Source of the DNA: Bacillota bacterium
GTDB lineage: Bacteria > Bacillota > Sulfobacillia > JACIYH01
Direction: 5' to 3'
Assembly (NCBI GenBank): GCA_014360055.1
Contig: JACIYH010000005.1
Span: 1 to 61,191, forward strand
Length of the DNA stretch: 61,191 nucleotides
In this document: positions 1 to 61,191 of the stretch, one piece after another
How positions within the stretch are numbered: the first letter of the stretch is position 1
Layout of the letters: each line of letters opens with the position of its first letter
The notes under the pieces: model-generated
Seen by the model: only the letters and a program-made list of their open reading frames with translations
What the model was told of the DNA's origin: nothing
The model's database searches: none
Program-made: the position numbers and the translations under genes

Positions 1-327
1 GCGCTCCATGCGGCAGGCGTCCGCGTCCTGCGGGAGAGCCCGGTGCTGGGGCGCCCGCGGGGTTTCTTCTGTGCGGTGGGCAACTGTTCGTCCTGCCTGA
101 TGGTGGTGGACGGGGTGCCCAACGTGCGGGTGTGCGTGGAGAAGCTGCGGGAGGGCATGCGCGTCGAGCGGCAGGTGGGCAAGGGCGACCTGCTCGGGAT
201 TGGGGCCGCAAAGACGGGCCGGCCCGCCGTCGGCGGGGCGATCCCGGGACCGCAGGGGTGCCGCCCGGATGGGTATGCGGGCGGCGCGGGGCCCGCGGAG
301 GTCGGAGGGGGTGGCGGCAGTGCTTAA
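1..327 (+). CDS. (2Fe-2S)-binding subunit of sarcosine oxidase/proline dehydrogenase/HcnA-like complex (5' truncated by window edge)
   Basis: Frame 1 is open from base 1: ALHAAGVRVLRESPVLGRPRGFFCAVGNCSSCLMVVDGVPNVRVC, a typical Fer2_4 C-x4-C-x2-C...C motif. Confidence 0.85.
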   Translation, partial: ALHAAGVRVLRESPVLGRPRGFFCAVGNCSSCLMVVDGVPNVRVCVEKLREGMRVERQVGKGDLLGIGAAKTGRPAVGGAIPGPQGCRPDGYAGGAGPAEVGGGGGSA

Positions 328-1429
328 CCCCCAGGTGATGGTGGTGGGTGCCGGGCCGGCGGGGATGTCGGCGGCCCTGGCGGCGGCCGACTGTGGGGTG
401 AAGGTGCTGCTGGTGGACTTCTTCTCCCAGCCGGGCGGCCAGCTGGTGAAGCAGACCCACAAGTTTTTCGGTTCGCGGGGGCAGTATGCGGGGGTGCGGG
501 GGATCGAGATCGCCCGCATCCTGGGTGAGAAGGTGCGTTCCCATCCCCACATTGAGATGCTGCTTGATACCCAGGTGCTGGGGTACTACCCTGACGGGGT
601 GCTCACCATGGAGCGCAGCGTCGATGGCGATTCCGAGTATCTGAAGGCCCGCCCCCGCCGCCTGGTGGTGTGTGCGGGGGCGTCGGAGAAGCCGCTGGCC
701 TTCCCCGGCAACGACCTGCCGGGCGTCTACGGGGCGGGGGCGGTGCAGACGCTGATGAACGTGCACGGGGTGATGCCCGGGCGTCGGGCCGTCATGGTGG
801 GGGCGGGGAACATCGGGCTCATCATCTCCTACCAGTTGCGGCAGGCGGGAGTGGAGGTGGCCGCGGTAGTGGAAGCGGCTCCGGTTATCGGAGGTTATGC
901 CGTTCACGCCTCCAAGATCCGGCGGCTGGGTATCCCCATCCTGACTTCGCACTCGGTGAAGGAGGCCCATGGTGAGCGGGAGCTGGAGGCCGTGACGGTG
1001 TGGCGGGTGGACGAAAGGTGGCAGGGGATTCCCGGTACGGAGCGCCGCTTCGAGGCCGACGTCCTCTGCCTGGCGGTGGGCCTCTCGCCCCTGGCGGAAC
1101 TCCTGTGGCAGGCGGGCTGCCGCATGGCCTACGTACCCGAGTTGGGAGGTCACGTCCCCTGGCACGACGAGCACCAGCAGACCTCGGTGCCGGGTATATT
1201 CGTGGCTGGTGATGCCGCAGGGGTGGAGGAGGCCTCCTCGGCCATGGTGGCGGGGCGCATCGCCGGGCTGGCGGCGGCGGCTTCCCTGGGCGCCTGTCCC
1301 CGCTACCGGGAACTGGCCGGCGAAGCCCGAGCCCAGCTTGAGGCCCTGCGGGCGGGTCCTCCCGGTGAGAAGATCCGCAGGGGCCTGACCCGCCTGGAGG
1401 AGGTGGGGCGCCGTGTTCGGGCCGGATGA
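320..1429 (+). CDS. FAD/NAD(P)-dependent oxidoreductase, alpha subunit (HcnB/OoxA/PdhA-like)
   Basis: Motifs VVGAGPAGMSAA, GGQLVKQTHKFFG, FPGNDLPGV, GAGNIG and FVAGDAAGVEEASSAM; GTG at 320 follows GGAGGGG. Confidence 0.85.
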   Translation: MLNPQVMVVGAGPAGMSAALAAADCGVKVLLVDFFSQPGGQLVKQTHKFFGSRGQYAGVRGIEIARILGEKVRSHPHIEMLLDTQVLGYYPDGVLTMERSVDGDSEYLKARPRRLVVCAGASEKPLAFPGNDLPGVYGAGAVQTLMNVHGVMPGRRAVMVGAGNIGLIISYQLRQAGVEVAAVVEAAPVIGGYAVHASKIRRLGIPILTSHSVKEAHGERELEAVTVWRVDERWQGIPGTERRFEADVLCLAVGLSPLAELLWQAGCRMAYVPELGGHVPWHDEHQQTSVPGIFVAGDAAGVEEASSAMVAGRIAGLAAAASLGACPRYRELAGEARAQLEALRAGPPGEKIRRGLTRLEEVGRRVRAG

Positions 1430-2015
1430 TGCATCCGCGGCGGGGGTTGCGGCGGCAGGACGGGGTGATACCGTGGCGGGGACGGTGGCGCCGGCGGGCG
1501 CAGCTTCCGGGCAGTTGAGGAGGACGGGATTACCTGCTGTGGAGGACCTGGCGCGGGTGATACCTCCCCAGGAGGTGAGGCGCCGGGGTCCGGTGGCCGT
1601 CTTTGAGTGCTTTGAGCGTATCCCCTGCGACCCGTGCTACTGGTCGTGCAAGCGCGGGGCGGTGAAACCCTTCGGGGACATCAACGACCTGCCCGAAGTG
1701 GACTGGGAGCGGTGCAACGGCTGCGGGCTGTGCGTGGCCGCCTGCCCGGGTCTGGCCATATTCGTGGTGCACGAGGGCTACACGGACACCACTTCCCTCA
1801 TCAAGCTCCCGTACGAGTTCCTGCCCTTGCCAGAGGTGGGGCAGGTGGTGGGGGCGCTTGACCGGGAGGGGACCCGGGTGGGGGAGGCGCGCGTGGTGCG
1901 CGTACAGAAGCCGCGGGAGAAGGTGGGCACCCCGGTGGTGTGGATTGAGGTGGAGCGAGACCTGGCCCACGTAGTTCGGAACATTGCCGTGGCCGGGGGT
2001 GAACGCGGTGAGTGA
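1413..2015 (+). CDS. 4Fe-4S dicluster ferredoxin subunit
   Basis: ECFERIPCDPCYWSC and CNGCGLCVAACPG, followed by a conserved LPYEFLPLP domain; the exact start is uncertain. Confidence 0.85.
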   Translation: MFGPDDASAAGVAAAGRGDTVAGTVAPAGAASGQLRRTGLPAVEDLARVIPPQEVRRRGPVAVFECFERIPCDPCYWSCKRGAVKPFGDINDLPEVDWERCNGCGLCVAACPGLAIFVVHEGYTDTTSLIKLPYEFLPLPEVGQVVGALDREGTRVGEARVVRVQKPREKVGTPVVWIEVERDLAHVVRNIAVAGGERGE

Positions 2016-2409
2016 GGCTCAGGAGCGGGAGAAGATCTGTCAGCAGGCGGGCGCCGACCAGGATCGGACGGTGATCTGCCGCTGCGAGGACGTGACCCTG
2101 GGGGAGATCCGCCGTCTGATCGGCGAGGGCGTACACACTCTGGATGAGATCAAACGGCTGACGCGGGCGGGGATGGGTCTCTGCCAGGGCCGTACCTGCC
2201 GGCACCTCATCCTGCAGGAGGTATCGCGCCTGACCGGAGTCCCGGTGGAGGAGCTGACTCTGCCCACCTTCCGTCCTCCCACCCGTCCCGTCAAGCTGGG
2301 CGTTATCGCCCGTGCCGCCGCAGGGGCACGGCAGGATGCCGGCGCGGGCGTGCCCCACCCTGCCGCCGGGCGGGAGGCACTTCCGGTTGGGGGCGAGAGC
2401 CGTGGCTAG
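2008..2409 (+). CDS. BFD-like (2Fe-2S) small subunit
   Basis: VICRCEDVT...KRLTRAGMGLCQGRTC...RPPTRPV. Confidence 0.85.
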   Translation: MSEAQEREKICQQAGADQDRTVICRCEDVTLGEIRRLIGEGVHTLDEIKRLTRAGMGLCQGRTCRHLILQEVSRLTGVPVEELTLPTFRPPTRPVKLGVIARAAAGARQDAGAGVPHPAAGREALPVGGESRG

Positions 2410-3547
2410 GACGGCCGACGCGGTGGTGGTGGGCGGCGGCATCCAGGGGGTGGCGGTGGCCTACCAGTTGGCGACCCGGGGTCTCCGGCCCCTTCTGGTG
2501 GAGCAGGGGTACCTGGCCTCGGGCTCTACGGGCCGGTGTGCGGCGGGTGTGAGGCAGCAGTGGGGCACGGAGATGAACGTGCTCCTGGCGCGGGCGAGCA
2601 TCAAGATGTTCGAGCGGATGGAGGAGGAACTGGACTACCCCCGCGGGATTGAGTTCAAGCAGCGCGGGTACCTCATCCTGGCGTACCACGAGAGGCAGTG
2701 GGAGCAGTTCCTGCGCAACGTGGCCCTGCAGCGCTCCCTGGGGGTGCCGGTGGAGGTGCTGAGTCCGGAGGGGGCGCGGGAGATCGTGCCCTACCTCAAC
2801 GTGGAAGGGGTGGTGGGCGCCACCTTCTGTCCCGAGGACGGGCACATCAACCCCTTCCGGGCGGTGGAGGCCTACGCGCAGGCGGCAGTGCGGCTGGGTG
2901 CGGAGATCTGGACCTTCACCCGGGTGACGGGCATTGTGGTGGAAGGTGGCCGGGTGGTGGCGGTACACACCACCCGGGGTGACATTTCCACCCCGGTGGT
3001 GGTGAACACGGCGGGTCCGTGGTCGGATCAGGTGGCGCGCATGGCGGGTCTGGAGATCCCCACCTACGCGCAGCGGCATCAGATCCTGGTGACGGAGCCG
3101 GTGGGACCCGTGCAGGGGCCCATGGTGATTTCCTTCTTCCACGGCCTGTACTGCCAGCAGACACCGCACGGGAGCTTCATCATGGGGCTGGGTGATCCCC
3201 ACGAGCCCCGCAACCTGGACTGCGGGGCCACCTGGCGCTTTCTGGAGGAAATGGCGGCTGTCGTCACGAAGATGTTGCCACCGCTGGCCGAGTTACGGGT
3301 AGTGCGGCAGTGGGCGGGGTCTTACGACATGACGCCGGATGCCCAGCCTATCCTGGGGCCGGCGCCTGAGGTGGAGGGCTACTACTACTCGGTGGGGTTC
3401 TCGGGCCACGGTTTCATGCTGGCCCCCATGACGGGGAAGCTGCTGGCCCAACTCATCACGGGGGAGGAGCCTGACCTCCCCGTGGACCGGCTGGGGCCAA
3501 CCCGGTTCGCCCGGGGTGAGTTGATACTGGAGCCCTCTGTGGTGTGA
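2402..3547 (+). CDS. FAD-dependent DAO-family oxidoreductase (sarcosine oxidase beta/proline dehydrogenase beta-like), copy 1
   Basis: VVGGGIQG, GSTGRCAAGVRQQW, RQWAGSYDMTPD, GFSGHGFMLAP. Confidence 0.9.
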   Translation: MARTADAVVVGGGIQGVAVAYQLATRGLRPLLVEQGYLASGSTGRCAAGVRQQWGTEMNVLLARASIKMFERMEEELDYPRGIEFKQRGYLILAYHERQWEQFLRNVALQRSLGVPVEVLSPEGAREIVPYLNVEGVVGATFCPEDGHINPFRAVEAYAQAAVRLGAEIWTFTRVTGIVVEGGRVVAVHTTRGDISTPVVVNTAGPWSDQVARMAGLEIPTYAQRHQILVTEPVGPVQGPMVISFFHGLYCQQTPHGSFIMGLGDPHEPRNLDCGATWRFLEEMAAVVTKMLPPLAELRVVRQWAGSYDMTPDAQPILGPAPEVEGYYYSVGFSGHGFMLAPMTGKLLAQLITGEEPDLPVDRLGPTRFARGELILEPSVV

Positions 3548-3650
3548 GCTTTCCCCCGGGCGGCCCGGGAGGGGCCACCGGGGGCTGCGGCGGAGCGTCC
3601 CTGCGCTGACGAAGGCACAACGCCAGCAAGGAGCGCGGCGAGCGCGAGGT

Positions 3651-4814
3651 GTGAGCGTGGCGGAGCAGGTCGCACGCACGGCCGACGTGGTGATCGTGGG
3701 AGGCGGGGTGCACGGTTGTGCCGTCGCCTATCACCTCTGCCGCCTGGGCGGCCTGAGGGTTTCCCTGTTCGAGCGAGGCTATCTGGCGGGCGGTGCCACC
3801 GGGCGGTCCGCCGCCGGCGTGCGCCACCAGTTCGGTACCGAGATCAATTGTCGCCTGGCCATCTGGAACATCCGCCTGCTGGAGGGCCTGGCGGAAGAGC
3901 TGGAATACCCGCACGACCTGGAATTCACCCAGGGCGGATACCTGTTGCTGGCGTACACGCCAGGTCAACTGGAGCAGTTTAAGCGCAACGTGGCCCTTCA
4001 GCGCAGCCTGGGTATCCCGTCGGAGATCCTCACACCGGAAGAGGTGGCCCGCGTGGCGCCTGCCCTTAACCTGGACGGGGTGCTGGGCGCCAGCTTCTGC
4101 CCGAGGGATGGCCACGTCAACCCCTTCCACCTCACCTGGGCATACGCCCGCGCCGCGCAACGGCTGGGTGCTGAGATCCATTGCTTTTGCCCCGTTCACG
4201 CCATTGTCTCGGATGGATCGCGGGTGCGGGGGGTCTACACGGCGTCCGGACGGGTGGAGGCGCCGGTGGTGGTGATCTGTGCGGGAGCGGAAGGTGCCGA
4301 ACTGGCGCGGGCGGCTGGTGTGGACGTACCCGTGTACGGCGAGCGTCACCAGATCCTGGTCACCGAGCCGGTGGCCCACTTCCTAGACCCCATGGTGCTC
4401 TGCTTCGAGGACGGTAGCTACTTCAAGCAGACACCCCACGGCAGCCTGCTCATGGGGATCGGGAGCCCCTTCGAGCCCAAGGGCTACGGGCAGGGATCGA
4501 GCTGGTACTTCCTGGAGGAGATGGCCACCCGCATCGTGCGTCACCTGCCCGCCCTGGCGGGGGTGCGCGTGGTGCGCCAGTGGGCGGGACTGTACGACAT
4601 CACCCCGGACTCCCAGGCCATCGTGGGGCTCGCCCCTCTGGAGGGCTTGTGGCTGGACCTGGGCTGGAGCGGGCACGGGTTGCAGTTTGCGCCCAGCATT
4701 GGCCTCATCCTCGCCCAGCTTATCCTGGACCAGAGCCCTCTGGTGGACGTGAGTCCTTTTCGCCCGGGGCGTTTTGCCGCAGGAGAACTGATCCCTGAGC
4801 CGGCCTGCGTGTAG
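3651..4814 (+). CDS. FAD-dependent DAO-family oxidoreductase, copy 2 (paralog)
   Basis: IVGGGVHG, GATGRSAAGVRHQF, RQWAGLYDITPD, GWSGHGLQFAP. Confidence 0.9.
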   Translation: MSVAEQVARTADVVIVGGGVHGCAVAYHLCRLGGLRVSLFERGYLAGGATGRSAAGVRHQFGTEINCRLAIWNIRLLEGLAEELEYPHDLEFTQGGYLLLAYTPGQLEQFKRNVALQRSLGIPSEILTPEEVARVAPALNLDGVLGASFCPRDGHVNPFHLTWAYARAAQRLGAEIHCFCPVHAIVSDGSRVRGVYTASGRVEAPVVVICAGAEGAELARAAGVDVPVYGERHQILVTEPVAHFLDPMVLCFEDGSYFKQTPHGSLLMGIGSPFEPKGYGQGSSWYFLEEMATRIVRHLPALAGVRVVRQWAGLYDITPDSQAIVGLAPLEGLWLDLGWSGHGLQFAPSIGLILAQLILDQSPLVDVSPFRPGRFAAGELIPEPACV

Positions 4815-5018
4815 GCCCCGGCAAAGGCCGGCAAGGGAGGCAGGTAGCGGTTAGTACAAGTTGGCGGCAGCGGTTCCCATGCGAGCCGCTTGCGGCGCGA
4901 AGGGGGTGAGAAGGAAGCTCCACGGTGCCCGGGAGAGGGTCCGGGTGCCCGGGAGACAGGAAGGGCGCAAGGGGAATGAGGCCGGAGGTAAGCGTGAAGA
5001 CCGAAGGAGGGGAGCACA

Positions 5019-6173
5019 GTGAAGAAGGTACTCGCTGTCGCGGTGATCCTGGTCCTCGCCATTTCTCTCGGTGCCTGTGCCCAGAAACCCCAGGTTAAGG
5101 AAAAGCCCCCCATCAAGATCGGAGTGCAGGTCCCCCTCACCGGCGACTGGGCGTACGAGGGCCAGGGGATGCTCAACGGGATAAACATGCTGGCCGAGCA
5201 GATCAACAACGCCGGTGGTCTGCTCGACGGGCGTAAGATCGAGGTCATCCCCGCCGATGACAAGAGCGACGCCAAGGAGGCGGCCCTGGCCGCCCAGAAG
5301 CTCATCAACAGCGGGGTCATTGCGGTGGTGGGCAGCTATGCGTCCACCCTCACCGAAGCGTCTCAGGGGCTGTACAACGACAAGGGCATCGTGCAGATCA
5401 CCCCGTCTTCCACGGCCACCAAACTTTCCGAGCACGGGTACAAGCGCTTCTTCCGCACCTGCTTCCTGGACGACCGCCAGGGACTCTTCGCCGCCAAATT
5501 CATCGTAGAGACGCTCGGGTGCAAGAAGGTGGGCGTGGTCCACGACAACACCACCTACGCCAAGGGACTGGCCGAGTGGACCAAGAAGTACCTGGAGGAC
5601 GCCGGGGCCACGGTGGTGTTCTTCGACGCCCTTACCCCCAAGGAGAAGGATTACAGCGCCATACTCACCCGTCTGAAGAAGGCAGAGCCCGAGGCGTGGT
5701 ACTACACCGGTTACTTCCCCGAGGCGGCGCTCCTGGTGCGCCAGGCCGCCGACGTGGGGCTGAAGGCCCGGTTCGTAGCGGGTAACGCGGTGAACAACCC
5801 CGAGTTCGTGAAGCTCGCGGGCGTGGAGTACGCCAAGGGCACCATCGTCACCACGGAACCCTTGCCTACGGATCTGGAGTATCCAGAGGCGAAGAAGTTC
5901 CTGCAAGATTACAAGACCAAGTACGGCGAGTACCCCGGCAGCATCTGGCACCTCATGGCCGCGGACGCTTTCCGGCTGATCGTGGAGGCGATCAGGCAGA
6001 CCAACTCCGATGACCCGGGCAAGATAGCGGAGTACCTGCACACCCAGCTGAAGGACTTCCCCGGCATCACCGGACCCATCCTGGGGTTCGATGAGCGGGG
6101 TGACCGCAAGGGCACCATCCACAAGGCCTACGTGGTGAACGAAAAGGGCGAGTTCGTCCCGTACGGTAAGTAA
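5019..6173 (+). CDS. livK: Branched-chain/amino acid ABC transporter substrate-binding lipoprotein
   Basis: Lipobox LGAC; IKIGVQVPLTG, INNAGGLLDGRKIE, DDKSD; strong RBS AAGGAGG. Confidence 0.9.
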   Translation: MKKVLAVAVILVLAISLGACAQKPQVKEKPPIKIGVQVPLTGDWAYEGQGMLNGINMLAEQINNAGGLLDGRKIEVIPADDKSDAKEAALAAQKLINSGVIAVVGSYASTLTEASQGLYNDKGIVQITPSSTATKLSEHGYKRFFRTCFLDDRQGLFAAKFIVETLGCKKVGVVHDNTTYAKGLAEWTKKYLEDAGATVVFFDALTPKEKDYSAILTRLKKAEPEAWYYTGYFPEAALLVRQAADVGLKARFVAGNAVNNPEFVKLAGVEYAKGTIVTTEPLPTDLEYPEAKKFLQDYKTKYGEYPGSIWHLMAADAFRLIVEAIRQTNSDDPGKIAEYLHTQLKDFPGITGPILGFDERGDRKGTIHKAYVVNEKGEFVPYGK

Positions 6174-6178
6174 GTCCG

Positions 6179-6227
6179 GGGGCAGGGGGCGGGTTGCCCC
6201 GTCCCCTGCCCCGCTGCGGGGCAGGGG
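6179..6227 (+). repeat. Three-arm GC-rich inverted repeat (alternative hairpins) between livK and livH
   Basis: GGGGCAGGGG (6179-6188), CCCCTGCCCC (6203-6212), GGGGCAGGGG (6218-6227). Confidence 0.7.
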
Positions 6228-6232
6228 GAAGC

Positions 6233-7138
6233 ATGGAAGAGTTTGTGCAGCAGTTGCTCAACGGCCTCACCGTGGGTTCCGGGTATGCCCTGGTGGCGCT
6301 GGGTTACACCATGGTGTACGGCGTGCTCAAGCTGATCAACTTCGCCCATGGCGACCTTTTCATGCTGGGGACCTACCTGGCCGTGAGTATGGCGGTGAGT
6401 TGCCTCGGGGCCGGGCTGGCCAGCCCCTGGGTAGTGCTCCCCATCATTTTCCTGACCTCTATGGGACTGGTCGGTGTGGCGGGGGTACTCATCGAGCGCA
6501 CGGCGTACCGCCCCCTGCGGGGCGCCGGGCACCTGGCCCCGGTGGTGTCGGCCCTGGGGGCGGCGGTGGTGATCCAGAACGCGGTGATGCTCGCATACGG
6601 GGCCAACTACCAGGTCTTCCCCGAGGGCCTGGTGCCGGAGGCGCGCTGGATCGTGGCGGGCATGAACATACCCGTCCTGCGGGTGGCCATGCTGGTGCTT
6701 TCCCTCATCCTCATGGCCATTCTCTATCTCTTCATCCAGCGCACCACGGTGGGGGCGGCCATCAGGGCCACCTCTTTGGACCACGACACCGCTCGTCTCA
6801 TGGGGATAGATATTAACCGCATCATCATGCTGGTCTTCCTGATCGGACCGGCGCTGGGGGCCGCGTCGGGCATCATGATCGGCCTGTACTACCGCCAGGT
6901 GTATTTCACCATGGGGTGGATCTACGGGTTGAAGGCCTTCACGGCGGCCATCCTGGGCGGTATCGGCAACATCCCGGGCGCCATGGTGGGTGGTATGATC
7001 CTGGGGCTGTTCGAAACCCTGGCCGCCGGGTACATCTCTTCGGCCTGGAAGGACGCCTTCGCCTTCGTGTTGCTCATCGCCATCCTGGTGCTGCGGCCCA
7101 CCGGTCTGCTGGGCGAGCGGGTGGTGGAGAAGCTGTGA
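6233..7138 (+). CDS. livH: ABC transporter permease LivH
   Basis: QQLLNGLTVGSGYALVALGYTMVYGVLKLINFAHG; KAFTAAILGGIG. Confidence 0.92.
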   Translation: MEEFVQQLLNGLTVGSGYALVALGYTMVYGVLKLINFAHGDLFMLGTYLAVSMAVSCLGAGLASPWVVLPIIFLTSMGLVGVAGVLIERTAYRPLRGAGHLAPVVSALGAAVVIQNAVMLAYGANYQVFPEGLVPEARWIVAGMNIPVLRVAMLVLSLILMAILYLFIQRTTVGAAIRATSLDHDTARLMGIDINRIIMLVFLIGPALGAASGIMIGLYYRQVYFTMGWIYGLKAFTAAILGGIGNIPGAMVGGMILGLFETLAAGYISSAWKDAFAFVLLIAILVLRPTGLLGERVVEKL

Positions 7139-8136
7139 TGGGAGCAGTACCTTTGCGCAAGTTGCCTCCCGGGTTGTGGCGGGGATTGGCCCTGGCGGCA
7201 GCGGTGGCGTACCCCTGGCTGGTGAACGACTACTGGGTGGACGTCATGAACTTCTGCGGGATATACATGCTGCTCGGCCTCAGCCTGAACATCATCGTGG
7301 GGTACGCGGGACTCTTCAATTTGGGGCATGCCGCCTTCTACGCCGTGGGCGCCTACACCACGGCCATCCTGTCCACCCGCTTCGGCATTCCCTCCCTTTG
7401 GCTCCTGCCCGTGTCCGCCCTGGCGGCGGCCGCCTTCGCCTACGTCATCTCCCGGCCCATCATCCACCTGCGGGGAGATTACCTGTGCGTGGTGACCATC
7501 GGGTTCGGGGAAATCGTACGCATCGCCCTCATCAACAACCCCGGCGGCCTCACCGGGGGGGTGAACGGGATCATCGGGGTGCCCCGCCCGGACCTGGGCC
7601 TCTTCACTGTCCGTTCGGTCGACCAGTACTACTACTTCATCCTGTTCTTCATCGTACTCTTCGTGTGGGGCATGGGCCGCCTGGAGAGGTCCCGCATCGG
7701 GCGGGCGTGGACCTGCATCAGGGAGGACGAAACCGCCGCTGAAGCCATGGGCATCGATACCGCCTCCCTGAAGCTGCTGGCCTTCGTGCTGGGGGCGGCC
7801 GGCGCCGGCCTGGCGGGCAACATCTATGCCACCAAGATGACCCTGGTTGCCCCCGAAGGTTTCAACTTCTGGGAGTCCTGTGTAATGTTCTGCATCGTGG
7901 TGCTGGGCGGGACCGGCTCCATCCCCGGCGTGATAGTTGCGTCCCTCGGCATGGCGGCCCTCCCCGAACTCTTCCGGGAGTTCGCCCGCGCCCGCATGCT
8001 GGTGTTCGGCCTGGCCATGGTGCTCATGATGATATTCCGGCCCCAGGGCCTGTGGCCCAGTGCCCACTGGCGGCGTCAGGTGAAGCGGGAGTCCGGGGTG
8101 ACCCCCATGCCGAGCGCGGGTTCCCCCGCGCAGTGA
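7138..8136 (+). CDS. livM: ABC transporter permease LivM
   Basis: LNIIVGYAGLFNLGHAAFY, LRGDYLCVVTIGFGEI; TGATG overlap with livH. Confidence 0.92.
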   Translation: MGAVPLRKLPPGLWRGLALAAAVAYPWLVNDYWVDVMNFCGIYMLLGLSLNIIVGYAGLFNLGHAAFYAVGAYTTAILSTRFGIPSLWLLPVSALAAAAFAYVISRPIIHLRGDYLCVVTIGFGEIVRIALINNPGGLTGGVNGIIGVPRPDLGLFTVRSVDQYYYFILFFIVLFVWGMGRLERSRIGRAWTCIREDETAAEAMGIDTASLKLLAFVLGAAGAGLAGNIYATKMTLVAPEGFNFWESCVMFCIVVLGGTGSIPGVIVASLGMAALPELFREFARARMLVFGLAMVLMMIFRPQGLWPSAHWRRQVKRESGVTPMPSAGSPAQ

Positions 8137-8171
8137 CCGGCCTCCAGTTGAGGACGGGTGGGTGAGAGCGC

Positions 8172-8942
8172 TTGCTGGAAGTCAACTCGGTTACCAAACG
8201 GTTCGGCGGTTTGGTGGCTGTCAACCGGGTTTCCTTCGAGGTGAGACCGGGGGAGATCCTGGGCATGATCGGGCCCAACGGGGCGGGCAAGACCACCGTC
8301 TTCAACATGATCACGGGGATCTACCGCCCCGACGAGGGGAGCATCAGGCTGGAGGGACGCGATCTGGTGGGGCTGCGTCCCCACGACATCACCGCCCTGG
8401 GCATTGCCCGCACCTTCCAGACCATCAGGCTGTTCCCCAACCTGACCGTCATGGAGAACGTGATGGCGGGGCAGTTCTGCCGCACGCAGGCGGGGGTGTG
8501 GGATGCCCTCGCCCGCACCCGCCGGCACCACCGGGAGGAGCGCGCCATCCTGGAGGAGGCCGAGGCCCGGCTGGAGTTCATGGGGTTGTCCCACCTCGCC
8601 GAGGAACTGGCCCGCAACCTTCCCTACGGGCTGCAGCGGCGCCTGGAGATCGCGCGGGCCCTGGCCACCCGCCCCCGGTTGCTGGTGCTGGACGAGCCGG
8701 CGGGGGGACTGAACGAGCAGGAAACGCGCGAACTGATGGACTCGGTGGTGCAGATCCGGGAGAGCGGGATCACCGTCTTCCTGATCGAGCATGACATGAC
8801 GGTGGTGATGGGCATCTGCGACCGCATCGTGGTGCTGGACAACGGGGAGAAGATTGCGGAAGGCACCCCTCCGGAGGTGCAGGGCGATCCCCGCGTGATT
8901 GAAGCATACCTGGGGAAGGAAGAAGATGGGCTCCATGGTTGA
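8172..8942 (+). CDS. livG: ABC transporter ATP-binding protein LivG
   Basis: GPNGAGKTT, LPYGLQRRLEIARAL, LDEPAGG, VIEAYLG. Confidence 0.93.
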   Translation: MLEVNSVTKRFGGLVAVNRVSFEVRPGEILGMIGPNGAGKTTVFNMITGIYRPDEGSIRLEGRDLVGLRPHDITALGIARTFQTIRLFPNLTVMENVMAGQFCRTQAGVWDALARTRRHHREERAILEEAEARLEFMGLSHLAEELARNLPYGLQRRLEIARALATRPRLLVLDEPAGGLNEQETRELMDSVVQIRESGITVFLIEHDMTVVMGICDRIVVLDNGEKIAEGTPPEVQGDPRVIEAYLGKEEDGLHG

Positions 8943-9657
8943 CGCCATTCTGGAAGTGGAGAACCTCCATGTTTATTACGGCCAGGTGCACGCCCTCAAG
9001 GGGATCAGCTTCACGGTCCGACCGGGTGAAATCGTGACCCTGCTGGGGGCCAACGGGGCGGGAAAGTCCACCACCCTGCGCGCCATCTCCGGGCTGATCC
9101 GGCCCCGGCAGGGTGATATCCGCTGGCAGGGGCGTTCGCTGCGCAACGTTTCCGCCCACGCCATCGTGGCCCGCGGGATTTCCCACGCCCCCGAGGGGCG
9201 GAAGGTGTTCAGCACCCTCACCGTGGAGGAGAACCTCAACCTGGGCGCCTATACCAGGCGGCGCGACAGGGAGGGCGTGGCCCGTAGCAAGGAGCGTGTC
9301 TTCGCCCTCTTCCCCCGCCTGGCCGAGCGGCGCCGCCAGCTGGCGGGGACCCTTTCCGGGGGTGAGCAGCAGATGCTGGCCATCGGGCGCGCCCTCATGT
9401 CCTCGCCCCGCCTCCTTCTCCTGGATGAACCCTCGCTGGGGCTCGCCCCCCTCCTGGTGCGGGCCATCTTCCAGACCATCCGTGAGATCAACGAGCAGGG
9501 AGTTACCATCCTGCTGGTAGAACAGAACGTTAGGGCGGCCCTCCGCCTGGCCCACCGGGCCTACGTCCTGGAGACGGGCAGGCTGGCCCTGGAAGGTACG
9601 GCGGAAGAACTGAGGCAGGACCCCCGGGTTCGCAAGGCCTACCTGGGCGAACGCTAG
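8926..9657 (+). CDS. livF: ABC transporter ATP-binding protein LivF
   Basis: GANGAGKST, LSGGEQQML, LDEPSLGLAP; alternative start at 8935. Confidence 0.93.
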   Translation: MGSMVDAILEVENLHVYYGQVHALKGISFTVRPGEIVTLLGANGAGKSTTLRAISGLIRPRQGDIRWQGRSLRNVSAHAIVARGISHAPEGRKVFSTLTVEENLNLGAYTRRRDREGVARSKERVFALFPRLAERRRQLAGTLSGGEQQMLAIGRALMSSPRLLLLDEPSLGLAPLLVRAIFQTIREINEQGVTILLVEQNVRAALRLAHRAYVLETGRLALEGTAEELRQDPRVRKAYLGER

Positions 9658-9779
9658 CCGCGCGTGGCCGCGCGGGCGCTGCCCGGCCCCCAGGCCTGCC
9701 GCTCCGCGCGTGGCGGCGGGTCCCGTACCAGAAGCTACCCGAGATCGTGCCGGGTGGACCCGGCAGGGAGGTTTCGCGG

Positions 9780-10778
9780 ATGCCCCAGGAGTTGCTGGTG
9801 CTCACTGCCCAGGACGTCAAGCGGGCCCTGCCCATGGAGCGGGCCATTTCCGCCTGCGAGGAGGCCTATGCGGCCTATTCGGCCGGCGAGGCCGTGGTCC
9901 CCCTACGCACCCAGATACCGGTGCCCCACTACGAAGGGGTGAGTGTGTTCATGCCCGCTCACCTACCGGTGGCGGGGAGCACCGCCCTCAAGGTGGTCTC
10001 CGTGTACCCGCGCAACCCGGAACGGGGGCTGCCCACCATCATGGGCATGGTGGTGCTTCTGGACGCCACCACCGGTGCCCCTCTGGCCCTGCTGGAAGGG
10101 GGATACCTGACCGCCCTGCGTACGGGTGCTGCCGCCGGGGCCGCCGCCCGCCACCTGGCGCCCGCTGGAGCCAGGGTGGCCGCCCTGTTCGGCGCGGGGG
10201 TACAGGGTCGCACCCAGGTGCTGGCCCTGGCCGCGGTGCGTCCCCTCGAGGAAGTGCGCGTCTTCGACCCCGTGCCCGGGCGGGCGCAGGCCCTGGCGGC
10301 CGACCTGGGCGCAGAACTGCCGGGGGTGAGGTGGGTTTTCCCGGACGAGCCCCGGGAGGCGGTGCAGGGGGCGGAGGTCGTCATCACGGCCACCACCTCC
10401 TCCACGCCCGTCTTCCCCGGGGACGCCCTGGCGCCCGGCACCCACGTGAGCGCCATCGGCTCTTTCACGCCCACCATGCAGGAGATCGATGAGACCACGG
10501 TGCTGCGGGCGGATAAGCTGGTGGTTGACTCGCGGGAGGCGGTGCTGGTCGAGGCGGGGGACATCATCATCCCCATGCAACGGGGCGCCATCACCCCCGA
10601 TCGCATCTTCGCCGAGGTGGGAGAAATCGTGCGGGGCAGGAAGCCCGGCCGCGAACGCCCGGACGAGATCACGGTGTACAAGGCGGTAGGCCTGGCCGTG
10701 CTCGATGCGGCCGCGGCCGCCGCCGCCTACCGCGGCGCCGCCGAACTGGGGCTGGGCACACGGGTGCGCCTCATGTGA
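9780..10778 (+). CDS. Ornithine cyclodeaminase/mu-crystallin family protein
   Basis: FMPA, LKVVSVYPRN, YLTALRTGAA, FGAGVQG, YKAVGLAVLD; RBS GGGAGG. Confidence 0.9.
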   Translation: MPQELLVLTAQDVKRALPMERAISACEEAYAAYSAGEAVVPLRTQIPVPHYEGVSVFMPAHLPVAGSTALKVVSVYPRNPERGLPTIMGMVVLLDATTGAPLALLEGGYLTALRTGAAAGAAARHLAPAGARVAALFGAGVQGRTQVLALAAVRPLEEVRVFDPVPGRAQALAADLGAELPGVRWVFPDEPREAVQGAEVVITATTSSTPVFPGDALAPGTHVSAIGSFTPTMQEIDETTVLRADKLVVDSREAVLVEAGDIIIPMQRGAITPDRIFAEVGEIVRGRKPGRERPDEITVYKAVGLAVLDAAAAAAAYRGAAELGLGTRVRLM

Positions 10779-10923
10779 GAGGCCGCCTCGCGTGCGGGGG
10801 TCCGGGGCGGGGCCTCGCGTGCCGCGCATCTGGAGGTTGCCACGCGCATGGTGCTGATCTCAGGGCCGCGTCCCGCGGTGCGGCTTATCTCGAGCCTCGG
10901 CTGCGGGAAAAGTATGGCCGGGG

Positions 10924-12072
10924 GTGAACGCCTTCGGCCGCCGGAGCGGGGGACCTGTGTTCGCCGTTCTGGGGGGCGGGCACGGGGGCATGGCCGCGGC
11001 CGCCGACCTGGCCCTGCGTGGCTTCCGGGTGCGGCTCTTTGAGCTGCCCGAGTTCGCCCACACCATCCGGCCGGTCAGGGAGGCGGGGGGCATCCAGACC
11101 GAGGTGCTGCCCAGCACCGGCCTGCGGGAAGGGTTTGCGCGGCTGGATGCCGTCACCACGGATATCGAAGAGGCGGTCACCGGGGCCGACGTCGTGCTGG
11201 TCATTGTGCCTTCGTTCGCCCACCAGCGCTTCGCCGAGTTGACCGCACCCGCGGTGCGGCCGGGGCAGACGGTACTGGTGGCGCCCGGGAACTTCGGCGG
11301 TGCCCTGGAGTTCGCCCTTACCTGGAAGAGGGCGGGCCGGGACCCGGGCGCGGTGACGCTGGCCGAGGCGGAATCTCTCATCTATGCCTGCCGGAAGAAG
11401 GGTCCCGCCACCATCTGGATCCGCGGCTACAAGCGCTCCCTCCGGGTGGCGGCCCTGCCGGCCAACCGCACCGCTTGGGCCCTGGCCGTCCTGGGGCAGG
11501 CTTACCCCACTCTGGAGCCCGCCCAAAACGTGCTGGAGACCAGCCTCAGCAACCCCAATGCACCTACCCACCTCCCCGTCATGATCCTGAATGCGGCCCA
11601 CATCGAACGTACGGGCGGGGACTTCCTCTTCTACAAGGAGGGGATGACCCCCGTGGTGGGGCGGGTGATCGAGGCCCTCGACGCGGAGCGTCTGGCCGTG
11701 GGGCGGGCCCTCGGCCTTTCCCGCCTGCGGTCTCTATACGAGCAGGACCTGGCCTGGTACGCCCACCAGGGCACCTTCGGAGAGAACATCTGCCAGACCA
11801 ACGTGAATAACCCCATCTACAGCTGGAGCCGGGCCCCTGAGTCCTTCGACCACCGCTACGTCACCGAGGACGTGCCCTACGGCCTGGTCCCCCTCGAGGA
11901 CCTGGGGGTCAGGCTGGGCGTGGCGACTCCCACCGCCACGGCCGTCATCCACCTGGCGAGCGTCATCGCGGGGCGCGACCTGCGCCGGGGCGCCCGCACC
12001 CTGACGAGACTGGGCCTGGGGGACGTCTCCGTTCCGCGACTCCTGGAGATGGTCGAGGAGACGGGCCCGTGA
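10924..12072 (+). CDS. NAD(P)-dependent octopine/nopaline (opine) dehydrogenase family protein
   Basis: AVLGGGHGGMAAAADL, LETSLSNPNAPTH, FLFYKEG, HRYVTEDVPYGLVP. Confidence 0.88.
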   Translation: MNAFGRRSGGPVFAVLGGGHGGMAAAADLALRGFRVRLFELPEFAHTIRPVREAGGIQTEVLPSTGLREGFARLDAVTTDIEEAVTGADVVLVIVPSFAHQRFAELTAPAVRPGQTVLVAPGNFGGALEFALTWKRAGRDPGAVTLAEAESLIYACRKKGPATIWIRGYKRSLRVAALPANRTAWALAVLGQAYPTLEPAQNVLETSLSNPNAPTHLPVMILNAAHIERTGGDFLFYKEGMTPVVGRVIEALDAERLAVGRALGLSRLRSLYEQDLAWYAHQGTFGENICQTNVNNPIYSWSRAPESFDHRYVTEDVPYGLVPLEDLGVRLGVATPTATAVIHLASVIAGRDLRRGARTLTRLGLGDVSVPRLLEMVEETGP

Positions 12073-13472
12073 GGTGGTTCGTGGCGGGGGGTACGGTGGT
12101 GACCGGCGACGGGTGCACCGTGCTGGAGGGCGCCACCGTGGTGGTGGAAGGTGTCCTCATCGCCGACGTACTCCCGGCGGGGACCGGCCCCATCTCCGGG
12201 CGACCGGAGTCGGCACGGTCGGGGGCGGGAGAAGCGCCGGTAGACGGCCAGGTGATCGATGCCCGTGGCTGCTACGTGATCCCGGGGCTGATCAACCACC
12301 ACGCCCACGGCTGTACCCTGGGACCCCTCTTCGCCAGCGGGGCAAAGCCGCTGCCCGAAGAGGAGGTGCGACGGAACCTGCTCCGTCACCTGGAGGCCGG
12401 CACCACCACCGTACTGAGCGTGGATGGCTTCGCCCTCCCGGAGGAGGTGGAAGCGGCCCGGCACCTGGCCCCCGTCAACCTCAAGACGGCCACCTGCCAC
12501 ACCCCCCTGAGCCTGAAGGCTGCTCTCATGGCCGACGGGAGCGGCCTGGGGCCCCGCCATCGCCTCCAGACCGCCGAGAAGATGGTAGAGGCGGGGGCGG
12601 TGTGCCTGGGGGAAATCGGCAGCGGCCACACGCTGGGCGGGGGCGGGCAGGAGTACCTGTACATCCCGCGCGCAGTGCGCGAGCGCACGGGACGGGAGAT
12701 ATCGCCGGCGGAGGCGCGGGCACTCAAGACGGCGGTGCTGGGGCGCCACATCGACCCCCGGTCCTACCGGGAGGCGGCCGTGCACGATGTCCTGGCTGCG
12801 CTGGGGCTGGCGGACGCCCTCCCGGCGGAGGAGGCCCGGCGCCTGGTGGAAGAGAGCGTGCTGCCCTCGTTTCAGGTGGGCCTGGACGCTATGCGCGAGG
12901 CGGTGGAAGTCGGGGTGCGGCTGGGGGTCCCCGTGATCCTCCACACGGCAGCGCCTTCGGGGGAGGTGGTGCTGGAGCTGAGCCGCCGCGGCGGCCGCCT
13001 GATCGCCGCCCACTGCAATCACGACTCGCTCCTCGTGGACGAGGCGGTGGAACTGGCCCTGCGCCTGCGGGCGGCGGGGGTGCTGGTGGACGTCGCCACC
13101 TTCGACGCCTTCGGGGCGCGGCACACCACCCCCGGGCCGGAAGCCCTGCTGGAGATGGTCGCGCGGGGCGTGGCCGACCTCATTTCCACCGACTACGGTG
13201 GCGGCCTCTTCGATCCCCAGCTGGTGGCCCTGGCCGAGGTGCTCAGGCGGGGGTTGCGCCCGCTGGCAGAAGCGGTGGCCATGGCCACGGGGCGGGTGGC
13301 CGATGCCATCCCCGGCCTGGCCCCGGACCGCGGCTACCTGGGACGCGGGCGCGCGGCCGACCTGGTCCTGCTCCGCCAGGACGACCCCACCCGGGTGGAG
13401 ATGGTTATGGTGCGCGGCCGTCCTCTGGAGGAACGCGGCCCGCACGGCAGATCAGTAAGCGTACCGCGGTGA
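12069..13472 (+). CDS. Amidohydrolase superfamily metal-dependent hydrolase
   Basis: VIDARGCYVIPGLINHHAHG, GTTTV, LGEIG, ILHT, AAHCN, ISTD, RGYLGRGRAADLV. Confidence 0.8.
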   Translation: MRWFVAGGTVVTGDGCTVLEGATVVVEGVLIADVLPAGTGPISGRPESARSGAGEAPVDGQVIDARGCYVIPGLINHHAHGCTLGPLFASGAKPLPEEEVRRNLLRHLEAGTTTVLSVDGFALPEEVEAARHLAPVNLKTATCHTPLSLKAALMADGSGLGPRHRLQTAEKMVEAGAVCLGEIGSGHTLGGGGQEYLYIPRAVRERTGREISPAEARALKTAVLGRHIDPRSYREAAVHDVLAALGLADALPAEEARRLVEESVLPSFQVGLDAMREAVEVGVRLGVPVILHTAAPSGEVVLELSRRGGRLIAAHCNHDSLLVDEAVELALRLRAAGVLVDVATFDAFGARHTTPGPEALLEMVARGVADLISTDYGGGLFDPQLVALAEVLRRGLRPLAEAVAMATGRVADAIPGLAPDRGYLGRGRAADLVLLRQDDPTRVEMVMVRGRPLEERGPHGRSVSVPR

Positions 13473-13502
13473 GGAACGTCCTGGTTTTGGTTCTCCCCGC
13501 TG

Positions 13503-13531
13503 TTGCCCGGCACGTGAACACGTGCTACAGT
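13503..13531 (+). promoter_or_regulatory. Putative sigmaA promoter for ttuA with a palindrome in the spacer
   Basis: TTGCCC-N17-TACAGT; the spacer contains GCACGTG-AA-CACGTGC. Confidence 0.5.
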
Positions 13532-13604
13532 GTTTTGCGCGGAGGGGTGGACACGGAGAACCAGAACATCGCGCTGTCTGTGACACGGCGGGGGGCGATA
13601 CCCG

Positions 13605-14672
13605 GTGAAGTGCACCGTATGCAGGAGTGAGGCGGAGGTCAGGCTGCCCGCTCACAACAGCAAGTTTTGCCGGGAACACTTCGACCAGTTCTTCCTGCGC
13701 CAGGTGGAGAAGGCCATCTCGGGCTTCCGCATGCTGGAGCGCGGCGCCCGCGTGCTGGTAGGCGTGTCGGGAGGTAAGGACTCTCTTACCGTGGCCGATG
13801 TGCTTGACCGGCTCGGTTACGAGGTGGTGGGGCTGCACCTCGACCTGGGCATCGACAGCGATGACTTCTCGGCTGCATCCCGGGCGGCCAGCGAGCGCCT
13901 CTTCTCCCGCCTGGGGAGGCCGCTCCACATCGTCTCCCTGCGGGAGGAGTTCGGTCGCGCCGTGCCCGAGGTGGTGGGGCGGTTCAGCCGGCCCTGTGCC
14001 GTGTGCGGCCTGACCAAACGGCACCTCCTCAACGAGTTCGCCTGGTGTCACGGCTTCGACGCCCTGGCCACCGGCCACCACCTGGACGACCTGTCCGCCA
14101 CTCTGCTCGCCAACGTGCTGCGCTGGGACACCAAGTACCTGCGCAAGACCCTGCCGGCCCTGCCCGGCGGGGAAGGCCTGGCGGCCAAGATCAAACCGCT
14201 GGCCTTCCTCACGGCGGAGGAGATCAGGACTTACGCTCGCTTCCGCAACATAGAACCGGTGCCGGGCAACTGCCCGTATTCTCAGGAAGCCAAGTTCAAG
14301 AGGTACGCGCGGCTCCTGGACGCCATCGAACGGGACTCGCCGGGGACCAAGCGGGCTTTCTACGCCAACTTCCTGCGCGTCGCCCACCTCTTTGCCGCCC
14401 CCGCCTCCACCGGCGTGGCGACGCCCGGCCCCACCGTCACGGCCGGACGTGCTGCGGGCGCGGCGGCCGCCGCCCCTGCCCCGGCCGCCTCTCCCCCTGA
14501 GGCCTGCTCCGGGGGACTCACCCTCGGCAGAGTGGCTGCGCCGGAGTTGCCAGCCCTGCGTCACTGTCGTGTGTGCGGCTCGCCCACGCCCTCGGAGGTG
14601 TGTGCCTTCTGCCGCATCTGGCGTCCCCAGGCGGCGGTGCCCCGCTGCAACGGCCCGTCACCTGATCCCTGA
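13605..14672 (+). CDS. ttuA: TtuA/Ncs6-like tRNA 2-thiouridine synthase (PP-loop, Zn fingers)
   Basis: N-terminal CTVC..C..H, PP-loop SGGKDS, PCAVCG, ATGHHLDD, CPY, C-terminal CRVCG..CAFC. Confidence 0.8.
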   Translation: MKCTVCRSEAEVRLPAHNSKFCREHFDQFFLRQVEKAISGFRMLERGARVLVGVSGGKDSLTVADVLDRLGYEVVGLHLDLGIDSDDFSAASRAASERLFSRLGRPLHIVSLREEFGRAVPEVVGRFSRPCAVCGLTKRHLLNEFAWCHGFDALATGHHLDDLSATLLANVLRWDTKYLRKTLPALPGGEGLAAKIKPLAFLTAEEIRTYARFRNIEPVPGNCPYSQEAKFKRYARLLDAIERDSPGTKRAFYANFLRVAHLFAAPASTGVATPGPTVTAGRAAGAAAAAPAPAASPPEACSGGLTLGRVAAPELPALRHCRVCGSPTPSEVCAFCRIWRPQAAVPRCNGPSPDP

Positions 14673-14768
14673 CCGCCCACCCTCTGCTCCCCCGGTTGTT
14701 CTTCAGTTCTTCCCGGTGAAAAAGGCCGCGGGTGCGGGAAGTACCGCAGGTGCCGGGAGTGCCATCAC

Positions 14769-14982
14769 GGTGACAGTCCAGGCGGCTTCGGTGCTGTCAA
14801 GTTCTTGACTGTGGTGGCCCTCCGACCGTCACCTGACCGACAGTGGTCGCTTCACCAGCCGCAGAACCGTCACCATAATGCCCATAGTGGTCGCTTTATG
14901 TATCCAGGTGGCCGCCCACGGAGGGTTCGCTGTCCCCCCATTGTCAGGACTCTGACAGTGCGATGCTCCACCTCACTGTCAG
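14769..14982. repeat. Cluster of TGACAG/CTGTCA inverted repeats and a duplicated ACCGTCACC...AGTGGTCGCTT unit
   Basis: CTGACAGTG 14952-14960 / CACTGTCAG 14974-14982; TGTCAG-N4-CTGACA 14942-14957; GTCAAG-TT-CTTGAC 14796-14809; AGTGGTCGCTT at 14842 and 14886. Confidence 0.55.
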
Positions 14983-15087
14983 CCCAATGGCCATCCGGCG
15001 GTACCTCGGCCGGCGCACGCCCGGAGTGCCGGGAGACCCTTGAAACCAGGCGTACGCTGACGCCTCCTCTCGTCGTCCCCCCGAATT

Positions 15088-15115
15088 GAAGGTAGGAACT
15101 GGCGTGGTGGCGAAT
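15088..15115 (+). promoter_or_regulatory. Possible sigmaH-type promoter upstream of the CBS-ACT gene
   Basis: GAAGGT-N18-GAAT. Confidence 0.35.
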
Positions 15116-15167
15116 CATTCCTGCGATGCAGGGGCCGCCGCGGCCCCAGGGAATGGGGGGTTGCCTC

Positions 15168-15809
15168 ATGCTGGTGCGTGACCGTATGTCCAGGGACCTG
15201 GTGACGGTGTCGCCTTCCACGCCGGTTCCGGAGGCGCTGCGCATCATGGAGCAGAGGCGTATCCGGCGCCTGCCTGTGGTCCGGGAAGGCAAGCTGGTGG
15301 GGATAGTCACGTTGCTGGATCTGTTCCGCGTTTCCCCCTCACCGGCCACCAGCCTAAGCATCTGGGAACTCAACTACCTGATCGCCCGCCTGCCCGTGGA
15401 AGAGGCCATGACCCGCAAGGTGATCACGGTGTCGCCCGATGCCACCCTGGAGGAGGCGGCCCTCCTCATGCGTCAGCACCGGGTGGGAGGGTTACCGGTG
15501 GTGGAGGACGGCCGGCCGGTGGGGATCATCACGGAGACCGACATCTTCGAGACCTTCCTGGATCTGATGGGCCTCCGGCAGCCCGGCCTGCGTGTCACCC
15601 TGGTGCTCCCGGATCGGGTGGGCATGCTGGCGGCAGTCACCGCCATCTGCCGCGATCACGGGGTTAACATCTTGAGTGTGGCTTCCTTCCCACCCCACGA
15701 AGGCGAGGCGGAGATCATCCTGCGCCTGGCCGGGGAGCGGGCACGGGAGGCCGTGGATGCCATCCGTGACGCCGGTTATCGGGTGATGGACGTCCGCGAC
15801 AGCCGTTAG
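15168..15809 (+). CDS. acuB: CBS-pair plus ACT domain protein (AcuB-like)
   Basis: IRRLPVV, SPSPATSLSIWELNYL, VGGLPVV, GIITETDIF, C-terminal ACT domain DRVGMLA. Confidence 0.85.
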   Translation: MLVRDRMSRDLVTVSPSTPVPEALRIMEQRRIRRLPVVREGKLVGIVTLLDLFRVSPSPATSLSIWELNYLIARLPVEEAMTRKVITVSPDATLEEAALLMRQHRVGGLPVVEDGRPVGIITETDIFETFLDLMGLRQPGLRVTLVLPDRVGMLAAVTAICRDHGVNILSVASFPPHEGEAEIILRLAGERAREAVDAIRDAGYRVMDVRDSR

Positions 15810-15954
15810 CCGGAACGTGCTGCCGCAGGGATCTGGTCGCGTCCGGCAGCGCCGCCCGCGCGCCTGATGGCAGGGCCTCTCTTTGCCCTGGCGGGGCCTG
15901 GGTTGTTTCCCGGTGGCCCTCTGCGTGATACGATAGGGGAGAGGAGGGCGCGGC

Positions 15955-16341
15955 ATGTCGCGGACGGCAGCGCGAAATGCGCTTGATAATGAACTGATCC
16001 AGGAGATTGTCCGGCGAATCGTGGCTGTTGCCGACCCCGAGAAGGTGATACTGTTCGGTAGCTACGCTCGCGGAGAGCAGCACGAGTGCAGTGACGTTGA
16101 CATCATGGTGATTAAGGAGAGTTCTCTCCCTCGCTACCGCCGGGCAGCGCCTATTCGCCTTGCGCTTGCTGACCTGCCCGTGGACAAGGACATCATCGTG
16201 TTCACCCCCCAGGAGGAACAGGAGTGGGCCGCGGCGAGTACGTCGCTGGTCGCCACCGCTCTCCGCGAGGGGAGGATTGTGTATGAAAAGCGACGCCGAC
16301 GTCGCCCGCGGCTGGCTCAAAAAAGGCTGAGTAGGGTGTGA
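15955..16341 (+). CDS. Minimal nucleotidyltransferase (MNT, type VII TA antitoxin-like)
   Basis: PEKVILFGSYARG..SDVDIMVI, DIIVFT, LREGRIVYE; less GC-rich codon usage. Confidence 0.85.
   Translation: MSRTAARNALDNELIQEIVRRIVAVADPEKVILFGSYARGEQHECSDVDIMVIKESSLPRYRRAAPIRLALADLPVDKDIIVFTPQEEQEWAAASTSLVATALREGRIVYEKRRRRRPRLAQKRLSRV
16283..16330 (+). pseudogene. Truncated HEPN-domain toxin remnant
   Basis: GGAGG RBS then ATG, MKSDADVARGWLKKG*; a one-base shift at the A6-GG run gives WLKKAE, a typical HEPN N-terminus. Confidence 0.6.
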
Positions 16342-17597
16342 CTGTTACGGCCGGCGGGTCATCAGCCGGTCCCCGGGTGGGCCTGGCGCGGGTGAGGGAA
16401 GACGACATAGGGGTGGCACGGGCGGTGGAGGCGGCCGGGGGCCTGGAGCGGCTGGTGGGGTCGGGCGCCCGTGTGCTGGTGAAGCCGAACCTGGTGGCGG
16501 TTCCCCCTCATCCCCGCAACGGGGCGGTGACCTGGGTGGAGGTGACCCGGGCGGTGGCCGACCTGGTGCGGGACCTGGGGGGGGACCCTGTTATCGCCGA
16601 TTCGGCGGCGGTGGGGGCCTGCACCGGGGACGTGATGGCCGTGTGTGGATACGACGCCCTGCGGGATGCCGGGTACCGGGTGGTTGACCTCAAGGCCGGT
16701 GAAGAGGTGGAGGTGGAGGTACCCGGAGGCCTGGTGGTCAAGCGTCTGGTCACCTATCGCCCCGTGGTGGAGGCGGACGTGATCGTAAGCGTGCCCGTCC
16801 TCAAGACCCACGACCAGCTAGGGGCCAGCCTGGCCCTCAAGAACCTGAAGGGACTCCTCGCCGACCGCGACAAGAAGCGCCTGCACACCGTGGGCGTGGT
16901 CGAGGGGATATGCGACCTCCTGGGTGTTCTCCCTCCCGTGTATGCGGTGGTGGACGGCTCCGTGGGTCAGGAGGGACTGGGGCCGGTGTTCGGACGCCCC
17001 GTCCCCCTGGGCGTGGTGCTGGCGGGGGCGGACCCCGTGGCCGTGGATACGGTCTCCGGCTGGCTCATGGGCTTCGAACCCGAAGAGTTGCCGCTTTCCC
17101 GGCGGGCGGCGGAACGCGGCCTGGGATGTGGGGACCTGGCCTCGATTAGGGTGGTGGGGGAGGAGCCCTCGCCCCTGCGCCGCCGCTTTCTGCGGGCGGA
17201 AGAGGGCGTTTCCCTGGATATCCCGGGGTTCCGCCTTGTGTTCGCACCGGGCACCTGTACGGGCTGCCATAACACCGTGCTGTCGGTGGTTGCTGAGATT
17301 ACGGAAGAAGGATGTCAGGATGTCCTGCGGGGCAAGATGGTGCTCGCAGGACCGGTAAGGGAGGGCGCGCTCGCGGCGCCGGACAGGCTGCCCCCCGAGC
17401 CGGGCCTGAGGGTGGCCGGACCGGGCGGGCGGGGCGGTGACGAGGGCCGATGCGGGCGGGACTCCTCATGCCTCGTGCTGGTGGGGAACTGCGCGGCCGG
17501 CCATGCGCGCGGGGGGACCTGGGTGCGGGGGTGTCCTCCCCACAACGATTGGGTGAAGGAAGCCCTGATGTCTCCTGCCCCGGGCGCGGGAGGCTAG
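16338..17597 (+). CDS. DUF362 domain Fe-S protein
   Basis: VLVKPNL, VPVLKTH, LALKNLKG, GQEGLGP, DPVAVD, CTGC, VGNC, GCPP. Confidence 0.8.
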   Translation: MTVTAGGSSAGPRVGLARVREDDIGVARAVEAAGGLERLVGSGARVLVKPNLVAVPPHPRNGAVTWVEVTRAVADLVRDLGGDPVIADSAAVGACTGDVMAVCGYDALRDAGYRVVDLKAGEEVEVEVPGGLVVKRLVTYRPVVEADVIVSVPVLKTHDQLGASLALKNLKGLLADRDKKRLHTVGVVEGICDLLGVLPPVYAVVDGSVGQEGLGPVFGRPVPLGVVLAGADPVAVDTVSGWLMGFEPEELPLSRRAAERGLGCGDLASIRVVGEEPSPLRRRFLRAEEGVSLDIPGFRLVFAPGTCTGCHNTVLSVVAEITEEGCQDVLRGKMVLAGPVREGALAAPDRLPPEPGLRVAGPGGRGGDEGRCGRDSSCLVLVGNCAAGHARGGTWVRGCPPHNDWVKEALMSPAPGAGG

Positions 17598-17618
17598 CCT
17601 GATGCGCGGGAGAGTAGC

Positions 17619-18170
17619 ATGAGACCGGCGCTGCTGGCCGTGTTCTTTGCCCAGGGGGTGGGGTTTCCCGTTCCCCTGGCGGTCGCCTTCGGCCTGCTGG
17701 GCGATCTGGTGCTGCGGGGCCGCGTGGGGGCGGTGGAGGGTTTTGCCCTATGCCTGGGGGCCAGCTGGGTGGGTAACCTCACCGGGTATGCCCTGGCCCG
17801 GCTGGGGAAAGGGTGGGCCCTGCGGCTGACGAACAGCCCGCTGCGAGGGTGGGGCGATGCGGAATCCACTTCCCGGTACACCCGCGTGCGCCGCCACTTC
17901 TGGTGGGTTCTCACGGTGGCGCGCTGGACGGGCGGGTATCCCCAGGTAATCTGGGCCGCCGGGGTCCTGCGCCAACCGCCCCTGCTGGTAGCGGCGGGCA
18001 CGCTGCTCTGCGACGCTGCCTGGGCCGCCTTCTGGTTGTGGGCAGCCGTGCACGGCGTGGCCTGGGCCGGGCGAGTCCCGGTGCTGGCGGCGGGCGTGGC
18101 TGCGGTGGGGCTGGCGGTCGCCGCCGTGGTGTGGGCTGCTGCACGGGGGCGTGATGCTAGAGGGAAGTGA
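17619..18170 (+). CDS. DedA/VTT-like membrane protein
   Basis: Hydrophobic; GVGFPVP, ASWVGNLTGYALAR, VARW; RBS GGGAG. Confidence 0.6.
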   Translation: MRPALLAVFFAQGVGFPVPLAVAFGLLGDLVLRGRVGAVEGFALCLGASWVGNLTGYALARLGKGWALRLTNSPLRGWGDAESTSRYTRVRRHFWWVLTVARWTGGYPQVIWAAGVLRQPPLLVAAGTLLCDAAWAAFWLWAAVHGVAWAGRVPVLAAGVAAVGLAVAAVVWAAARGRDARGK

Positions 18171-18906
18171 GCTGGATGTTGCCCCAGGCCGCCAGGCGGG
18201 TGTCCCTGATGAGCACCGCCCCGGCGAGCCCGGGGATCTGGCGGGCCCGTTCCAGGGCAGCTGTAAGGTCATCCTCGCCGCCCACCAGGTTGCCCAGGCA
18301 GGTGGCCGCCGCATCGGCGAGGGCCCCCGAGGGCGCGACTGCCACGGCGGCATCGGCCTGCCCCAGGCTGAGGGAGTGGCCCCAGCGCCCGGCCGAGGTG
18401 CACACCGCCACCGGTTGCCCGTCGCCGGAGACCAGAAGGCCCGTGCGAAGTGAGAAGGGCGACGTCCCCGCCAGGATGGCCACCCGCCGGGGCCTGTACG
18501 TACAAATGAAGATGTCCCCGCCGTTTTCGACGATCACCTCGCGCACGCTGCCGAGGAGGGCGCGCCCCACCCGTTCGGCCACGGCGCCAGCCACCGCCGC
18601 CATGGGGCCGACCCCAGCGCAGGCGGCCGCCCGCGCCATCTCGCAAACCAGGGGCGGGGCGTGGGCGGGCAGCGTCAGCGGTACCAGGGAGGTCAGGAAG
18701 GCGGGATCCCGCCCGGCGTACCCTTCGATCTCCGACCGGGCGAGGTGCAGTGCCTGTTCTGCCCGTTGGGGCAGGTCGTCCGTCCAGCTGGAACGGTCCA
18801 CCGCCACCCACAGGTCGCTCTCGCCCTCCCGGACCCGGAAGGCCGCCAGGTCGGGACTCCCCATCACGTGCCGGTAAAACCGCTCTTCCACCTGCACGGG
18901 TATCAC
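18157..18906 (-). CDS. UPF0280/COG2122 ApbE-like protein (sulfide assimilation associated)
   Basis: ESDLWV, VGPMAAVAGAVAE, VIVENGGDIF, VCTSAGRWGHSLSLGQADA; GTGA overlap with the upstream stop. Confidence 0.85.
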   Translation of the reverse strand: MIPVQVEERFYRHVMGSPDLAAFRVREGESDLWVAVDRSSWTDDLPQRAEQALHLARSEIEGYAGRDPAFLTSLVPLTLPAHAPPLVCEMARAAACAGVGPMAAVAGAVAERVGRALLGSVREVIVENGGDIFICTYRPRRVAILAGTSPFSLRTGLLVSGDGQPVAVCTSAGRWGHSLSLGQADAAVAVAPSGALADAAATCLGNLVGGEDDLTAALERARQIPGLAGAVLIRDTRLAAWGNIQLTSL

Positions 18907-20516
18907 CTCTCCCCGGCTGACGCCGCCGGACCGGCGGCCGGTTCCGCAGCACCGGTGGTGGCCGGTTCCGCCGGGTCGACGGCGGCCGGTTCCATCACAC
19001 CGGTTGCCGCGACTCCGCGGGCCTCGGGTACCAGGGCGCCCACCGGGCAGGTATCGGCGCACAGGCCGCAGGCGGTGCACAACTGCGGTTGCCAGACCAG
19101 TTCCCAGCTTCCCCGGTCGAGTTGCAGGGCCCCGGGCAGGCAGACCGCCGTGCAGGCCCCGCAGGCCACGCACAGTTGCCCGTGGAAGATGGGTGTTCCC
19201 CCTGCGGGCGGGGCGGCCACGTGGGCCGGCGCTGCGAGCGCGTGGGCGGGCGGGGTGACCGTGCCGGCGGGCGGGATGGCTGCGCGGGCGGGGGCTGCCA
19301 CGGCGGCAGCGGTTTCGGCCCGCGCGGGCCCGTCCGCGGCGGCGTAGTAGCCGTCTGCTTCCGGGCGGGGAGGAAGGTCGAGGGTGTGGAGGGTTGTGCG
19401 CCAGGGCAGGGGGGCGACGGGCTCGGTGAGGAGGAAGCGGCCGGAGGCCACCCACTCCTTGAGCAGGGCGGCGATCTCCCGGGCCTTGTGCAGGCTGGAC
19501 AGCGGCGCCGCCGGGACCCAGCGGTCGTGGAGGCGCACGCGTCCCGAGCGCAGCTCGGCGTAGCTCACTTCTGCCACCACCGGGCGTTCGCGGTGGGGGT
19601 GGCCGTAGTCCAGGATCACCGTGCGGATATCTTCGTCCCGTACCCCCACCTGGAGGGCCAGTTCTTCGTCCAGCAGGGGGATCGCGATACCCACACCCAC
19701 GAAGAGGGTGACGCCGTAACCGGCGAAGGTGGCGGCGCGCAGGAAACGGGGGTCCATCCCGCGCAGGTCGCCCACCAGGGCCAGGGTGGCCGCCGGCCCC
19801 ACGGGGACGTCCCCGTGCCGCCTCCGGCCGGGGAAATGCTGGGTTCCCTCCCAGGCCACGTAGCCCACGCCTCCGCCCAGGAAGACCCGTGTGCCGATGC
19901 CCACCGTGCGCAGGTGAGGGTCGTTGAGCAGGGGACTCAGCTGGCCCGCGCTGCAGTAGGTGACGTTGCCGAAGCGGGGCAGGAGCTTCCCCATGTAGGT
20001 CCGGATGACCCGGTCCGAGCCGTTGGTGGCAGCGGCGTAGTTCTGGTAGCAGTTGCGGGGGTTGAAGAGGTAGGCCTGGTTCAGACCGTGCAGGCGGATG
20101 TACGTGCGCAGGTGCCGGCGCGGGTAGCAATCGGTGCCGTAGCTTTCGGCTTCCAGGAGGACGGGCTTCCCGGCCACCAGATCTTCGATGACGTGGGCGC
20201 CGCCGTATGCCATGCCCCGGCTGCGACTGAGTTCGGTGGCACCCAGGTAGGCGTCCACCGCCGCCACCCCGGCGTGGGCGGGCACGTCGTTGAGCCGGAC
20301 CGACTGCATCTTGATGGGGGGCTCGCTGTGGCCGAAGTTCAAGAACACTCCCGAGGAGCACATGGGGGCAAAGGTGGCGGTGGTGACCACATCCACCTCC
20401 TGTGCCACCCGGCGGCCCCCTTTTTCCCGTACCAGGGGGATGACTTCCTCGGCGGTAACCACCACCGCCTTCCCCTCCCGGATGCGCTGGTTGATCTCGG
20501 CGAACGTCTTGGGCAA
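18903..20516 (-). CDS. DUF39 homocysteine biosynthesis protein (aspartate semialdehyde sulfurtransferase-like) fused to a C-terminal 4Fe-4S ferredoxin
   Basis: KTFAEINQRIREGKAVVVTAEE, VDVVTTATFAPMCSSG, YGGAHVIEDL, GTDCYPR, NPRNCYQNY; C-terminal CVACGACTAVC and CTACGLCADTCP; TTG start after GGAGG. Confidence 0.88.
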   Translation of the reverse strand: MPKTFAEINQRIREGKAVVVTAEEVIPLVREKGGRRVAQEVDVVTTATFAPMCSSGVFLNFGHSEPPIKMQSVRLNDVPAHAGVAAVDAYLGATELSRSRGMAYGGAHVIEDLVAGKPVLLEAESYGTDCYPRRHLRTYIRLHGLNQAYLFNPRNCYQNYAAATNGSDRVIRTYMGKLLPRFGNVTYCSAGQLSPLLNDPHLRTVGIGTRVFLGGGVGYVAWEGTQHFPGRRRHGDVPVGPAATLALVGDLRGMDPRFLRAATFAGYGVTLFVGVGIAIPLLDEELALQVGVRDEDIRTVILDYGHPHRERPVVAEVSYAELRSGRVRLHDRWVPAAPLSSLHKAREIAALLKEWVASGRFLLTEPVAPLPWRTTLHTLDLPPRPEADGYYAAADGPARAETAAAVAAPARAAIPPAGTVTPPAHALAAPAHVAAPPAGGTPIFHGQLCVACGACTAVCLPGALQLDRGSWELVWQPQLCTACGLCADTCPVGALVPEARGVAATGVMEPAAVDPAEPATTGAAEPAAGPAASAGER

Positions 20517-20557
20517 AGCGCTTACCTCCCCCGGACGGGGGACCCCCGGGAGTCCGG

Positions 20558-20592
20558 AAAACGAAAAACGCCTCTCCGAGAGGAAGAGGCGT
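20558..20592 (-). terminator. Intrinsic terminator of the SAM riboswitch expression platform
   Basis: Minus strand reads ACGCCTCT-loop-AGAGGCGT followed by TTTTCGTTTT. Confidence 0.8.
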
Positions 20593-20605
20593 CCAGCAGC
20601 CGGAC

Positions 20606-20744
20606 CTCTCATCTCTCGGAACCCAGGGTTCCGCAGGAGTTGGCACCGTCATCACGCTGGCGGGCCTTTGCCGTCACCGGCGCGGGCCCCGTGACCGGTT
20701 GCCGGGCTTCATCGGGCCAGTCCCTCCGCCGCTCTGGATAAGAG
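20606..20744 (-). ncRNA. SAM-I (S-box) riboswitch
   Basis: Minus strand CTCTTATCCAGAG..GGAGGGACTGGCCCGATGAAGCCCGGCAACC...GGTGCCAACTCCTGC...AGATGAGAG, upstream of a homocysteine synthesis gene. Confidence 0.95.
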
Positions 20745-20772
20745 TCCCCCGACCATATGTTGTTTGGCGCCC

Positions 20773-20802
20773 ACTATAGCACGCCGCCGCCCCTCCTGTC
20801 AA
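20773..20802 (-). promoter_or_regulatory. sigmaA promoter for the SAM-riboswitch operon
   Basis: Minus strand TTGACA-N18-TATAGT with TGn extension. Confidence 0.75.
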
Positions 20803-20892
20803 CTGGTCTGCCGCGCGTCAGACTCTGGTGCCGCACGGGCGACGGGGTACAATGGCCGGGCGAGGGGCGGCCGGGGCCAGGGGGCGGCGGCG

Positions 20893-20922
20893 TTGACAAT
20901 GAGCATGGCCGGATGCTATTTT
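20893..20922 (+). promoter_or_regulatory. sigmaA promoter of the hrcA operon
   Basis: TTGACA-N18-TATTTT with TGn extension, immediately upstream of CIRCE. Confidence 0.7.
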
Positions 20923-20933
20923 CTTGTTGGGTT

Positions 20934-20960
20934 TTAGCACTCCGCCCGTGGGAGTGCTAA
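20934..20960 (+). promoter_or_regulatory. CIRCE element (HrcA operator)
   Basis: Perfect TTAGCACTC-N9-GAGTGCTAA. Confidence 0.97.
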
Positions 20961-20969
20961 GGTGGAACG

Positions 20970-22007
20970 GTGGACGAACGCAAGCGCAGGATACTCCAGG
21001 CCATAGTCGAAGATTACGTGCTCACCGCCGAGCCGGTGGGCTCACGTACCATTGCCCGCAAGTACGGGCTGGGCGTGAGCGCGGCCACCATCCGCAACGA
21101 GATGGCGGACCTGGAAGAAATGGGGTACGTGGAGCAGCCCCATGCCTCGGCAGGGCGCATCCCGTCCGACCGCGGTTACCGGTTTTACGTTGATGAACTC
21201 ATGGAAGTGAAGCCCCTTCCGCCCTGGGTGGTGGAACGGGTGCAGGAGTTGTGCGAGGGGCGCGTCCGGGCCATGGAGGCGGTACTCCAGCAGGTGGCCC
21301 GGCTGCTGAGCGAGGTCACCAACTCCCTTGCCATCCTGGTGGGTCCCCAGGCCGGAGAGATGGTGTTCCGCAGCCTGGACCTGGTTCCGGTGGGGCCATC
21401 CCGTGCCCTGCTGGTGGCGGTGGCCGACCTGGGCCTGCTGGAGTCGGGCATGGTGGAGGTTCCCGCCGACCTAACCCCGGCTGAACTCCACTACATCTCT
21501 CAGGTGCTCACCCGCGGCCTGCGGGGTTTGTCCGTCCAGGCCCTCAGCCACACCATCCTCCGGGAACTGCAGGCCGAACTGGCGCGTTACCGCCAGGTGC
21601 TGGAACAGGTCCTGGAGATACTGGTGGCTTCGGCCCGGGAGCAGGTCCCGGACCGCATGTACCTGGTGGGCCTCAGCACCCTGCTTTCCCAGCCCGAGTT
21701 CCATGACCGGGAACGGCTGCGGGCGGTCATCTCCGTCCTCGAGCAGGAGGTGCTGGCGAAGTACCTCCTCATGGTCTCGACTGAGCGGGAGCAGGAGGCG
21801 GGGGTAACGGTGAGCATCGGCCGGGAGAACCCCCTGGGTGAGGTGCGCGACCTCAGCCTGGTGTTCACCCCGTATCGGGTGGGGGTGTCCCGGGGAAGGC
21901 TGGCCGTGGTCGGTCCCAAGCGCATGGACTACGGCCGCGTGGTGGGGGCGGTGGCGGATTTCGAGCGTCTGCTGAGCGATCTCCTGGGGAGGTGGGCCCT
22001 GGTGTGA
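20970..22007 (+). CDS. hrcA: Heat-inducible transcription repressor HrcA
   Basis: AEPVGSRT, SAATIRNEMADLEEMG, QPHASAGRIPSDRGYRFYVD, GPKRMDY. Confidence 0.96.
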   Translation: MDERKRRILQAIVEDYVLTAEPVGSRTIARKYGLGVSAATIRNEMADLEEMGYVEQPHASAGRIPSDRGYRFYVDELMEVKPLPPWVVERVQELCEGRVRAMEAVLQQVARLLSEVTNSLAILVGPQAGEMVFRSLDLVPVGPSRALLVAVADLGLLESGMVEVPADLTPAELHYISQVLTRGLRGLSVQALSHTILRELQAELARYRQVLEQVLEILVASAREQVPDRMYLVGLSTLLSQPEFHDRERLRAVISVLEQEVLAKYLLMVSTEREQEAGVTVSIGRENPLGEVRDLSLVFTPYRVGVSRGRLAVVGPKRMDYGRVVGAVADFERLLSDLLGRWALV

Positions 22008-22071
22008 GTGGGGGCCTCACCGCCCCGGGTCCGCGGTACCCGCATTTTTTTTGTGACAGGGAGGTTCTTAG

Positions 22072-23664
22072 ATGGCACTGAAGCAGGTGGCGTCCGGCGC
22101 CGAGATCGACGAAAAGCTCGCGGCCCTTTTGACCAATGCCAACGCGGTACGCGCCATTGCCTCCGCCGTGGAGGGCACCATCGGGCCCAAAGGGCTGAAC
22201 ACGCTGCTCGTCGATCGCTTCGGGGACGTGACCATCACCAACGACGGGGTCACCATCCTCACCAAGATGGACGTCAACCATCCGGCGGCCCGCATGGTCA
22301 TCAACGTGGCGCGGGCCCAGGAGCAGGAGGTGGGTGACGGGACCACCACCGCCACCATCATGGCCGGTGCCTTGCTGACCGAAGGTGTGAACCAGGCGGT
22401 GCGGGGGGTGCCGGTGACGCGCATCATCGAGGGGGTTAAGCTGGGCATCCGCAAGGCCATCGAAGAGGTGGAGGCCAGGTCGCGACCGGTGAGCGGGGTG
22501 GACGATCCCGTCCTGCGCCGGGTGGCTTACGTCTCCGGACGGGAACAGGAGGACATCGCCGACCTGGCGGTCCGGGCGGCCGCCCTGGTGGGCCGGGAGA
22601 AGCTCCTGGACCGGTCCTTCAAGCTTTCCGATACCGTGGTGGCCAAAGCGGGGGCCGAGAACGAGGTCTTCCTGGGCGTGATAGTGGACAAGCAGCGCAC
22701 CAACAAAGAGATGCCCAAAGAGGTAGCGCCGGTGCGGGTGCTGGTGGTGGACGACGCCCTGGAGCCCGAGGAGATCGAGGAGGAGGCCCTGGGCACCGAG
22801 GCGGGTTTCAACCGGTACATGCAGCTCCAGGAGGAATTCCGGGCTAACGTGCGCAAGGTGATCTCCCTCGGGGTCAACCTGGTGGTGGTGGACCGGGGTG
22901 TAGACGAGGTGGCAGAGGAGATGTTCACCGACGCCGGGGTGATGGTGCTGCAGCGGGTTTCCTCACGGGAGTTGCGCCAGGTGGCCGAGCACACCGGGGC
23001 CCGGGCGGTCAAGCGCACCGCCCTGCGTAAGGAGCCGGCGGAACTCGAGAAGTACCTGGGAGCGGCCGACCGGGCCTATGAGGACGAGAAGCTGGAGCAC
23101 GTACGGGTACTGGGTGGCAGGGGCAAGCCCATGGCCACCATCCTGGTGGGTGCTGCCACCCAGGAGGTGGTGGGAGAGCGCGAGCGCATCGCCAAAGACG
23201 CCACCTCCGCAGTGCAGGCGGCGGTGCGGGGGGGCGTAGTCGCCGGCGGCGGGGCCATTGAGTTGGCCGTCTCCCGGGAAGTGGAGAAGCTGCGGGCGAG
23301 CGTACGCGGCATGGCGGCATACGGGGTGGACTGTGTGGCGGAAGCCCTCAAGAAGCCGCTCTCCCAGATCGTGGCCAATGCCGGCTTCAACCCCCTTGAG
23401 AAGGTGGGGGACGTGATGGCCGCCCAGGTGGAGAGGGGTTCCGACTCGCTGGCCGTCGACTGCGACACCGGCGAAGTGGTGGACATGTACGAGGCGGGTG
23501 TCCTTGACCCCACTCCCGTCAAGACCTACGCCCTGCGGGCGGCGGGGGAGATCGCGGAGGCTATCCTGCGCATCGACACCATCATAAAGAAGAAGGATGA
23601 GGGAGGACCCGGCCAGCAGGGCGGAGAAGAAGGCGCGGCCGGCGAGGACGAGCCGGATTTCTGA
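22072..23664 (+). CDS. Thermosome-like TCP-1/cpn60 chaperonin (bacterial group III type)
   Basis: GTIGPKGLNTLLVD, ITNDGVTIL, VNHPAARM, EVGDGTTTA, GGGAIE, AILRID; lacks the GroEL N-terminus, the GGM tail and an adjacent groES. Confidence 0.9.
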   Translation: MALKQVASGAEIDEKLAALLTNANAVRAIASAVEGTIGPKGLNTLLVDRFGDVTITNDGVTILTKMDVNHPAARMVINVARAQEQEVGDGTTTATIMAGALLTEGVNQAVRGVPVTRIIEGVKLGIRKAIEEVEARSRPVSGVDDPVLRRVAYVSGREQEDIADLAVRAAALVGREKLLDRSFKLSDTVVAKAGAENEVFLGVIVDKQRTNKEMPKEVAPVRVLVVDDALEPEEIEEEALGTEAGFNRYMQLQEEFRANVRKVISLGVNLVVVDRGVDEVAEEMFTDAGVMVLQRVSSRELRQVAEHTGARAVKRTALRKEPAELEKYLGAADRAYEDEKLEHVRVLGGRGKPMATILVGAATQEVVGERERIAKDATSAVQAAVRGGVVAGGGAIELAVSREVEKLRASVRGMAAYGVDCVAEALKKPLSQIVANAGFNPLEKVGDVMAAQVERGSDSLAVDCDTGEVVDMYEAGVLDPTPVKTYALRAAGEIAEAILRIDTIIKKKDEGGPGQQGGEEGAAGEDEPDF

Positions 23665-23699
23665 ATCCCTGCCTGCTGGGCGGGTGTGGCCCGGGAGGG

Positions 23700-24026
23700 G
23701 TGGCTTTGCAGAATCCACCCGCGCCCAACGCTGGTGATCCCCTGGCACCGGCGGGGGAGGATCCCCTGGTACTGAAGGTGGCGGGGTACCTGGCGGACGT
23801 CTTCCGGGAGCGCACCGGGGTGGATGTGCGTTCGGACCCGGCGGCGTGGGACAAAGTCGTGCGGGCGGCACGGCGGGCGCGCCGGGAACTGGGGCGCTCC
23901 ACCGCGTACAATGTGTCCCTTCCGTTCCTGTTGAAGGGGACCGAAGGACCCCTTCACCTGGACGTAGTGATCACCCAGCGCCAGTTCCTCGAACTCATGA
24001 TGGGGGAGGCACCCGAGGAGGCTTAG
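23700..24026 (+). CDS. Stand-alone DnaK/Hsp70 subdomain IIB-like protein (108 aa)
   Basis: NAGDPLAPAGED..YLADVFRERTGVDVRSDPAAWDKVVRAARRARRELG..NVSLPFL...GPLHLDVVITQRQFLEL aligns by eye with DnaK NGDTHLGGED..LADEFKKE.GIDLRKD.MALQRLKEAAEKAKIELS..INLPFI..GPKHL...LTRAKFEEL; RBS GGGAGGGG. Confidence 0.7.
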   Translation: MALQNPPAPNAGDPLAPAGEDPLVLKVAGYLADVFRERTGVDVRSDPAAWDKVVRAARRARRELGRSTAYNVSLPFLLKGTEGPLHLDVVITQRQFLELMMGEAPEEA

Positions 24027-24029
24027 GCT

Positions 24030-25139
24030 TTGCCAGAGCGGCGGAATTACTACGAGATCCTCGGTGTGGGCCGGGATGCCAGCCCCGATGAGATCAAGAA
24101 GGCGTACCGGCGCCTGGCGCGGCAGTACCACCCGGACGCCAATCCCGGGGACCCCACCGCCGAGGAGAAGTTCAAGCAAATAAACGAAGCGTACGCCGTC
24201 CTGTCTGACCCCGAGAAGCGCGCCCGCTACGATGCCTATGGTGAGGTGGGGGGCGCCGCTGACCTGGGGAGTCCTTTTGCCGGCATCCAGGACCTCTTCG
24301 ATATGTTTTTCGGTACCGGTCGCCCCCGGGGCCCGCGGCCGCGGGAACCCAAGCGCGGGGCTGACCTGCGCCTTGACCTGGACATCACGCTGGAAGAAGC
24401 ATTTTCCGGGGTGGAGAAGGAGCTGGAAGTGCCGCGCGTGGAGCGGTGTCCCATTTGCGACGGCACCGGCGCCCGACCCGGTAGTCCGCCGGCGACCTGC
24501 TCCCGCTGCCGCGGGACCGGGCAGGTGGAGACGGTGTCCGACAGCCTGCTGGGGCGGTTCGTTTCCATCCGGACCTGTCCCACCTGCGGCGGTGAGGGCA
24601 CGGTGGTGACCGACCCCTGCCCGGACTGCGGCGGCCTGGGGCGCGTGCGCCGGGTGAGGCACATCCGGGTGAAGGTGCCCGCCGGGGCAGACAGTGGCCT
24701 GCGGTTGCGCCTGGCCGAAGAGGGAGAGCCCGGCACCCGGGGCGGACCGCCCGGTGACCTCTACGTGGACATCCACGTGCGGCCCCACCGGTTCTTCCGC
24801 CGGGACGGTGATGACCTGCACTGCGAAGTGACGGTCAGCTTCATCCAGGCCGCCCTGGGGACCCTGCTCGAGATCCCCACGCTGGACGGGTCCGCCCGCG
24901 TAAAGGTACCCGAGGGTACCCAACCGGGAGCGGTGGTGCGCCTGCGGGGCGCAGGTATGCCCCGGTTGCGCGGGGGGGGCCGGGGGGACCTGCACGTGCA
25001 CCTTGACGTGCGCACACCCACCGGGCTGAGTCCCCGCGAAAAGGAGCTGTTGCGGGAGCTGGCCGCCATCCGCGGCGAGGGCGTGAAGGAGAAGGATAAG
25101 GGGCTATGGGGGCGCGTGAAGGAAGCGTGGAACAGTTGA
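24030..25139 (+). CDS. dnaJ: Molecular chaperone DnaJ
   Basis: YYEILGV, HPD, four CxxCxGxG repeats, C-terminal domain. Confidence 0.96.
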
Positions 25140-25921
25140 GCCGCCCCCACGCCCGCTTCGCCGTAGAGGCGACGGCCATCCGGGGGGACGAGGTGACCTT
25201 CGGGCCCGAGACGGCGCGGCAACTGGCGCGCGTCTTACGCTTCCGGCCGGGTGAAGTCCTGACGGTGTTGGTGGAGGGCCGCGAGATCGCCGTCCGCCTC
25301 GAGCACCTGGAACCCGGGCGGGCAAGGGGGCGGGTGCTGGGACCCGTCGAACGTTTCAGCGAGCCCGGCCTGACGGTGGCCGTCGTGCAGGCCCTCCTCA
25401 AGGGAGATCGCACCGACCTGGTGGTCCAGAAGGCCACCGAACTGGGGGCCAGCCACATCTTCCCCGTGGTGACCGCCCGTACGGTGGTCCGGCCCGAGGC
25501 GGGCACCGGCCGCCTGAGGCGGTGGGAAAAGATCGCCCGCGAGGCGGCGGAGCAATCCCTGCGCACCCGGGTGCCCGCGCTCCATCCCCCGCAGGATCTG
25601 GCAGCCGCCGTCGGGCAGGCGCGGGACCTGTTACCGCAGGCCGGCCTGATCGTGCTGTGGGAGGAAGAGGAGCGGGTGGGTCTCTGGGATCTCCTGCCGT
25701 GCGTGGGGCCGGATATCATACTGGTGATGGGGCCCGAAGGAGGGCTCACCCGTCAGGAGGTGGATGGTATCCTGGCCCTGGGAGGCAGGTCCGCCAGCCT
25801 GGGCACCCGCATCCTCCGTTCGGAGACGGCGACCCTGGCCGCCCTCACCCTGGTACTGGCGGCCCGCGGTGAACTGGGCCGGGCTCCCGGAAGACCGGCG
25901 GAGAGGGGTTCCCCGGCTTGA
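25127..25921 (+). CDS. rsmE: 16S rRNA m3U1498 methyltransferase RsmE
   Basis: [32 protein letters not shown]. Confidence 0.92.
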
Positions 25922-27360
25922 CGGAAGGAGCACCCCGGGGGAAGGTAGCATTTGCCACCCTGGGTTGCAAGGTCAACCGGTACGACACCGAAGCCATGGC
26001 CGGGCTCTTCCGCCGGGCGGGGTGGCGGGTAGTGGGCTTCCGCGACGTTGCGGATGTATACGTGGTCAACACCTGCACGGTGACCGCCCGCAGCGAGGCC
26101 GAGTCGCGCCAGTTGGTGAGGCAGTCGCGCCGCCGCAACCCCGGTGCCCTGGTGGTGGTGTGCGGTTGCTATCCCCAGGTTAAGGGGGCAGAGGCGCTCG
26201 CGGCCACCGGCGCGGACGTGGTGCTGGGAACGCGCGGACGGGGTGATATCGTCTCTCTGGTGGAGCGGGCTCTGGGAGGAGAACGGCCCCTGGTGGAGGT
26301 CGAGCCCTTCTCTGCGGACACCGGGGCTGACCGCACCGGTCCCGGCGAGCGCGGCGACCTGTACGGATGGGGTTCGCGGGAGGCGGGCCGGGCGGGGGCC
26401 GGCGAGCCCGGGGAGGCCGAGGCGCCGCCATACGAGGAAGTGCCCGTGGAAAGCGAGGGTCGCACCCGTGCCGTGGTGAAGGTTCAGGAAGGCTGTGACG
26501 TGCGCTGTACATACTGCATCGTCCCCGCCGCCCGGGGACCCGCGCGCAGCCGCGACCCCGGGGCGGCCCTGGCGGAGGTCCGCCGCCTGGTGGCGGCCGG
26601 CTTTCGGGAGGTCGTGCTTACAGGGGTCCAACTCGGTGCTTACGGGCGCGACCGGGGTATGCCGGAGGGCCTGGCCACCCTGGTAAGCCGGATGGCGGCC
26701 ACGGAAGGGTTGTGGAGGTTGCGCCTCAGTTCCCTCGAGCCGATGGACTTGAGCGACCGGCTGCTGGAGGTCATCGCCCGCCACCGGGTGGTGTGCCCCC
26801 ACCTGCACCTTCCCCTGCAGAGCGGCTCGGACCGTATCCTGGCCGCCATGGGGCGCCCCTACCGGGCCGCGGACTATCTGCGCCTGGTGGAGCGGTCGAG
26901 GGAGAAGGTGCCCGGCCTGGCCCTCTCCACCGACGTCATGGTGGGTTTCCCGGGGGAAACGGAGGAGGATTTTGCCGCCACCGTGCGCCTGGTAGAGCAG
27001 GTAGGTTTCATGCGCCTGCACGTGTTCCCCTACTCGCCCCGTCCGGGCACGCCGGCCGCCGCGTTGCCCGCCCGGGTACCCGACCGGGTGAAGGAGGAAA
27101 GGGCACGCGTGTTGCGTGAAGTGGGCGCGCGTCTGGCGCGGGCTTTTGCTCTCCCCTTCGTGGAGCGGGTGGTGGAGGTGCTGGCGGAGCGCGAGCAGGA
27201 GGGCCTGGTGTCGGGGTTGACCCGGCACTACCTGCGCGTCGGCTTCCCCGGCGGAGCGGATCTGGAAGGGAAGCTGGTCGAGGTGCGCGTCACTGCCGTG
27301 ACCGTGGAGGGTGTGCGGGGAGACCTGGTGGGGGTGCTGCCGGGCCCGCGTGAGGAATAG
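25918..27360 (+). CDS. mtaB: tRNA ms2t6A37 methylthiotransferase MtaB
   Basis: TLGCKVN, NTCTVT, CGCYPQ, radical SAM CDVRCTYC, TDVMVGFPGET, HVFPYSPRPGT, TRAM domain. Confidence 0.92.
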   Translation: MTEGAPRGKVAFATLGCKVNRYDTEAMAGLFRRAGWRVVGFRDVADVYVVNTCTVTARSEAESRQLVRQSRRRNPGALVVVCGCYPQVKGAEALAATGADVVLGTRGRGDIVSLVERALGGERPLVEVEPFSADTGADRTGPGERGDLYGWGSREAGRAGAGEPGEAEAPPYEEVPVESEGRTRAVVKVQEGCDVRCTYCIVPAARGPARSRDPGAALAEVRRLVAAGFREVVLTGVQLGAYGRDRGMPEGLATLVSRMAATEGLWRLRLSSLEPMDLSDRLLEVIARHRVVCPHLHLPLQSGSDRILAAMGRPYRAADYLRLVERSREKVPGLALSTDVMVGFPGETEEDFAATVRLVEQVGFMRLHVFPYSPRPGTPAAALPARVPDRVKEERARVLREVGARLARAFALPFVERVVEVLAEREQEGLVSGLTRHYLRVGFPGGADLEGKLVEVRVTAVTVEGVRGDLVGVLPGPREE

Positions 27361-27439
27361 GCCCCCGGCGGTGGACGTGGCCCGGCGCGCGGCGGTGCTG
27401 CGGGGCCACGCGTGAGGAATAGTCTTTGGCGGGGGTGGG

Positions 27440-28567
27440 ATGGTGCCGGCAAAACTGCGCGTGGGCATCCTGTTCGGCGGGCGGTCCGGTGAGCATGAAG
27501 TCTCCCTGATGTCGGCTTCCTCGGTCATTTCCGCCCTGGACCGCGAAAAGTACGATCCCGTGCTGATAGGTATTGACAAGCATGGGCGCTGGCGGTTACT
27601 GCCCCCGCTGCCCAACCAGGTCAACCCGGTCATGCTGGCGGAGGCCCTGGCCCGGGCACCCGTGGTCGCGCTCGCAGGAGATCCCCAGCAACCCCAACTG
27701 TTTGCGCTGGCGGCCGCCAGGGGGGAGGTACCCGCCCAAAAGCTGGACGTGGTGTTTCCCGTCCTGCACGGGACCTACGGTGAGGACGGCACCGTGCAGG
27801 GCCTTCTGGAACTGGCCGGCATCCCCTATGTGGGAGCCGGCGTGCTGGCCTCTGCCCTGGGGATGGACAAGGCCCTCATGAAGCTCGTGTTCTGCGCCCA
27901 GGGGTTGCCGGTGACTCCCTTCCGGGTGGTGTTGAGGTCTCGCTGGGAGAGGGTGCGCGAGGCCGTCCTGCAGGAACTGGAGGAGGCCCTGGGGTACCCC
28001 TGCTTTGTGAAACCGGCCAACCTGGGGTCTTCGGTGGGGGTCACCCGCTGTACCTCCCGGGAGCAGTTGGGCCAGGCCATGGACCACGCCGCCCGCTACG
28101 ACCGTAAGCTGGTGGTGGAAAAAGGGGTGCGCTGCCGGGAACTGGAATGCAGCGTGCTGGGGAACGACGAGCCGGTGGCGTCGGTGGTGGGGGAGATCGT
28201 CCCCGCACGGGAGTTTTATGACTATGCCTCCAAGTACCTGGATCCCCGCACGCGCCTGGTCATCCCCGCCCCGGTGCCCGATGAGGTATCCCGCCAGGTG
28301 CAGGATCTGGCCATCCGGGCGTACCGTGCCATAGACTGCGCTGGCATGGCCCGGGTGGACTTTTTCTGGGACCGGGATACCGGGCAGGTGCTGGTGAACG
28401 AAATCAACACCATCCCCGGGTTCACGGCCGTGAGCATGTACCCGAAGCTTTGGGAGGCGACGGGCCTGTCGTATTCCCACCTCCTGGACCGGCTCATCGA
28501 GCTGGCCCGCGACCGGCACCGGGACATGAACCGCCGCCTGACCAGCTACGTTCCCGAGGCGCATTGA
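27440..28567 (+). CDS. ddl: D-alanine--D-alanine ligase
   Basis: FGGRSGEHEVS, HGTYGEDG, KPANLGSSVG, FYDYASKY, NEINTIPG. Confidence 0.95.
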   Translation: MVPAKLRVGILFGGRSGEHEVSLMSASSVISALDREKYDPVLIGIDKHGRWRLLPPLPNQVNPVMLAEALARAPVVALAGDPQQPQLFALAAARGEVPAQKLDVVFPVLHGTYGEDGTVQGLLELAGIPYVGAGVLASALGMDKALMKLVFCAQGLPVTPFRVVLRSRWERVREAVLQELEEALGYPCFVKPANLGSSVGVTRCTSREQLGQAMDHAARYDRKLVVEKGVRCRELECSVLGNDEPVASVVGEIVPAREFYDYASKYLDPRTRLVIPAPVPDEVSRQVQDLAIRAYRAIDCAGMARVDFFWDRDTGQVLVNEINTIPGFTAVSMYPKLWEATGLSYSHLLDRLIELARDRHRDMNRRLTSYVPEAH

Positions 28568-28586
28568 CATACGTGGGCGAGGCGGA

Positions 28587-28615
28587 TTGACAGGCCCTCC
28601 CGCGTGCCATAGAAT
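28587..28615 (+). promoter_or_regulatory. sigmaA promoter for rpsU
   Basis: TTGACA-N17-TAGAAT. Confidence 0.75.
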
Positions 28616-28677
28616 TGCGTTGTTGGCGCGGGTGGCGTTTGCTCCCCGCCGAGACCGGTCGGGGAGGAGGGATGCAG

Positions 28678-28854
28678 GTGACGGAAGTACGCGTCGGCAA
28701 AGACGAATCCCTCGACAATGCCTTGCGCCGCTTCAAGCGTGAATGCCAGAAGACGGGTATCCTGGCGGAAGTAAGGCGCCGGGAGCACTACGAGAAGCCG
28801 AGTGTCAGGCGGAAGAAGAAATCCAAGGCTGCCCAGCGCAGGAAGCACCGTTGA
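28678..28854 (+). CDS. rpsU: 30S ribosomal protein S21
   Basis: [38 protein letters not shown]; RBS GGAGGAGG. Confidence 0.95.
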
Positions 28855-28874
28855 CCAAACGGTGCCGGAAAAGG

Positions 28875-28911
28875 CGGCCAGTCCCCCGGGGGACTGGCCG
28901 ATAACTCTTTT
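28875..28911 (+). terminator. Hairpin/putative terminator after rpsU
   Basis: CGGCCAGTCCCCC/GGGGGACTGGCCG palindrome followed by ATAACTCTTTT. Confidence 0.55.
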
Positions 28912-28980
28912 GGGGGGCTGCTTCGCCTGGGGGCTCCCCCAACCGGGGGCCCGCTCCGGCCCCCGCGGGGCGGTGACGAG

Positions 28981-30705
28981 GTGCCCAAGGCCTGGGTTGA
29001 GGGAGGTCGCTTACGGGTCGAACACCCCGAGGAGGGACCGTACCCGGTGGTGGTCCCCTGCCCGGGGGTGGACCTCTATGTAAACGGCAGACGCCAGGAC
29101 GGGCCGGCGGAGGTACGCGGGGACGATCACGTGGAGGCGCAGCCCCGCGATGAGGAGCGGCCCGGCACCTGGCGGCTGGAAGTCACGCCGGACGGCATGG
29201 AGGCGGCGGTGGTGGTAACCCCCACCGTATCCGTGCGGCGCACCCTCGCCTACCTGCCCCCTTCACCGAGGCTGCGGCTGCAGGTGAGGGAAGAGATCAC
29301 CGCCCGATCGCCGGTGGGGGCGGCGGAGGTGCGGGAGGCGCTGGCCCGGGCCGGGGTGAGCTTCGGCCTGGACGAAGGAGCCATCGCCTCCGTGGGGCAG
29401 GTCGACCGGGATACGAGGCTGGTAGTGGCACGTGGCCGGCCCCCGGTGCCCGGTCGGGATGCCCGCGTCGAACTCTTCTTCCCGGAGGAAGAGCGCGTGC
29501 CGGTCGCCCACGGCGGGGACGCGGCTGACCTTCGCCTCCGCTTTACCTTCACCTCGGTGGCGCCGGGCGAGGTGCTGGCCCGGCGCCATCCCCCCGAGCC
29601 AGGCCGGCCCGGAACCACGGTGAGGGGCGAGGAGGTGGCGGTCAAGCCGCCGCGGGACCTGGCACTGGTCGCCGGGCGGGGTGCCGAGTTGAGCCCGGAC
29701 GGCCAGGAGGTGAGGGCTACTTCCCGGGGGCGTCCCGTCTCGACGCGCAAGGGCGGGCGGGCGCTGGTCTACGTAGTATCCGAATTGACCCACCCCCGCG
29801 ACGTCGACCTCTCCAGCGGGCACATCCACTTCAAGGGTGATGTCAAAGTGGGGGGCGGCGTCCTCGAGGGCATGGAGGTAATAGCCCTCGGTACCGTGGA
29901 AGTGGGCGGAAGCGTGATGCGAGCCCGCGTGGTAGGCGGCGGCGGGGTCAGGGTGGGACGGGGTATCGTCTCCAGCACCGTGGTGGCGGGACAGGAGGCG
30001 GGGTGGGCGTCCTCTCTGCTTCCTCTGGGAGCCGCGGTGGCCAATCAGGTGGGGGAACTGGAGGAGGCGCTCTACCGGCTCCTGGCCGAGGCCCCGGTAC
30101 CGCCGGGACCCGCCCTGCGCCTGTTGCTGGACACCCGCTTCGGACAACTGGCAGCAGGGCTGGGCAGGCTGGCGTCTGGGTACGCGGATCTCCCCCGCCG
30201 GGAGCGGGAGGCGGACGTGGAGGCGGTGCTGCAGGGCCTGCAGCGGATACTGGCGGCACCCCTGGGCCTGCGGGACGCGGAGGAACTGGGGAGACTCGGC
30301 GCCGCTTTGCGCCGGTGGACCATGGAACTGGAGGGCGCGGTTCGTCCTGACGCCTCCCTGAGGTGCAATTACGCCATGAACTCGACCTTGCAGGCGACCG
30401 GGGACATCCTGGTGTTGGGAAATGGCTGCCATAGCAGCCGCCTGCTGGCGGGGGGTTCCGTGCGCGTGGAGAGGGTCTTCCGGGGTGGGGAAATCCAGGC
30501 GGGCGGCGGGGTGTGGGCGGGAGAACTGGGGTCCCCGGGCGTCCCCACCCGGGTGCGGGTGCCCGCTTCCGGGTGGGTGAAGCTGGGGCGGGTGGCCGAG
30601 GACAGCGTGGTGCAGGTGGGCGAGCGATCCCACCGTTTCCTGGCGGAGGAACGGAAGGTGGGCCTGCGCCTCGATCACCAGGGAGAGTTGGAGTTCTTCT
30701 GGTAG
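28981..30705 (+). CDS. DUF342/FapA family protein
   Basis: VSFGLD, VARGRPPVPGRDA, DVDLSSGHIHFKGDVKVGGGV and beta-helix repeats. Confidence 0.8.
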   Translation: MPKAWVEGGRLRVEHPEEGPYPVVVPCPGVDLYVNGRRQDGPAEVRGDDHVEAQPRDEERPGTWRLEVTPDGMEAAVVVTPTVSVRRTLAYLPPSPRLRLQVREEITARSPVGAAEVREALARAGVSFGLDEGAIASVGQVDRDTRLVVARGRPPVPGRDARVELFFPEEERVPVAHGGDAADLRLRFTFTSVAPGEVLARRHPPEPGRPGTTVRGEEVAVKPPRDLALVAGRGAELSPDGQEVRATSRGRPVSTRKGGRALVYVVSELTHPRDVDLSSGHIHFKGDVKVGGGVLEGMEVIALGTVEVGGSVMRARVVGGGGVRVGRGIVSSTVVAGQEAGWASSLLPLGAAVANQVGELEEALYRLLAEAPVPPGPALRLLLDTRFGQLAAGLGRLASGYADLPRREREADVEAVLQGLQRILAAPLGLRDAEELGRLGAALRRWTMELEGAVRPDASLRCNYAMNSTLQATGDILVLGNGCHSSRLLAGGSVRVERVFRGGEIQAGGGVWAGELGSPGVPTRVRVPASGWVKLGRVAEDSVVQVGERSHRFLAEERKVGLRLDHQGELEFFW

Positions 30706-30785
30706 TTGGCCGCGTGCGCGGGCGCGCGCCCTGGTGGCGTGGGGATGGGGCCGATGTGTGCATAGATTAGAGCCGGGGATGTTGT

Positions 30786-31064
30786 TTGCCGGAGCGACGG
30801 CGCGGCCGCCTGGGCGAGCGGGTGGCCGAGGTGCTGGAGTTACCCCGGGAGGTGGTCTTCCACGTCCCCCGGCTGGTGATGGTGGGGAACCTGCACCTCA
30901 CCATCGAGAACCACCGGGGGGTGGTGGAGTTTGGCCGGGATCGGCTGGTGGTGGGCCTGGGGGAAGGCCAGGTCACGGTAGAGGGCGAGGACCTTGCCAT
31001 CGTCCGCATCGGGCGCGAGGAGATGGCGGTGGCCGGGCGCATCAGCTGTCTGCGCTTTTCCTGA
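30786..31064 (+). CDS. yqfC: Sporulation protein YqfC/YabP family
   Basis: LELPREVVFHVPRLVMVGN..IENHRGVVEF; located upstream of yqfD. Confidence 0.88.
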   Translation: MPERRRGRLGERVAEVLELPREVVFHVPRLVMVGNLHLTIENHRGVVEFGRDRLVVGLGEGQVTVEGEDLAIVRIGREEMAVAGRISCLRFS

Positions 31065-31082
31065 CCGGGGGAAGAGCGTGCC

Positions 31083-32264
31083 ATGAGACTCCTGCTTTTG
31101 TGGCCCAGTGGCTTTGTCCGGGTGGTGGTGAGCGGCGCCGCACCGGAGCGGTTCGTCAACCTGGCCGCGCGCCGCGGCATCCCGCTCTGGCAATTGCGCG
31201 AAGAGGGTCACTGTATCCGGGGTGTGATGGCGGCTGCACATTTTTTGCGCATCCGTCCCCTGGCCAGGCGCTCGCGCTGCCGGGTGCACGTTCAGGCCCG
31301 GGCCGGTCTTCCCTTCGTGTGGCGCAAGGTGGTACGGAGGCCGGGGCTGGTGGCGGGGGCCCTGGCGGCGCTGGCCCTCATCATGACCGCGGGCAGCACG
31401 GTACTGTTCGTCGAGGTGAGCGGCGCGTCCGCCGGCCACCGGGAGGAGATCCTGGCCGTCGCCCACCGGGCAGGCCTGCGTCCCCCCATACCCCGGTTTC
31501 TCCTCAACGGTGCCGCCCTGGAGGAGGAGGTGGCTGCCTCCCTTCCCTACGTGTCCTGGGCGAGGCTGACCTTTCAGGGTACCCTGGCCCGGCTGGAGGT
31601 GGGGGAGCAGGAGTTGCCGCCTCCACCACCACCCCCGACGGGACCGGCCGACGTGGTTGCCACCAAGCCGGGGGAACTGGTCTACCTCCTGCCCCTCATG
31701 GGCGTGGCCCGGGTACAGGCCGGGCAGCGGGTGGTGGCCGGGCAGGTGCTCATTTCGGGAGTCATCCCCGGACGCAAGGGGGGTGAGAAGGAGACGGGGC
31801 CGCCCCGGCTGGTCAGTGCCCGCGGCGTCTGCCTGGCACGGGTCGCTTACCAGGCCGTGGTGCGGCTGCCATGCCACGAAGTGGTGCTTCGTCCCACCGG
31901 GCGCACCTGGCACGGGTGGGTTGTGCTCGTGGCGGGAAAGGAGATAGTATTGAGGGGGAAGGTACCCTTTGAGCTTTACCATACCTCCCGGACCCGGGCC
32001 GTGCTGGGCGGCAGGAATGGAAAACCTGCCGTCGAAGTCATAAGGACGACCTACCATGAGGTGGAACCGGTGACTTTCGTGCGCACGCCCGGGGAGGCGG
32101 CCCTGGCCGCCCGGGATAAGGCCCTGGCAGAGGTGCTCTCCCAGGTGCCGCCCGGAGCGGAAAGGGAGGTGATCGAGGCAGAAGTGGAGGTGCGGGACGA
32201 GGGTGCCACCGCCCGGGTGACCGCATTCACCATCGAGGAGATCGGTCGTGTGATGCCCCGCTGA
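31083..32264 (+). CDS. yqfD: Stage IV sporulation protein YqfD
   Basis: PERFVNLA..GIPLW, GLPF, PADVVATKPG, GQVLISG; synteny yqfC-yqfD-phoH. Confidence 0.85.
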   Translation: MRLLLLWPSGFVRVVVSGAAPERFVNLAARRGIPLWQLREEGHCIRGVMAAAHFLRIRPLARRSRCRVHVQARAGLPFVWRKVVRRPGLVAGALAALALIMTAGSTVLFVEVSGASAGHREEILAVAHRAGLRPPIPRFLLNGAALEEEVAASLPYVSWARLTFQGTLARLEVGEQELPPPPPPPTGPADVVATKPGELVYLLPLMGVARVQAGQRVVAGQVLISGVIPGRKGGEKETGPPRLVSARGVCLARVAYQAVVRLPCHEVVLRPTGRTWHGWVVLVAGKEIVLRGKVPFELYHTSRTRAVLGGRNGKPAVEVIRTTYHEVEPVTFVRTPGEAALAARDKALAEVLSQVPPGAEREVIEAEVEVRDEGATARVTAFTIEEIGRVMPR

Positions 32265-32290
32265 GCATTAGGGGAGGGAAAGGACGGGTA

Positions 32291-33274
32291 TTGGACACAT
32301 CCGGGGTAACCAGCGAGCGGCTGCGCCTCAACGATTCCCAGGAGGCGCTGCATCTGTTTGGTCAGAACGATGCACACCTGCGCGCCATCGAGGAGCAATT
32401 TCAGGTCAGGTTGCAGAGCAGGGGAAGCGAGGTGGTGGTGACCGGCCCTGAAGAGGAGGTGGCCAGGGTGACCCAGCTTCTCCATCACCTGCTCCCCATG
32501 GCCCGGGAGGGGACCCTGGACAGCCACGACGTGGCCTATGCGATCAGGCTGGCCCGGGAGGGTAACGAGGGTGCCCTGGCCGCCCTGCGCGGTGATACGG
32601 TGATCACGACCTACCGGGGGAAGGCCATCCGGCCCAAGTCGGTGGGGCAGAAGAAGTACGTGGAGGCGATCCGCAATCACGGTATCACCTTCGGGATCGG
32701 TCCCGCGGGCACCGGCAAGACCTACCTGGCGGTGGCGGTGGCGGTGGCCGCTTACAAGGCCAAGGAATGTACCCGCATCGTGCTCACCCGTCCCGCCGTG
32801 GAGGCGGGGGAGAAGCTGGGTTTTCTGCCGGGGGGTCTGGCGGAGAAGGTGAACCCGTACCTGAGGCCCCTCTATGACGCCCTCTTCGACATCCTGGGGG
32901 TGGAGGCCTTCGAGCGTCTGCTGGGGAGGAACCTGATCGAGGTGGCGCCCCTGGCCTACATGCGCGGTCGCACCCTGGATGACTCTTTCATCATCCTTGA
33001 CGAGGCCCAGAACACCACCGCCGAGCAGATGAAGATGTTCCTCACCAGGCTGGGGCTGGGTTCACGGGCGGTGGTGACGGGTGACATCACCCAGGTGGAC
33101 CTGCCCAAGGGGCAGGTATCCGGCCTGGAGGAAGCCCGCCGGGTGCTGGCGGACGTGGAAGGGATCGCCTTCGTCTACCTGACCGAGGAAGACGTGGTCA
33201 GGCATGAACTGGTGACCAGGATCATCAAGGCTTACGAGCGCTGGGACAGGGAAAAGGGAGGTCAGGGGGGTTGA
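32291..33274 (+). CDS. phoH: PhoH-like ATPase
   Basis: GPAGTGKTYLA, RPAVEAGEKLGFLPG, LAYMRGRTL, DEAQN. Confidence 0.95.
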   Translation: MDTSGVTSERLRLNDSQEALHLFGQNDAHLRAIEEQFQVRLQSRGSEVVVTGPEEEVARVTQLLHHLLPMAREGTLDSHDVAYAIRLAREGNEGALAALRGDTVITTYRGKAIRPKSVGQKKYVEAIRNHGITFGIGPAGTGKTYLAVAVAVAAYKAKECTRIVLTRPAVEAGEKLGFLPGGLAEKVNPYLRPLYDALFDILGVEAFERLLGRNLIEVAPLAYMRGRTLDDSFIILDEAQNTTAEQMKMFLTRLGLGSRAVVTGDITQVDLPKGQVSGLEEARRVLADVEGIAFVYLTEEDVVRHELVTRIIKAYERWDREKGGQGG

Positions 33275-35466
33275 CCGCCTTCCGCTGGCAGAAGGCATCC
33301 GGGCTCTCCTGGCGCAGGGCGGGTTGGGGCGTGCTCTTCCTGATCCTGTGGGCGGCGGTGTTTTACGCCGACATCATCCCGCGTCCCCTCAACCTGCAGG
33401 AAGGCCAGCTGGCGCCCGAGACCATCCGGGCTCCCCGCCAGGTAGTGGACCGGGTGCGTACCGAGCAGTTGCGCCAGGAGGCCGCGGCCGCGGTCCCCGA
33501 TGTCTTCGACCTCGACCCGCGGGCCACCGCGGAGGCCGAGCGGGCCGTGAGTGACGCTTTCGCCCGCGTGCGGGAGGTGGCCGGCCAGCCCGGCAAGCCG
33601 GAAGAAAAGGCTGCCCTTCTGGCCCGGGAACTGGGCGTGGAGGACCGGGCGGCCGTGCTGGCGGCGCTCGCCGCCGACCCCGCCCAACTGGACGTGGTGG
33701 AGGCCTGGGCCAGGGACACCCTGGTGTCGGTGATGCAGGTGGGCGTGCGGGAGGAGAACCTGGACGCGGCCCGCCAGCAGGTGAGACAGCGGGTGGACGC
33801 GTTGCGCCAGCCGCGCGACCTCAAGAACTTCGCCGCCGAGGTGGCGGCTGCCCGGGTGCGCCCCAACCTGGTTTTCAACGCCAGTGACACGGAAGCCAGG
33901 CGGCAGCTGGCCCGCGAACAGGTGCGGCCCGTGTACGTCCAGCGCGGGGATGTGGTTTTGCGCAAGGGGGAGCTTGTGACCTCCGCCCACCTGGTTCTCC
34001 TGCGGGACCTGGGCCTCATGCAGGGCGGGGGGAACTGGCTCATCGGCGCCGGCTCCCTGCTGCTGGCCCTCCTGCTGGGGGGAATCCTGCTCTTCTTCCT
34101 GCGGGCGTTTACTCCCGCGGTATGGCAATCGGAGAACCTGCTGGTCCTCGTGGGCCTGGTGCTTTCGGTGGCTCTGGTGATGGGGCACCTGGTGCGGGGG
34201 GTCTCGGGGCACCTGACACCGGTAGCCACGGCCACCGTGCTGCTGGCGGTGCTGGTGAAGCCGGAGGTGGCGTTGATCTCCGCCCCCATCCTGGCCGTAG
34301 GGGTGGCAGCGATCAACGGGCTCCACGCCGAGTTCGGTATCACCAACCTCTTCGGAGCCCTGGTAGGGGCCTACGCGGTGGGGCGGATCAGCCAGCGTAC
34401 CGATTTCCTGCGCGCTGGGTTCCTGGCCGGCATGGGGCAGCTGGGGGCGGCGGTGGCACTCAGCCTGGTGGGGGGTCTGGCCCAGGATACCCTGGCGGTC
34501 TGGCAGGTGTACCTGTTCTCTTTCCTGAGCGGGCCCACCGCGGGCATACTGGCCGTGGGCCTGCTACCCTTCCTGGAGACCGCCTTCGGGGTGGTGACCC
34601 CCATCAAACTGCTGGAACTGTCCAGCCCCAACCACCCGCTGCTGCGGAGGTTGCTGGTGGAAGCCCCCGGCACTTATCACCATTCCATCCTGGTGGCCAA
34701 CCTGGCCGACGCGGGGGCGGAGGCGGTGGGTGCCGACGGGCTGCTGGCCCGGGTGGGCGCTTACTACCACGACGTGGGCAAGATCAGACGCCCGTATTTC
34801 TTCATCGAAAACCAGATGGGGCAGGACAACCCGCACGAGAAGATGTCCCCGGCCCTGTCTGCGGTGGTGATCACCGCCCACGTCAAGGACGGGCTGGAAC
34901 TCGCCCGTGAGTACCGGCTGCCCCCCAGTGTCGCCGCTTTCATCGCCGAGCACCACGGCGACTCGCTGGTTTCGTACTTCTACAGCCGGGCGGCCGAGAA
35001 CGGCGCTCCCGTCGAAGAACAGGGCTTCCGCCACCAGGGCCCCCGGCCCCAGTCGCGGGAGACGGCCATCGTGATGCTGGCCGACGCGGTGGAGGCTGCC
35101 GTACGTGCCCTTCCCGACCCCACGCCTGCAGCCATCGAGGGAGTGGTGCGCAGGATAATCAGGGAACGCCTGCAGGACCGACAGCTGGATCAGGCCCCCC
35201 TCACCCTGCGGGACCTGGACCGGGTGGCGGCGGCCTTCGTGCGCGTCCTGAGCGGGATCTACCACCCCCGCATCGAGTATCCGGAAGGGAAGGGGGAGGG
35301 CGATGAGGGCAAGGGTCGCGGTGACGCGGGAACCGGGGGTGACGGTGCCCCGCGGGACGGTGCGGCTGGTACGGGCGGCGGTGGGGCTGGCCCTGGAGAG
35401 GGCGGGGAAACCCGTACCGGTGAGCGTGGCCCTGGTGAGCGACGAGAGGATACGGGAACTGAATAG
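33271..35466 (+). CDS. pgpH: 7TM-HD phosphohydrolase (PgpH-like c-di-AMP phosphodiesterase)
   Basis: Extracellular domain plus multiple TM helices; EAPGTYHHS, YYHDVGK, FIENQ, HHG, MLADAVEAA. Confidence 0.88.
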   Translation: MTAFRWQKASGLSWRRAGWGVLFLILWAAVFYADIIPRPLNLQEGQLAPETIRAPRQVVDRVRTEQLRQEAAAAVPDVFDLDPRATAEAERAVSDAFARVREVAGQPGKPEEKAALLARELGVEDRAAVLAALAADPAQLDVVEAWARDTLVSVMQVGVREENLDAARQQVRQRVDALRQPRDLKNFAAEVAAARVRPNLVFNASDTEARRQLAREQVRPVYVQRGDVVLRKGELVTSAHLVLLRDLGLMQGGGNWLIGAGSLLLALLLGGILLFFLRAFTPAVWQSENLLVLVGLVLSVALVMGHLVRGVSGHLTPVATATVLLAVLVKPEVALISAPILAVGVAAINGLHAEFGITNLFGALVGAYAVGRISQRTDFLRAGFLAGMGQLGAAVALSLVGGLAQDTLAVWQVYLFSFLSGPTAGILAVGLLPFLETAFGVVTPIKLLELSSPNHPLLRRLLVEAPGTYHHSILVANLADAGAEAVGADGLLARVGAYYHDVGKIRRPYFFIENQMGQDNPHEKMSPALSAVVITAHVKDGLELAREYRLPPSVAAFIAEHHGDSLVSYFYSRAAENGAPVEEQGFRHQGPRPQSRETAIVMLADAVEAAVRALPDPTPAAIEGVVRRIIRERLQDRQLDQAPLTLRDLDRVAAAFVRVLSGIYHPRIEYPEGKGEGDEGKGRGDAGTGGDGAPRDGAAGTGGGGAGPGEGGETRTGERGPGERREDTGTE

Positions 35467-35764
35467 CCGTTTCCTCGGGCGGGACCGTCCCACCGACGTG
35501 CTCGCCTTCCCCCTGGGGGGCGATGCCCCCGGTGCCTGGGGTGAGGTGGTGGTTTCCGCGGACACCGCCCGGCGGCATGCGGAAGAGAGGAATGGTGACC
35601 TCCAGGAAGAATTGGTACTTCTGGCCGTTCACGGTGTCCTGCACCTGCTGGGACGGGATGACGACACCCCCGCGGCCTGGCAGAGCATGATGGCCGAGGC
35701 CACCGACATCGTGGCCGAGGCCAGGGACATCGTGGCCGCCCGCCCGGAGGAACGGCATACATAG
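35303..35764 (+). CDS. ybeY: rRNA maturation endoribonuclease YbeY
   Basis: LNSRFLGRDRPTDVLAFP, HGVLHLLGRDD (the third His of HxxxHxxGxDH appears as D). Confidence 0.85.
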   Translation: MRARVAVTREPGVTVPRGTVRLVRAAVGLALERAGKPVPVSVALVSDERIRELNSRFLGRDRPTDVLAFPLGGDAPGAWGEVVVSADTARRHAEERNGDLQEELVLLAVHGVLHLLGRDDDTPAAWQSMMAEATDIVAEARDIVAARPEERHT

Positions 35765-35839
35765 GTGACGCGGGCAGAGGGCGGTCCGACCTGACCTACC
35801 GACCGGACCCCGGGCGGAGCGGTATGCAGGGCGGAGGCG

Positions 35840-36439
35840 ATGGCGGTGGGGGTAAGACTCCGCAACCTGTTCCTGAGCGGGCTGGCGGTGCTGGTGCCGG
35901 TGGTGCTCACGCTGATGGCCCTCAGGTGGCTGTTCGGCGTGGCCGACAGCCTGCTGCGCCCGCTGATCGCCCGGGCCCTGGACAGGTACATACCGGGCCT
36001 GGGCATCCTTTTCGGGGTGTTGTTCGTCTTACTGGTGGGGTGGCTGGCACAGGTCTACGCCGGACGCTGGCTCCTCCAGAGCGTGGAGAGGGTCTTCCTG
36101 CGGGTACCCATCGCCCGTGAGGTGTACGGGACGGTGAAGTCGGTGGTGGATGCCTTCTCGGGAGGCCGCAGGGTCCTGGGGCGGGTGGCCATGGTGGAGT
36201 ACCCCCGGCCCGGCCTTTACTCGGTGGGGTTCGTGACGGGAGCCGGTCTGCCCGAAGCAACCTCCGGGCTGGGGGAAGAAACCCTGTGCGTGTTCATCCC
36301 CACCACCCCCAACCCCACCTCGGGGTGGATCGCCATGGTGCCGCGCTCCCAGGTGCGGTTCCTGGACATGACTCCCCAGGAAGGTATGCGGCTGGTGATC
36401 TCGGCGGGGACGGTGGACCCGCGCGCGCGAAGGGGGTAG
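35840..36439 (+). CDS. DUF502 membrane protein
   Basis: FLSGLAVLVPV, VEYPRPG, FIPTTPNPTSG. Confidence 0.88.
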   Translation: MAVGVRLRNLFLSGLAVLVPVVLTLMALRWLFGVADSLLRPLIARALDRYIPGLGILFGVLFVLLVGWLAQVYAGRWLLQSVERVFLRVPIAREVYGTVKSVVDAFSGGRRVLGRVAMVEYPRPGLYSVGFVTGAGLPEATSGLGEETLCVFIPTTPNPTSGWIAMVPRSQVRFLDMTPQEGMRLVISAGTVDPRARRG

Positions 36440-36447
36440 CTGGGAGG

Positions 36448-37527
36448 TTGTACATACGGCGGTTTCCGGTGATGTGTGCCCTCCTGTCACTGCTGCTGGT
36501 GGTGGCGGTACTGGCCGGCAGTTGTGGCCGGGGGAGTCCATCCCCTCCCGCGCCCTCCGCACCCGGGGAGTTGCCTGCGGGAGGCACGGGGGCACCGGAG
36601 GTTCCCGTACCCAAGCGGCCCTGTCCCCTGTGCGGGCAGCCGGTTCCCGAGAACCTGGTACACAGGCGGCCCTTTGCCCTCATGATCGACAATGCTCCCC
36701 AGGCTCGCCCGCAGGCCGGCCTGGGGGAGGCCTGCCTGGTCTACGAGGTGCTGGCGGAGGGCGGCATCACCCGGTTCCTTGCCTTTTACCTGCACGAGGA
36801 TCCCCCTAAGGCCGGTCCCGTGCGCAGCGTGCGTCCCTACTTCCTGGACCTGGTGCTGCCGCTGGATGCGGTACTGGGCCACGCGGGGGCCAGCGAGCAG
36901 GGGTTTGCCGACCTGCGCGCCCTCAACGTCCCTCACCTGGATGAGATCTACGGGGGCGGGGACGCGTACTGGAGGGTGCCCCCCTCCGAGCGCAAACCAC
37001 CCCATGCCACCTATACCTCGGGCGAGTTGTTCCGGGCCGCCATGAAGAAGCACGAGCTCGAGAAGGAGGGGCCGTTCCCCGCGCCCTTCCCGTTCCGCAC
37101 CGGGGGTAAGCCGGCGGAGCAGGGCAAGGAGGCCGCCCTGCTCACCGTGTACTACCCGGGGGGATGGCAGGGTTACCGTGTGAGCTACGCCTATGACAGG
37201 GACACCGGTCGCTGGTTGCGTTCCATCAACGATGACCCCCACCGGGACGCCGACGGTCGGGTGCTGTGGGCCCGTAACGTGGTCGTCCACTTCGTGGAGA
37301 TGCGCCGCATACCGGGGGACGAACTCCTGCACATGGAAGCGAAAATGACGGGGCAGGGGCAGGCTATCGTGTTCAGCGGGGGCAGGTACCGGGAGGGGAT
37401 CTGGCGCAAGCCCGCCCGCCGTTCGCCGGCCGTCTACCGGGACGACAGGGGGGAGCCCCTGGAACTGGAACCCGGTCCCACCTGGGTGCTGGTGGTGCCG
37501 GTGGGAACCCGGGTGGAGATCAAGTAG
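36448..37527 (+). CDS. DUF3048 (YerB-like) lipoprotein
   Basis: Signal peptide with LAGSC; RPFALMIDNAPQARPQAGL, YEVLAEGGITR, GPVRSVRPY, PPHATY; start uncertain (36448 or 36472). Confidence 0.8.
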   Translation: MYIRRFPVMCALLSLLLVVAVLAGSCGRGSPSPPAPSAPGELPAGGTGAPEVPVPKRPCPLCGQPVPENLVHRRPFALMIDNAPQARPQAGLGEACLVYEVLAEGGITRFLAFYLHEDPPKAGPVRSVRPYFLDLVLPLDAVLGHAGASEQGFADLRALNVPHLDEIYGGGDAYWRVPPSERKPPHATYTSGELFRAAMKKHELEKEGPFPAPFPFRTGGKPAEQGKEAALLTVYYPGGWQGYRVSYAYDRDTGRWLRSINDDPHRDADGRVLWARNVVVHFVEMRRIPGDELLHMEAKMTGQGQAIVFSGGRYREGIWRKPARRSPAVYRDDRGEPLELEPGPTWVLVVPVGTRVEIK

Positions 37528-37543
37528 GCGCGGAGGGAGAAAC

Positions 37544-38443
37544 CTGGCAGAGGAAGTCTTCCGTTCCGGATTCGTCGGTGTGGTGGGGCGCCCCAACGTG
37601 GGCAAGTCCACCCTCGTGAACGCCCTGGTCGGGCGCAAGGTGACCATCGTATCGGAAAAACCGCAGACGACGCGCAACCGCATCCTGGGTGTCCTCAACG
37701 GGCCGGGCTACCAGATGGTGTTGCTGGACACGCCCGGCATGATGGAGCCGCGTACGGAACTCGACCAGTACATGGTCAAGATCGCCCGTGGCACCCTGGG
37801 CGACGTGGACGTCGTCGTGCTGGTAGTGGATGGTACCGCCCGTCCCGGCCCCAACGAGAGACTGCTGGTGGCCAGCTTCCCGCGCAAGGCCCCGCCTGCC
37901 GTACTCGCCCTGAACAAGGTGGATCTCCTCCCGCCGGAGAAGGTGCCGGAGGCTATGGAGGCCTACCGGGCGCTATACCCCTTCCGCCACGGCGTCCCCA
38001 TCTCCGCCCTCGCGGGGACCAACCTGGACCTCCTGCGCCAGGCCATTTACGACTTGCTGCCGCCGGGACCTCGCTACTACCCGGAGGACGTCACCACCGA
38101 CCAGCCCGACCACTTCTACGTGGCCGAAGTGGTGCGCGAGAAGGTGCTCGAACTGGTGCGGGACGAGGTCCCCTACGCGGTGGCGGTGGTGGTCGAAGAA
38201 ATCGCCCCCCGCCCGAACGAGGTGCTCTACATCCGGGCCTACATCTTCTGCGAGCGGGCCGGCCAGCGGGGCATCCTGGTGGGTCAGAACGCCCGCCTGC
38301 TCAAGACGGTGGGGACGAGAGCACGGCAGGAACTGGAGGCCTACTTCGGGAAGAAGATATACCTCGACCTGTGGGTGAAGGTAAGGCGCGACTGGAGGGA
38401 CGACCCCAGCACGCTCGGGCAACTGGGCTACAGGTTGAAGTAG
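37544..38443 (+). CDS. era: GTPase Era (probable CTG start codon)
   Basis: FRSGFVGVVGRPNVGKST, KPQTTR, DTPG, NKVD, KH domain; GGAGGG RBS 6 nt before CTG at 37544. Confidence 0.93.
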   Translation: MAEEVFRSGFVGVVGRPNVGKSTLVNALVGRKVTIVSEKPQTTRNRILGVLNGPGYQMVLLDTPGMMEPRTELDQYMVKIARGTLGDVDVVVLVVDGTARPGPNERLLVASFPRKAPPAVLALNKVDLLPPEKVPEAMEAYRALYPFRHGVPISALAGTNLDLLRQAIYDLLPPGPRYYPEDVTTDQPDHFYVAEVVREKVLELVRDEVPYAVAVVVEEIAPRPNEVLYIRAYIFCERAGQRGILVGQNARLLKTVGTRARQELEAYFGKKIYLDLWVKVRRDWRDDPSTLGQLGYRLK

Positions 38444-38447
38444 GCCG

Positions 38448-39212
38448 ATGGCCCTCTATCACGTGGAAGGCATCATCCTGCGCAGCCGCGATCTGGGCGA
38501 GGCAGACCGCCTGCTGACCGTGTATTCCCTCGAGGAGGGAAAGCTGGGCGCCGTGGCCAGGGGGGCGCGGCGGCCGGGGAGCAGGCTGGCGGCCTCTGTG
38601 CAGCCCTTCGCCTGCGCCCGCCTCCTCCTCTGGCGGGGGAAGCACCTGGATGTGGTCACCCAGACCCAGCTTCGCCAGTCCTTCCCGCGCCTGCGTTCCG
38701 ACCTCGGGGGGGTCGCCGCCGCCAGCCTGCTGGCGGAACTCGTCGATTGCTTCACCCAGGAGCGCGACCCTGCCCCCTCTCTGTTCGCGTTGCTGCGCGG
38801 CACCCTGGCGGCCCTGGATGAATCGGTGGGTGAGCCGGGGCGGTCCCTGGAGGGGGCGACCTACGCCTTCATCCTGGGACTGCTGGCTCTGGCCGGGTTC
38901 GCGCCGCGTCTTACCCGCTGCGTCTATTGCGGCGAGGAGCCCGGCCCGGCGGGCTGCTACTTCGACGCCCCGGCCGGCGGGGTGGTGTGCGCCCGCTGTC
39001 GGGCGGATGACCGTGCCCTGCGCCTCTCGGAGACCTCCCGTCGCGTGCTCCTGCACCTGGCCGGGTCCTCCCCCCAGGCGGCCTCGCGCCTGGCCCTCAG
39101 CCCCACCACCATGCACGAGGTGCGCGCTGTGATGGTGTCCTGCCTGGAGGCGCGCCTGGAGGGCAGGCCCAGAGCATGGGATTTCTGGTACCAGCAGGTG
39201 GGAAGGCGGTGA
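38448..39212 (+). CDS. recO: DNA repair protein RecO
   Basis: EGIILRSRDLGEADRLL, ARGARRPGSR, CVYCG..CARC zinc finger. Confidence 0.92.
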   Translation: MALYHVEGIILRSRDLGEADRLLTVYSLEEGKLGAVARGARRPGSRLAASVQPFACARLLLWRGKHLDVVTQTQLRQSFPRLRSDLGGVAAASLLAELVDCFTQERDPAPSLFALLRGTLAALDESVGEPGRSLEGATYAFILGLLALAGFAPRLTRCVYCGEEPGPAGCYFDAPAGGVVCARCRADDRALRLSETSRRVLLHLAGSSPQAASRLALSPTTMHEVRAVMVSCLEARLEGRPRAWDFWYQQVGRR

Positions 39213-39233
39213 GCGAACCTGGGTATCCCTGCC

Positions 39234-40235
39234 ATGCCGGGTGACGTGAGGCGACTGGTGCTCCCCACGCCTTACGCCGTGGGGCCCGTCAACGTGTACC
39301 TGATCATGGGGGCCGAGCCCACCCTCATCGATGCCGGACCGGCCACCCGGGAAGGGGTGGAGGCCCTGCGGGCGGGGCTGGCCGCAGCCGGCCTGGGGCC
39401 CGGGGACGTGCGCCGGGTGATCGTGACCCATGCCCACCCCGACCACTACGGGGGCCTGGCCCTGCTCGGGGACGAGGGTCGATGGGAAGTGGCCGCCCAT
39501 CCCCGCGCTCTCCTGTGGATGTCCGGCGACCCCGGGATGCTGGACGCCCGGGTGGCCTTTTACGTCAGATTCCTGGAACAGGCCGGCGTCCCCGCCTCCC
39601 TGCTGCGCACCATGGAGCGGGAGAGCCTGGGACTGCGCTCCTACCCCCGCGGAATAGCGCTGCACCGCTTCCTGGGGGAGGGGGAAAGGGTCAAGGCGGG
39701 AGACGGCGAACTGGTGGTCCGCTACACCCCAGGACACGCTTCCTCTGCCATCTGCCTGGAGCGCACCTCCGACCGGCTCCTCTTTTCGGGCGATGCCCTG
39801 CTGGGGCGCATTTCCTCCAACGCCCTGGTGGAGCCGGTGGGTGCCTGGACGGGGGATCGCCGGGCCAGCCTGCCCGAGTACGTGCGGACCCTGCACCGCC
39901 TGCGCTCGCTGGAAGTGGACCTGGTGCTACCGGGCCATGGCGATCCCTTCCCGGACCATCGGGCCCTGGTGGACGAGCGCCTGGCCTTCTACCGCGCCCG
40001 CCGCGACCACGTCCTCGCCCTGCTGGGCGGCGGCCCGGCCACCGTATACGATCTGTGCCGCTCCCTCTTCCCCGGCCTGGAAAGGGACCAGCTCTTCCTG
40101 GGCCTCTCCGAGACGGTGGGCTACCTCGACCTCCTGGAAGAACAGGGATTGGTGGGGCATACCATGAGTGAGGGCGTGCTCAGGTACCACCGTCAGGCGG
40201 GCCGGACCCTCTCGCCGAGCGCGCGGGCGGGGTAG
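39234..40235 (+). CDS. MBL-fold metallo-hydrolase with C-terminal wHTH
   Basis: VNVYLI, LIDAG, THAHPDHYG, TPGH, FSGD, LPGHG. Confidence 0.85.
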   Translation: MPGDVRRLVLPTPYAVGPVNVYLIMGAEPTLIDAGPATREGVEALRAGLAAAGLGPGDVRRVIVTHAHPDHYGGLALLGDEGRWEVAAHPRALLWMSGDPGMLDARVAFYVRFLEQAGVPASLLRTMERESLGLRSYPRGIALHRFLGEGERVKAGDGELVVRYTPGHASSAICLERTSDRLLFSGDALLGRISSNALVEPVGAWTGDRRASLPEYVRTLHRLRSLEVDLVLPGHGDPFPDHRALVDERLAFYRARRDHVLALLGGGPATVYDLCRSLFPGLERDQLFLGLSETVGYLDLLEEQGLVGHTMSEGVLRYHRQAGRTLSPSARAG

Positions 40236-40335
40236 GCTGGCGGTCGGTAGATCGCGCACAGGTTCCACGCTGGTATGCGCGGGTGGGGTTCGCAGTGATC
40301 TGGATCACGCCCGGGCGGGTGGGTGGGGGCCGGTA

Positions 40336-41955
40336 ATGGGGGTCACGATCAGTTTCCTGGACGGGGTGGGGTGCATCGGCGGCACCAAGGTCCTGCTGGA
40401 AGCGGACTCGGGGGGACTGCTCCTCGATTTTGGGGTCAGTTTCTCGGCGGAAAGGGCTTTCTTCGACGAGTTCCTGCGCCCGCGTGCCTCCGCCGGCATC
40501 GGAGATCTCCTGGAACTGGGGCTGCTGCCCCCGTTGCGGGGACTCTACCGCCGGGACCTCGACCAGCCCTCCCGCGGCTGGTGGAGCCGTGTGGAGGGGC
40601 GTGACCGCCAGGTGCAGGTGGCGGGGGTATTGCTCAGCCATGCCCACCTGGACCACAGCGGGTACATATCGTTCCTGGAGGGCGACATCCCCGTCTACAC
40701 GGGGCTGGCCTCGGCCATGATCGCCAAGGCCATGCAGGATACCACCCCCGGCACCGTGGAGCGGGAGGTGGCCTACTTCACGCCAAGGGAGGAAAAAGAG
40801 GGGCTGCTGAAAGCGGCCGACTACCGCAAGGTGCCGGCCCGCCTGCGCCCCTTCGTGGTCTTCTGCCCCGAAACGTCGCCCGCGAACTGGCAGGCGGCAG
40901 CCGACTTCTGGCTGCGTCCGCCCGCTTCCCGCGACCTGGAGGGTGAACCCCTGCGGGTCGTGACCGGTTCCGGCCCACCCGCCGGCGGTGCCGTGTGTGA
41001 GACGCGGGTGGCAGGCATGCGGGTGCGCTGGTGGCCGGTGGACCACTCCATCCCGGGGGCCGGCGCCTTCGCCGTGGAGACCCCGGCGGGCTGGGTGGTA
41101 TACACCGGTGACCTGCGCCTGCACGGTTCGCGGGGTCCTCTTACCCGTGCCTTTGCCCGGGAGGCAGCCCGGCTGGAGCCCGTCCTGCTCCTCTGCGAGG
41201 GGACCCACCCCCGCACCGAGACCCCGGTAGGCGAGGACCAGGTGCGGCAGCGGGCCTGCGAGGCCCTGCGCCATGCCGAGGGCCTGGTGATCGCCGACTT
41301 CGGACCCCGCCACGTGGAGCGCCTGCTCTCCTTCCTGGAGGCCGCCCGCGAGTCGGGACGCCGCCTGGCCGTCACGACGCGCGACGTCTACCTCCTCGAG
41401 GCCCTGCACGCGGCAGGGGAGCCGGGCGTTCCTGATCCCCGCACGGAGGGGGCGCTGGCGGTGTACATAGAGGCCAAGGTGAACAGGCCGGTGTGGGAGC
41501 GCATCGTCATGGAGCGCTACCTGGACTCCTGTCCGGACCGGGTCGTGTCCGCCCGCGACGTGGCGGCTGCCCCGGGCGATTACGCGTGCGCCTTCTCGTA
41601 CTGGGACCTCACAGAACTGGTCGACATCGCACCCCGCGGGGGCACCTACATCTACTCGTCCACGGAGGCGTTCAACGAGGAGATGCACATGGACCTGGAC
41701 CGGCTACGCAACTGGATTTCCCACTTCGGCCTGGCCATGCTGGGGGACCCGGGGGACCGCGCCGGCCAGGGCCGTGACCCCGGCTGGCACGCCAGCGGGC
41801 ACATCCACGGTCCCGGGCTGGTGGAACTGGTGGAGACCATACGTCCCCGCTGCCTGGTCCCCGTCCACACAGAAGACCCCGAGTTCTTCTGTGAAAGGCT
41901 GGGTCACCTCACCCGGGTTGTCACCCCTGCCCCCGGTTCCACCTTGTGGCTGTAA
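40336..41955 (+). CDS. MBL/beta-CASP RNase J-like exonuclease
   Basis: GVGCIGG, LLDFG, SHAHLDH, VDHSIPGA, YTGDLRLHG, CEGT, HASGH, PVHTE. Confidence 0.82.
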   Translation: MGVTISFLDGVGCIGGTKVLLEADSGGLLLDFGVSFSAERAFFDEFLRPRASAGIGDLLELGLLPPLRGLYRRDLDQPSRGWWSRVEGRDRQVQVAGVLLSHAHLDHSGYISFLEGDIPVYTGLASAMIAKAMQDTTPGTVEREVAYFTPREEKEGLLKAADYRKVPARLRPFVVFCPETSPANWQAAADFWLRPPASRDLEGEPLRVVTGSGPPAGGAVCETRVAGMRVRWWPVDHSIPGAGAFAVETPAGWVVYTGDLRLHGSRGPLTRAFAREAARLEPVLLLCEGTHPRTETPVGEDQVRQRACEALRHAEGLVIADFGPRHVERLLSFLEAARESGRRLAVTTRDVYLLEALHAAGEPGVPDPRTEGALAVYIEAKVNRPVWERIVMERYLDSCPDRVVSARDVAAAPGDYACAFSYWDLTELVDIAPRGGTYIYSSTEAFNEEMHMDLDRLRNWISHFGLAMLGDPGDRAGQGRDPGWHASGHIHGPGLVELVETIRPRCLVPVHTEDPEFFCERLGHLTRVVTPAPGSTLWL

Positions 41956-42057
41956 GGGCCCGTGCGCGTCCCGGGCCTTCTTGTGCTTGCGGGTCCCGCG
42001 GTAAGCCGTGGGCCGGGGCTGGTGCCCGTGCTGCTTCGCGGTGAGGTGGCGCGGGGA

Positions 42058-42921
42058 TCAGCGCAGGCCCAGGTATTCGGCGATGTTGGCCTGCTCGACC
42101 TTCACGGGGCGGATGCGCCCCGTCAGGGAGGTCATGAGCGACGTGACCCCGGGGCCGTGGCCGGACGTGTAGGAGTCGCTGTGGACGACCACACCGATGA
42201 TGACCGCCCCCCGGCGGTAGCTGCGCCCGTAGTACGAAGAGGCGTCGCGGATGGCCACGATGTCCCCCAGGCGGAGCCGGTCGAGCCCCAGTTCCCGCAG
42301 CCCCTCCTTCTCCATGGAGGTAATGTCGTAGTCGCCCCGTTCGGCGGCCGCCGAGCCCAGGCCGCTTCCCATGAATTCGGGGGGCACGATGCCCGCCACC
42401 GGTACCTCCAGGGCACCGTCCTTCTCCTGGATGCCCATTTTGTCCAGCAGGCGAGGGTCCAGGTTCATACACCTGACGTCAGGGTATCCCTCGATTTCCA
42501 GGCCCTGCCCCCAGGCCCGTACCTGGATCTTGTCCCCGATCACCAGCTTTTCCAGTACCTCGGGCGGGAAATCGATGAGCACGTGCTCTATCCCGCCGTG
42601 TTTGCCCGTTACCACTCCCCGGGCTCCCTTGGCGTCGCCCGAGACCACGTAGGCATCGTTGCCCACGCAGGACAGGGTATTGTAGCCGTGGTTGGGAGTC
42701 TCGTCTTTGCTCTTAGTACTCACGCCGGGTTCCACGTGGTCACCAGCCCAACCGAAGGCGGGGTCGCCCACCCTCACATTGTAGGTAATACCACCGGTGC
42801 CCGGCAGTACCCGGGCTACCCCGTCGTACCCCACCCGGTGCGGGGGCTGGGCGCCTCCCGGGCTGGATACCTCACCAAGGACCGATATCATGACCAGCCG
42901 GTCTCTGTTCGTCTTAAGCAT
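42058..42921 (-). CDS. DUF4438 domain protein
   Basis: MLKTNRDRLV, LPGTGGITYNVRVGD, DHVEPGVS, VTGKHGG, GSGLG, GDYDI, GHGPGV; RBS AGGAGG. Confidence 0.75.
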   Translation of the reverse strand: MLKTNRDRLVMISVLGEVSSPGGAQPPHRVGYDGVARVLPGTGGITYNVRVGDPAFGWAGDHVEPGVSTKSKDETPNHGYNTLSCVGNDAYVVSGDAKGARGVVTGKHGGIEHVLIDFPPEVLEKLVIGDKIQVRAWGQGLEIEGYPDVRCMNLDPRLLDKMGIQEKDGALEVPVAGIVPPEFMGSGLGSAAAERGDYDITSMEKEGLRELGLDRLRLGDIVAIRDASSYYGRSYRRGAVIIGVVVHSDSYTSGHGPGVTSLMTSLTGRIRPVKVEQANIAEYLGLR

Positions 42922-43101
42922 GTTACCATCCCTCCTACCCATGGCCCGGCGTCCCAGCTGCCGGTTGCGGATGCAACTATCAGGCTTCGCCACAGCGCCG
43001 CGGCCGACCTGCCTGAGGGGCGCTGTGCGCATGGCCCGCGAAATGTTACTATGTTGTCCGCGGACGGTGGGCGTGGAGGAGGACTCCGCAGGAGGTGGCA
43101 G

Positions 43102-44157
43102 ATGGTTTCACGGGAGCAGGTGCTGGAAGCCCTGGGCCGGGTGATGGACCCCGAACTGGGGCGCAGTCTCACCGAACTGGGCATGGTCAGGGGAACCCAG
43201 ATCGAGGGAGGAAAGGTACGGGTGGGGGTAGCCCTCACCGTGCCCGGATGCCCTCTGCGCAACAAGATCCGGGATGACGTGGTAGCCGAGGTAGGTCGTG
43301 TCCCCGGGGTGGAGGAGGTGGAGGTGGACCTCTCGGCCATGACCGACGCCGAGCGGGAGGCCCTGGGCGAGCGGCTGCGGCGGGAGATGGCCCGCCCCAC
43401 GGGTATCATGAGCCCCGCCTCCCGCACCCGGGTGATCGCCGTGGGGAGCGGCAAAGGAGGCGTGGGTAAGTCGACCGTCACCGTGAACCTGGCGGCGGCG
43501 ACGGCCGCCGCGGGCCGCGAGGTGGGCCTGCTGGACGCGGACATCTACGGATTCAGCATCCCCCACCTGCTGGGGATCGACGGTACCCCCCGCGCGAAGG
43601 ACGGCAAGATCGTCCCCCTGGAGAGCCACGGCATGGAGGTGATGTCCATCGGCTTTTTCCTGCCGGAGGACCAGCCCGTCATCTGGCGGGGTCCCCTCCT
43701 CATCCGGGCCCTGCAGCAGATGCTACAGGACGTGGAGTGGGGCGACCCCGAGTTCCTGTTCATCGACCTGCCGCCCGGGACGGGGGACATCCCCCTGTCG
43801 GTGACCCAGATGTTGCCCCGCAGTGCCCTGGTGCTGGTGACCACCCCCCAGCCCGCCTCGGTGCAGGTGGCCAGCCGGGCGGGAGCCTTCGCGCGGCGGG
43901 CAAATCAGGAGATCCTGGGCGTGGTGGAGAACATGTCCTACTTCGTCTGCCCCGGGTGTGGCCGCCGCACCCATGTATTCGGCCGGGGCGGGGGAGAGGA
44001 ACTGGCCCGCCACCTGGGCGTGCCCTTCCTGGGGGAGATCCCGCTCACGGAGGAAATCCGCAGCGGTTCCGATCTGGGCCGGCCCGTGGCTATCTATGAC
44101 CCGGAGAGCGAGGCCGGACGGGCCTTCGCCGCCATCGCCCGCCGCCTGACGGGCTGA
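43102..44157 (+). CDS. mrp: Mrp/ApbC/NBP35 Fe-S cluster carrier ATPase
   Basis: VMDPELG, GSGKGGVGKST, DADIYG, WRGP, DLPPGTGD, ENMSYFVCPGC; RBS AGGAGG. Confidence 0.92.
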   Translation: MVSREQVLEALGRVMDPELGRSLTELGMVRGTQIEGGKVRVGVALTVPGCPLRNKIRDDVVAEVGRVPGVEEVEVDLSAMTDAEREALGERLRREMARPTGIMSPASRTRVIAVGSGKGGVGKSTVTVNLAAATAAAGREVGLLDADIYGFSIPHLLGIDGTPRAKDGKIVPLESHGMEVMSIGFFLPEDQPVIWRGPLLIRALQQMLQDVEWGDPEFLFIDLPPGTGDIPLSVTQMLPRSALVLVTTPQPASVQVASRAGAFARRANQEILGVVENMSYFVCPGCGRRTHVFGRGGGEELARHLGVPFLGEIPLTEEIRSGSDLGRPVAIYDPESEAGRAFAAIARRLTG

Positions 44158-44249
44158 CCCCGGCGACGCCCGCCGGCGCGGTCCCCGTCCCGGCGACGCG
44201 ACCGGGTCCCGCGCGCCGGGCTGTCGCTTCAGCCGGCGAGCAGGTGCCG

Positions 44250-45005
44250 CTACCGGTTGAGCAGGGCGGCCAGTTCCCCGGCGTTTTGCAGGGCGAATCC
44301 CTGGGCGTCGTTGTTGAAGTAGGCGAAGACGTCCCGGCCCTCCGCCCGCCAGCGTGCGATCCTCTCTGCCCAGGTCTCCAGTTCCTGGGTGGAGTAGCAG
44401 GAACTGTAGAGCCGGTGGCTCCCGTGGAAGCGCACGTATACGAAGTCGGCGGTGGCCTCCCGGCAGGAGGGCCAGCGAGGTGCGTCCGCCACGCACAGAG
44501 CATGGTTGAGTCGCAGCAGGAACTCGTACAGCTCCGGCGCAAACCAACTCTGGTGCCGGAACTCGAAGGCATGTCGGGTGTGGCCGGCCACGGCCTTCAG
44601 GAGGTTGCAGAAGGCGCCCAACTTCGCCAGGTCAAGCCGGAAGCTGGGTGGGAACTGCCAGAGCACGACCGCCAGCTTCTCCTTGAGTGCTGCCGCGTGG
44701 GCGAAGAACCGCGAGGTTTCGTCTTCGACTTCCGCCAGCCTCTTGAGGTGAGTGATCAGGCGGCTCCCCTTGATGGCAAAGACGAAGTCGGGCGGTGTCT
44801 GCTCGTACCACCCGGCGAAGGTGCTGCGGCGGGGCAGGCGGTAAAACGTGACATTCAGTTCCACGGTAGGGAAAGTCCCCGCATAGTGGGACAGCCACTG
44901 CCGCGTAGGCAGGCCTTCCGGGTAGAAACGCCCCCGCCAGTGCGAGTAGTTGTACCCACTGGTGCCGACGTACAGCATCCCGGTGCGGCCAGGCACCACT
45001 GACAC
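44250..45005 (-). CDS. DUF72 family protein
   Basis: YVGTSGYNY, VELNVTFY, QFPPSF, FEFRH, YVRFHG, YFNND. Confidence 0.9.
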   Translation of the reverse strand: MSVVPGRTGMLYVGTSGYNYSHWRGRFYPEGLPTRQWLSHYAGTFPTVELNVTFYRLPRRSTFAGWYEQTPPDFVFAIKGSRLITHLKRLAEVEDETSRFFAHAAALKEKLAVVLWQFPPSFRLDLAKLGAFCNLLKAVAGHTRHAFEFRHQSWFAPELYEFLLRLNHALCVADAPRWPSCREATADFVYVRFHGSHRLYSSCYSTQELETWAERIARWRAEGRDVFAYFNNDAQGFALQNAGELAALLNR

Positions 45006-45080
45006 GTTGCAGGCCCTCTCCTTCTGGGTGCCGCCCCAGTTTGCGTTTAACTTCGCGACAGGTCCCGTCTGTCCTGCTGC

Positions 45081-45674
45081 TCAGAGGTTGCGGTAGACGG
45101 CCATCACCCGGCCCACCAGGGTGGGCGGCAGGGACCACTCCTGTGGCTGCCCGGTGACCGGGTGGGCGAACAGGGGCGAGGCCTCGGGGCCGTAGTAGCG
45201 GAGCAGCACGGGAAGCTCGCCTGCGATGGCCAGCACGGTGTCGCCGGGGTGAAGGGGTGCTTCGGGGTCGACGGCCAGCTGGTCGCCGGCCATGAAAAAC
45301 GGGAAATATTCTCCCGACAGCCAGTCCAGGGCAAACGCCCGCTCGCTGAGGTCCCGGCGGGGGAGAGGGCTGACTCCCGCCCACACGGGTCCCCCGTCGG
45401 GACCGAGCCCGCGGGCGAGGGGGAGCAGGTCGCTGGAGTAAGCGGGTCGGCGCTCCCTCACCCGGTTGGGGAGGGGCGAAGGCCGGCGCAGTCTTTCCGG
45501 GAAAACCCCGGTGAGAACGGCCTTCTTGAACTCCTTGAAACCGCGGAAACGGGCTTTGTGCAGCCAGTAGTATATCGACTTGGCCTCCGAGTAGCCCAGG
45601 GCCCGTGCGGCTTCTTGCACGGTGACGGCCGGGTTCTGCCGCACGATCTCGGCCATCTGGTCGAGGACGTCCAA
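45081..45674 (-). CDS. Putative transcriptional regulator: RpiR-like HTH plus degenerate S24-like domain
   Basis: TVQEAARALGYSEAKSIYYWL..FRGFKEFK; C-terminal AFAL....Y.PFFMAGDQLAVDP..LHPGDTVLA. Confidence 0.55.
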   Translation of the reverse strand: MDVLDQMAEIVRQNPAVTVQEAARALGYSEAKSIYYWLHKARFRGFKEFKKAVLTGVFPERLRRPSPLPNRVRERRPAYSSDLLPLARGLGPDGGPVWAGVSPLPRRDLSERAFALDWLSGEYFPFFMAGDQLAVDPEAPLHPGDTVLAIAGELPVLLRYYGPEASPLFAHPVTGQPQEWSLPPTLVGRVMAVYRNL

Positions 45675-45799
45675 AGCTGCCCATCCCCTCACGGCCAGGC
45701 TGGGTAGTGATTACACCTCGGGGAGGGCACACCTTTACCCCTGTTGGGTAACGCTTTTCCCCATTTCCTGTAGCAAAGGGTAGACGGGACGCGCGGCGA

Positions 45800-46687
45800 T
45801 CAGACCGCCCGCGGACGTTCCTGGCTCCTCGAGACGACCTCTTGCAGGAAGGCGCGGAAGGCGGGCCCCAGGTCGGGGCGGGCGAGGGCGAATTCCACGG
45901 TGGCCATGAGAAAGCCCAGCTTGTCGCCCACGTCGTAGCGGGCGGCCCGGGGGCGGTAAGCGTAAAGCGGCTGGCGCCGTGCCAGTTCACGCAGGGCGTC
46001 GGTCAGCTGGATTTCTCCTCCGAAACCGGGCGGCTGGTGTTCCAGGATGGCGAACACCTCGGCGTCCAGCACGTAACGTCCTACGATGGCAAGGTGGGAG
46101 GGCGCCTCTTCGGGGCGGGGCTTTTCCACCAGATCCCGTACCCGGTACAGACCCGGAGATACTTCTTCGGCATCCACCACCCCGTAGCGCGAAACTTCCC
46201 GGGGGGTGACGGGCACCACGGCGATCACGCTGCCGTCCACGCGGGCGGCCACCTCCACCAGTTCGCCCAGGCACGGCTGCTCCCCCACGAAAACCTCGTC
46301 CCCCAGCAGTACGGCAAAGGGTTCCCGGCCCACGTGGTGGCGGGCCATGAGTACAGCGTGGCCGAGACCGCGGGGTTCGGGCTGGCGCACGTAATGCACG
46401 AAGGCGTTGTCCTCCTGCTGGATGAGATCGAGGAGGTGATCCTTGTCGCTTTGCTTCAGGTGACTCTCCAGTTCCGCGGCCCGGTCGAAGTGGTCCTCTA
46501 TGGCCCGCTTGTTTCTGCCCGTCACCAGCAGGATGTCCCTGATCCCGGCCGCCAGGGCTTCTTCCACCACGTACTGGATGATGGGGGTATCCACCAGGGG
46601 GAGCATCTCCTTGGGCTGAGCCTTGGTGGCAGGCAGGAAGCGCGTACCAAGTCCCGCCGCCGGAATGACCGCCTTTTTCACCTGCAT
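45800..46687 (-). CDS. galU: UTP--glucose-1-phosphate uridylyltransferase
   Basis: KKAVIPAAGLGTRFLPATKAQPKEMLP, GLGHAV, VEKP, EIQLTDA. Confidence 0.95.
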   Translation of the reverse strand: MQVKKAVIPAAGLGTRFLPATKAQPKEMLPLVDTPIIQYVVEEALAAGIRDILLVTGRNKRAIEDHFDRAAELESHLKQSDKDHLLDLIQQEDNAFVHYVRQPEPRGLGHAVLMARHHVGREPFAVLLGDEVFVGEQPCLGELVEVAARVDGSVIAVVPVTPREVSRYGVVDAEEVSPGLYRVRDLVEKPRPEEAPSHLAIVGRYVLDAEVFAILEHQPPGFGGEIQLTDALRELARRQPLYAYRPRAARYDVGDKLGFLMATVEFALARPDLGPAFRAFLQEVVSRSQERPRAV

Positions 46688-46855
46688 GAGCATCACTCCC
46701 CCGGTGAGTGTAGCACGGATTTCCACCTGCGGACAACCAGGAATCGTGGGACGGGCAACCCGGCCGGGGCAGCGGGGCGCGTCGTGCCGGTGGGCCACGG
46801 GATGGCCGGGGCAGCCGGGCCCGTGGTGCCGGTGGCGCCGGCCGGCCGGTCGGGC

Positions 46856-46884
46856 TTGACCCCCGCATGGGGCATTGCTACACT
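46856..46884 (+). promoter_or_regulatory. sigmaA promoter for glyQS
   Basis: TTGACC-N17-TACACT with TGn extension. Confidence 0.6.
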
Positions 46885-46913
46885 GGGCGCAGTGAACGGG
46901 AGGGGGTGGGTCT

Positions 46914-47858
46914 TTGCCCGAGCGCGCACTGCGGGCTACCCGGGGCCCCGGGACAGGGGGGGGCCGCTACCTGCAGGACATCATACATACCCTGGATCGG
47001 TTCTGGGCCGGGCAGGGCTGCCTGATCTGGTTCCCCTATGACGTGGAGAAAGGGGCCGGCACCATGAACCCGGCCACCTTCCTGCGTGTGCTGGGACCGG
47101 AGCCCTGGCGGGTTGCCTACGTGGAACCTTCCCGGCGGCCGGCCGACGGCAGGTACGGAGACAACCCCAACCGGCTGTACCAGCACCTCCAGTATCAGGT
47201 AATCATGAAGCCTTCGCCCGACGACATCCAGGACGTCTACCTGGAGAGCCTGGAGGCAATCGGGCTCGACCGGCGCTCCCACGACATCCGCTTCGTGGAG
47301 GACAACTGGGAATCCCCCACCCTGGGCGCTTCGGGCCAGGGCTGGGAGGTGTGGGCCGACGGGATGGAGATCACCCAGTTCACCTACTTCCAGACCGTGG
47401 GAGGGCGTGAGTGCCGGCCGGTGGCGGTGGAGATAACGTACGGTCTGGAGCGCCTGGCCGCCTACATCCAGGGCGTGGAAGACATCTACCGCGTCGCCCT
47501 GTCGCCCCAGATGACCTACCACGACCTGTTCCGCCGGAATGAATGGGAGCAGTCCCGCTACAGTTTCGAGGTGGCGGACGTCGCCCTCATGCGCCAGTTG
47601 TTCGACGCCTACGAGGCGGAGGCCACCCGCTGCCTGGAGGCGGGGCTGCTTCTGCCTGCCTACGATTACGTCCTCAAGTGTTCGCACACCTTCAACATCC
47701 TGGACGCCCGGGGTGCGGTGAGCCTGGGCGAGCGGACCTCCTACCTGACCCGGTGTCGTCACCTGGCCCGCCGGTGTGCCGATCTGTACCTGGAGCAGAG
47801 GGAAGAGGCCGGCTACCCCTGGCGGGACCGCTGGGGAGAGGGGCCGGGCGCATGCTGA
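46914..47858 (+). CDS. glyQ: Glycine--tRNA ligase alpha subunit
   Basis: [47 protein letters not shown]. Confidence 0.96.
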
Positions 47859-47871
47859 GGGGGCTGGACGC

Positions 47872-49965
47872 ATGGATTTCGTGATGGAGGTGGGCGTGGA
47901 AGAGGTGCCGGCCCGGTTCCTGCCGCCGGCCCTGGCGCAACTGGAGGAGATGGGGTGGCGGGCACTGGAGGAAGCCCGCCTGCGCCCCGCCTCGCTCTCG
48001 GCCCTGGGGACTCCCCGGCGCCTGGTGCTGCGGGTGGAGGGCCTGCCCGAGCGGCAGGAACCCCGGGTGGTCAAGGTGAGAGGCCCTTCCCGGCGGGTGG
48101 CGTTCGACGAACAGGGCCGTCCCACCCGGGCGGCCCTCGGGTTCGCCGCCGGCCAGGGGGTGGCGGTCGAAGACCTGGTGGTGGAGGACACCCCTGGGGG
48201 CGAGTACGTCTTCGCCAGACGGCTTGAGGAGGGTGGCCCCGCCGGCCAGGTGCTGTCCGAATTGATGCCGCGCCTGCTGGGGGCGCTGGAGTTCCCCCGC
48301 ATGATGCGCTGGGGTTGGGGAGAGTTCCGCTTCGTGCGGCCGGTACGGTGGATCCTGGCCCTGCTGGAGGACCGGGTGGTGCCCTTTTCCTTCGCCGGGG
48401 TACACAGCGGGCGCACCACCCGCGGCCACCGCTCCCTGCACCCGGGCCCCCTCGACGTGGGCCACGCGCGGGACTACCTGCGGGCAGTGACGGAGGCCGG
48501 GGTGGTGCTGGACCCGGCCGCGCGTCGGCTCCAGATCAGGGAGGCGGTGGAGAGGGCCGCGGCCCGCGCGGGCGGAGAGGTGCTGTGGGACGAAGAACTG
48601 GCCGAGGAAGTAACTTTCCTGGCGGAGCACCCCACCGCCGTGGAAGGGCGGTTCGAGCCCGATTATCTCTCGCTGCCCCGTGAGGTGATCATCACCGTAC
48701 TCCGGCACCACCAGCGCTTTTTCGCCGTACGCGTACCGGGCGACCCGGCTGCCCTGCTCCCTGCCTTCGTAGGGGTGCGGGATGGGGGCGAGGAGGGTAT
48801 CGAGATCGTCCGGGCCGGGTACGAGCGGGTGGTACAGGCCCGGCTGGCGGATGCCCGCTTTTTCTACGGAGAAGACCTCAAGGTCCCCCTCGAGCGCTGG
48901 GGGGAGTCCCTGGCCGGGGTGGGGTTCCTCGAGGGTATGGGTACGCTCCAGGACAAGGTGACCCGCATGGAGGCCCTGGCCGGCTTTCTGGCCTACTCCT
49001 TCGGGCTGGACGAGCGCCTCACCGCGGTCTGCCGGCGGGCGGCCCGTCTCTCCAAGGCGGACCGCGCCACCTCCATGGTGCGGGAACTCCCCGAACTGGA
49101 GGGCGTCATGGGCAGGGAATACGCCCTGCGTTCGGGCGAGGACCCCGCCGTGGCCGGTGCCATCCGCGACCACTACCTGCCCCGCTTTGCCGGGGACGAA
49201 TTGCCCGCTTCCCTTGCGGGGATGGTGGTAAGCCTGGCCGATCGGCTGGATACGCTGGTGGGCGCCTTCGCCGCCGGCCTGGAGCCCACCGGGTCCCAGG
49301 ACCCCTACGGGCTGCGGCGGGCGGCGTACGGCCTGGTGCGCATCCTGTGGGCGGCCGGGCTGCGGCTGTCCCTGGGCTGGGCCATTGAGGAGGCCCAGGC
49401 CGCCTACCGCCAGGTGCTCGGCCGGCCAGAGCTGGCGCAGGGGGAGGCGGCCGAACGGGTCAAAGGCGCGCTGCTCGATTTCCTGCGCCAGCGGGTACGC
49501 AACCTGTTCGGCGAGCAGGGTATCCGGCCCGACTTCATCGAGGCGGTGGTGGGTGCCACGGACGATGTGAGCGACGCCTGGAACCGGGCCCGCTCACTGC
49601 AGGAGGCCAAGGACTACCCCGAGTTCGCCGATGCGCTGGCCGCCTTCCGGCGGGTGGTGACCCTGGCCGAGAAGGCGGAGGACGATACGGTGGACCCGGC
49701 GCTCCTGCGTGAGCCCCCCGAGCGCCAGCTCTGGGAGGCCTACCAGGCCTGCCGGCCCGTCGCCCGTGCTTACGCCGAGGCGGGGGACTGGCGGCGCTTC
49801 CTGGCGGCGGTGGCCACCCTGCGCCCGGCAGTGGACGCCTTCCTGGACCGCGTGCTGGTGATGGCGCCCGAAGAGCCCCTGCGGCGCAACCGGCTGGCGC
49901 TGCTGAGGCGGCTGGCCGATCTCTTCGGCCTGCTGGGAGACCTCTCCCGCGTGCTGGTGCTGTAA
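47872..49965 (+). CDS. glyS: Glycine--tRNA ligase beta subunit
   Basis: EVGVEEVP, TPRRL, FVRPVRW, ARLADARFF, ELPELEGVMG, GSQDPYGLRR, NRLALL. Confidence 0.95.
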   Translation: MDFVMEVGVEEVPARFLPPALAQLEEMGWRALEEARLRPASLSALGTPRRLVLRVEGLPERQEPRVVKVRGPSRRVAFDEQGRPTRAALGFAAGQGVAVEDLVVEDTPGGEYVFARRLEEGGPAGQVLSELMPRLLGALEFPRMMRWGWGEFRFVRPVRWILALLEDRVVPFSFAGVHSGRTTRGHRSLHPGPLDVGHARDYLRAVTEAGVVLDPAARRLQIREAVERAAARAGGEVLWDEELAEEVTFLAEHPTAVEGRFEPDYLSLPREVIITVLRHHQRFFAVRVPGDPAALLPAFVGVRDGGEEGIEIVRAGYERVVQARLADARFFYGEDLKVPLERWGESLAGVGFLEGMGTLQDKVTRMEALAGFLAYSFGLDERLTAVCRRAARLSKADRATSMVRELPELEGVMGREYALRSGEDPAVAGAIRDHYLPRFAGDELPASLAGMVVSLADRLDTLVGAFAAGLEPTGSQDPYGLRRAAYGLVRILWAAGLRLSLGWAIEEAQAAYRQVLGRPELAQGEAAERVKGALLDFLRQRVRNLFGEQGIRPDFIEAVVGATDDVSDAWNRARSLQEAKDYPEFADALAAFRRVVTLAEKAEDDTVDPALLREPPERQLWEAYQACRPVARAYAEAGDWRRFLAAVATLRPAVDAFLDRVLVMAPEEPLRRNRLALLRRLADLFGLLGDLSRVLVL

Positions 49966-50079
49966 CCGCTGCCCCTACCCGGCCCCGGCTCGCGGCGCGC
50001 GCATCCAGAAAATGGAGCCAGGGAGGATGGGAGGGGCCGGTGGCGAAATAGGGTATGTACGTGACGGGGTGGTGATCCC

Positions 50080-50919
50080 GTGGACGCCGGAGAGAGCGCC
50101 CGGACCCTGGTCTTCGTGGTCTCCGACTCCCTGGGGGAAACGGCGGAACTGGTGGCCCGGGCGGCGGCCATCCAGTTCGATTCCCACCGCATGGAATTCG
50201 TGCGCGTTCCCTACGTGGAGGATGCCCGGGTGCTCGCAGGGGTGTTCGAACACGCCCGCACCCGGCCCAGCCTGCTGGTGTACACCCTGGTGCGTCCCGA
50301 CCTGCGGCAACTGGTGGAGCGAGAGTCGCGGCGCCTGGGTATTCCCGCGGTGGATGTGCTGGGACCCCTGCTGGAGGCCATGGAGAAGGTGGCGGGCTTC
50401 CCGCCCCGCCTGCAGCCCCGCCTGATCCGCCAGCTCGACGAAGCCTATTTCCGCCGCATCGAGGCGGTGGAGTTCGCGGTGAAGTACGATGACGGGCGGG
50501 ACCTGAGGGGCCTCGGCCGGGCGGACCTGGTCCTGCTGGGGGTGTCGAGGACCTCCAAGACGCCGGTGAGCCTTTACCTGGCCCAGCGGGGTTACAAGGT
50601 GGCCAATGTGCCGCTGGTGCCGGAGATCCCGCTGCCCGAGGAACTCCTCGCCCTGCCCCGGGGCAAGGTGGTGGGTCTGACCATCGCCCCCGAGTGCCTC
50701 TGTGCGATCCGGAGCGAACGCGTCCGCACCATGGGCCTGAACGGGCCGGCGCGCTATGCCGATCCCGACCGCGTCAGGGATGAGCTGGCCTACGCCCGGG
50801 AAGTCTTCCGGCGCCTGGGTTGCCCCGTGGTGGATGTAACGCACCGTGCCGTGGAAGAAACTGCTAATCGCGTGCTCGAGGTGACCAGGCCTTTTCGGGA
50901 GGGGGAAGCCGTTGAGTAA
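50080..50919 (+). CDS. yqfL: Pyruvate phosphate dikinase regulatory protein (DUF299)
   Basis: SDSLGETAE, YFRRIEAVEFAVKYDDG, GVSRTSKTP, AVEETA. Confidence 0.92.
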   Translation: MDAGESARTLVFVVSDSLGETAELVARAAAIQFDSHRMEFVRVPYVEDARVLAGVFEHARTRPSLLVYTLVRPDLRQLVERESRRLGIPAVDVLGPLLEAMEKVAGFPPRLQPRLIRQLDEAYFRRIEAVEFAVKYDDGRDLRGLGRADLVLLGVSRTSKTPVSLYLAQRGYKVANVPLVPEIPLPEELLALPRGKVVGLTIAPECLCAIRSERVRTMGLNGPARYADPDRVRDELAYAREVFRRLGCPVVDVTHRAVEETANRVLEVTRPFREGEAVE

Positions 50920-53671
50920 CCGGACTTGTGACCGCTACGTGTACATGTTCGAAGAGGGCCACGGGTCCTGGCGGGACCTGCTGGGGGGCAAGGGGGCCGG
51001 GCTGGCGGAGATGACGCGCATCGGCCTGCCGGTGCCACCCGGGTTCACCATCACCACCCGGGCCTGTGCAGACTACTACCGCCTGGGCAAGCGCCTGCCC
51101 CCGGGGCTCCGCGAGGAGATCCGTGCGGCCATGGCCAGGCTGGAAGAAAGGACGGGCAGGGCGCTGGGCGACCCGGGGCGGCCGCTGCTGGTGTCGGTAC
51201 GCTCGGGGGCACCGGTGTCCATGCCGGGCATGATGGACACCATCCTCAACCTGGGCCTCAACCCCGAGACCGTCGCCGGTCTCGCCTCCCAGACGGACGC
51301 CGGGTTCGCCTACGATTGTTACCGGCGCTTCATCCAGATGTTCGCCAACGTGGTGCTGAAGATGGAGCACCGCCGTTTCGAGGAGTTGCTGGAGGCCAAG
51401 AAGCGCGCGGTGAGGGTTGACCAGGACCAGTTGGTGCCGGCGGCTGCCTGGCAGGAGCTGGTGGAAGAGTACCTGGCCCTGGTGGAGAGGGAGACGGGCC
51501 GGCCTTTCCCCCAGGATCCCTGGGAGCAACTGGAGCGGGCGGTGGGTGCGGTGTTCGAGTCCTGGGACAACCCACGCGCCCGGGTCTACCGGCGCGTGAA
51601 CCGCATCCCCGACGACCTGGGGACGGCGGTGAACGTGCAGACCATGGTTTTCGGTAACCTGGGGGACCACTCGGCCACCGGGGTCATGTTCACCCGCAAC
51701 CCCTCTACCGGGGAGAAGAGGGTATATGGCGAGTACCTGGTGCGGGCCCAGGGTGAGGACGTGGTGGCCGGCCTGCGCACCCCCCAGCCCCTGGAACGCA
51801 TGGAAGAGGAAATGCCTGCCACCTATCGGCAGATCCTGGACGTGGCTCGGCTGCTGGAAGAGCACTACCGCGATGTGCAGGACATCGAGTTCACGGTGCA
51901 GGAGGGCAAGCTGTACGTCCTCCAGACCAGGTCGGGCAAGCGCACGGCCCGGGCCGCCATCCGCACCGCCGTGGATATGGTGCGCGAGGGGCTCATCACC
52001 CGGGAGGAAGCCATCGGCCGGGTTGACCCCGCTCAAGTGGTGCAGATGCTCCACCGTGGCGTCGACCCGGACTTCCGCACCCCACCGCTGGCCACAGGGC
52101 TCCCTGCTTCCCCGGGGGCGGCCACCGGGAAGGTGGTGTTCGACGCCGACCGGGCGGAAGTGCTGGGCGCCCAGGGCGAGGCGGTCATCCTGGTTCGGCC
52201 GGAGACCACGCCCGACGACATGCACGGGATCGTGCAGAGCCGGGGCATCCTCACCAGCCGTGGCGGGATGACCTGCCATGCCGCCATCGTGGCCCGCCAC
52301 ATGGGTAAGCCCTGCGTGGTGGGGTGTGAGGCGCTGCGCATCGACCTGGAGGCCCGCGAATTCTGGGTGGGGCCGACCCGGGTGGGCGAGGGAGACGTGA
52401 TCTCCATGGACGGTGCCACCGGGCGCGTATTTGCAGGAGAAGTGCCCCTGGTGGATCCCGAGTTGAGCGCGGAGTTCTTGGAACTGCTGAAGTGGGCCGA
52501 TGAGGTACGCGTCCTGGGGGTGAGGGCCAACGCCGACACCCCCGAGGACGCCCGGCGGGCCCGGGAGTTCGGTGCCGCCGGCATCGGACTGTGCCGGACC
52601 GAGCACATGTTCATGGCCGCCGACCGGCTCCCCGTGGTGCAGGAGATGATCATGGCCGAGACCGAGGAGGAGCGCCGGGCGGCCCTGGATCGCCTCCTGC
52701 CCATGCAGGAAGGTGACTTCTACGAGATCCTGCGCGCCATGGAGGGGCTGCCGGTCACCATCCGCCTGCTGGACCCGCCCCTGCACGAGTTCCTGCCCCG
52801 CGTGGAAGAGCTGGCGGAACGCGTGCGTGACCTGCGCGCCCGCCTGGCCGCCAGCCCCGGCCACTGGCCATCGTCGGGGGAAGGGGCCGTGTTGACGGGG
52901 GAGCCACCGGCCGGGGATCCCGGTGTGGCGGGGGAATTGGCCCGCACGGAAAAGCTGTTGCGCCGGGCCCGGGCCCTGCAGGAGGCCAACCCCATGCTGG
53001 GCCTCCGGGGGTGCCGCCTGGGCATCCTCTACCCCGAGGTATACGAGATGCAGGCCCGGGCCATCTTCGGGGCGACTGCCCGCCTGGTGCGAGAAGGGGT
53101 GGACGCCCGCCCCGAGGTCATGATCCCGCTGGTGGGAATTGCCCGGGAACTGGAGATCATGAGGGAACTCGTCGAGAGGGTGGGCCGGCAGGTGATGGAG
53201 GAGAGCGGCGTCACCTTCCCCCTGGTGGTGGGGACCATGATCGAGGTGCCGCGGGCCTGCCTGACGGCGGGGGAGATCGCCCGCCACGCCGACTTCTTCT
53301 CATTCGGCACCAATGACCTCACCCAGACCACCTTCGGCTTCTCCCGGGATGACGCCGAGGCCAAGTTCCTTCCCCATTACGTGGAGAAGAAGCTGGTGCC
53401 GGAGAATCCCTTCATGACCCTGGACGAGCACGGCGTGGGCCGCCTCATGGCCATGGCCGTGCAGGAAGGACGGGCTGTGCGCCCCGACCTCAAGGTGGGT
53501 ATTTGCGGGGAACACGGGGGTGATCCCGCCTCGATAGACCTGTGTCACCGGCTGGGGCTGAACTACGTGAGTTGCTCTCCGTTCCGCGTACCCGTGGCCC
53601 GGCTGGCCGCGGCCCGGGCAGCCATCCGGAACCGGGAGCCGACGGGAGGTGATGGACCTGGGAATGCCTGA
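50912..53671 (+). CDS. ppdK: Pyruvate, phosphate dikinase
   Basis: LGGKGAGLAEM, SMPGMMDT, GGMTCHAA, GLCRTEHMF, FSFGTNDLTQ, GICGEHGG. Confidence 0.96.
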   Translation: MSNRTCDRYVYMFEEGHGSWRDLLGGKGAGLAEMTRIGLPVPPGFTITTRACADYYRLGKRLPPGLREEIRAAMARLEERTGRALGDPGRPLLVSVRSGAPVSMPGMMDTILNLGLNPETVAGLASQTDAGFAYDCYRRFIQMFANVVLKMEHRRFEELLEAKKRAVRVDQDQLVPAAAWQELVEEYLALVERETGRPFPQDPWEQLERAVGAVFESWDNPRARVYRRVNRIPDDLGTAVNVQTMVFGNLGDHSATGVMFTRNPSTGEKRVYGEYLVRAQGEDVVAGLRTPQPLERMEEEMPATYRQILDVARLLEEHYRDVQDIEFTVQEGKLYVLQTRSGKRTARAAIRTAVDMVREGLITREEAIGRVDPAQVVQMLHRGVDPDFRTPPLATGLPASPGAATGKVVFDADRAEVLGAQGEAVILVRPETTPDDMHGIVQSRGILTSRGGMTCHAAIVARHMGKPCVVGCEALRIDLEAREFWVGPTRVGEGDVISMDGATGRVFAGEVPLVDPELSAEFLELLKWADEVRVLGVRANADTPEDARRAREFGAAGIGLCRTEHMFMAADRLPVVQEMIMAETEEERRAALDRLLPMQEGDFYEILRAMEGLPVTIRLLDPPLHEFLPRVEELAERVRDLRARLAASPGHWPSSGEGAVLTGEPPAGDPGVAGELARTEKLLRRARALQEANPMLGLRGCRLGILYPEVYEMQARAIFGATARLVREGVDARPEVMIPLVGIARELEIMRELVERVGRQVMEESGVTFPLVVGTMIEVPRACLTAGEIARHADFFSFGTNDLTQTTFGFSRDDAEAKFLPHYVEKKLVPENPFMTLDEHGVGRLMAMAVQEGRAVRPDLKVGICGEHGGDPASIDLCHRLGLNYVSCSPFRVPVARLAAARAAIRNREPTGGDGPGNA

Positions 53672-54131
53672 TTGGGGAGACATAGGCTTGCTGGCCCTGG
53701 GCCTGGCCGCCCTGGTGGCGGCGGTGCCCCTGGCTGGTGCCCTGGTGCAGTTGCGGGCGGCGGCCCGCGCGTGGGCGCAGGTGGCGGCCGGGGTGCAGGA
53801 GGTACTGCCCGCCTTCGGGGAGTCCGCCCGCCAGGTGGGGGAGGCGGCCGCCGGGGTGCGGGAGACGGCCCGGGCGGTGGGCGGGGCGGCCGAGGCCGTG
53901 GCCGGCGCGGCGGACGGCGTGCGGGCGCGCGCCGAACAACTCGCCCTCACCGTGGATGCCGTCACCGGGGCGGCGTCGAGCGCCCGCAAGAGCGCTGACA
54001 CGCTGCGGCTGGCCCTGGGGGTGCTGGAGAAGACGGCCCTACCCCTCCTGATCCGCCTGGTGGGGTGGAGGGCGGGACTGACCGAAGGCATAGCCTATCT
54101 GCTCAGAGGGAGGAGGAAGAAAGGTGGCTGA
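53649..54131 (+). CDS. DUF948/YtxG-like membrane-anchored coiled-coil protein
   Basis: N-terminal TM helix, Ala-rich amphipathic repeats, position upstream of a YtxH gene. Confidence 0.55.
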   Translation: MMDLGMPDWGDIGLLALGLAALVAAVPLAGALVQLRAAARAWAQVAAGVQEVLPAFGESARQVGEAAAGVRETARAVGGAAEAVAGAADGVRARAEQLALTVDAVTGAASSARKSADTLRLALGVLEKTALPLLIRLVGWRAGLTEGIAYLLRGRRKKGG

Positions 54132-54396
54132 ATCGCGCTTTTGGGAGGGCTTCCTGATCGGGGGCCTGGTCGGCCTGGCAGCCGGACTCCTTTTCGCCCC
54201 TCAATCCGGTGCCGAGAGCCGGCGGCTGGTGATGGAGAAGGGCCGCGAGGTGGCCGACGCCGCGGCCCGTGGATACCAGAGCACCGCTGCCCGGGTGGGC
54301 GAAGCCGCCCGTACGGTACGTGAGGCGGTCAGCCGGGGACGCGAGGTGGCGGTCGAGGTCACCTCGGAACTGACCGAGCAGGCCGAGCAGAACTGA
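54124..54396 (+). CDS. YtxH domain protein
   Basis: FWEGFLIGGLVGLAAGLLFAPQSGAESR. Confidence 0.85.
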   Translation: MAESRFWEGFLIGGLVGLAAGLLFAPQSGAESRRLVMEKGREVADAAARGYQSTAARVGEAARTVREAVSRGREVAVEVTSELTEQAEQN

Positions 54397-54406
54397 AACC
54401 GGCGGG

Positions 54407-55435
54407 GTGGCGGGCGTGGGGGGGCCGGACCGGGTACGGGAGGCAACGGAGGAACTGGAGGAGCGGGTGCTCTCGCCGCGGGCGACCCTGAGCAGCTGCA
54501 GCCGGGGTCGCCTGCGCCCCGAGCCGCCCTGCCCGGTGCGCACCGCTTTCCAGAGAGACCGGGACCGCATCATCCACTCGAAGGCCTTCCGGCGTCTGAA
54601 GCATAAGACCCAGGTCTTCATCGCCCCCGAGGGCGACCACTACCGCACCCGTCTCACCCACACCCTGGAGGTGGCGCAGATCGCCCGCACCATCGCTCGG
54701 GGGCTGCGCCTGAACGAGGACCTGACCGAGGCCATCGCCCTGGGCCACGACCTCGGGCACACCCCCTTCGGCCACGCGGGGGAGGAGGTGCTGCAGGCGC
54801 TGCACCCCGGCGGTTTCCGGCACAACGAACAGGGGCTGCGGGTGGTGGATGTGCTGGAAAACGGCGGCCGGGGCCTCAACCTCACCTGGGAGGTGCGGGA
54901 TGGCATTCTCTGCCATGTCCCCGATCGTCAACCGGCCACGCCCGAAGGCCAGGTGGTGCAACTGGCGGACCGCATTGCTTTCCTGAACCACGACATTGAC
55001 GACGCCATCCGGGGCGGGGTGCTGGCCCCCGGTGACCTCCCCCAGTCCTGCCTGGAGGTGCTGGGCCGCACCCACTCGGAGCGCATCGCCACCATGGTGC
55101 GGGACGTCATCGCCACCTCGTGGGAGTCCGATGGCGTGCGCATGAGCCCGGCGGTTGGAGAGGCCACCGATGAACTGCACCGCTTCATGTTCGCCCGCGT
55201 CTACACGGAACGTGCCGTGGCCAAGCGGGAGGAGGCCAAGGCCCGGCACCTGCTGGAGATGCTGTACCGGTACTACCTCGACCATCCCGGTGAGATGTAC
55301 GGGGGCACGGGTCCCCCTCCCGGAGAAGATGTTGCAGGAGCCGTACGGGACTATGTGGCGGGTATGACCGACCGCTTCGCCATCTCCCAGTATTGTCGCC
55401 TCTTCCTCCCCGCCCCCTGGGGACGTCCTCTATGA
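54407..55435 (+). CDS. dgt: dGTP triphosphohydrolase-like protein
   Basis: FQRDRDRIIHSKAFRRLKHKTQVF, RTRLTHTLEV, HDLGHTPFGHAGE, DYVAGMTD. Confidence 0.93.
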   Translation: MAGVGGPDRVREATEELEERVLSPRATLSSCSRGRLRPEPPCPVRTAFQRDRDRIIHSKAFRRLKHKTQVFIAPEGDHYRTRLTHTLEVAQIARTIARGLRLNEDLTEAIALGHDLGHTPFGHAGEEVLQALHPGGFRHNEQGLRVVDVLENGGRGLNLTWEVRDGILCHVPDRQPATPEGQVVQLADRIAFLNHDIDDAIRGGVLAPGDLPQSCLEVLGRTHSERIATMVRDVIATSWESDGVRMSPAVGEATDELHRFMFARVYTERAVAKREEAKARHLLEMLYRYYLDHPGEMYGGTGPPPGEDVAGAVRDYVAGMTDRFAISQYCRLFLPAPWGRPL

Positions 55436-57234
55436 GGGAAGGCCTGGATTCCGCCTTTTTAGACCAGGTGCGTGCCCGGTCCGACATAGTGGAGGTGCTG
55501 GGTCAGTACCTGGACCTCAAGAAGGCCGGCAAGAATTACGTGGGGCTCTGCCCCTTCCACCCCGACCGCCGGCCTTCCCTCAGCGTGTCCCCCGACCGCC
55601 AGATGTTCTACTGTTTTGCCTGCGGGGCGGGCGGGGACGTCTTCACGTTTGTGATGAAGCGCGAGGGGCTACCCTTCGTGGAGGCGGTACGGCTGCTGGC
55701 CAGGCGGGCGGGTGTTCCCTGGCCCGAACGCCGCCTCACCCCTGCCGAAGAAGCCCGCAGCCGACACCGCCGCCGGCTCCTGGAAGCCCTGGACCTGGCA
55801 GCGAAAGCGTTTGCCGGCTGGCTGGCCGGTCCGGGGGGCGAGCCGGCCCGGGCTTACCTGTCCCGCCGGGGTGTGAGCGAGGAGACGGCCCGGCGCTTCG
55901 GGCTGGGCTACGCACCGCCGGGCTGGCACAGCCTGAGCCGGCTTCTGGCGGGACGGGGTTTCACGGAGGGGGAACTGGTGGATGCCGGGCTGGTGGTCCC
56001 CCGCGAGGGGGGCGGGGTGTATGACCGCTTCCGTAACCGCCTCATGTTCCCCATCTGGGACCTCCACGGTCAGGTGATCGCTTTCGGGGGCCGGGCCCTG
56101 GATGAGAGCCAGCCCAAGTACCTCAACTCGCCCGAGAGCCCGGTGTTCCAAAAGGGCAGCACCTGGTACGCCCTCCACCTCGCCCGGGAGGCCATCCGGC
56201 GCGAGCAGAGGGCGGTCGTCGTGGAGGGGTACATGGATGTCATCGCCGCCCATCAGGCCGGGTTTGCATCCGTGGTGGCCTCCATGGGCACCGCCTTCAC
56301 CCGCGAGCAGGCACGGGTCCTGCAGGGCTACTGCTCAGCTGTCACCATATGTTACGACGCCGATGTGGCCGGCCAGAGCGCCACCTGGCGCAGCCTGGAG
56401 ATCCTGCGGGATCTGGGACTGCGGGTTTACGTCGCCTCCCTGCCCGCCGGGGACGATCCCGACTCCCTGCTGCGCCGGGAGGGGCGGGACGCCCTCGCCC
56501 GGGTGCTGGAGGGGGCCCTTCCCCTCGTGGAGTACCGGCTGGAACTGGCCGCCCGGACCGCCTCCACGGTAGAAGGAAAATTGCAGGCGGTAGCGAACAT
56601 CATTCCGTTGCTGGCCGATCTCTCCAGTCCCGTCGAACGGGAGGCTTACGTGCGCGAGGCGGCCCGGCGCCTGGGGACGTCAGAAGAGGCACTGTGGCAG
56701 GAATTGCGGGAGTACCGGCGCCGGCGCCGCGGGCATAAAAGCCAGGGGCCGAGGGAAAGAATAGCAGAAATGAACGAGGCTGGAAGCACCCCGGCCCTGG
56801 CCAGGGCGGAGGAGATGCTGGTAAGGCTCATGCTCGAGGATCCGCAGCGGGTGGAGAGGGTGCGGGCCCGGGTGGGTGCGGAAGACTTCCGGCATCCCGT
56901 GTGGCGGGAACTGGCGGCGGGGATCATGGAGTCGGTGGTGGCTGGCGGGGCGGTGGTGGACGGGGCGCGGCTGGCAGCCGCGCTGGAGAGCGAGCAGGCG
57001 GTGAGTGCCCTCGCCCGCCTCCAGGTAGAGGAACTGGCCTGCCCCGATCCCGAAAGGGCCCTGGAAGACTGCCTGGGGTTGCTGGAAGGGGAACGCCGGC
57101 GCCAGCGCCTGGCCGAACTGGCCACGTCGATCAGGGAGTGCGAGAGTAGAAAGGAGCCGGTCCCCGCGCATATCCTGGACGAATACCAGGAACTCGTCAA
57201 GATGGTGCATCGCCGCAGGCGACCGGCAGGATGA
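55432..57234 (+). CDS. dnaG: DNA primase
   Basis: CPFH..CFAC zinc finger, [34 protein letters not shown]. Confidence 0.96.
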
Positions 57235-57299
57235 AACCCGCCCCGGCCTCCGGCGCCGGGGGCGGCAGGATGAGGCCCGCCCCCGGCCTCTGGGGCGGC
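57224..57299 (+). repeat. Imperfect 39-bp tandem duplication at the dnaG 3' end
   Basis: CGGCAGGATGAAACCCGCCCCGGCCTC at 57224 versus CGGCAGGATGAGGCCCGCCCCCGGCCTC at 57263. Confidence 0.7.
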
Positions 57300-57343
57300 G
57301 AGCGCTGCAGAAAGCGGCTGGGCCAGGAAGGAGGGATGACGGG

Positions 57344-58429
<1,086 letters not shown>

Positions 58430-58552
58430 CGTCTCCCCGGCAGCCTGCCCCGCGGGCGTCCCGCACTGCCGCGACCGCGCACCCCTGCGCGGAGGGGCGC
58501 GGGCGTCGTTTGGCGGGTCGGCCAGGGTGCGGGCGCGGTGGGCCGATGCGAG

Positions 58553-59065
58553 CTAGGCCTGGTCGGCCAGCGTGAACTCCCAGGCGCACCAGAACTCGGG
58601 CGGGTGGGGGTCGGGCGGGCAGGCCACGCACCGGGTGCGGATGCGGGGGTCGATGGTGCGCGCGAACTCCGAGTATTCCAGAATGCCCACGGACTTGCAG
58701 GGGAAGTCGGGCAGCCCCTGGCGCTGGCGTGCTGCCTGCACCCGGCAGGTGCGCATGCGGAAGACCACCCGCGTGTCGCTCTGCTCGATGACGTCCTGCT
58801 CGTTGATATACGCGTAGAGCCTCTCACCCAGGGCCCGCACCAGGGCGGGGATGCCGCCCCCCGGTTCCATGCCCAGGCGGCGCATGATGCGCTGGGCTTC
58901 CAGCACCGTAAAGCGGGCCATGGCCCTCTCGTCAAGCCGGATGGCCGCCTCCAGCCCGAACTCCTCTTCCACCGCCCGGAACCAGAGGCCGTCATGCGCC
59001 AGCCAGAGCTTGGCGGCGTCCACCAGCTTCTCCCTGGGTTCCACCAGGTCCTCCTTGCCGTCCAT
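58553..59065 (-). CDS. DUF6125-like Cys-containing small protein
   Basis: WLAHDGLWF.AVE..FG, CRVQAAR..GLPDFPCK, CVACPPD, WCAWEF. Confidence 0.7.
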   Translation of the reverse strand: MDGKEDLVEPREKLVDAAKLWLAHDGLWFRAVEEEFGLEAAIRLDERAMARFTVLEAQRIMRRLGMEPGGGIPALVRALGERLYAYINEQDVIEQSDTRVVFRMRTCRVQAARQRQGLPDFPCKSVGILEYSEFARTIDPRIRTRCVACPPDPHPPEFWCAWEFTLADQA

Positions 59066-59201
59066 CGACCTACCCCCTCCCCATACGTGCTTGTGGCCCG
59101 GGCGGGGCGGCGGGCAGGACCCGGCCGGGTTTCCGCCTCTGTCTTCTCGGCGGGGCAGGATTTTCCTCCCGTCCGCCCGGCGCGTGTGAAAGCGCAGCGA
59201 A

Positions 59202-59229
59202 GCAGGAAATAGGGGGCGCGCTGTAGAAT
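59202..59229 (+). promoter_or_regulatory. Putative sigmaH-type promoter
   Basis: GCAGGAAAT...GTAGAAT (AGGA-N18-GAAT). Confidence 0.5.
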
Positions 59230-59234
59230 ACTTG

Positions 59235-59261
59235 GTAGCACGGAAGTACAAGTCGTGCTAC
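59235..59261. promoter_or_regulatory. Palindromic operator, NikR-like
   Basis: GTAGCAC-N13-GTGCTAC between the -10 element and the RBS of the ECF S gene. Confidence 0.6.
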
Positions 59262-59265
59262 GGGG

Positions 59266-59820
59266 GTGGAACCGTTGAGCGTGCGAAACCTGACCCGGGG
59301 GGCCCTGTTCGTGGCTTTGGGCATCCTCCTGCCCATCGCCTTTCACGCGGTGGGGATGGGCAAGGTGTTCCTGCCCATGCACATCCCGGTGCTGCTCGGG
59401 GGCTTCTTCTGCGGACCCCTGGTGGCCATGCTGGTGGGGATGATCACGCCCCTGCTCAGCGCCGTGCTCACGGGGATGCCCCCTCTCATGCCCCCGGTGG
59501 CCCAGGGCATGGTGTTCGAACTGGGGGTTTACGGACTCCTCACCGGTTTACTGTACGAAAGGCTGCGCCTGGGGGTGTACCCGTCCCTGCTCGTGGCCAT
59601 GGCGGCGGGCAGACTGGTGTACGGCTTTCTTGGCTACCTGGTCCTGCCCCTTTTCGGGCTCAAGCAGGTTCCCCTGCTCGCCCCCCTCATGCTCGCCGTG
59701 GGCGAGTCGCTACCCGGGGTGGTCCTGCAGCTGGTGTTCATCCCCCTGGTGGTGGGCGCGATAGAGCGGAACGCGGCCGTGCTCTTCTTGCGCAAGCGGA
59801 CGGTGGCTTCGCGGCCGTGA
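59266..59820 (+). CDS. ECF transporter substrate-specific S component
   Basis: About six TM segments; ALFVALGILLP, FLPMHIPVLLGG, PLLSAVLTGMPP; alternative start TTG at 59275. Confidence 0.85.
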   Translation: MEPLSVRNLTRGALFVALGILLPIAFHAVGMGKVFLPMHIPVLLGGFFCGPLVAMLVGMITPLLSAVLTGMPPLMPPVAQGMVFELGVYGLLTGLLYERLRLGVYPSLLVAMAAGRLVYGFLGYLVLPLFGLKQVPLLAPLMLAVGESLPGVVLQLVFIPLVVGAIERNAAVLFLRKRTVASRP

Positions 59821-60464
59821 GGGAGGGAGCCTACGGTCCCCTGCGGGAGTTTTTCGACCGGGCAGCGGTCGATTGGGATGAGCGCGTCACGGTTAAACCG
59901 GACTTCCTGGCGCGGGTGGTGGAGGTGGCCTGCCTGCGGCCGGGTGACAGCGCGCTCGATGTGGGTTGCGGCACCGGGGTGCTCCTGCCCCATTTGCTGG
60001 ACCGGGTGGGGGAAAAGGGGCGGGTCTATGCCCTGGACATTTCTCCCCTCATGCTGGAGCGCGCCCGCGCCCGTTGTCCGCGGGCCGTGTGCCTGTGTGC
60101 GCCGGCGGAGGCCATCCCGCTCCCGGCTGGCTCCTGCCGGGCGGTGGTGTGCTATTCGGCCTTTCCCCACTTCCCCGATCAGGGGCAGGCCCTGGCGGAG
60201 ATGGCTCGCGTGCTCGCGCCGGGCGGCCGGGTGGTGGTGGCCCACGCGGAAAGCCGGCAGGCCATCAACGACCTGCACCGCCGGCTGGGAGGGCCGGTGG
60301 CCCATCACCTCCTCCCGGACGAAGCGACCATGGGGCGATTGGTGGCACGCGCGGGCCTGCGCGTGATAAGCTTCAGCGACGGGCCGGGGGGCTACCTCCT
60401 GGTGGCAGGCCACCGCGAAGGCGGCTGGACGGCCACCGCCAGTCGGGGGGCCACCCGCGGGTAG
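59817..60464 (+). CDS. Class I SAM-dependent methyltransferase
   Basis: FFDRAAVDWD, LDVGCGTG, LDISPLML, AFPHF, RVLAPGG; GTGA overlap with the ECF S gene. Confidence 0.85.
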   Translation: MREGAYGPLREFFDRAAVDWDERVTVKPDFLARVVEVACLRPGDSALDVGCGTGVLLPHLLDRVGEKGRVYALDISPLMLERARARCPRAVCLCAPAEAIPLPAGSCRAVVCYSAFPHFPDQGQALAEMARVLAPGGRVVVAHAESRQAINDLHRRLGGPVAHHLLPDEATMGRLVARAGLRVISFSDGPGGYLLVAGHREGGWTATASRGATRG

Positions 60465-60575
60465 CGCGCCGCCGCGCAGGCGACTGGACGGCCAACCGCG
60501 GGGGCGGGGTGTGGACCTGCCCGCCTGCCGCTTGCGCCACCTCCCGCGAGGTATAATGCTGGGGGGTGGACGAGC

Positions 60576-60860
60576 TTGGGAGAAAAGGGCGATCTCGTGC
60601 GGGCGCATGTGTACATATCCGGGCATGTGCAGGGGGTCTTCTTCCGGGCCACCACGCGGGAGCAGGCTGACCGGTTGGGAGTGGCGGGCTGGGTTCGCAA
60701 CCTGCCCGACGGCAGGGTGGAGGCCGTGCTGGAAGGCCCCCGCCCGGCCGTGCACGCGTGCCTCCAGTGGTGCCATCACGGCCCCCCGGGAGCCCGCGTG
60801 ACGGGCGTCGAGGTAGAGTGGGAGGCACCTCGCGGGGAGCGGGCCTTCCGCGTGCGCTGA
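60576..60860 (+). CDS. acyP: Acylphosphatase
   Basis: [32 protein letters not shown]. Confidence 0.93.
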
Positions 60861-60932
60861 TCTCGGCCCCTGGCACTGGCGGGGACGTCGCCAGGTCCTG
60901 GCTACCTCGGAATAAACGGCAGTCGGCAGGTC

Positions 60933-60982
60933 TTGACGCGATCTGCCACATGGTTTACCATTGTTGTGCACAGTAGTGTGCA
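60933..60982 (+). promoter_or_regulatory. sigmaA promoter with downstream palindromic operator
   Basis: TTGACG-N17-TACCAT followed by GTGCACA-GTAG-TGTGCAC. Confidence 0.55.
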
Positions 60983-61105
60983 CGTGCGTGACGGGCGCCG
61001 GTAGCCTGCCCGGAAGTTTTGCGCTGGGTGGCAGGACGGGCGGCAGAGCCGGCCGGGGTTCTCCTGTTTCGGGGGGCGGGTTCGTTGACGGGTGGAGATG
61101 GGGTT

Positions 61106-61191
61106 TTGCGGGTGGTGTCGATTTCCCTGGGCTCCAGCGCCCGGGACCATGTGGCACGGGCGGAGCTCCTGGGGCGGAAGGTACTGGTGGA
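61106..61191 (+). CDS. Partial CDS of a conserved Bacillota protein (often auto-annotated 'quinate 5-dehydrogenase'), 3' truncated by window edge
   Basis: TTG start, MRVVSISLGSSARDHVARAELLGRKVLV. Confidence 0.55.
   Translation, partial: MRVVSISLGSSARDHVARAELLGRKVLV

Follow-up and report, generated by a model that had tools for sequence, protein, structure and literature searches.

The heat-shock operon described here carries, between the genes for a group III chaperonin and DnaJ, a small gene whose product is, with high confidence, a free-standing subdomain IIB of the Hsp70 nucleotide-binding domain (NBD), which we call mini-IIB. The explanation that we favour on balance, as a whole, is that hrcA-chaperonin-mini-IIB-dnaJ-rsmE-mtaB is an HrcA/CIRCE-controlled heat-shock operon and would descend from hrcA-chaperonin-grpE-dnaK-dnaJ. 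The original grpE would have been lost, and dnaK too except for subdomain IIB; the cell's DnaK and GrpE would come from a second Hsp70 system, which is of another type, and mini-IIB would be a free docking module, bound by a protein whose usual landing site is the IIB of DnaK. This explanation builds on observations: the anatomy of the operon, the fold of the small protein, the selection on it, its distribution, and the presence of an Hsp70 system at another place in the genome. The window (the whole analysed stretch of 61,191 nucleotides) contains the following features.

20893..20922, + strand: putative sigma-70-like promoter, TTGACA-18 nt-TATTTT with TG before TATTTT (consensus match only, 10/12)
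20934..20960, + strand: CIRCE, the HrcA-binding operator, a perfect inverted repeat (arm mismatches at 0/18 bases)
20970..22007, + strand: hrcA, heat-inducible repressor, 345 aa (Pfam HrcA PF01628, 1.9e-55)
22026..22052, + strand: terminator-like hairpin with T run in the hrcA/chaperonin gap, possible attenuator (pattern match only)
22072..23664, + strand: group III (archaeal-like) chaperonin, 530 aa (Cpn60_TCP1 PF00118, 7.7e-114)
23700..24026, + strand: mini-IIB, very probably a stand-alone Hsp70 NBD subdomain IIB protein (Pfam HSP70 229-302/599, E 4.2e-8)
24016..24022, + strand: dnaJ ribosome-binding site GAGGAGG, inside the last codons of mini-IIB (read from the sequence)
24030..25139, + strand: dnaJ, type I, 369 aa (PF00226 4.4e-31, PF00684 2e-16, PF01556 1.3e-52)
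25106..25921, + strand: rsmE, 16S rRNA methyltransferase family, overlapping the dnaJ end (PF04452 2.6e-41)
25918..27360, + strand: mtaB-like radical SAM methylthiotransferase (PF00919 2.2e-26, PF04055 2.4e-25)

The CIRCE reads TTAGCACTC-N9-GAGTGCTAA and has the promoter-like site directly upstream. Only two CIRCE sites with at most 3 arm mismatches are present in the whole 2.7 Mb genome, the other (1 arm mismatch) lying upstream of groES-groEL. Consensus matching found 3 promoter-like sites in the 8.5 kb region versus 0.6 expected, and terminator-like patterns occurred 7 times versus 3.7 expected. HrcA is 83-87% identical within the genus and 38-50% across the class. The chaperonin matches 5x9u at 6.6e-145 and the best archaeal thermosome at 4.5e-72; 5x9u, named by its depositors only as 'Thermosome, alpha subunit', we take to be the group III chaperonin of Carboxydothermus. 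Such a chaperonin is present in 73 of 210 genomes of the class. Translation of mini-IIB may start at GTG 23700 (108 aa) or at TTG 23706 (106 aa), the latter being better spaced from the GGGAGGGG box. Its stop codon is at 24024-24026, and dnaJ starts 3 bases later with TTG at 24030. The encoded DnaJ has a J domain with HPD, four CxxCxGxG repeats and the C-terminal domain. The preliminary description had listed a perfect CIRCE, hrcA, a thermosome-like chaperonin, a 108-aa ORF and dnaJ-rsmE-mtaB, and all of these lie at or near the positions it gave. It had also reported that the operon lacks grpE, full-length dnaK and prmA; Pfam gene annotation of the operon agrees, and the overlap of dnaJ and rsmE leaves no space for prmA.

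The identification of mini-IIB is based on both profile and fold. Its profile hits residues 230-309 of E. coli DnaK (2e-19), and its AF2 model (pLDDT 90.2, pTM 0.80) has DnaK chains as best Foldseek matches (TMq 0.88-0.91, rmsd 0.8-1.4 A). Compared with subdomain IIB of DnaK (1dkg chain D, 5oow lobe II), the predicted fold is the same, with a TMq of about 0.9, and the LP(F/C), GP-H and (I/V)D motifs are retained in the mini-IIB proteins. Subdomains IA, IB and IIA and the substrate-binding domain are absent. Positions 264, 267, 270 and 274, at which 30 DnaKs vary hardly or not at all, are variable in the minis, and K294 of DnaK is never K there. The nucleotide-contact residues of DnaK have lost their conservation in the minis. 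We found no description of an IIB-only Hsp70 derivative in the published literature.

A complete Hsp70 system is encoded elsewhere in the same genome. Contig C109 carries a full DnaK (C109:55244-57028; Pfam HSP70 1-598, 4.6e-269), followed at the contig end by GrpE (1.5e-41). This end overlaps contig C140, which continues with a DnaJ of 352 aa and then ClpB. The second DnaJ lacks the CXXCXGXG domain and is thus zinc-finger-less. A MerR-family (hspR-like) gene lies directly upstream of this dnaK, so that the order is merR(hspR-like)-dnaK-grpE-dnaJ2-clpB. The whole-genome scan with up to 3 arm mismatches placed no CIRCE at this operon, and the region upstream of it yielded no canonical HAIR operator; from its adjacency, the MerR-family gene may be the regulator. 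The genome also encodes an additional Hsp70-like/GrpE-like pair. Thus, the whole-genome search that had been proposed located dnaK, grpE and groEL/groES outside the operon, and prefoldin was not found. As a full DnaK is encoded elsewhere, the DnaJ of the operon has an Hsp70 partner available in trans. The presence of DnaK-GrpE-DnaJ2-ClpB, the second Hsp70-like pair and groES-groEL is at odds with the suggested system in which the fragment and DnaJ would partner the chaperonin in place of Hsp70. The preliminary description had also stated that an intact grpE-dnaK elsewhere under CIRCE control would reduce the locus to a simple translocation or deletion. An intact dnaK-grpE does exist, but it is not under CIRCE, its gene order is reversed and its DnaK belongs to a different clade, and this points to replacement and reduction rather than simple translocation.

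Comparison with relatives indicates how the operon may have arisen. Three forms occur, hrcA-chaperonin-grpE-dnaK-dnaJ, hrcA-chaperonin-IIB-dnaJ and hrcA-chaperonin-dnaJ, and the latter two accompany a second, distinct DnaK type. Of the 368 chaperonin loci that species-level genomes gave, the best 80 comprise 64 with chaperonin-grpE(-dnaK-dnaJ), 5 with mini-IIB and 11 with chaperonin-dnaJ. The full form is the commonest across Bacillota and is read as ancestral; the three forms bear out the earlier view that the operon in the window is a reduced version of it. A tree separates 9 in-operon DnaKs from 21 DnaKs of the dnaK-grpE type with 100% support for the separating branch. When ten full-operon genomes were compared with the DnaK of the window genome, nine gave full-length matches of only 61-67% identity and one gave none; in genomes of the reduced type the identity is 68-93%. 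The mean IIB identity is slightly higher to the in-operon DnaK in 13 of 16 minis and to the other type in 2, with 1 tie, and the HLD motif is common to the minis and the IIB of in-operon DnaK. Together with the operon position, this identity edge and motif suggest that mini-IIB derives from the in-operon DnaK. A single group of all full-operon rows was rejected (p-AU 0.021, for a group named after the tree was seen), so reduction may have occurred more than once, or operons may have been transferred between lineages. The IIB tree does not settle the number of mini-IIB origins.

The sequence evidence indicates that mini-IIB is a real gene, not a decaying relic, and that its product, of 80-108 aa, is translated independently and has been kept by purifying selection in at least 7 families. 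Its frame is intact in 16/16 loci from 7 families. In all 16 it lies directly 3' of the chaperonin gene, and it occurs nowhere else in those genomes. Six pairs gave dN/dS values of 0.14-0.32 (bootstrap upper bounds at most 0.64, dS up to about 1); in the same pairs the chaperonin gave 0.03-0.17, and rsmE and mtaB gave 0.14-0.34. When 1.84 billion representatives were searched with a profile, 17 clusters of proteins of 85-119 aa outranked the DnaK-like matches (about 85 bits or less). Between families, mini-IIB proteins are only 28-43% identical, compared with about 72% for the chaperonin across the class, and branch lengths indicate that mini-IIB evolves about ten times faster than the IIB of DnaK itself. 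The gene was also lost later, repeatedly, in other lineages of the class and is therefore dispensable; within one 27-row clade of the operon tree, it is kept in 12 rows and missing from 15.

Two further explanations were weighed. The junctions around mini-IIB could be chimeric, through assembly or binning, as the source genome is a draft of 141 contigs. This is extremely improbable: a contig of 4488 bases from an independent DNA run (X2) spans 21831-25200 with 28 differing letters, shorter contigs from three more runs bridge the chaperonin/mini-IIB/dnaJ joints, and the gene order is identical in two genomes of the same genus. The chaperonin-mini-IIB-dnaJ order is present in 15 other genomes. 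An assembly error, which the preliminary description had considered, is thus unlikely. Alternatively, the ORF could be a leftover of dnaK whose translation, together with its 3' end carrying the ribosome-binding site of dnaJ, aids dnaJ expression. The position of GAGGAGG in the last codons, the stop 3 bases before the dnaJ start, the repeated loss, the long branches and the variable helices would all fit, and yet we consider this quite improbable. The dN/dS values argue against it, an unconstrained frame would have closed in some of the 16 loci at such low identity, and the core residues of the IIB fold are retained in a confident model. Moreover, where a lineage lacks the ORF, dnaJ is expressed from a gap of 25-130 bp, so a spacer ORF is unnecessary.

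What the protein may do is suggested by which parts of it are kept. The best-kept segments are strands 280-287 and 295-302 and loop 248-255 (pairwise identity 0.48-0.53), and the helices and the hairpin tip reach 0.15-0.31. Well-kept hairpin strands combined with the lost conservation of nucleotide contacts led us to the reading as a free docking module, and GrpE is our leading, tentative candidate for the partner. According to the accessible part of PMC10825016, hairpin 276-302 of E. coli DnaK contacts GrpE, and Y285R and deletion of 285-295 lower GrpE binding about 30- and 100-fold, respectively. At the position of Y285, the minis have F (9/16) or C (7/16). When two copies of GrpE 75-237 were folded together with mini-IIB, the prediction scored 0.54 (runs 0.55, 0.54 and 0.54; contact agreement at least 85%, partner pLDDT at least 81), and the best of three controls scored 0.00. 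Of 80 solved complexes, 58 reached the mark used for pair folds, as did 2 of 110 mismatched pairs; at scores of 0.60 or below, however, just 7 of the 80 did so, along with both of these mismatches. Judged by these counts, most passes at the level of 0.54 are false unless the two proteins were likely partners to begin with. The score may also reflect model memory of solved DnaK-GrpE complexes, and we take it as weak support. Helix 255-272, a GrpE contact in the crystal structure, is poorly conserved among the minis, as is the hairpin tip, and the conservation of the hairpin strands may simply mirror the core of the fold. Removal of the tip lowers the affinity of the E. coli NBD for GrpE by no more than about 100-fold, so a lone IIB would probably bind GrpE far more weakly than the whole NBD does and be a poor competitor.

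Other candidates for docking are the neighbouring chaperonin, the ClpB middle domain and HrcA. Within the whole DnaK, IIB may once have mediated docking on the chaperonin lid, so that mini-IIB, as a chaperonin cofactor or adaptor, would with DnaJ feed the chaperonin independently of Hsp70. The invariable position after the chaperonin gene and the missing prefoldin are consistent with this, and DnaK docking by group III chaperonins has been speculated on, with reference to the shared operon and to CCT-Hsc70, in the accessible parts of PMC5635000 and PMC5220055. We nevertheless find it doubtful. Since DnaK, GrpE, DnaJ and ClpB are all encoded in the genome, along with a second Hsp70-like pair, independence from Hsp70 is not forced, and at least 20 related loci have adjacent chaperonin and dnaJ genes (hrcA-chaperonin-dnaJ) with no mini-IIB, so the two proteins do not need it. 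The difference in identity between chaperonin and minis, with variable surfaces on the latter, is also unlike a conserved contact. Similarly unlikely is docking on the ClpB middle domain, on the NBD of the trans-encoded DnaK in an Hsp110-like manner, or on HrcA as a feedback modulator. The middle domain of ClpB binds subdomains IB and IIB, clpB is the last gene of the second dnaK operon, and the fold matches include 6w6e, a solved structure of M. tuberculosis ClpB together with a DnaK NBD. A 2026 review, in its accessible part, proposes NBD-containing DnaK paralogues as cochaperones of DnaK (PMC13580251), and the accessible text on Chlamydia describes a small heat-induced HrcA antagonist there. 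Against all three stands the variable surface of the minis, which does not suit one strongly conserved partner.

The operon can be compared with several known systems. It shares with the hrcA-chaperonin-grpE-dnaK-dnaJ operon of Carboxydothermus hydrogenoformans and other Bacillota the chaperonin family, its position directly after hrcA and the downstream dnaJ. It differs in that grpE is absent, only DnaK residues of about 230-309 persist, as a separate ORF, and working DnaK and GrpE are encoded in another operon of another type. DafA of Thermus thermophilus is a small assembly factor, encoded in dnaK-grpE-dnaJ-dafA-clpB, that binds chaperones rather than clients. By gene context alone, mini-IIB resembles it as a small protein of an Hsp70-related operon, and the second operon of the window genome shares the dnaK-grpE-dnaJ-clpB order. 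However, dafA lies in the dnaK operon itself and mini-IIB in the HrcA operon, and the 165-base dnaJ2/clpB gap of the second operon holds no listed ORF. According to the accessible parts of PMC5635000 and PMC5220055, group III chaperonins sit in the dnaK operon with one exception. The DnaK-derived paralogues HscA, YegD and the 'derivates', as far as the accessible text of PMC13580251 goes, derive from DnaK and exist beside a bona fide DnaK, as mini-IIB does, and are proposed there to be cochaperones of DnaK. They retain the whole NBD, whereas mini-IIB is one subdomain of about 80 residues. If mini-IIB does dock on GrpE, its production from the HrcA-controlled promoter upon heat shock would modulate nucleotide exchange on the DnaK that the genome encodes outside this operon.

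The hrcA operon of the window (contig C87) lies in a draft genome of 2.7 Mb in 141 contigs with a G+C content of about 69%. Its order of CIRCE, hrcA, chaperonin gene, small open reading frame (ORF), dnaJ, rsmE and mtaB-like gene, as read in the preliminary description, was confirmed, and grpE, full-length dnaK and prmA were indeed absent from the operon. The features are as follows.

20893-20922, plus strand: promoter-like site TTGACA-18-TATTTT, a consensus pattern upstream of the CIRCE
20934-20960, plus strand: CIRCE TTAGCACTC-N9-GAGTGCTAA, with 0 arm mismatches, 11 bases past the -10-like hexamer
20970-22007, plus strand: hrcA (PF01628, 1.9e-55)
22026-22052, plus strand: hairpin with T run between hrcA and the chaperonin gene, a pattern match alone
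22072-23664, plus strand: Cpn60/TCP-1 chaperonin gene, directly after hrcA
23700-24026, plus strand: small ORF (mini-IIB)
24030-25139, plus strand: type I dnaJ (PF00226, PF00684, PF01556), with the HPD motif and four CxxCxGxG repeats
25106-25921, plus strand: rsmE
25918-27360, plus strand: mtaB-like gene

The small ORF most likely starts at the TTG at 23706, seven bases past a GGGAGGGG box, and the GAGGAGG box of dnaJ lies inside its last codons. An operator near a promoter-like site and the gene of the HrcA repressor are both present, as features of an HrcA/CIRCE regulon. When the whole genome was scanned with the CIRCE consensus, allowing at most 3 arm mismatches, two sites were found in all, the other one (C132:4289-4315) being upstream of groES and groEL. 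The gene prmA usually lies between dnaJ and rsmE. Here it is missing and dnaJ and rsmE overlap by 34 bases (25106-25139); in relatives from beyond the genus, about 1 kb separates the two genes. When the genome was searched for the PrmA family, larger frames matched its methyltransferase core in part, and no frame matched it over its full length. Divergent from the operon, on the minus strand (18903-20612), lies a gene for a homocysteine-biosynthesis protein (HcyBio, PF01837) whose C-terminal domain is a 4Fe-4S ferredoxin, a gene which is syntenic within the genus but co-oriented with the operon there.

The small ORF of 106-108 aa aligns with positions 229-302 of the 599 positions of the Pfam HSP70 profile, which found neither a complete actin-like nucleotide-binding domain (NBD; IA, IB, IIA, and IIB) nor a substrate-binding domain in it. 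With a profile built from ten relatives, E. coli DnaK (1dkg) is matched at residues 230-309 with 2e-19, and this stretch is subdomain IIB of the NBD. The AlphaFold2 model based on 16 sequences (pLDDT 90.2, pTM 0.80) has helices at residues 2-19, 27-44, and 73-81 and strands at 49-59 and 64-72, and it fits DnaK chains with a TMq of 0.88-0.91 and an rmsd of 0.8-1.4 Å. In the predicted structure, a pair of helices is followed by a beta-hairpin and a last helix, as in the IIB fold, and these elements superpose on DnaK 230-309. We searched 210 genomes of the class to which this genome belongs for IIB; the profile gave 15 genomes with a high-scoring short-frame match and tblastn gave one more. All 16 matches sit between the chaperonin gene and dnaJ, the open frame is intact in each of them, and the carriers belong to seven families (f1, f13, f14, f17, f23, f26, and f39). 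Identity to the protein of the window is 73-78% in the genus and 28-43% outside it. In six pairs the dN/dS of the small ORF was 0.14-0.32, with bootstrap upper bounds of at most 0.64, and in the same pairs it was 0.03-0.17 for the chaperonin gene, 0.05-0.24 for dnaJ and 0.14-0.34 for rsmE and mtaB. A profile search of 1.84 billion representatives gave 17 clusters of proteins of 85-119 aa that score above the DnaK-like run, which begins at about 85 bits; many shorter matches below that level may be cut DnaK genes and were left uncounted. Given the intact frames, the dN/dS values and these clusters, the small ORF codes for a protein and is under purifying selection, and it evolves at about the rate of rsmE and mtaB. 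Only seven close relatives of the small protein came out of a word-based homologue search, and a look-up in the ESM Atlas found only clusters of short Hsp70 pieces, which may be genuine small genes or truncated gene calls. Among the small proteins related to that of the window, one carries the plain annotation "Hsp70 family protein" in a public record. In one carrier (G088, L048:8550-9980), about 1.4 kb of other DNA lies between the IIB ORF and dnaJ, and tight coupling of the two is therefore not universal.

An assembly artefact is ruled out by contigs from independent runs that cross the junctions. Twenty of the runs listed, which belong to 13 studies, contain the stretch 20900-25200 wholly or partly, and the source sample may be among them. 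A contig of 4488 bases from an independent DNA run spans 21831-25200 with 28 differing letters. Three further runs gave contigs of 845, 591, and 323 bases, each of which joins the end of the chaperonin gene to the small ORF in whole or in part; those of 845 and 591 bases also reach the start of dnaJ. The 845-base contig, which covers 23454-24298, comes from an RNA library; this is a hint of transcription, short of proof, and says nothing on heat induction. By their record labels, the samples with near-identical DNA are oil-field, oil-production, subsurface, groundwater and hot-spring metagenomes.

The preliminary description had proposed that DnaJ, the DnaK fragment and the chaperonin work together instead of Hsp70, and it had called for a genome-wide search for dnaK, grpE and groEL/groES. 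All of these genes were found outside the operon of the window, at the following places.

C132:2345-3844: groEL, with groES behind the second CIRCE
C132:3941-4213: groES, downstream of the second CIRCE
C109:55244-57028: full-length dnaK, followed by GrpE at the contig end
C109:54769-57930 and C140 4338-8323 (reverse strand), two contigs: merR-family gene, dnaK, grpE, dnaJ without zinc finger, clpB

The end of C109 overlaps that of C140 with a few differences, and C140 goes on with a DnaJ of 352 aa that lacks the zinc-finger domain and then with ClpB. Directly upstream of this dnaK is a MerR-family gene (PF13411, 2.7e-14) that by its position looks like hspR. The genome scan (at most 3 arm mismatches) found no CIRCE upstream of this second dnaK operon, and the canonical HAIR operator, CTTGAGT-N7-ACTCAAG, was not found at this locus with up to 2 mismatches, the three sites in the genome all being elsewhere. 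There is no dafA-like ORF among the listed ORFs between its dnaJ and clpB. A further contig (C51:25210-30439; L002, L008, and L015) carries a second pair, made up of the genes for an Hsp70-like protein (619 aa) and for a GrpE-like protein that is long (408 aa), between those for a TPR protein of 674 aa and a clostripain-family (Peptidase_C11) protein of 779 aa. The full DnaK-GrpE run and the C51 pair rule out an Hsp70-free cell, and DnaJ therefore has partners in trans. The earlier interpretation is thus supported only in part, as a system that works instead of Hsp70 is not supported. Prefoldin was not found in the genome, the completeness of which is 99.8%.

Among solved structures, the chaperonin is closest to 9rwq, a reconstructed "ancestral group II chaperonin" (4.4e-212), and to 5x9u (6.6e-145), which we take to be the group III chaperonin of Carboxydothermus and which its depositors name only "Thermosome, alpha subunit." Archaeal thermosomes follow at 4.5e-72 and weaker, and because the first two are well ahead of them, we consider the protein a group III chaperonin. 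Proteins of this group are 16-mers with a built-in lid and without the nucleotide-sensing loop. GroEL is encoded by a separate gene in the genome, with 270 bits versus 382 on the Pfam model. The chaperonin is encoded in an hrcA operon of which the dnaK part is reduced. In the text available of PMC5635000, which covers 195 group III chaperonins, and of PMC5220055, the genes of this group are located in the dnaK operon with one exception. Two relatives (G024, L041:7776-8634; G042, L047:5386-6200) have an insert of 810-860 bases in the chaperonin gene past about codon 38. It holds an open frame of its own, and the leftover chaperonin frame begins near residue 31-37. In-frame stops at both ends of the insert rule out an intein.

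A group III chaperonin is present in 73 of the 210 genomes of the class, and 49 of the 72 other loci were compared with that of the window, 50 in all. The full order hrcA-cpn-grpE-dnaK-dnaJ, where cpn is the chaperonin gene, was found at 10 of these loci and the form with mini-IIB at 16. A further 22 have neither grpE-dnaK nor mini-IIB, 20 of them with a gap of 25-130 bp between cpn and dnaJ and 2 with an unrelated gene of about 300 aa; contig ends cut the remaining 2. The two slot genes, both in family f53 (G201, L063:5021-5956; G203, L069:6578-7569), contain a nucleotidyltransferase-like GS-x-DLD stretch, as judged by eye from the translation. In a wider set with one genome per species, grpE follows the chaperonin gene in 64 of the best 80 of 368 confirmed loci, mini-IIB does so in 5, and 11 have the order cpn-dnaJ. 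By record title, the loci with grpE include Sporomusa, Pelotomaculum, Thermincola and Desulfotomaculaceae. Because of this predominance, we take the full operon to be ancestral.

The two reduced forms differ from the full one in the DnaK that their genomes encode. In 20 genomes with a reduced operon, DnaK is encoded in a dnaK-grpE run, joined by the second dnaJ in 8 and by clpB as well in 5, and it is 68-93% identical to the DnaK of the window's genome. The in-operon DnaKs are only 57-65% identical to that protein, and of the ten genomes with a full operon, nine gave full-length matches of 61-67% only and one gave none. A tree of 30 sequences separates the in-operon DnaKs from those of the dnaK-grpE type with full support. 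Reduced operons therefore go together with a second type of Hsp70 system. Simple translocation of grpE-dnaK can be ruled out, as in the other operon the gene order is reversed, CIRCE is lacking and the DnaK belongs to another clade. Since what is left of the first type is found together with the second, the second did not arise by a move of the first but was added and then took its place. The mini-IIB proteins have a slightly higher mean identity to the IIB of in-operon DnaKs in 13 of 16 cases, the other type being favoured in 2 and 1 being a tie, and an HLD motif is common to mini-IIB and the in-operon DnaKs.

The order of events was approached with a tree of hrcA, chaperonin gene and dnaJ with 50 rows, in which the full operons are basal and paraphyletic. 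A clade of 27 rows (SH-aLRT 96) contains reduced types only, and the rows with mini-IIB are scattered in it among rows without it, a pattern that fits repeated loss of the small gene. In a second clade of 14 rows, all three types are mixed. Forcing the 12 full or undetermined rows together, a group that was named after the tree had been seen, gave a p-AU of 0.021 in the AU test, and this rejection is a caution and not a result. The tree of IIB alone (83 columns) is dominated by the very long branches of the minis, 14 of 16 of which stand apart from the DnaKs, and two minis of family f23 nest among them. Reduction to IIB happened either once, with later exchange of operons, or several times.

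Which function the small protein has kept may be approached from the positions that it has kept. Q260, R261, E264, E267, K270, E272, S274, and K294 show little or no variation among 30 DnaKs and do vary in 16 minis. E267, K270, and S274 (E. coli numbering) presumably line the nucleotide cleft, and because such positions vary, mini-IIB is unlikely, judged by its residues, to bind nucleotide. The best-kept segments are the loop 248-255 and both strands of the hairpin, with a mean pairwise identity of 0.48-0.53, and the values for the helices and the hairpin tip are 0.15-0.31. According to the available text of PMC10825016, the E. coli hairpin 276-302 touches the helical bundle of GrpE, and the Kd goes from 3.8 nM to 120 nM with Y285R and to 440 nM when 285-295 is deleted. 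The hairpin 276-302 is present in the minis, with F at position 285 in 9 of 16 and C in 7. A predicted complex of mini-IIB with two copies of GrpE 75-237 scored 0.54, the best of three controls scoring 0.00. At least 85% of contacts are shared between the runs, with a partner pLDDT of at least 81. The prediction gives weak support. Of 80 solved complexes, 58 come up to the mark for such scores, and of 110 mismatched pairs, 2 do; with scores of 0.60 or below, those that come up to it are only 7 of the 80 and both of the passing mismatches. As DnaK-GrpE complexes have been solved, the score may also reflect a memory of the family rather than binding by this copy. Docking of mini-IIB on GrpE, as modelled, is therefore a tentative proposal that we hold to be possible and still somewhat unlikely.

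The partner might instead be another protein that uses IIB, such as ClpB, DnaK, or HrcA, or it might be the chaperonin, and we regard each of the two as quite improbable. For the chaperonin, the position of the small gene directly after cpn can be set beside the literature, where a link between group III chaperonins and Hsp70 is suspected: contact with DnaK is a speculation in the text available of PMC5635000 and PMC5220055, and the literature searched contained no demonstration of it in the parts covered. In a more specific form, DnaK would dock on the lid of group III chaperonins through IIB, and this piece would have stayed on as a heat-induced chaperonin cofactor of its own once a DnaK of foreign type had replaced the in-operon one. 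We give this scenario a small chance; if it were true, the small protein would lead straight to the contact between DnaK and chaperonin that has long been suspected in bacteria. The pair CCT-Hsc70 is reportedly the subject of Cuellar et al. 2008. That the small ORF has no protein-level function, in spite of the selection on its frame, is highly doubtful. Functions that we have not named take the probability that remains after GrpE, another partner, the chaperonin and none.

Subdomain IIB also occurs as a repeat in unrelated proteins retrieved by the profile search (P0008, P0009, P0011, P0022, P0023, P0027, P0029, and P0031). Their architectures include TIR with two IIB copies (326 aa), two IIB copies alone (163 aa), FHA with two to three IIB-like copies and, at the C terminus, a hydrophobic stretch (proteins of 303-927 aa), and a protein of 1305 aa with InlB-type repeats. 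We know of no description of such architectures. The repeats in TIR and FHA proteins suggest that IIB is in wider use as a stand-alone module. In the text covered by the literature searches, we found neither an IIB-only Hsp70 derivative nor an hrcA-cpn-dnaJ or other dnaK-less group III chaperonin operon, and the DnaK derivatives in the available text of a 2026 review (PMC13580251) keep the whole NBD. The operon type and the fold were already known; the subdomain-only gene and the history of replacement are new as far as we found.

The class thus offers a natural series of three operon forms, with the full DnaK, with only one of its subdomains, or with neither, and both reduced forms go hand in hand with an Hsp70 system of the second type that has taken the place of the first. 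A single NBD subdomain that is a selected gene of its own would be, as far as we have searched, an undescribed kind of Hsp70 derivative. IIB is the landing place of nucleotide-exchange factors, and of ClpB too. For this reason, a free IIB is a simple candidate regulator of the Hsp70 cycle, or it may be a handle on the contact between DnaK and chaperonin.

What the first reader, a model, noticed from the sequence alone, without database searches (positions are those of the whole stretch)
23700..24026. Stand-alone Hsp70 subdomain IIB protein
Seen: an intact ORF with its own RBS, ending 3 nt before the dnaJ start, with the dnaJ RBS inside it. By eye it matches only DnaK subdomain IIB (roughly residues 220-310 in E. 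coli numbering). The hydrophobic pattern is kept (YLADVF, GVDV, SLPFL, GPLHL), but the GDTHLGGED motif is degenerate and the nucleotide-contacting EKAKIELS has become RRARRELG. Known: subdomain IIB is the docking site for nucleotide exchange factors such as GrpE. Inference: the domain-sized boundaries and strong divergence without stop codons suggest a selected mini-protein (GrpE decoy, or adaptor for the chaperonin or HrcA) rather than a fresh deletion scar.
Basis: partly seen in the sequence, partly recalled or inferred. Interest (0 to 1): 0.8.

Follow-up and report, generated by a model that had tools for sequence, protein, structure and literature searches.

The report
Stand-alone DnaK lobe IIB mini-protein
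A small heat-shock operon gene encodes only one lobe (IIB) of the Hsp70 chaperone DnaK, and it has been kept as a working gene across several bacterial families, so it may be an undescribed helper or regulator of the chaperone machinery.

Summary
Window 23700-24026 (+) is an intact 108-aa ORF (probable start TTG 23706, 106 aa) that matches only DnaK subdomain IIB (Pfam HSP70 E 4e-8; E. coli DnaK 232-306, E 8e-10). Its model fits DnaK IIB at 1.4-1.5 A.

It lies in a CIRCE-controlled operon: hrcA, thermosome-like (group III) chaperonin, mini-ORF, dnaJ.

In 69 chaperonin loci of the same class there are three layouts:
- cpn-grpE-dnaK-dnaJ in 11 loci.
- cpn-mini-dnaJ in 16 loci, all with intact ORFs of 84-112 aa and no gaps against DnaK.
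- cpn-dnaJ with no mini in 41 loci.

Genomes of the last two layouts carry a second hspR-like-dnaK-grpE operon elsewhere. The mini is therefore the remnant of the displaced operon dnaK.

It is not a neutral scar. dN/dS is 0.16-0.33 in four independent pairs (pooled 0.26, 95% 0.19-0.35), similar to hrcA.

Its function is not shown. The ATP-cleft residues are lost. Only the fold core and the beta-hairpin are conserved, and in DnaK that hairpin docks GrpE and ClpB. A GrpE-dimer complex prediction gave weak support only (0.45 against 0.01).

Most likely it is a heat-induced IIB mimic that competes for GrpE or ClpB. I found no description of it in print.

The parts
20893..20922 (+). sigma-70-like promoter (TTGACA-18-TATTTT, TG before the second hexamer) ahead of hrcA
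   Evidence: a consensus match only
20934..20960 (+). CIRCE operator (HrcA binding site), perfect inverted repeat TTAGCACTC-N9-GAGTGCTAA
   Evidence: 0 mismatches; 0 of 100 shuffles gave a match.
20970..22007 (+). hrcA, heat-shock repressor (345 aa)
   Evidence: Pfam HrcA E 1.9e-55
22072..23664 (+). thermosome-like (group III type) chaperonin, 530 aa, with a flexible acidic tail ending in PDF
   Evidence: Cpn60_TCP1 E 7.7e-114; best NCBIfam hits are thermosome subunits, below their cut-offs; tails.
23694..23698 (+). GGAGG ribosome-binding site of the mini-ORF, 7 nt before TTG 23706
23700..24026 (+). mini-ORF encoding a stand-alone DnaK subdomain IIB (108 aa from GTG 23700; probably 106 aa from TTG 23706). 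Residues 1-19 are disordered; the folded core is about 20-100.
24015..24021 (+). GAGGAGG ribosome-binding site of dnaJ, inside the 3' end of the mini-ORF
24030..25139 (+). dnaJ, type I with J domain, zinc-finger domain and C-terminal domain (369 aa)
   Evidence: DnaJ E 4.4e-31, DnaJ_CXXCXGXG E 2e-16, DnaJ_C E 1.3e-52

Best explanation
SHOWN. The ORF encodes a folded single-domain protein of about 106 aa that is DnaK subdomain IIB and nothing else. It sits where grpE-dnaK lie in related operons (hrcA-cpn-grpE-dnaK-dnaJ). Genomes with the mini carry a second hspR-like-dnaK-grpE operon elsewhere. The mini is therefore what is left of the original operon dnaK after that gene became redundant. It is under purifying selection at the protein level, is transcribed from a CIRCE/HrcA-controlled promoter region together with the chaperonin and dnaJ, and has translation signals. 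It cannot bind or hydrolyse ATP, because the rest of the ATPase is absent and the cleft-facing residues that are invariant in DnaK vary freely.

INFERRED. It acts as a mimic of the IIB lobe of DnaK. When the HrcA regulon is induced, it competes with full-length DnaK for proteins that dock on IIB. These are the GrpE dimer, through the conserved beta-hairpin, and possibly the ClpB middle domain. The effect would be to slow nucleotide exchange or retune the coupling to the disaggregase while DnaJ and the chaperonin rise. I put about 0.9 on 'selected protein-coding remnant of dnaK' and about 0.35-0.4 on the competitor mechanism. The confidence given here is for the whole statement.
For: Identity and fold. 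The AlphaFold2 model has pLDDT 82.5 (core blocks 86-94) with helix-helix-hairpin-helix topology. Foldseek places it on DnaK IIB at rmsd 1.4-1.5 A over 81 columns, TMq 0.73, E 1e-7.

Origin: of 69 chaperonin loci, 11 read cpn-grpE-dnaK-dnaJ, 16 cpn-mini-dnaJ, 41 cpn-dnaJ without a mini, and 1 was cut by a contig end. An hspR-like-dnaK-grpE operon lies elsewhere in 12 of 13 mini-bearing genomes examined and in 3 of 3 mini-less ones examined. In the IIB tree that operon's DnaK clade (98/99) excludes all minis.

Selection: all 16 of 16 mini ORFs are intact and align to DnaK over about 85 columns without a gap. dN/dS is 0.21, 0.155, 0.33 and 0.31 in four independent pairs, each below 1 by a one-sided Fisher test (p 6e-4 to 7e-8). 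Pooled it is 0.26 (0.19-0.35). hrcA gives 0.085-0.33 in the same pairs.

Expression: a perfect CIRCE site and a promoter-like site precede the operon. An SD-like motif, or a start overlapping or abutting the cpn stop, is present in 16 of 16 loci. One 845-nt contig of an RNA-Seq library (X1) runs from cpn across the whole mini into dnaJ with 15 differences and no gap.

Mechanism: the conserved mini positions are F35, G40, D42, D46, A49, L64, V72, P75, F/C76, P84, H86, L87 and D88, that is, the core plus the base of the hairpin. In E. coli DnaK the hairpin 276-302 with Y285 (mini F76) docks on the GrpE four-helix bundle; Y285R and deletion of 285-295 weaken binding 30- to 100-fold (PMC10825016, passages). 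In M. tuberculosis the ClpB middle domain is modelled on IIB alone, through M229 and Y257 (mini A48 and F76) (PMC8209680, passages). The prediction of a GrpE (60-237) dimer with the mini gave weak support: score 0.45 (runs 0.39, 0.45, 0.47) against a best control of 0.01. That mark was reached by 58 of 80 solved complexes and 2 of 110 mismatched pairs. Scores of 0.60 or under were reached by only 7 of those 80 and by both mismatches. The runs agree in at least 80% of contacts and the partner pLDDT is 76. DnaK-GrpE complexes are solved, so the pass may come from memory. GrpE and ClpB are both present in the genome.
Against: No surface patch is conserved specifically in the minis; every conserved position except V72 and D88 is also conserved in DnaK and reads as fold core. 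The helix 255-272 that faces the nucleotide and GrpE varies freely, and net charge ranges from -4 to +4. The key aromatic (E. coli Y285) is Cys in 6 of 12 non-redundant minis, which argues against one conserved GrpE or ClpB contact through that residue. An isolated IIB lacks the IA and IB contacts that give DnaK its nanomolar affinity for GrpE. The mini is absent from 41 of 69 chaperonin loci, with repeated loss on the chaperonin tree, so it is dispensable. The complex score is weak, and by the tool's own calibration more often wrong than right unless the pairing was likely beforehand. The RNA evidence is a single assembled contig in an RNA library, which does not prove transcription and says nothing about translation.
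Confidence: 0.4

Rival explanations
1. Harmless translated spacer. After grpE-dnaK were deleted, the IIB piece stayed as an ORF that is translated between cpn and dnaJ. Selection only keeps it foldable and non-toxic, or keeps the translational coupling. It has no partner and is eventually deleted cleanly, giving the cpn-dnaJ layout.
For: Only core positions are conserved and the surfaces drift freely. The junctions are tight: from an 11-nt overlap to a 73-nt gap between the cpn stop and the mini start, and from a 17-nt overlap to a 28-nt gap between the mini stop and the dnaJ start in 14 of the 15 loci with a dnaJ. The mini is lost in 41 of 69 loci, and in many of those listed the cpn stop overlaps the dnaJ start. 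In G088, where an insertion separates the mini from dnaJ, the mini carries about twice as many lineage-specific replacements as its sister G089 (by eye, alignment).
Against: dnaJ has its own strong SD inside the ORF, so coupling is not obviously needed. A broken peptide of about 100 aa is rarely costly. Yet there is no frameshift, stop or indel in 16 of 16 loci at synonymous saturation between families, and omega is as low as for hrcA. The G088 mini is still intact after being uncoupled from dnaJ by 1364 nt.
Confidence: 0.2
2. Co-factor of its operon neighbours. The IIB domain is the part of the old DnaK that touched the group III chaperonin (or DnaJ). It was kept as an adaptor or lid-binding factor when the rest of DnaK was replaced.
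For: In the genomes searched the mini is found only in chaperonin operons, always between cpn and dnaJ. The authors of the group III structure proposed a direct DnaK-chaperonin contact because of the shared operon (PMC5635000 and PMC5220055, passages). All three layouts keep a chaperonin tail that mostly ends in (E/D)-x-D-F, a possible docking motif.
Against: The co-occurrence is explained by descent. Most chaperonin operons lack the mini, and I saw no difference between chaperonin tails of loci with and without it. The reported CCT site on Hsc70 is in IIA (V189-V195), not IIB (PMC2940730, passage). J domains bind the IA/IIA-linker side of DnaK (established knowledge, recalled). No prediction or assay was run for this pair.
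Confidence: 0.2
3. Regulatory cross-talk. The mini binds a heat-shock repressor (HspR of the second dnaK operon, or HrcA), as DnaK acts as co-repressor of HspR in actinomycetes (recalled, not checked), and so links the two regulons.
For: Genomes with the mini have both an HrcA/CIRCE operon and an hspR-like-dnaK operon.
Against: No evidence that IIB is the HspR-binding part of DnaK. Mini-less genomes have the same two regulons. Nothing was tested.
Confidence: 0.07
4. Neutral pseudogene fragment: a deletion scar that happens to remain open in G+C-rich DNA.
For: Long chance ORFs are common here. By origin it is a remnant.
Against: Omega is 0.16-0.33 with upper limits below 0.65. The alignment is gap-free across at least 7 families. 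The fold is predicted with confidence. A truly decaying duplicate operon (G108 C4: split cpn, truncated dnaK) looks quite different.
Confidence: 0.03

Closest known systems
Subdomain IIB of bacterial DnaK (Hsp70 nucleotide-binding domain, E. coli residues about 228-310)
   Same: Sequence (27-33% identity to solved DnaKs), topology and length. There are no indels, and the LPF...GPxHLD hairpin is kept.
   Different: It stands alone. Subdomains IA, IB and IIA, the linker and the substrate-binding domain are absent. The DnaK-invariant residues Q260, R261, E264, E267, K270 and S274 and the GGDDFD motif are not conserved. It evolves several times faster than the IIB of DnaK (branch lengths).
hrcA-cpn-grpE-dnaK-dnaJ operons with a group III (archaeal-like) chaperonin, as in Carboxydothermus hydrogenoformans (PMC5635000, PMC5220055: passages read)
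   Same: The same chaperonin family (55-76% identity to class relatives apart from one locus at 49%; 93-96% within the genus), the same hrcA start and dnaJ end, and CIRCE control.
   Different: grpE and all of dnaK except IIB are gone. The working dnaK-grpE pair sits in a separate hspR-like operon. The passages I read do not mention a truncated dnaK.
MicroProteins: small single-domain proteins derived from larger proteins that titrate the ancestor's partners (concept known from eukaryotic transcription factors; recalled, no paper read)
   Same: A small single interaction domain, descended from a multi-domain protein that is still present in the cell in another copy.
   Different: Bacterial and chaperone-derived. 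No partner or dominant-negative effect has been shown.
Engineered DnaK lobe II fragment (PDB 5OOW)
   Same: Shows that part of the DnaK NBD folds on its own; it is among the top structural matches.
   Different: 5OOW is a laboratory construct of IIA plus IIB that still binds nucleotide. The mini is natural and is IIB only.

Membership tests
Hsp70/DnaK (Pfam PF00012; NCBIfam NF001413, TIGR02350) | Complete actin-like ATPase domain (IA, IB, IIA, IIB) with the phosphate- and adenosine-binding motifs | tested here: not met
   Only profile positions 229-302 of 599 are matched in a 108-aa ORF. The GGDDFD motif and the cleft residues are degenerate.
Hsp70/DnaK (Pfam PF00012; NCBIfam NF001413, TIGR02350) | Substrate-binding domain and interdomain linker | tested here: not met
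   The ORF ends at the position equivalent to about E. coli 317.
Hsp70/DnaK (Pfam PF00012; NCBIfam NF001413, TIGR02350) | Score above the curated family cut-off | tested here: inconclusive
   The Pfam domain cut-off is passed (32.3 against 20.6 bits). The NCBIfam DnaK equivalog cut-offs are missed by far (46.9 against 648 bits). It is homologous to part of the family but is not a DnaK.
DnaK subdomain IIB fold | Helix, helix, long beta-hairpin, helix, superimposable on solved DnaK IIB | tested here: met
   (H20-37, H45-62, E67-77, E82-90, H91-99). (rmsd 1.4-1.5 A over 81 columns, TMq 0.73).
GrpE-docking surface of DnaK IIB | Beta-hairpin 276-302 of DnaK length, with an aromatic at position 285 | tested here: inconclusive
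   The hairpin length is kept in 16 of 16 minis. Position 285 is F in the window's protein but F in 6 and C in 6 of 12 non-redundant minis.
GrpE-docking surface of DnaK IIB | Physical binding to the GrpE dimer | not testable with these tools
   Only a prediction is available: weak support, 0.45 against a best control of 0.01, and it may reflect memory of solved DnaK-GrpE complexes.
Group III chaperonin operon | Thermosome-like chaperonin encoded inside the bacterial hrcA/dnaK/dnaJ heat-shock operon | tested here: met
   Placement of the chaperonin relative to groups I and II was not tested by a tree here.
Pseudogene remnant | Frameshifts or stops, indels, and dN/dS near 1 | tested here: not met

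The most novel reading that the evidence does not exclude
The IIB mini-protein is a true new co-chaperone. It would be a heat-induced single-lobe mimic of DnaK that tunes GrpE and/or ClpB, or that tethers them to the group III chaperonin-DnaJ pair. It would also have arisen more than once, by convergent trimming of dnaK down to the same lobe. Three results point that way. The chaperonin tree needs at least 4 changes of the mini-bearing state. The f23 minis sit apart from the other 14. A separate IIB-only fragment of another DnaK paralogue exists in G002.
Probability: 0.3. Interest if true: 0.8.

Novelty: new variant of a known kind. Interest (0 to 1): 0.62.

Why it matters
Hsp70 subdomain IIB is the lever that every nucleotide-exchange factor moves, and it is the handle for the ClpB disaggregase. 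A natural, selected, stand-alone IIB would be the first example I know of a chaperone lobe living on as an independent small protein. It would be a ready-made probe or inhibitor for GrpE and ClpB docking.

It also marks a clear evolutionary series: full operon, then IIB remnant, then clean loss, following the arrival of a second dnaK operon. That series shows how a redundant essential gene is dismantled and which piece is worth keeping.

Finally, it bears on the open question of how group III chaperonins cooperate with the DnaK system.

Tried and rejected
- The eukaryotic CCT-Hsc70 contact as precedent for IIB-chaperonin binding. The primary paper was not held. A citing paper places the site in IIA, so I lowered this idea.
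- Chaperonin tails by layout. Tails ending in (E/D)-x-D-F occur in loci with and without the mini, so there is no co-variation.
- Net charge of the minis. It ranges from -4 to +4, so there is no common electrostatic signature. The strongly basic helix of the window's protein is specific to its genus.
- Single or multiple origin. This stays unresolved. The IIB data do not reject one clade of all 16 minis (p-AU 0.316). The chaperonin data marginally reject one split between full-operon loci and the rest (p-AU 0.0216, group named after seeing the tree).
- The whole-library profile search was swamped by DnaK fragments from short metagenome contigs and gave no usable count of family size.
- A phylum-wide sample (401 genomes including G000, E <= 1e-24) found no short-frame match outside the window's genome. 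Weaker minis would have been missed at that threshold.
- RNA runs X2 to X8 hold small shares or none, and X2 has no cover over the mini. That is no evidence either way.
- Loci L113-L115 were fetched but not analysed.
- Techtmann and Robb 2010 could not be read, and the supplementary tables of An et al. 2017 were not seen. Either may list operon contexts.
- Literature searches for a truncated or stand-alone DnaK IIB found nothing on it.

Full report
**1. What is in the window**

One search lists an ORF at 23700..24026 on the + strand, 108 aa from a GTG. The sequence shows the chaperonin stop TGA at 23662-23664 and a GGAGG at 23694-23698. An in-frame TTG at 23706 lies 7 nt after that GGAGG, which makes it a better start than the GTG 1 nt after it. 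The product would then be 106 aa, the length of the database entry P0004. The stop TAG is at 24024-24026. A GAGGAGG lies at 24015-24021 and the dnaJ TTG start is at 24030.

Pfam finds only HSP70, at residues 26-100 against profile positions 229-302 of 599 (E 4.2e-8, 32.3 bits). NCBIfam DnaK models hit the same stretch, far below their full-length cut-offs. Against solved structures the best matches are DnaK chains. Geobacillus 2v7y gives E 8e-11. E. coli 1dkg_D gives E 7.9e-10, with residues 23-97 aligned to 232-306. That fixes the numbering as mini residue + 209 = E. coli residue.

An AlphaFold2 model built on 38 family members has mean pLDDT 82.5, with the core at 86-94. Its topology is helix 20-37, helix 45-62, hairpin 67-77/82-90, helix 91-99. 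Foldseek puts it on DnaK IIB at rmsd 1.4-1.5 A over 81 columns, TMq 0.73. The N-terminal 19 residues are predicted disordered.

**2. Surroundings**

- Upstream lie hrcA (20970-22007) and a 530-aa Cpn60_TCP1 protein (22072-23664). Its best NCBIfam matches are thermosome subunits, below their cut-offs. This fits the bacterial 'group III' chaperonins.
- Downstream lies a type I dnaJ (24030-25139).
- A perfect CIRCE inverted repeat sits at 20934-20960 (0 mismatches; 0 of 100 shuffles matched).
- A sigma-70-like site at 20893-20922 precedes it.
- No terminator-like site lies between cpn, the mini and dnaJ.

This is an HrcA-controlled heat-shock operon of hrcA, cpn, mini and dnaJ.

The genome also holds a full dnaK followed by grpE on contig C109, and a second divergent grpE-dnaK pair on C51. 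It holds clpB on C140.

**3. Relatives**

The chaperonin occurs in 73 of 210 genomes of the class. I fetched 69 chaperonin loci from 68 of these genomes. The other five genomes had only partial chaperonin matches and were left out. I classified the genes after cpn:

| Layout | Gene order | Loci | Notes |
|---|---|---|---|
| A | hrcA-cpn-grpE-dnaK-dnaJ | 11 (10 genomes) | |
| B | hrcA-cpn-mini-dnaJ | 16 | families f1, f13, f14, f17, f23, f26, f39 |
| C | hrcA-cpn-dnaJ, no mini | 41 | 39 direct; 2 of f53 have an unrelated 278-aa ORF in the slot |
| - | not classifiable | 1 | cut by the contig end |

All 16 minis are intact ORFs of 84-112 aa. They are 28-43% identical to the window's protein outside its genus and 73-76% within it. 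Over about 85 columns they align with 38 full-length DnaKs without a single gap.

Their starts overlap or lie within 73 nt of the cpn stop. Their stops lie between a 17-nt overlap and a 28-nt gap from the dnaJ start in 14 of the 15 loci that have a dnaJ. The exception is G088, where a TnpB-like gene is inserted and the gap is 1364 nt. SD-like motifs precede a candidate start in 14 of 16. The other two starts overlap or abut the cpn stop.

The protein database holds 22 short relatives (57-120 aa). Some are labelled 'Hsp70 family protein' from Bacillota metagenome bins. A phylum-wide sample of 401 genomes (including G000) gave no short-frame match at E <= 1e-24 outside the window's genome.

**4. 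Origin**

In layouts B and C the working dnaK lies elsewhere, in an operon that begins with a MerR/HspR-like gene and continues with dnaK and grpE. I saw this in 12 of 13 B genomes examined and in 3 of 3 C genomes examined. Seven of the ten A genomes show only the one IIB-bearing locus, the operon dnaK.

In a tree of IIB segments, the DnaKs of the hspR-type operon form a clade (98/99) that excludes every mini. The mini is therefore the remnant of the hrcA-operon dnaK, left when grpE and the rest of dnaK were lost after a second dnaK system was in place.

Whether this happened once or several times is open:
- Fourteen of the 16 minis are split from all DnaKs by a 98/98 branch. The two f23 minis sit among the DnaKs on a long branch.
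- One clade of all 16 minis is not rejected (p-AU 0.316).
- On the chaperonin tree the three layouts are interleaved. Starred branches force at least 4 changes of layout B.
- A single split between layout A and the rest is marginally rejected (p-AU 0.0216, group named after the tree was seen).

Fast-evolving rows may attract one another, and operons may have moved between lineages.

**5. Selection**

Nei-Gojobori estimates for four phylogenetically independent, unsaturated pairs:

| Pair | omega | Bootstrap 95% |
|---|---|---|
| G000/G001 | 0.21 | 0.11-0.40 |
| G024/G042 | 0.155 | 0.06-0.34 |
| G088/G089 | 0.33 | 0.17-0.64 |
| G040/G200 | 0.31 | 0.18-0.49 |
| Pooled | 0.26 | 0.19-0.35 |

One-sided Fisher p values run from 6e-4 to 7e-8. 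In the comparable pairs cpn gives 0.04-0.19, dnaJ 0.05-0.27 and hrcA 0.085-0.33.

The mini is thus constrained about as much as hrcA and less than the chaperonin. Together with the absence of indels at synonymous saturation between families, this excludes a neutral scar.

For contrast, a decaying duplicate operon in G108 (contig C4) has a split cpn and a truncated dnaK.

**6. What is conserved**

In 12 non-redundant minis the low-entropy positions are F35, G40, D42, D46, A49, L64, V72, P75, F/C76, P84, H86, L87 and D88. All but V72 and D88 are also conserved in DnaK. They read as the hydrophobic core, the turns and the base of the long hairpin (LPF...GPxHLD).

DnaK-invariant positions that are free in the minis include the GGDDFD motif, Q260, R261, E264, E267, K270, S274, and R302-L312. 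These belong to the nucleotide cleft, the contacts to lobe I and the return to IIA.

There is no position conserved in the minis and clearly free in DnaK that would mark a new surface. Net charge runs from -4 to +4; the arginine-rich helix of the window's protein is a trait of its genus.

**7. Mechanism**

Published work shows that IIB is where partners of DnaK dock.
- The hairpin 276-302 with Y285 contacts the four-helix bundle of the GrpE dimer. Y285R and deletion of 285-295 weaken binding 30- to 100-fold, while Q260R on the helix has no effect (PMC10825016, passages).
- In M. tuberculosis the ClpB middle domain is modelled on IIB alone, through M229 and Y257, which align with mini A48 and F76 (PMC8209680, passages).

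The part of the mini that is best conserved is that hairpin, and its length never varies. I therefore favour a mimic model. The mini is induced with the HrcA regulon and competes with DnaK for GrpE and perhaps ClpB. That would bias DnaK toward the ADP, substrate-holding state while DnaJ and the chaperonin increase.

- The verdict was weak support: score 0.45 (runs 0.39, 0.45, 0.47) against a best control of 0.01.
- The mark was reached by 58 of 80 solved complexes and 2 of 110 mismatched pairs.
- Scores of 0.60 or under were reached by only 7 of those 80 and by both mismatches.
- The runs agree in at least 80% of contacts, and the partner pLDDT is 76.
- Solved DnaK-GrpE complexes may explain the pass.

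Several points count against the model:
- The aromatic at 285 is Cys in 6 of 12 lineages.
- An isolated IIB lacks the IA and IB contacts.
- Only the core is conserved.
- The mini has been lost many times.

The rivals are a folded but functionless translated spacer, an adaptor for the chaperonin or DnaJ, and repressor cross-talk.

**8. Expression**

One RNA-Seq library of a hot-spring metatranscriptome (coded X1) holds 45% of the sampled words. It has an 845-nt contig covering 23454-24298, from the end of cpn across the whole mini into dnaJ, with 15 differences and no gap.

The listed differences inside the mini make three synonymous codon changes and two replacements (A48V, R66H). I worked these out by hand.

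A contig in an RNA library does not prove transcription, and nothing here shows translation.

**9. Novelty**

The papers on group III chaperonins that I could read describe the chaperonin as embedded in the dnaK operon and speculate on a DnaK-chaperonin link. The passages found do not mention a truncated dnaK. Six literature searches found no description of a stand-alone IIB protein. The founding paper (Techtmann and Robb 2010) and all supplements could not be seen. Databases label the family only as 'Hsp70 family protein'.

I rate it a new variant of a known kind: an Hsp70-derived single-lobe protein family under selection, restricted as far as sampled to one class of Bacillota.

Noticed in passing
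L035 5770-6093 (-) = G002:C1, against G000:C51 (L002, L128): A second IIB-only piece. A 224-nt segment, 91.5% identical to the IIB region of the divergent DnaK paralogue on G000 contig C51 (77 aa, 92% identical, residues 209-285), sits alone inside a 107-aa ORF in an unrelated neighbourhood of G002. No other part of that gene, and no synteny, was found within 12 kb.
   Followed up: partly
P0023 (326 aa) and P0024 (163 aa): Proteins from elsewhere carry two tandem IIB domains. From its sequence, P0023 appears to have a TIR-like N-terminal domain followed by two IIB repeats. This suggests IIB is reused as a module in other contexts. The domain assignment is by eye and was not checked with Pfam.
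   Followed up: no
window 23590-23661 and the C-termini of chaperonins in L031-L099: Most group III-type chaperonins of the class end in a flexible Gly/acidic tail closing with (E/D)-x-D-F, for example EEMDF. This holds for operons with and without dnaK or the mini, and it may be a docking motif.
   Followed up: no
L055 3614-4747 (-) = G088:C8: A 377-aa ORF resembling TnpB/IS605 OrfB (assigned by eye) is inserted between the mini and dnaJ. The mini remains intact but shows about twice as many lineage-specific replacements as its sister in G089.
   Followed up: partly
L056 3100-3936 (+) and L062 3598-4434 (-) (family f53): In two genomes the slot between cpn and dnaJ holds a 278-aa ORF with a nucleotidyltransferase-like GS...DxD motif (by eye) instead of the mini. 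Its start overlaps the cpn stop.
   Followed up: no
G000:C109:53744-57930 (L001) and G000:C140:4359-8323 (L116): The second heat-shock operon reads hspR-like, dnaK, grpE up to the end of contig C109. Contig C140 begins with a GrpE C-terminal fragment at its end and carries clpB downstream. The two contigs may therefore join, with clpB belonging to the same locus.
   Followed up: no
L033 297-1915 (-) = G018:C46, and L099 = G108:C4: The chaperonin is split into two ORFs in G018, where the mini is intact. G108 carries a second operon copy with a split cpn and a truncated dnaK. These are either decaying copies or assembly errors.
   Followed up: no
window 22026-22042 (+): A weak terminator-like hairpin with a T-run lies between hrcA and the chaperonin gene. 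It is a possible attenuator within the operon.
   Followed up: no
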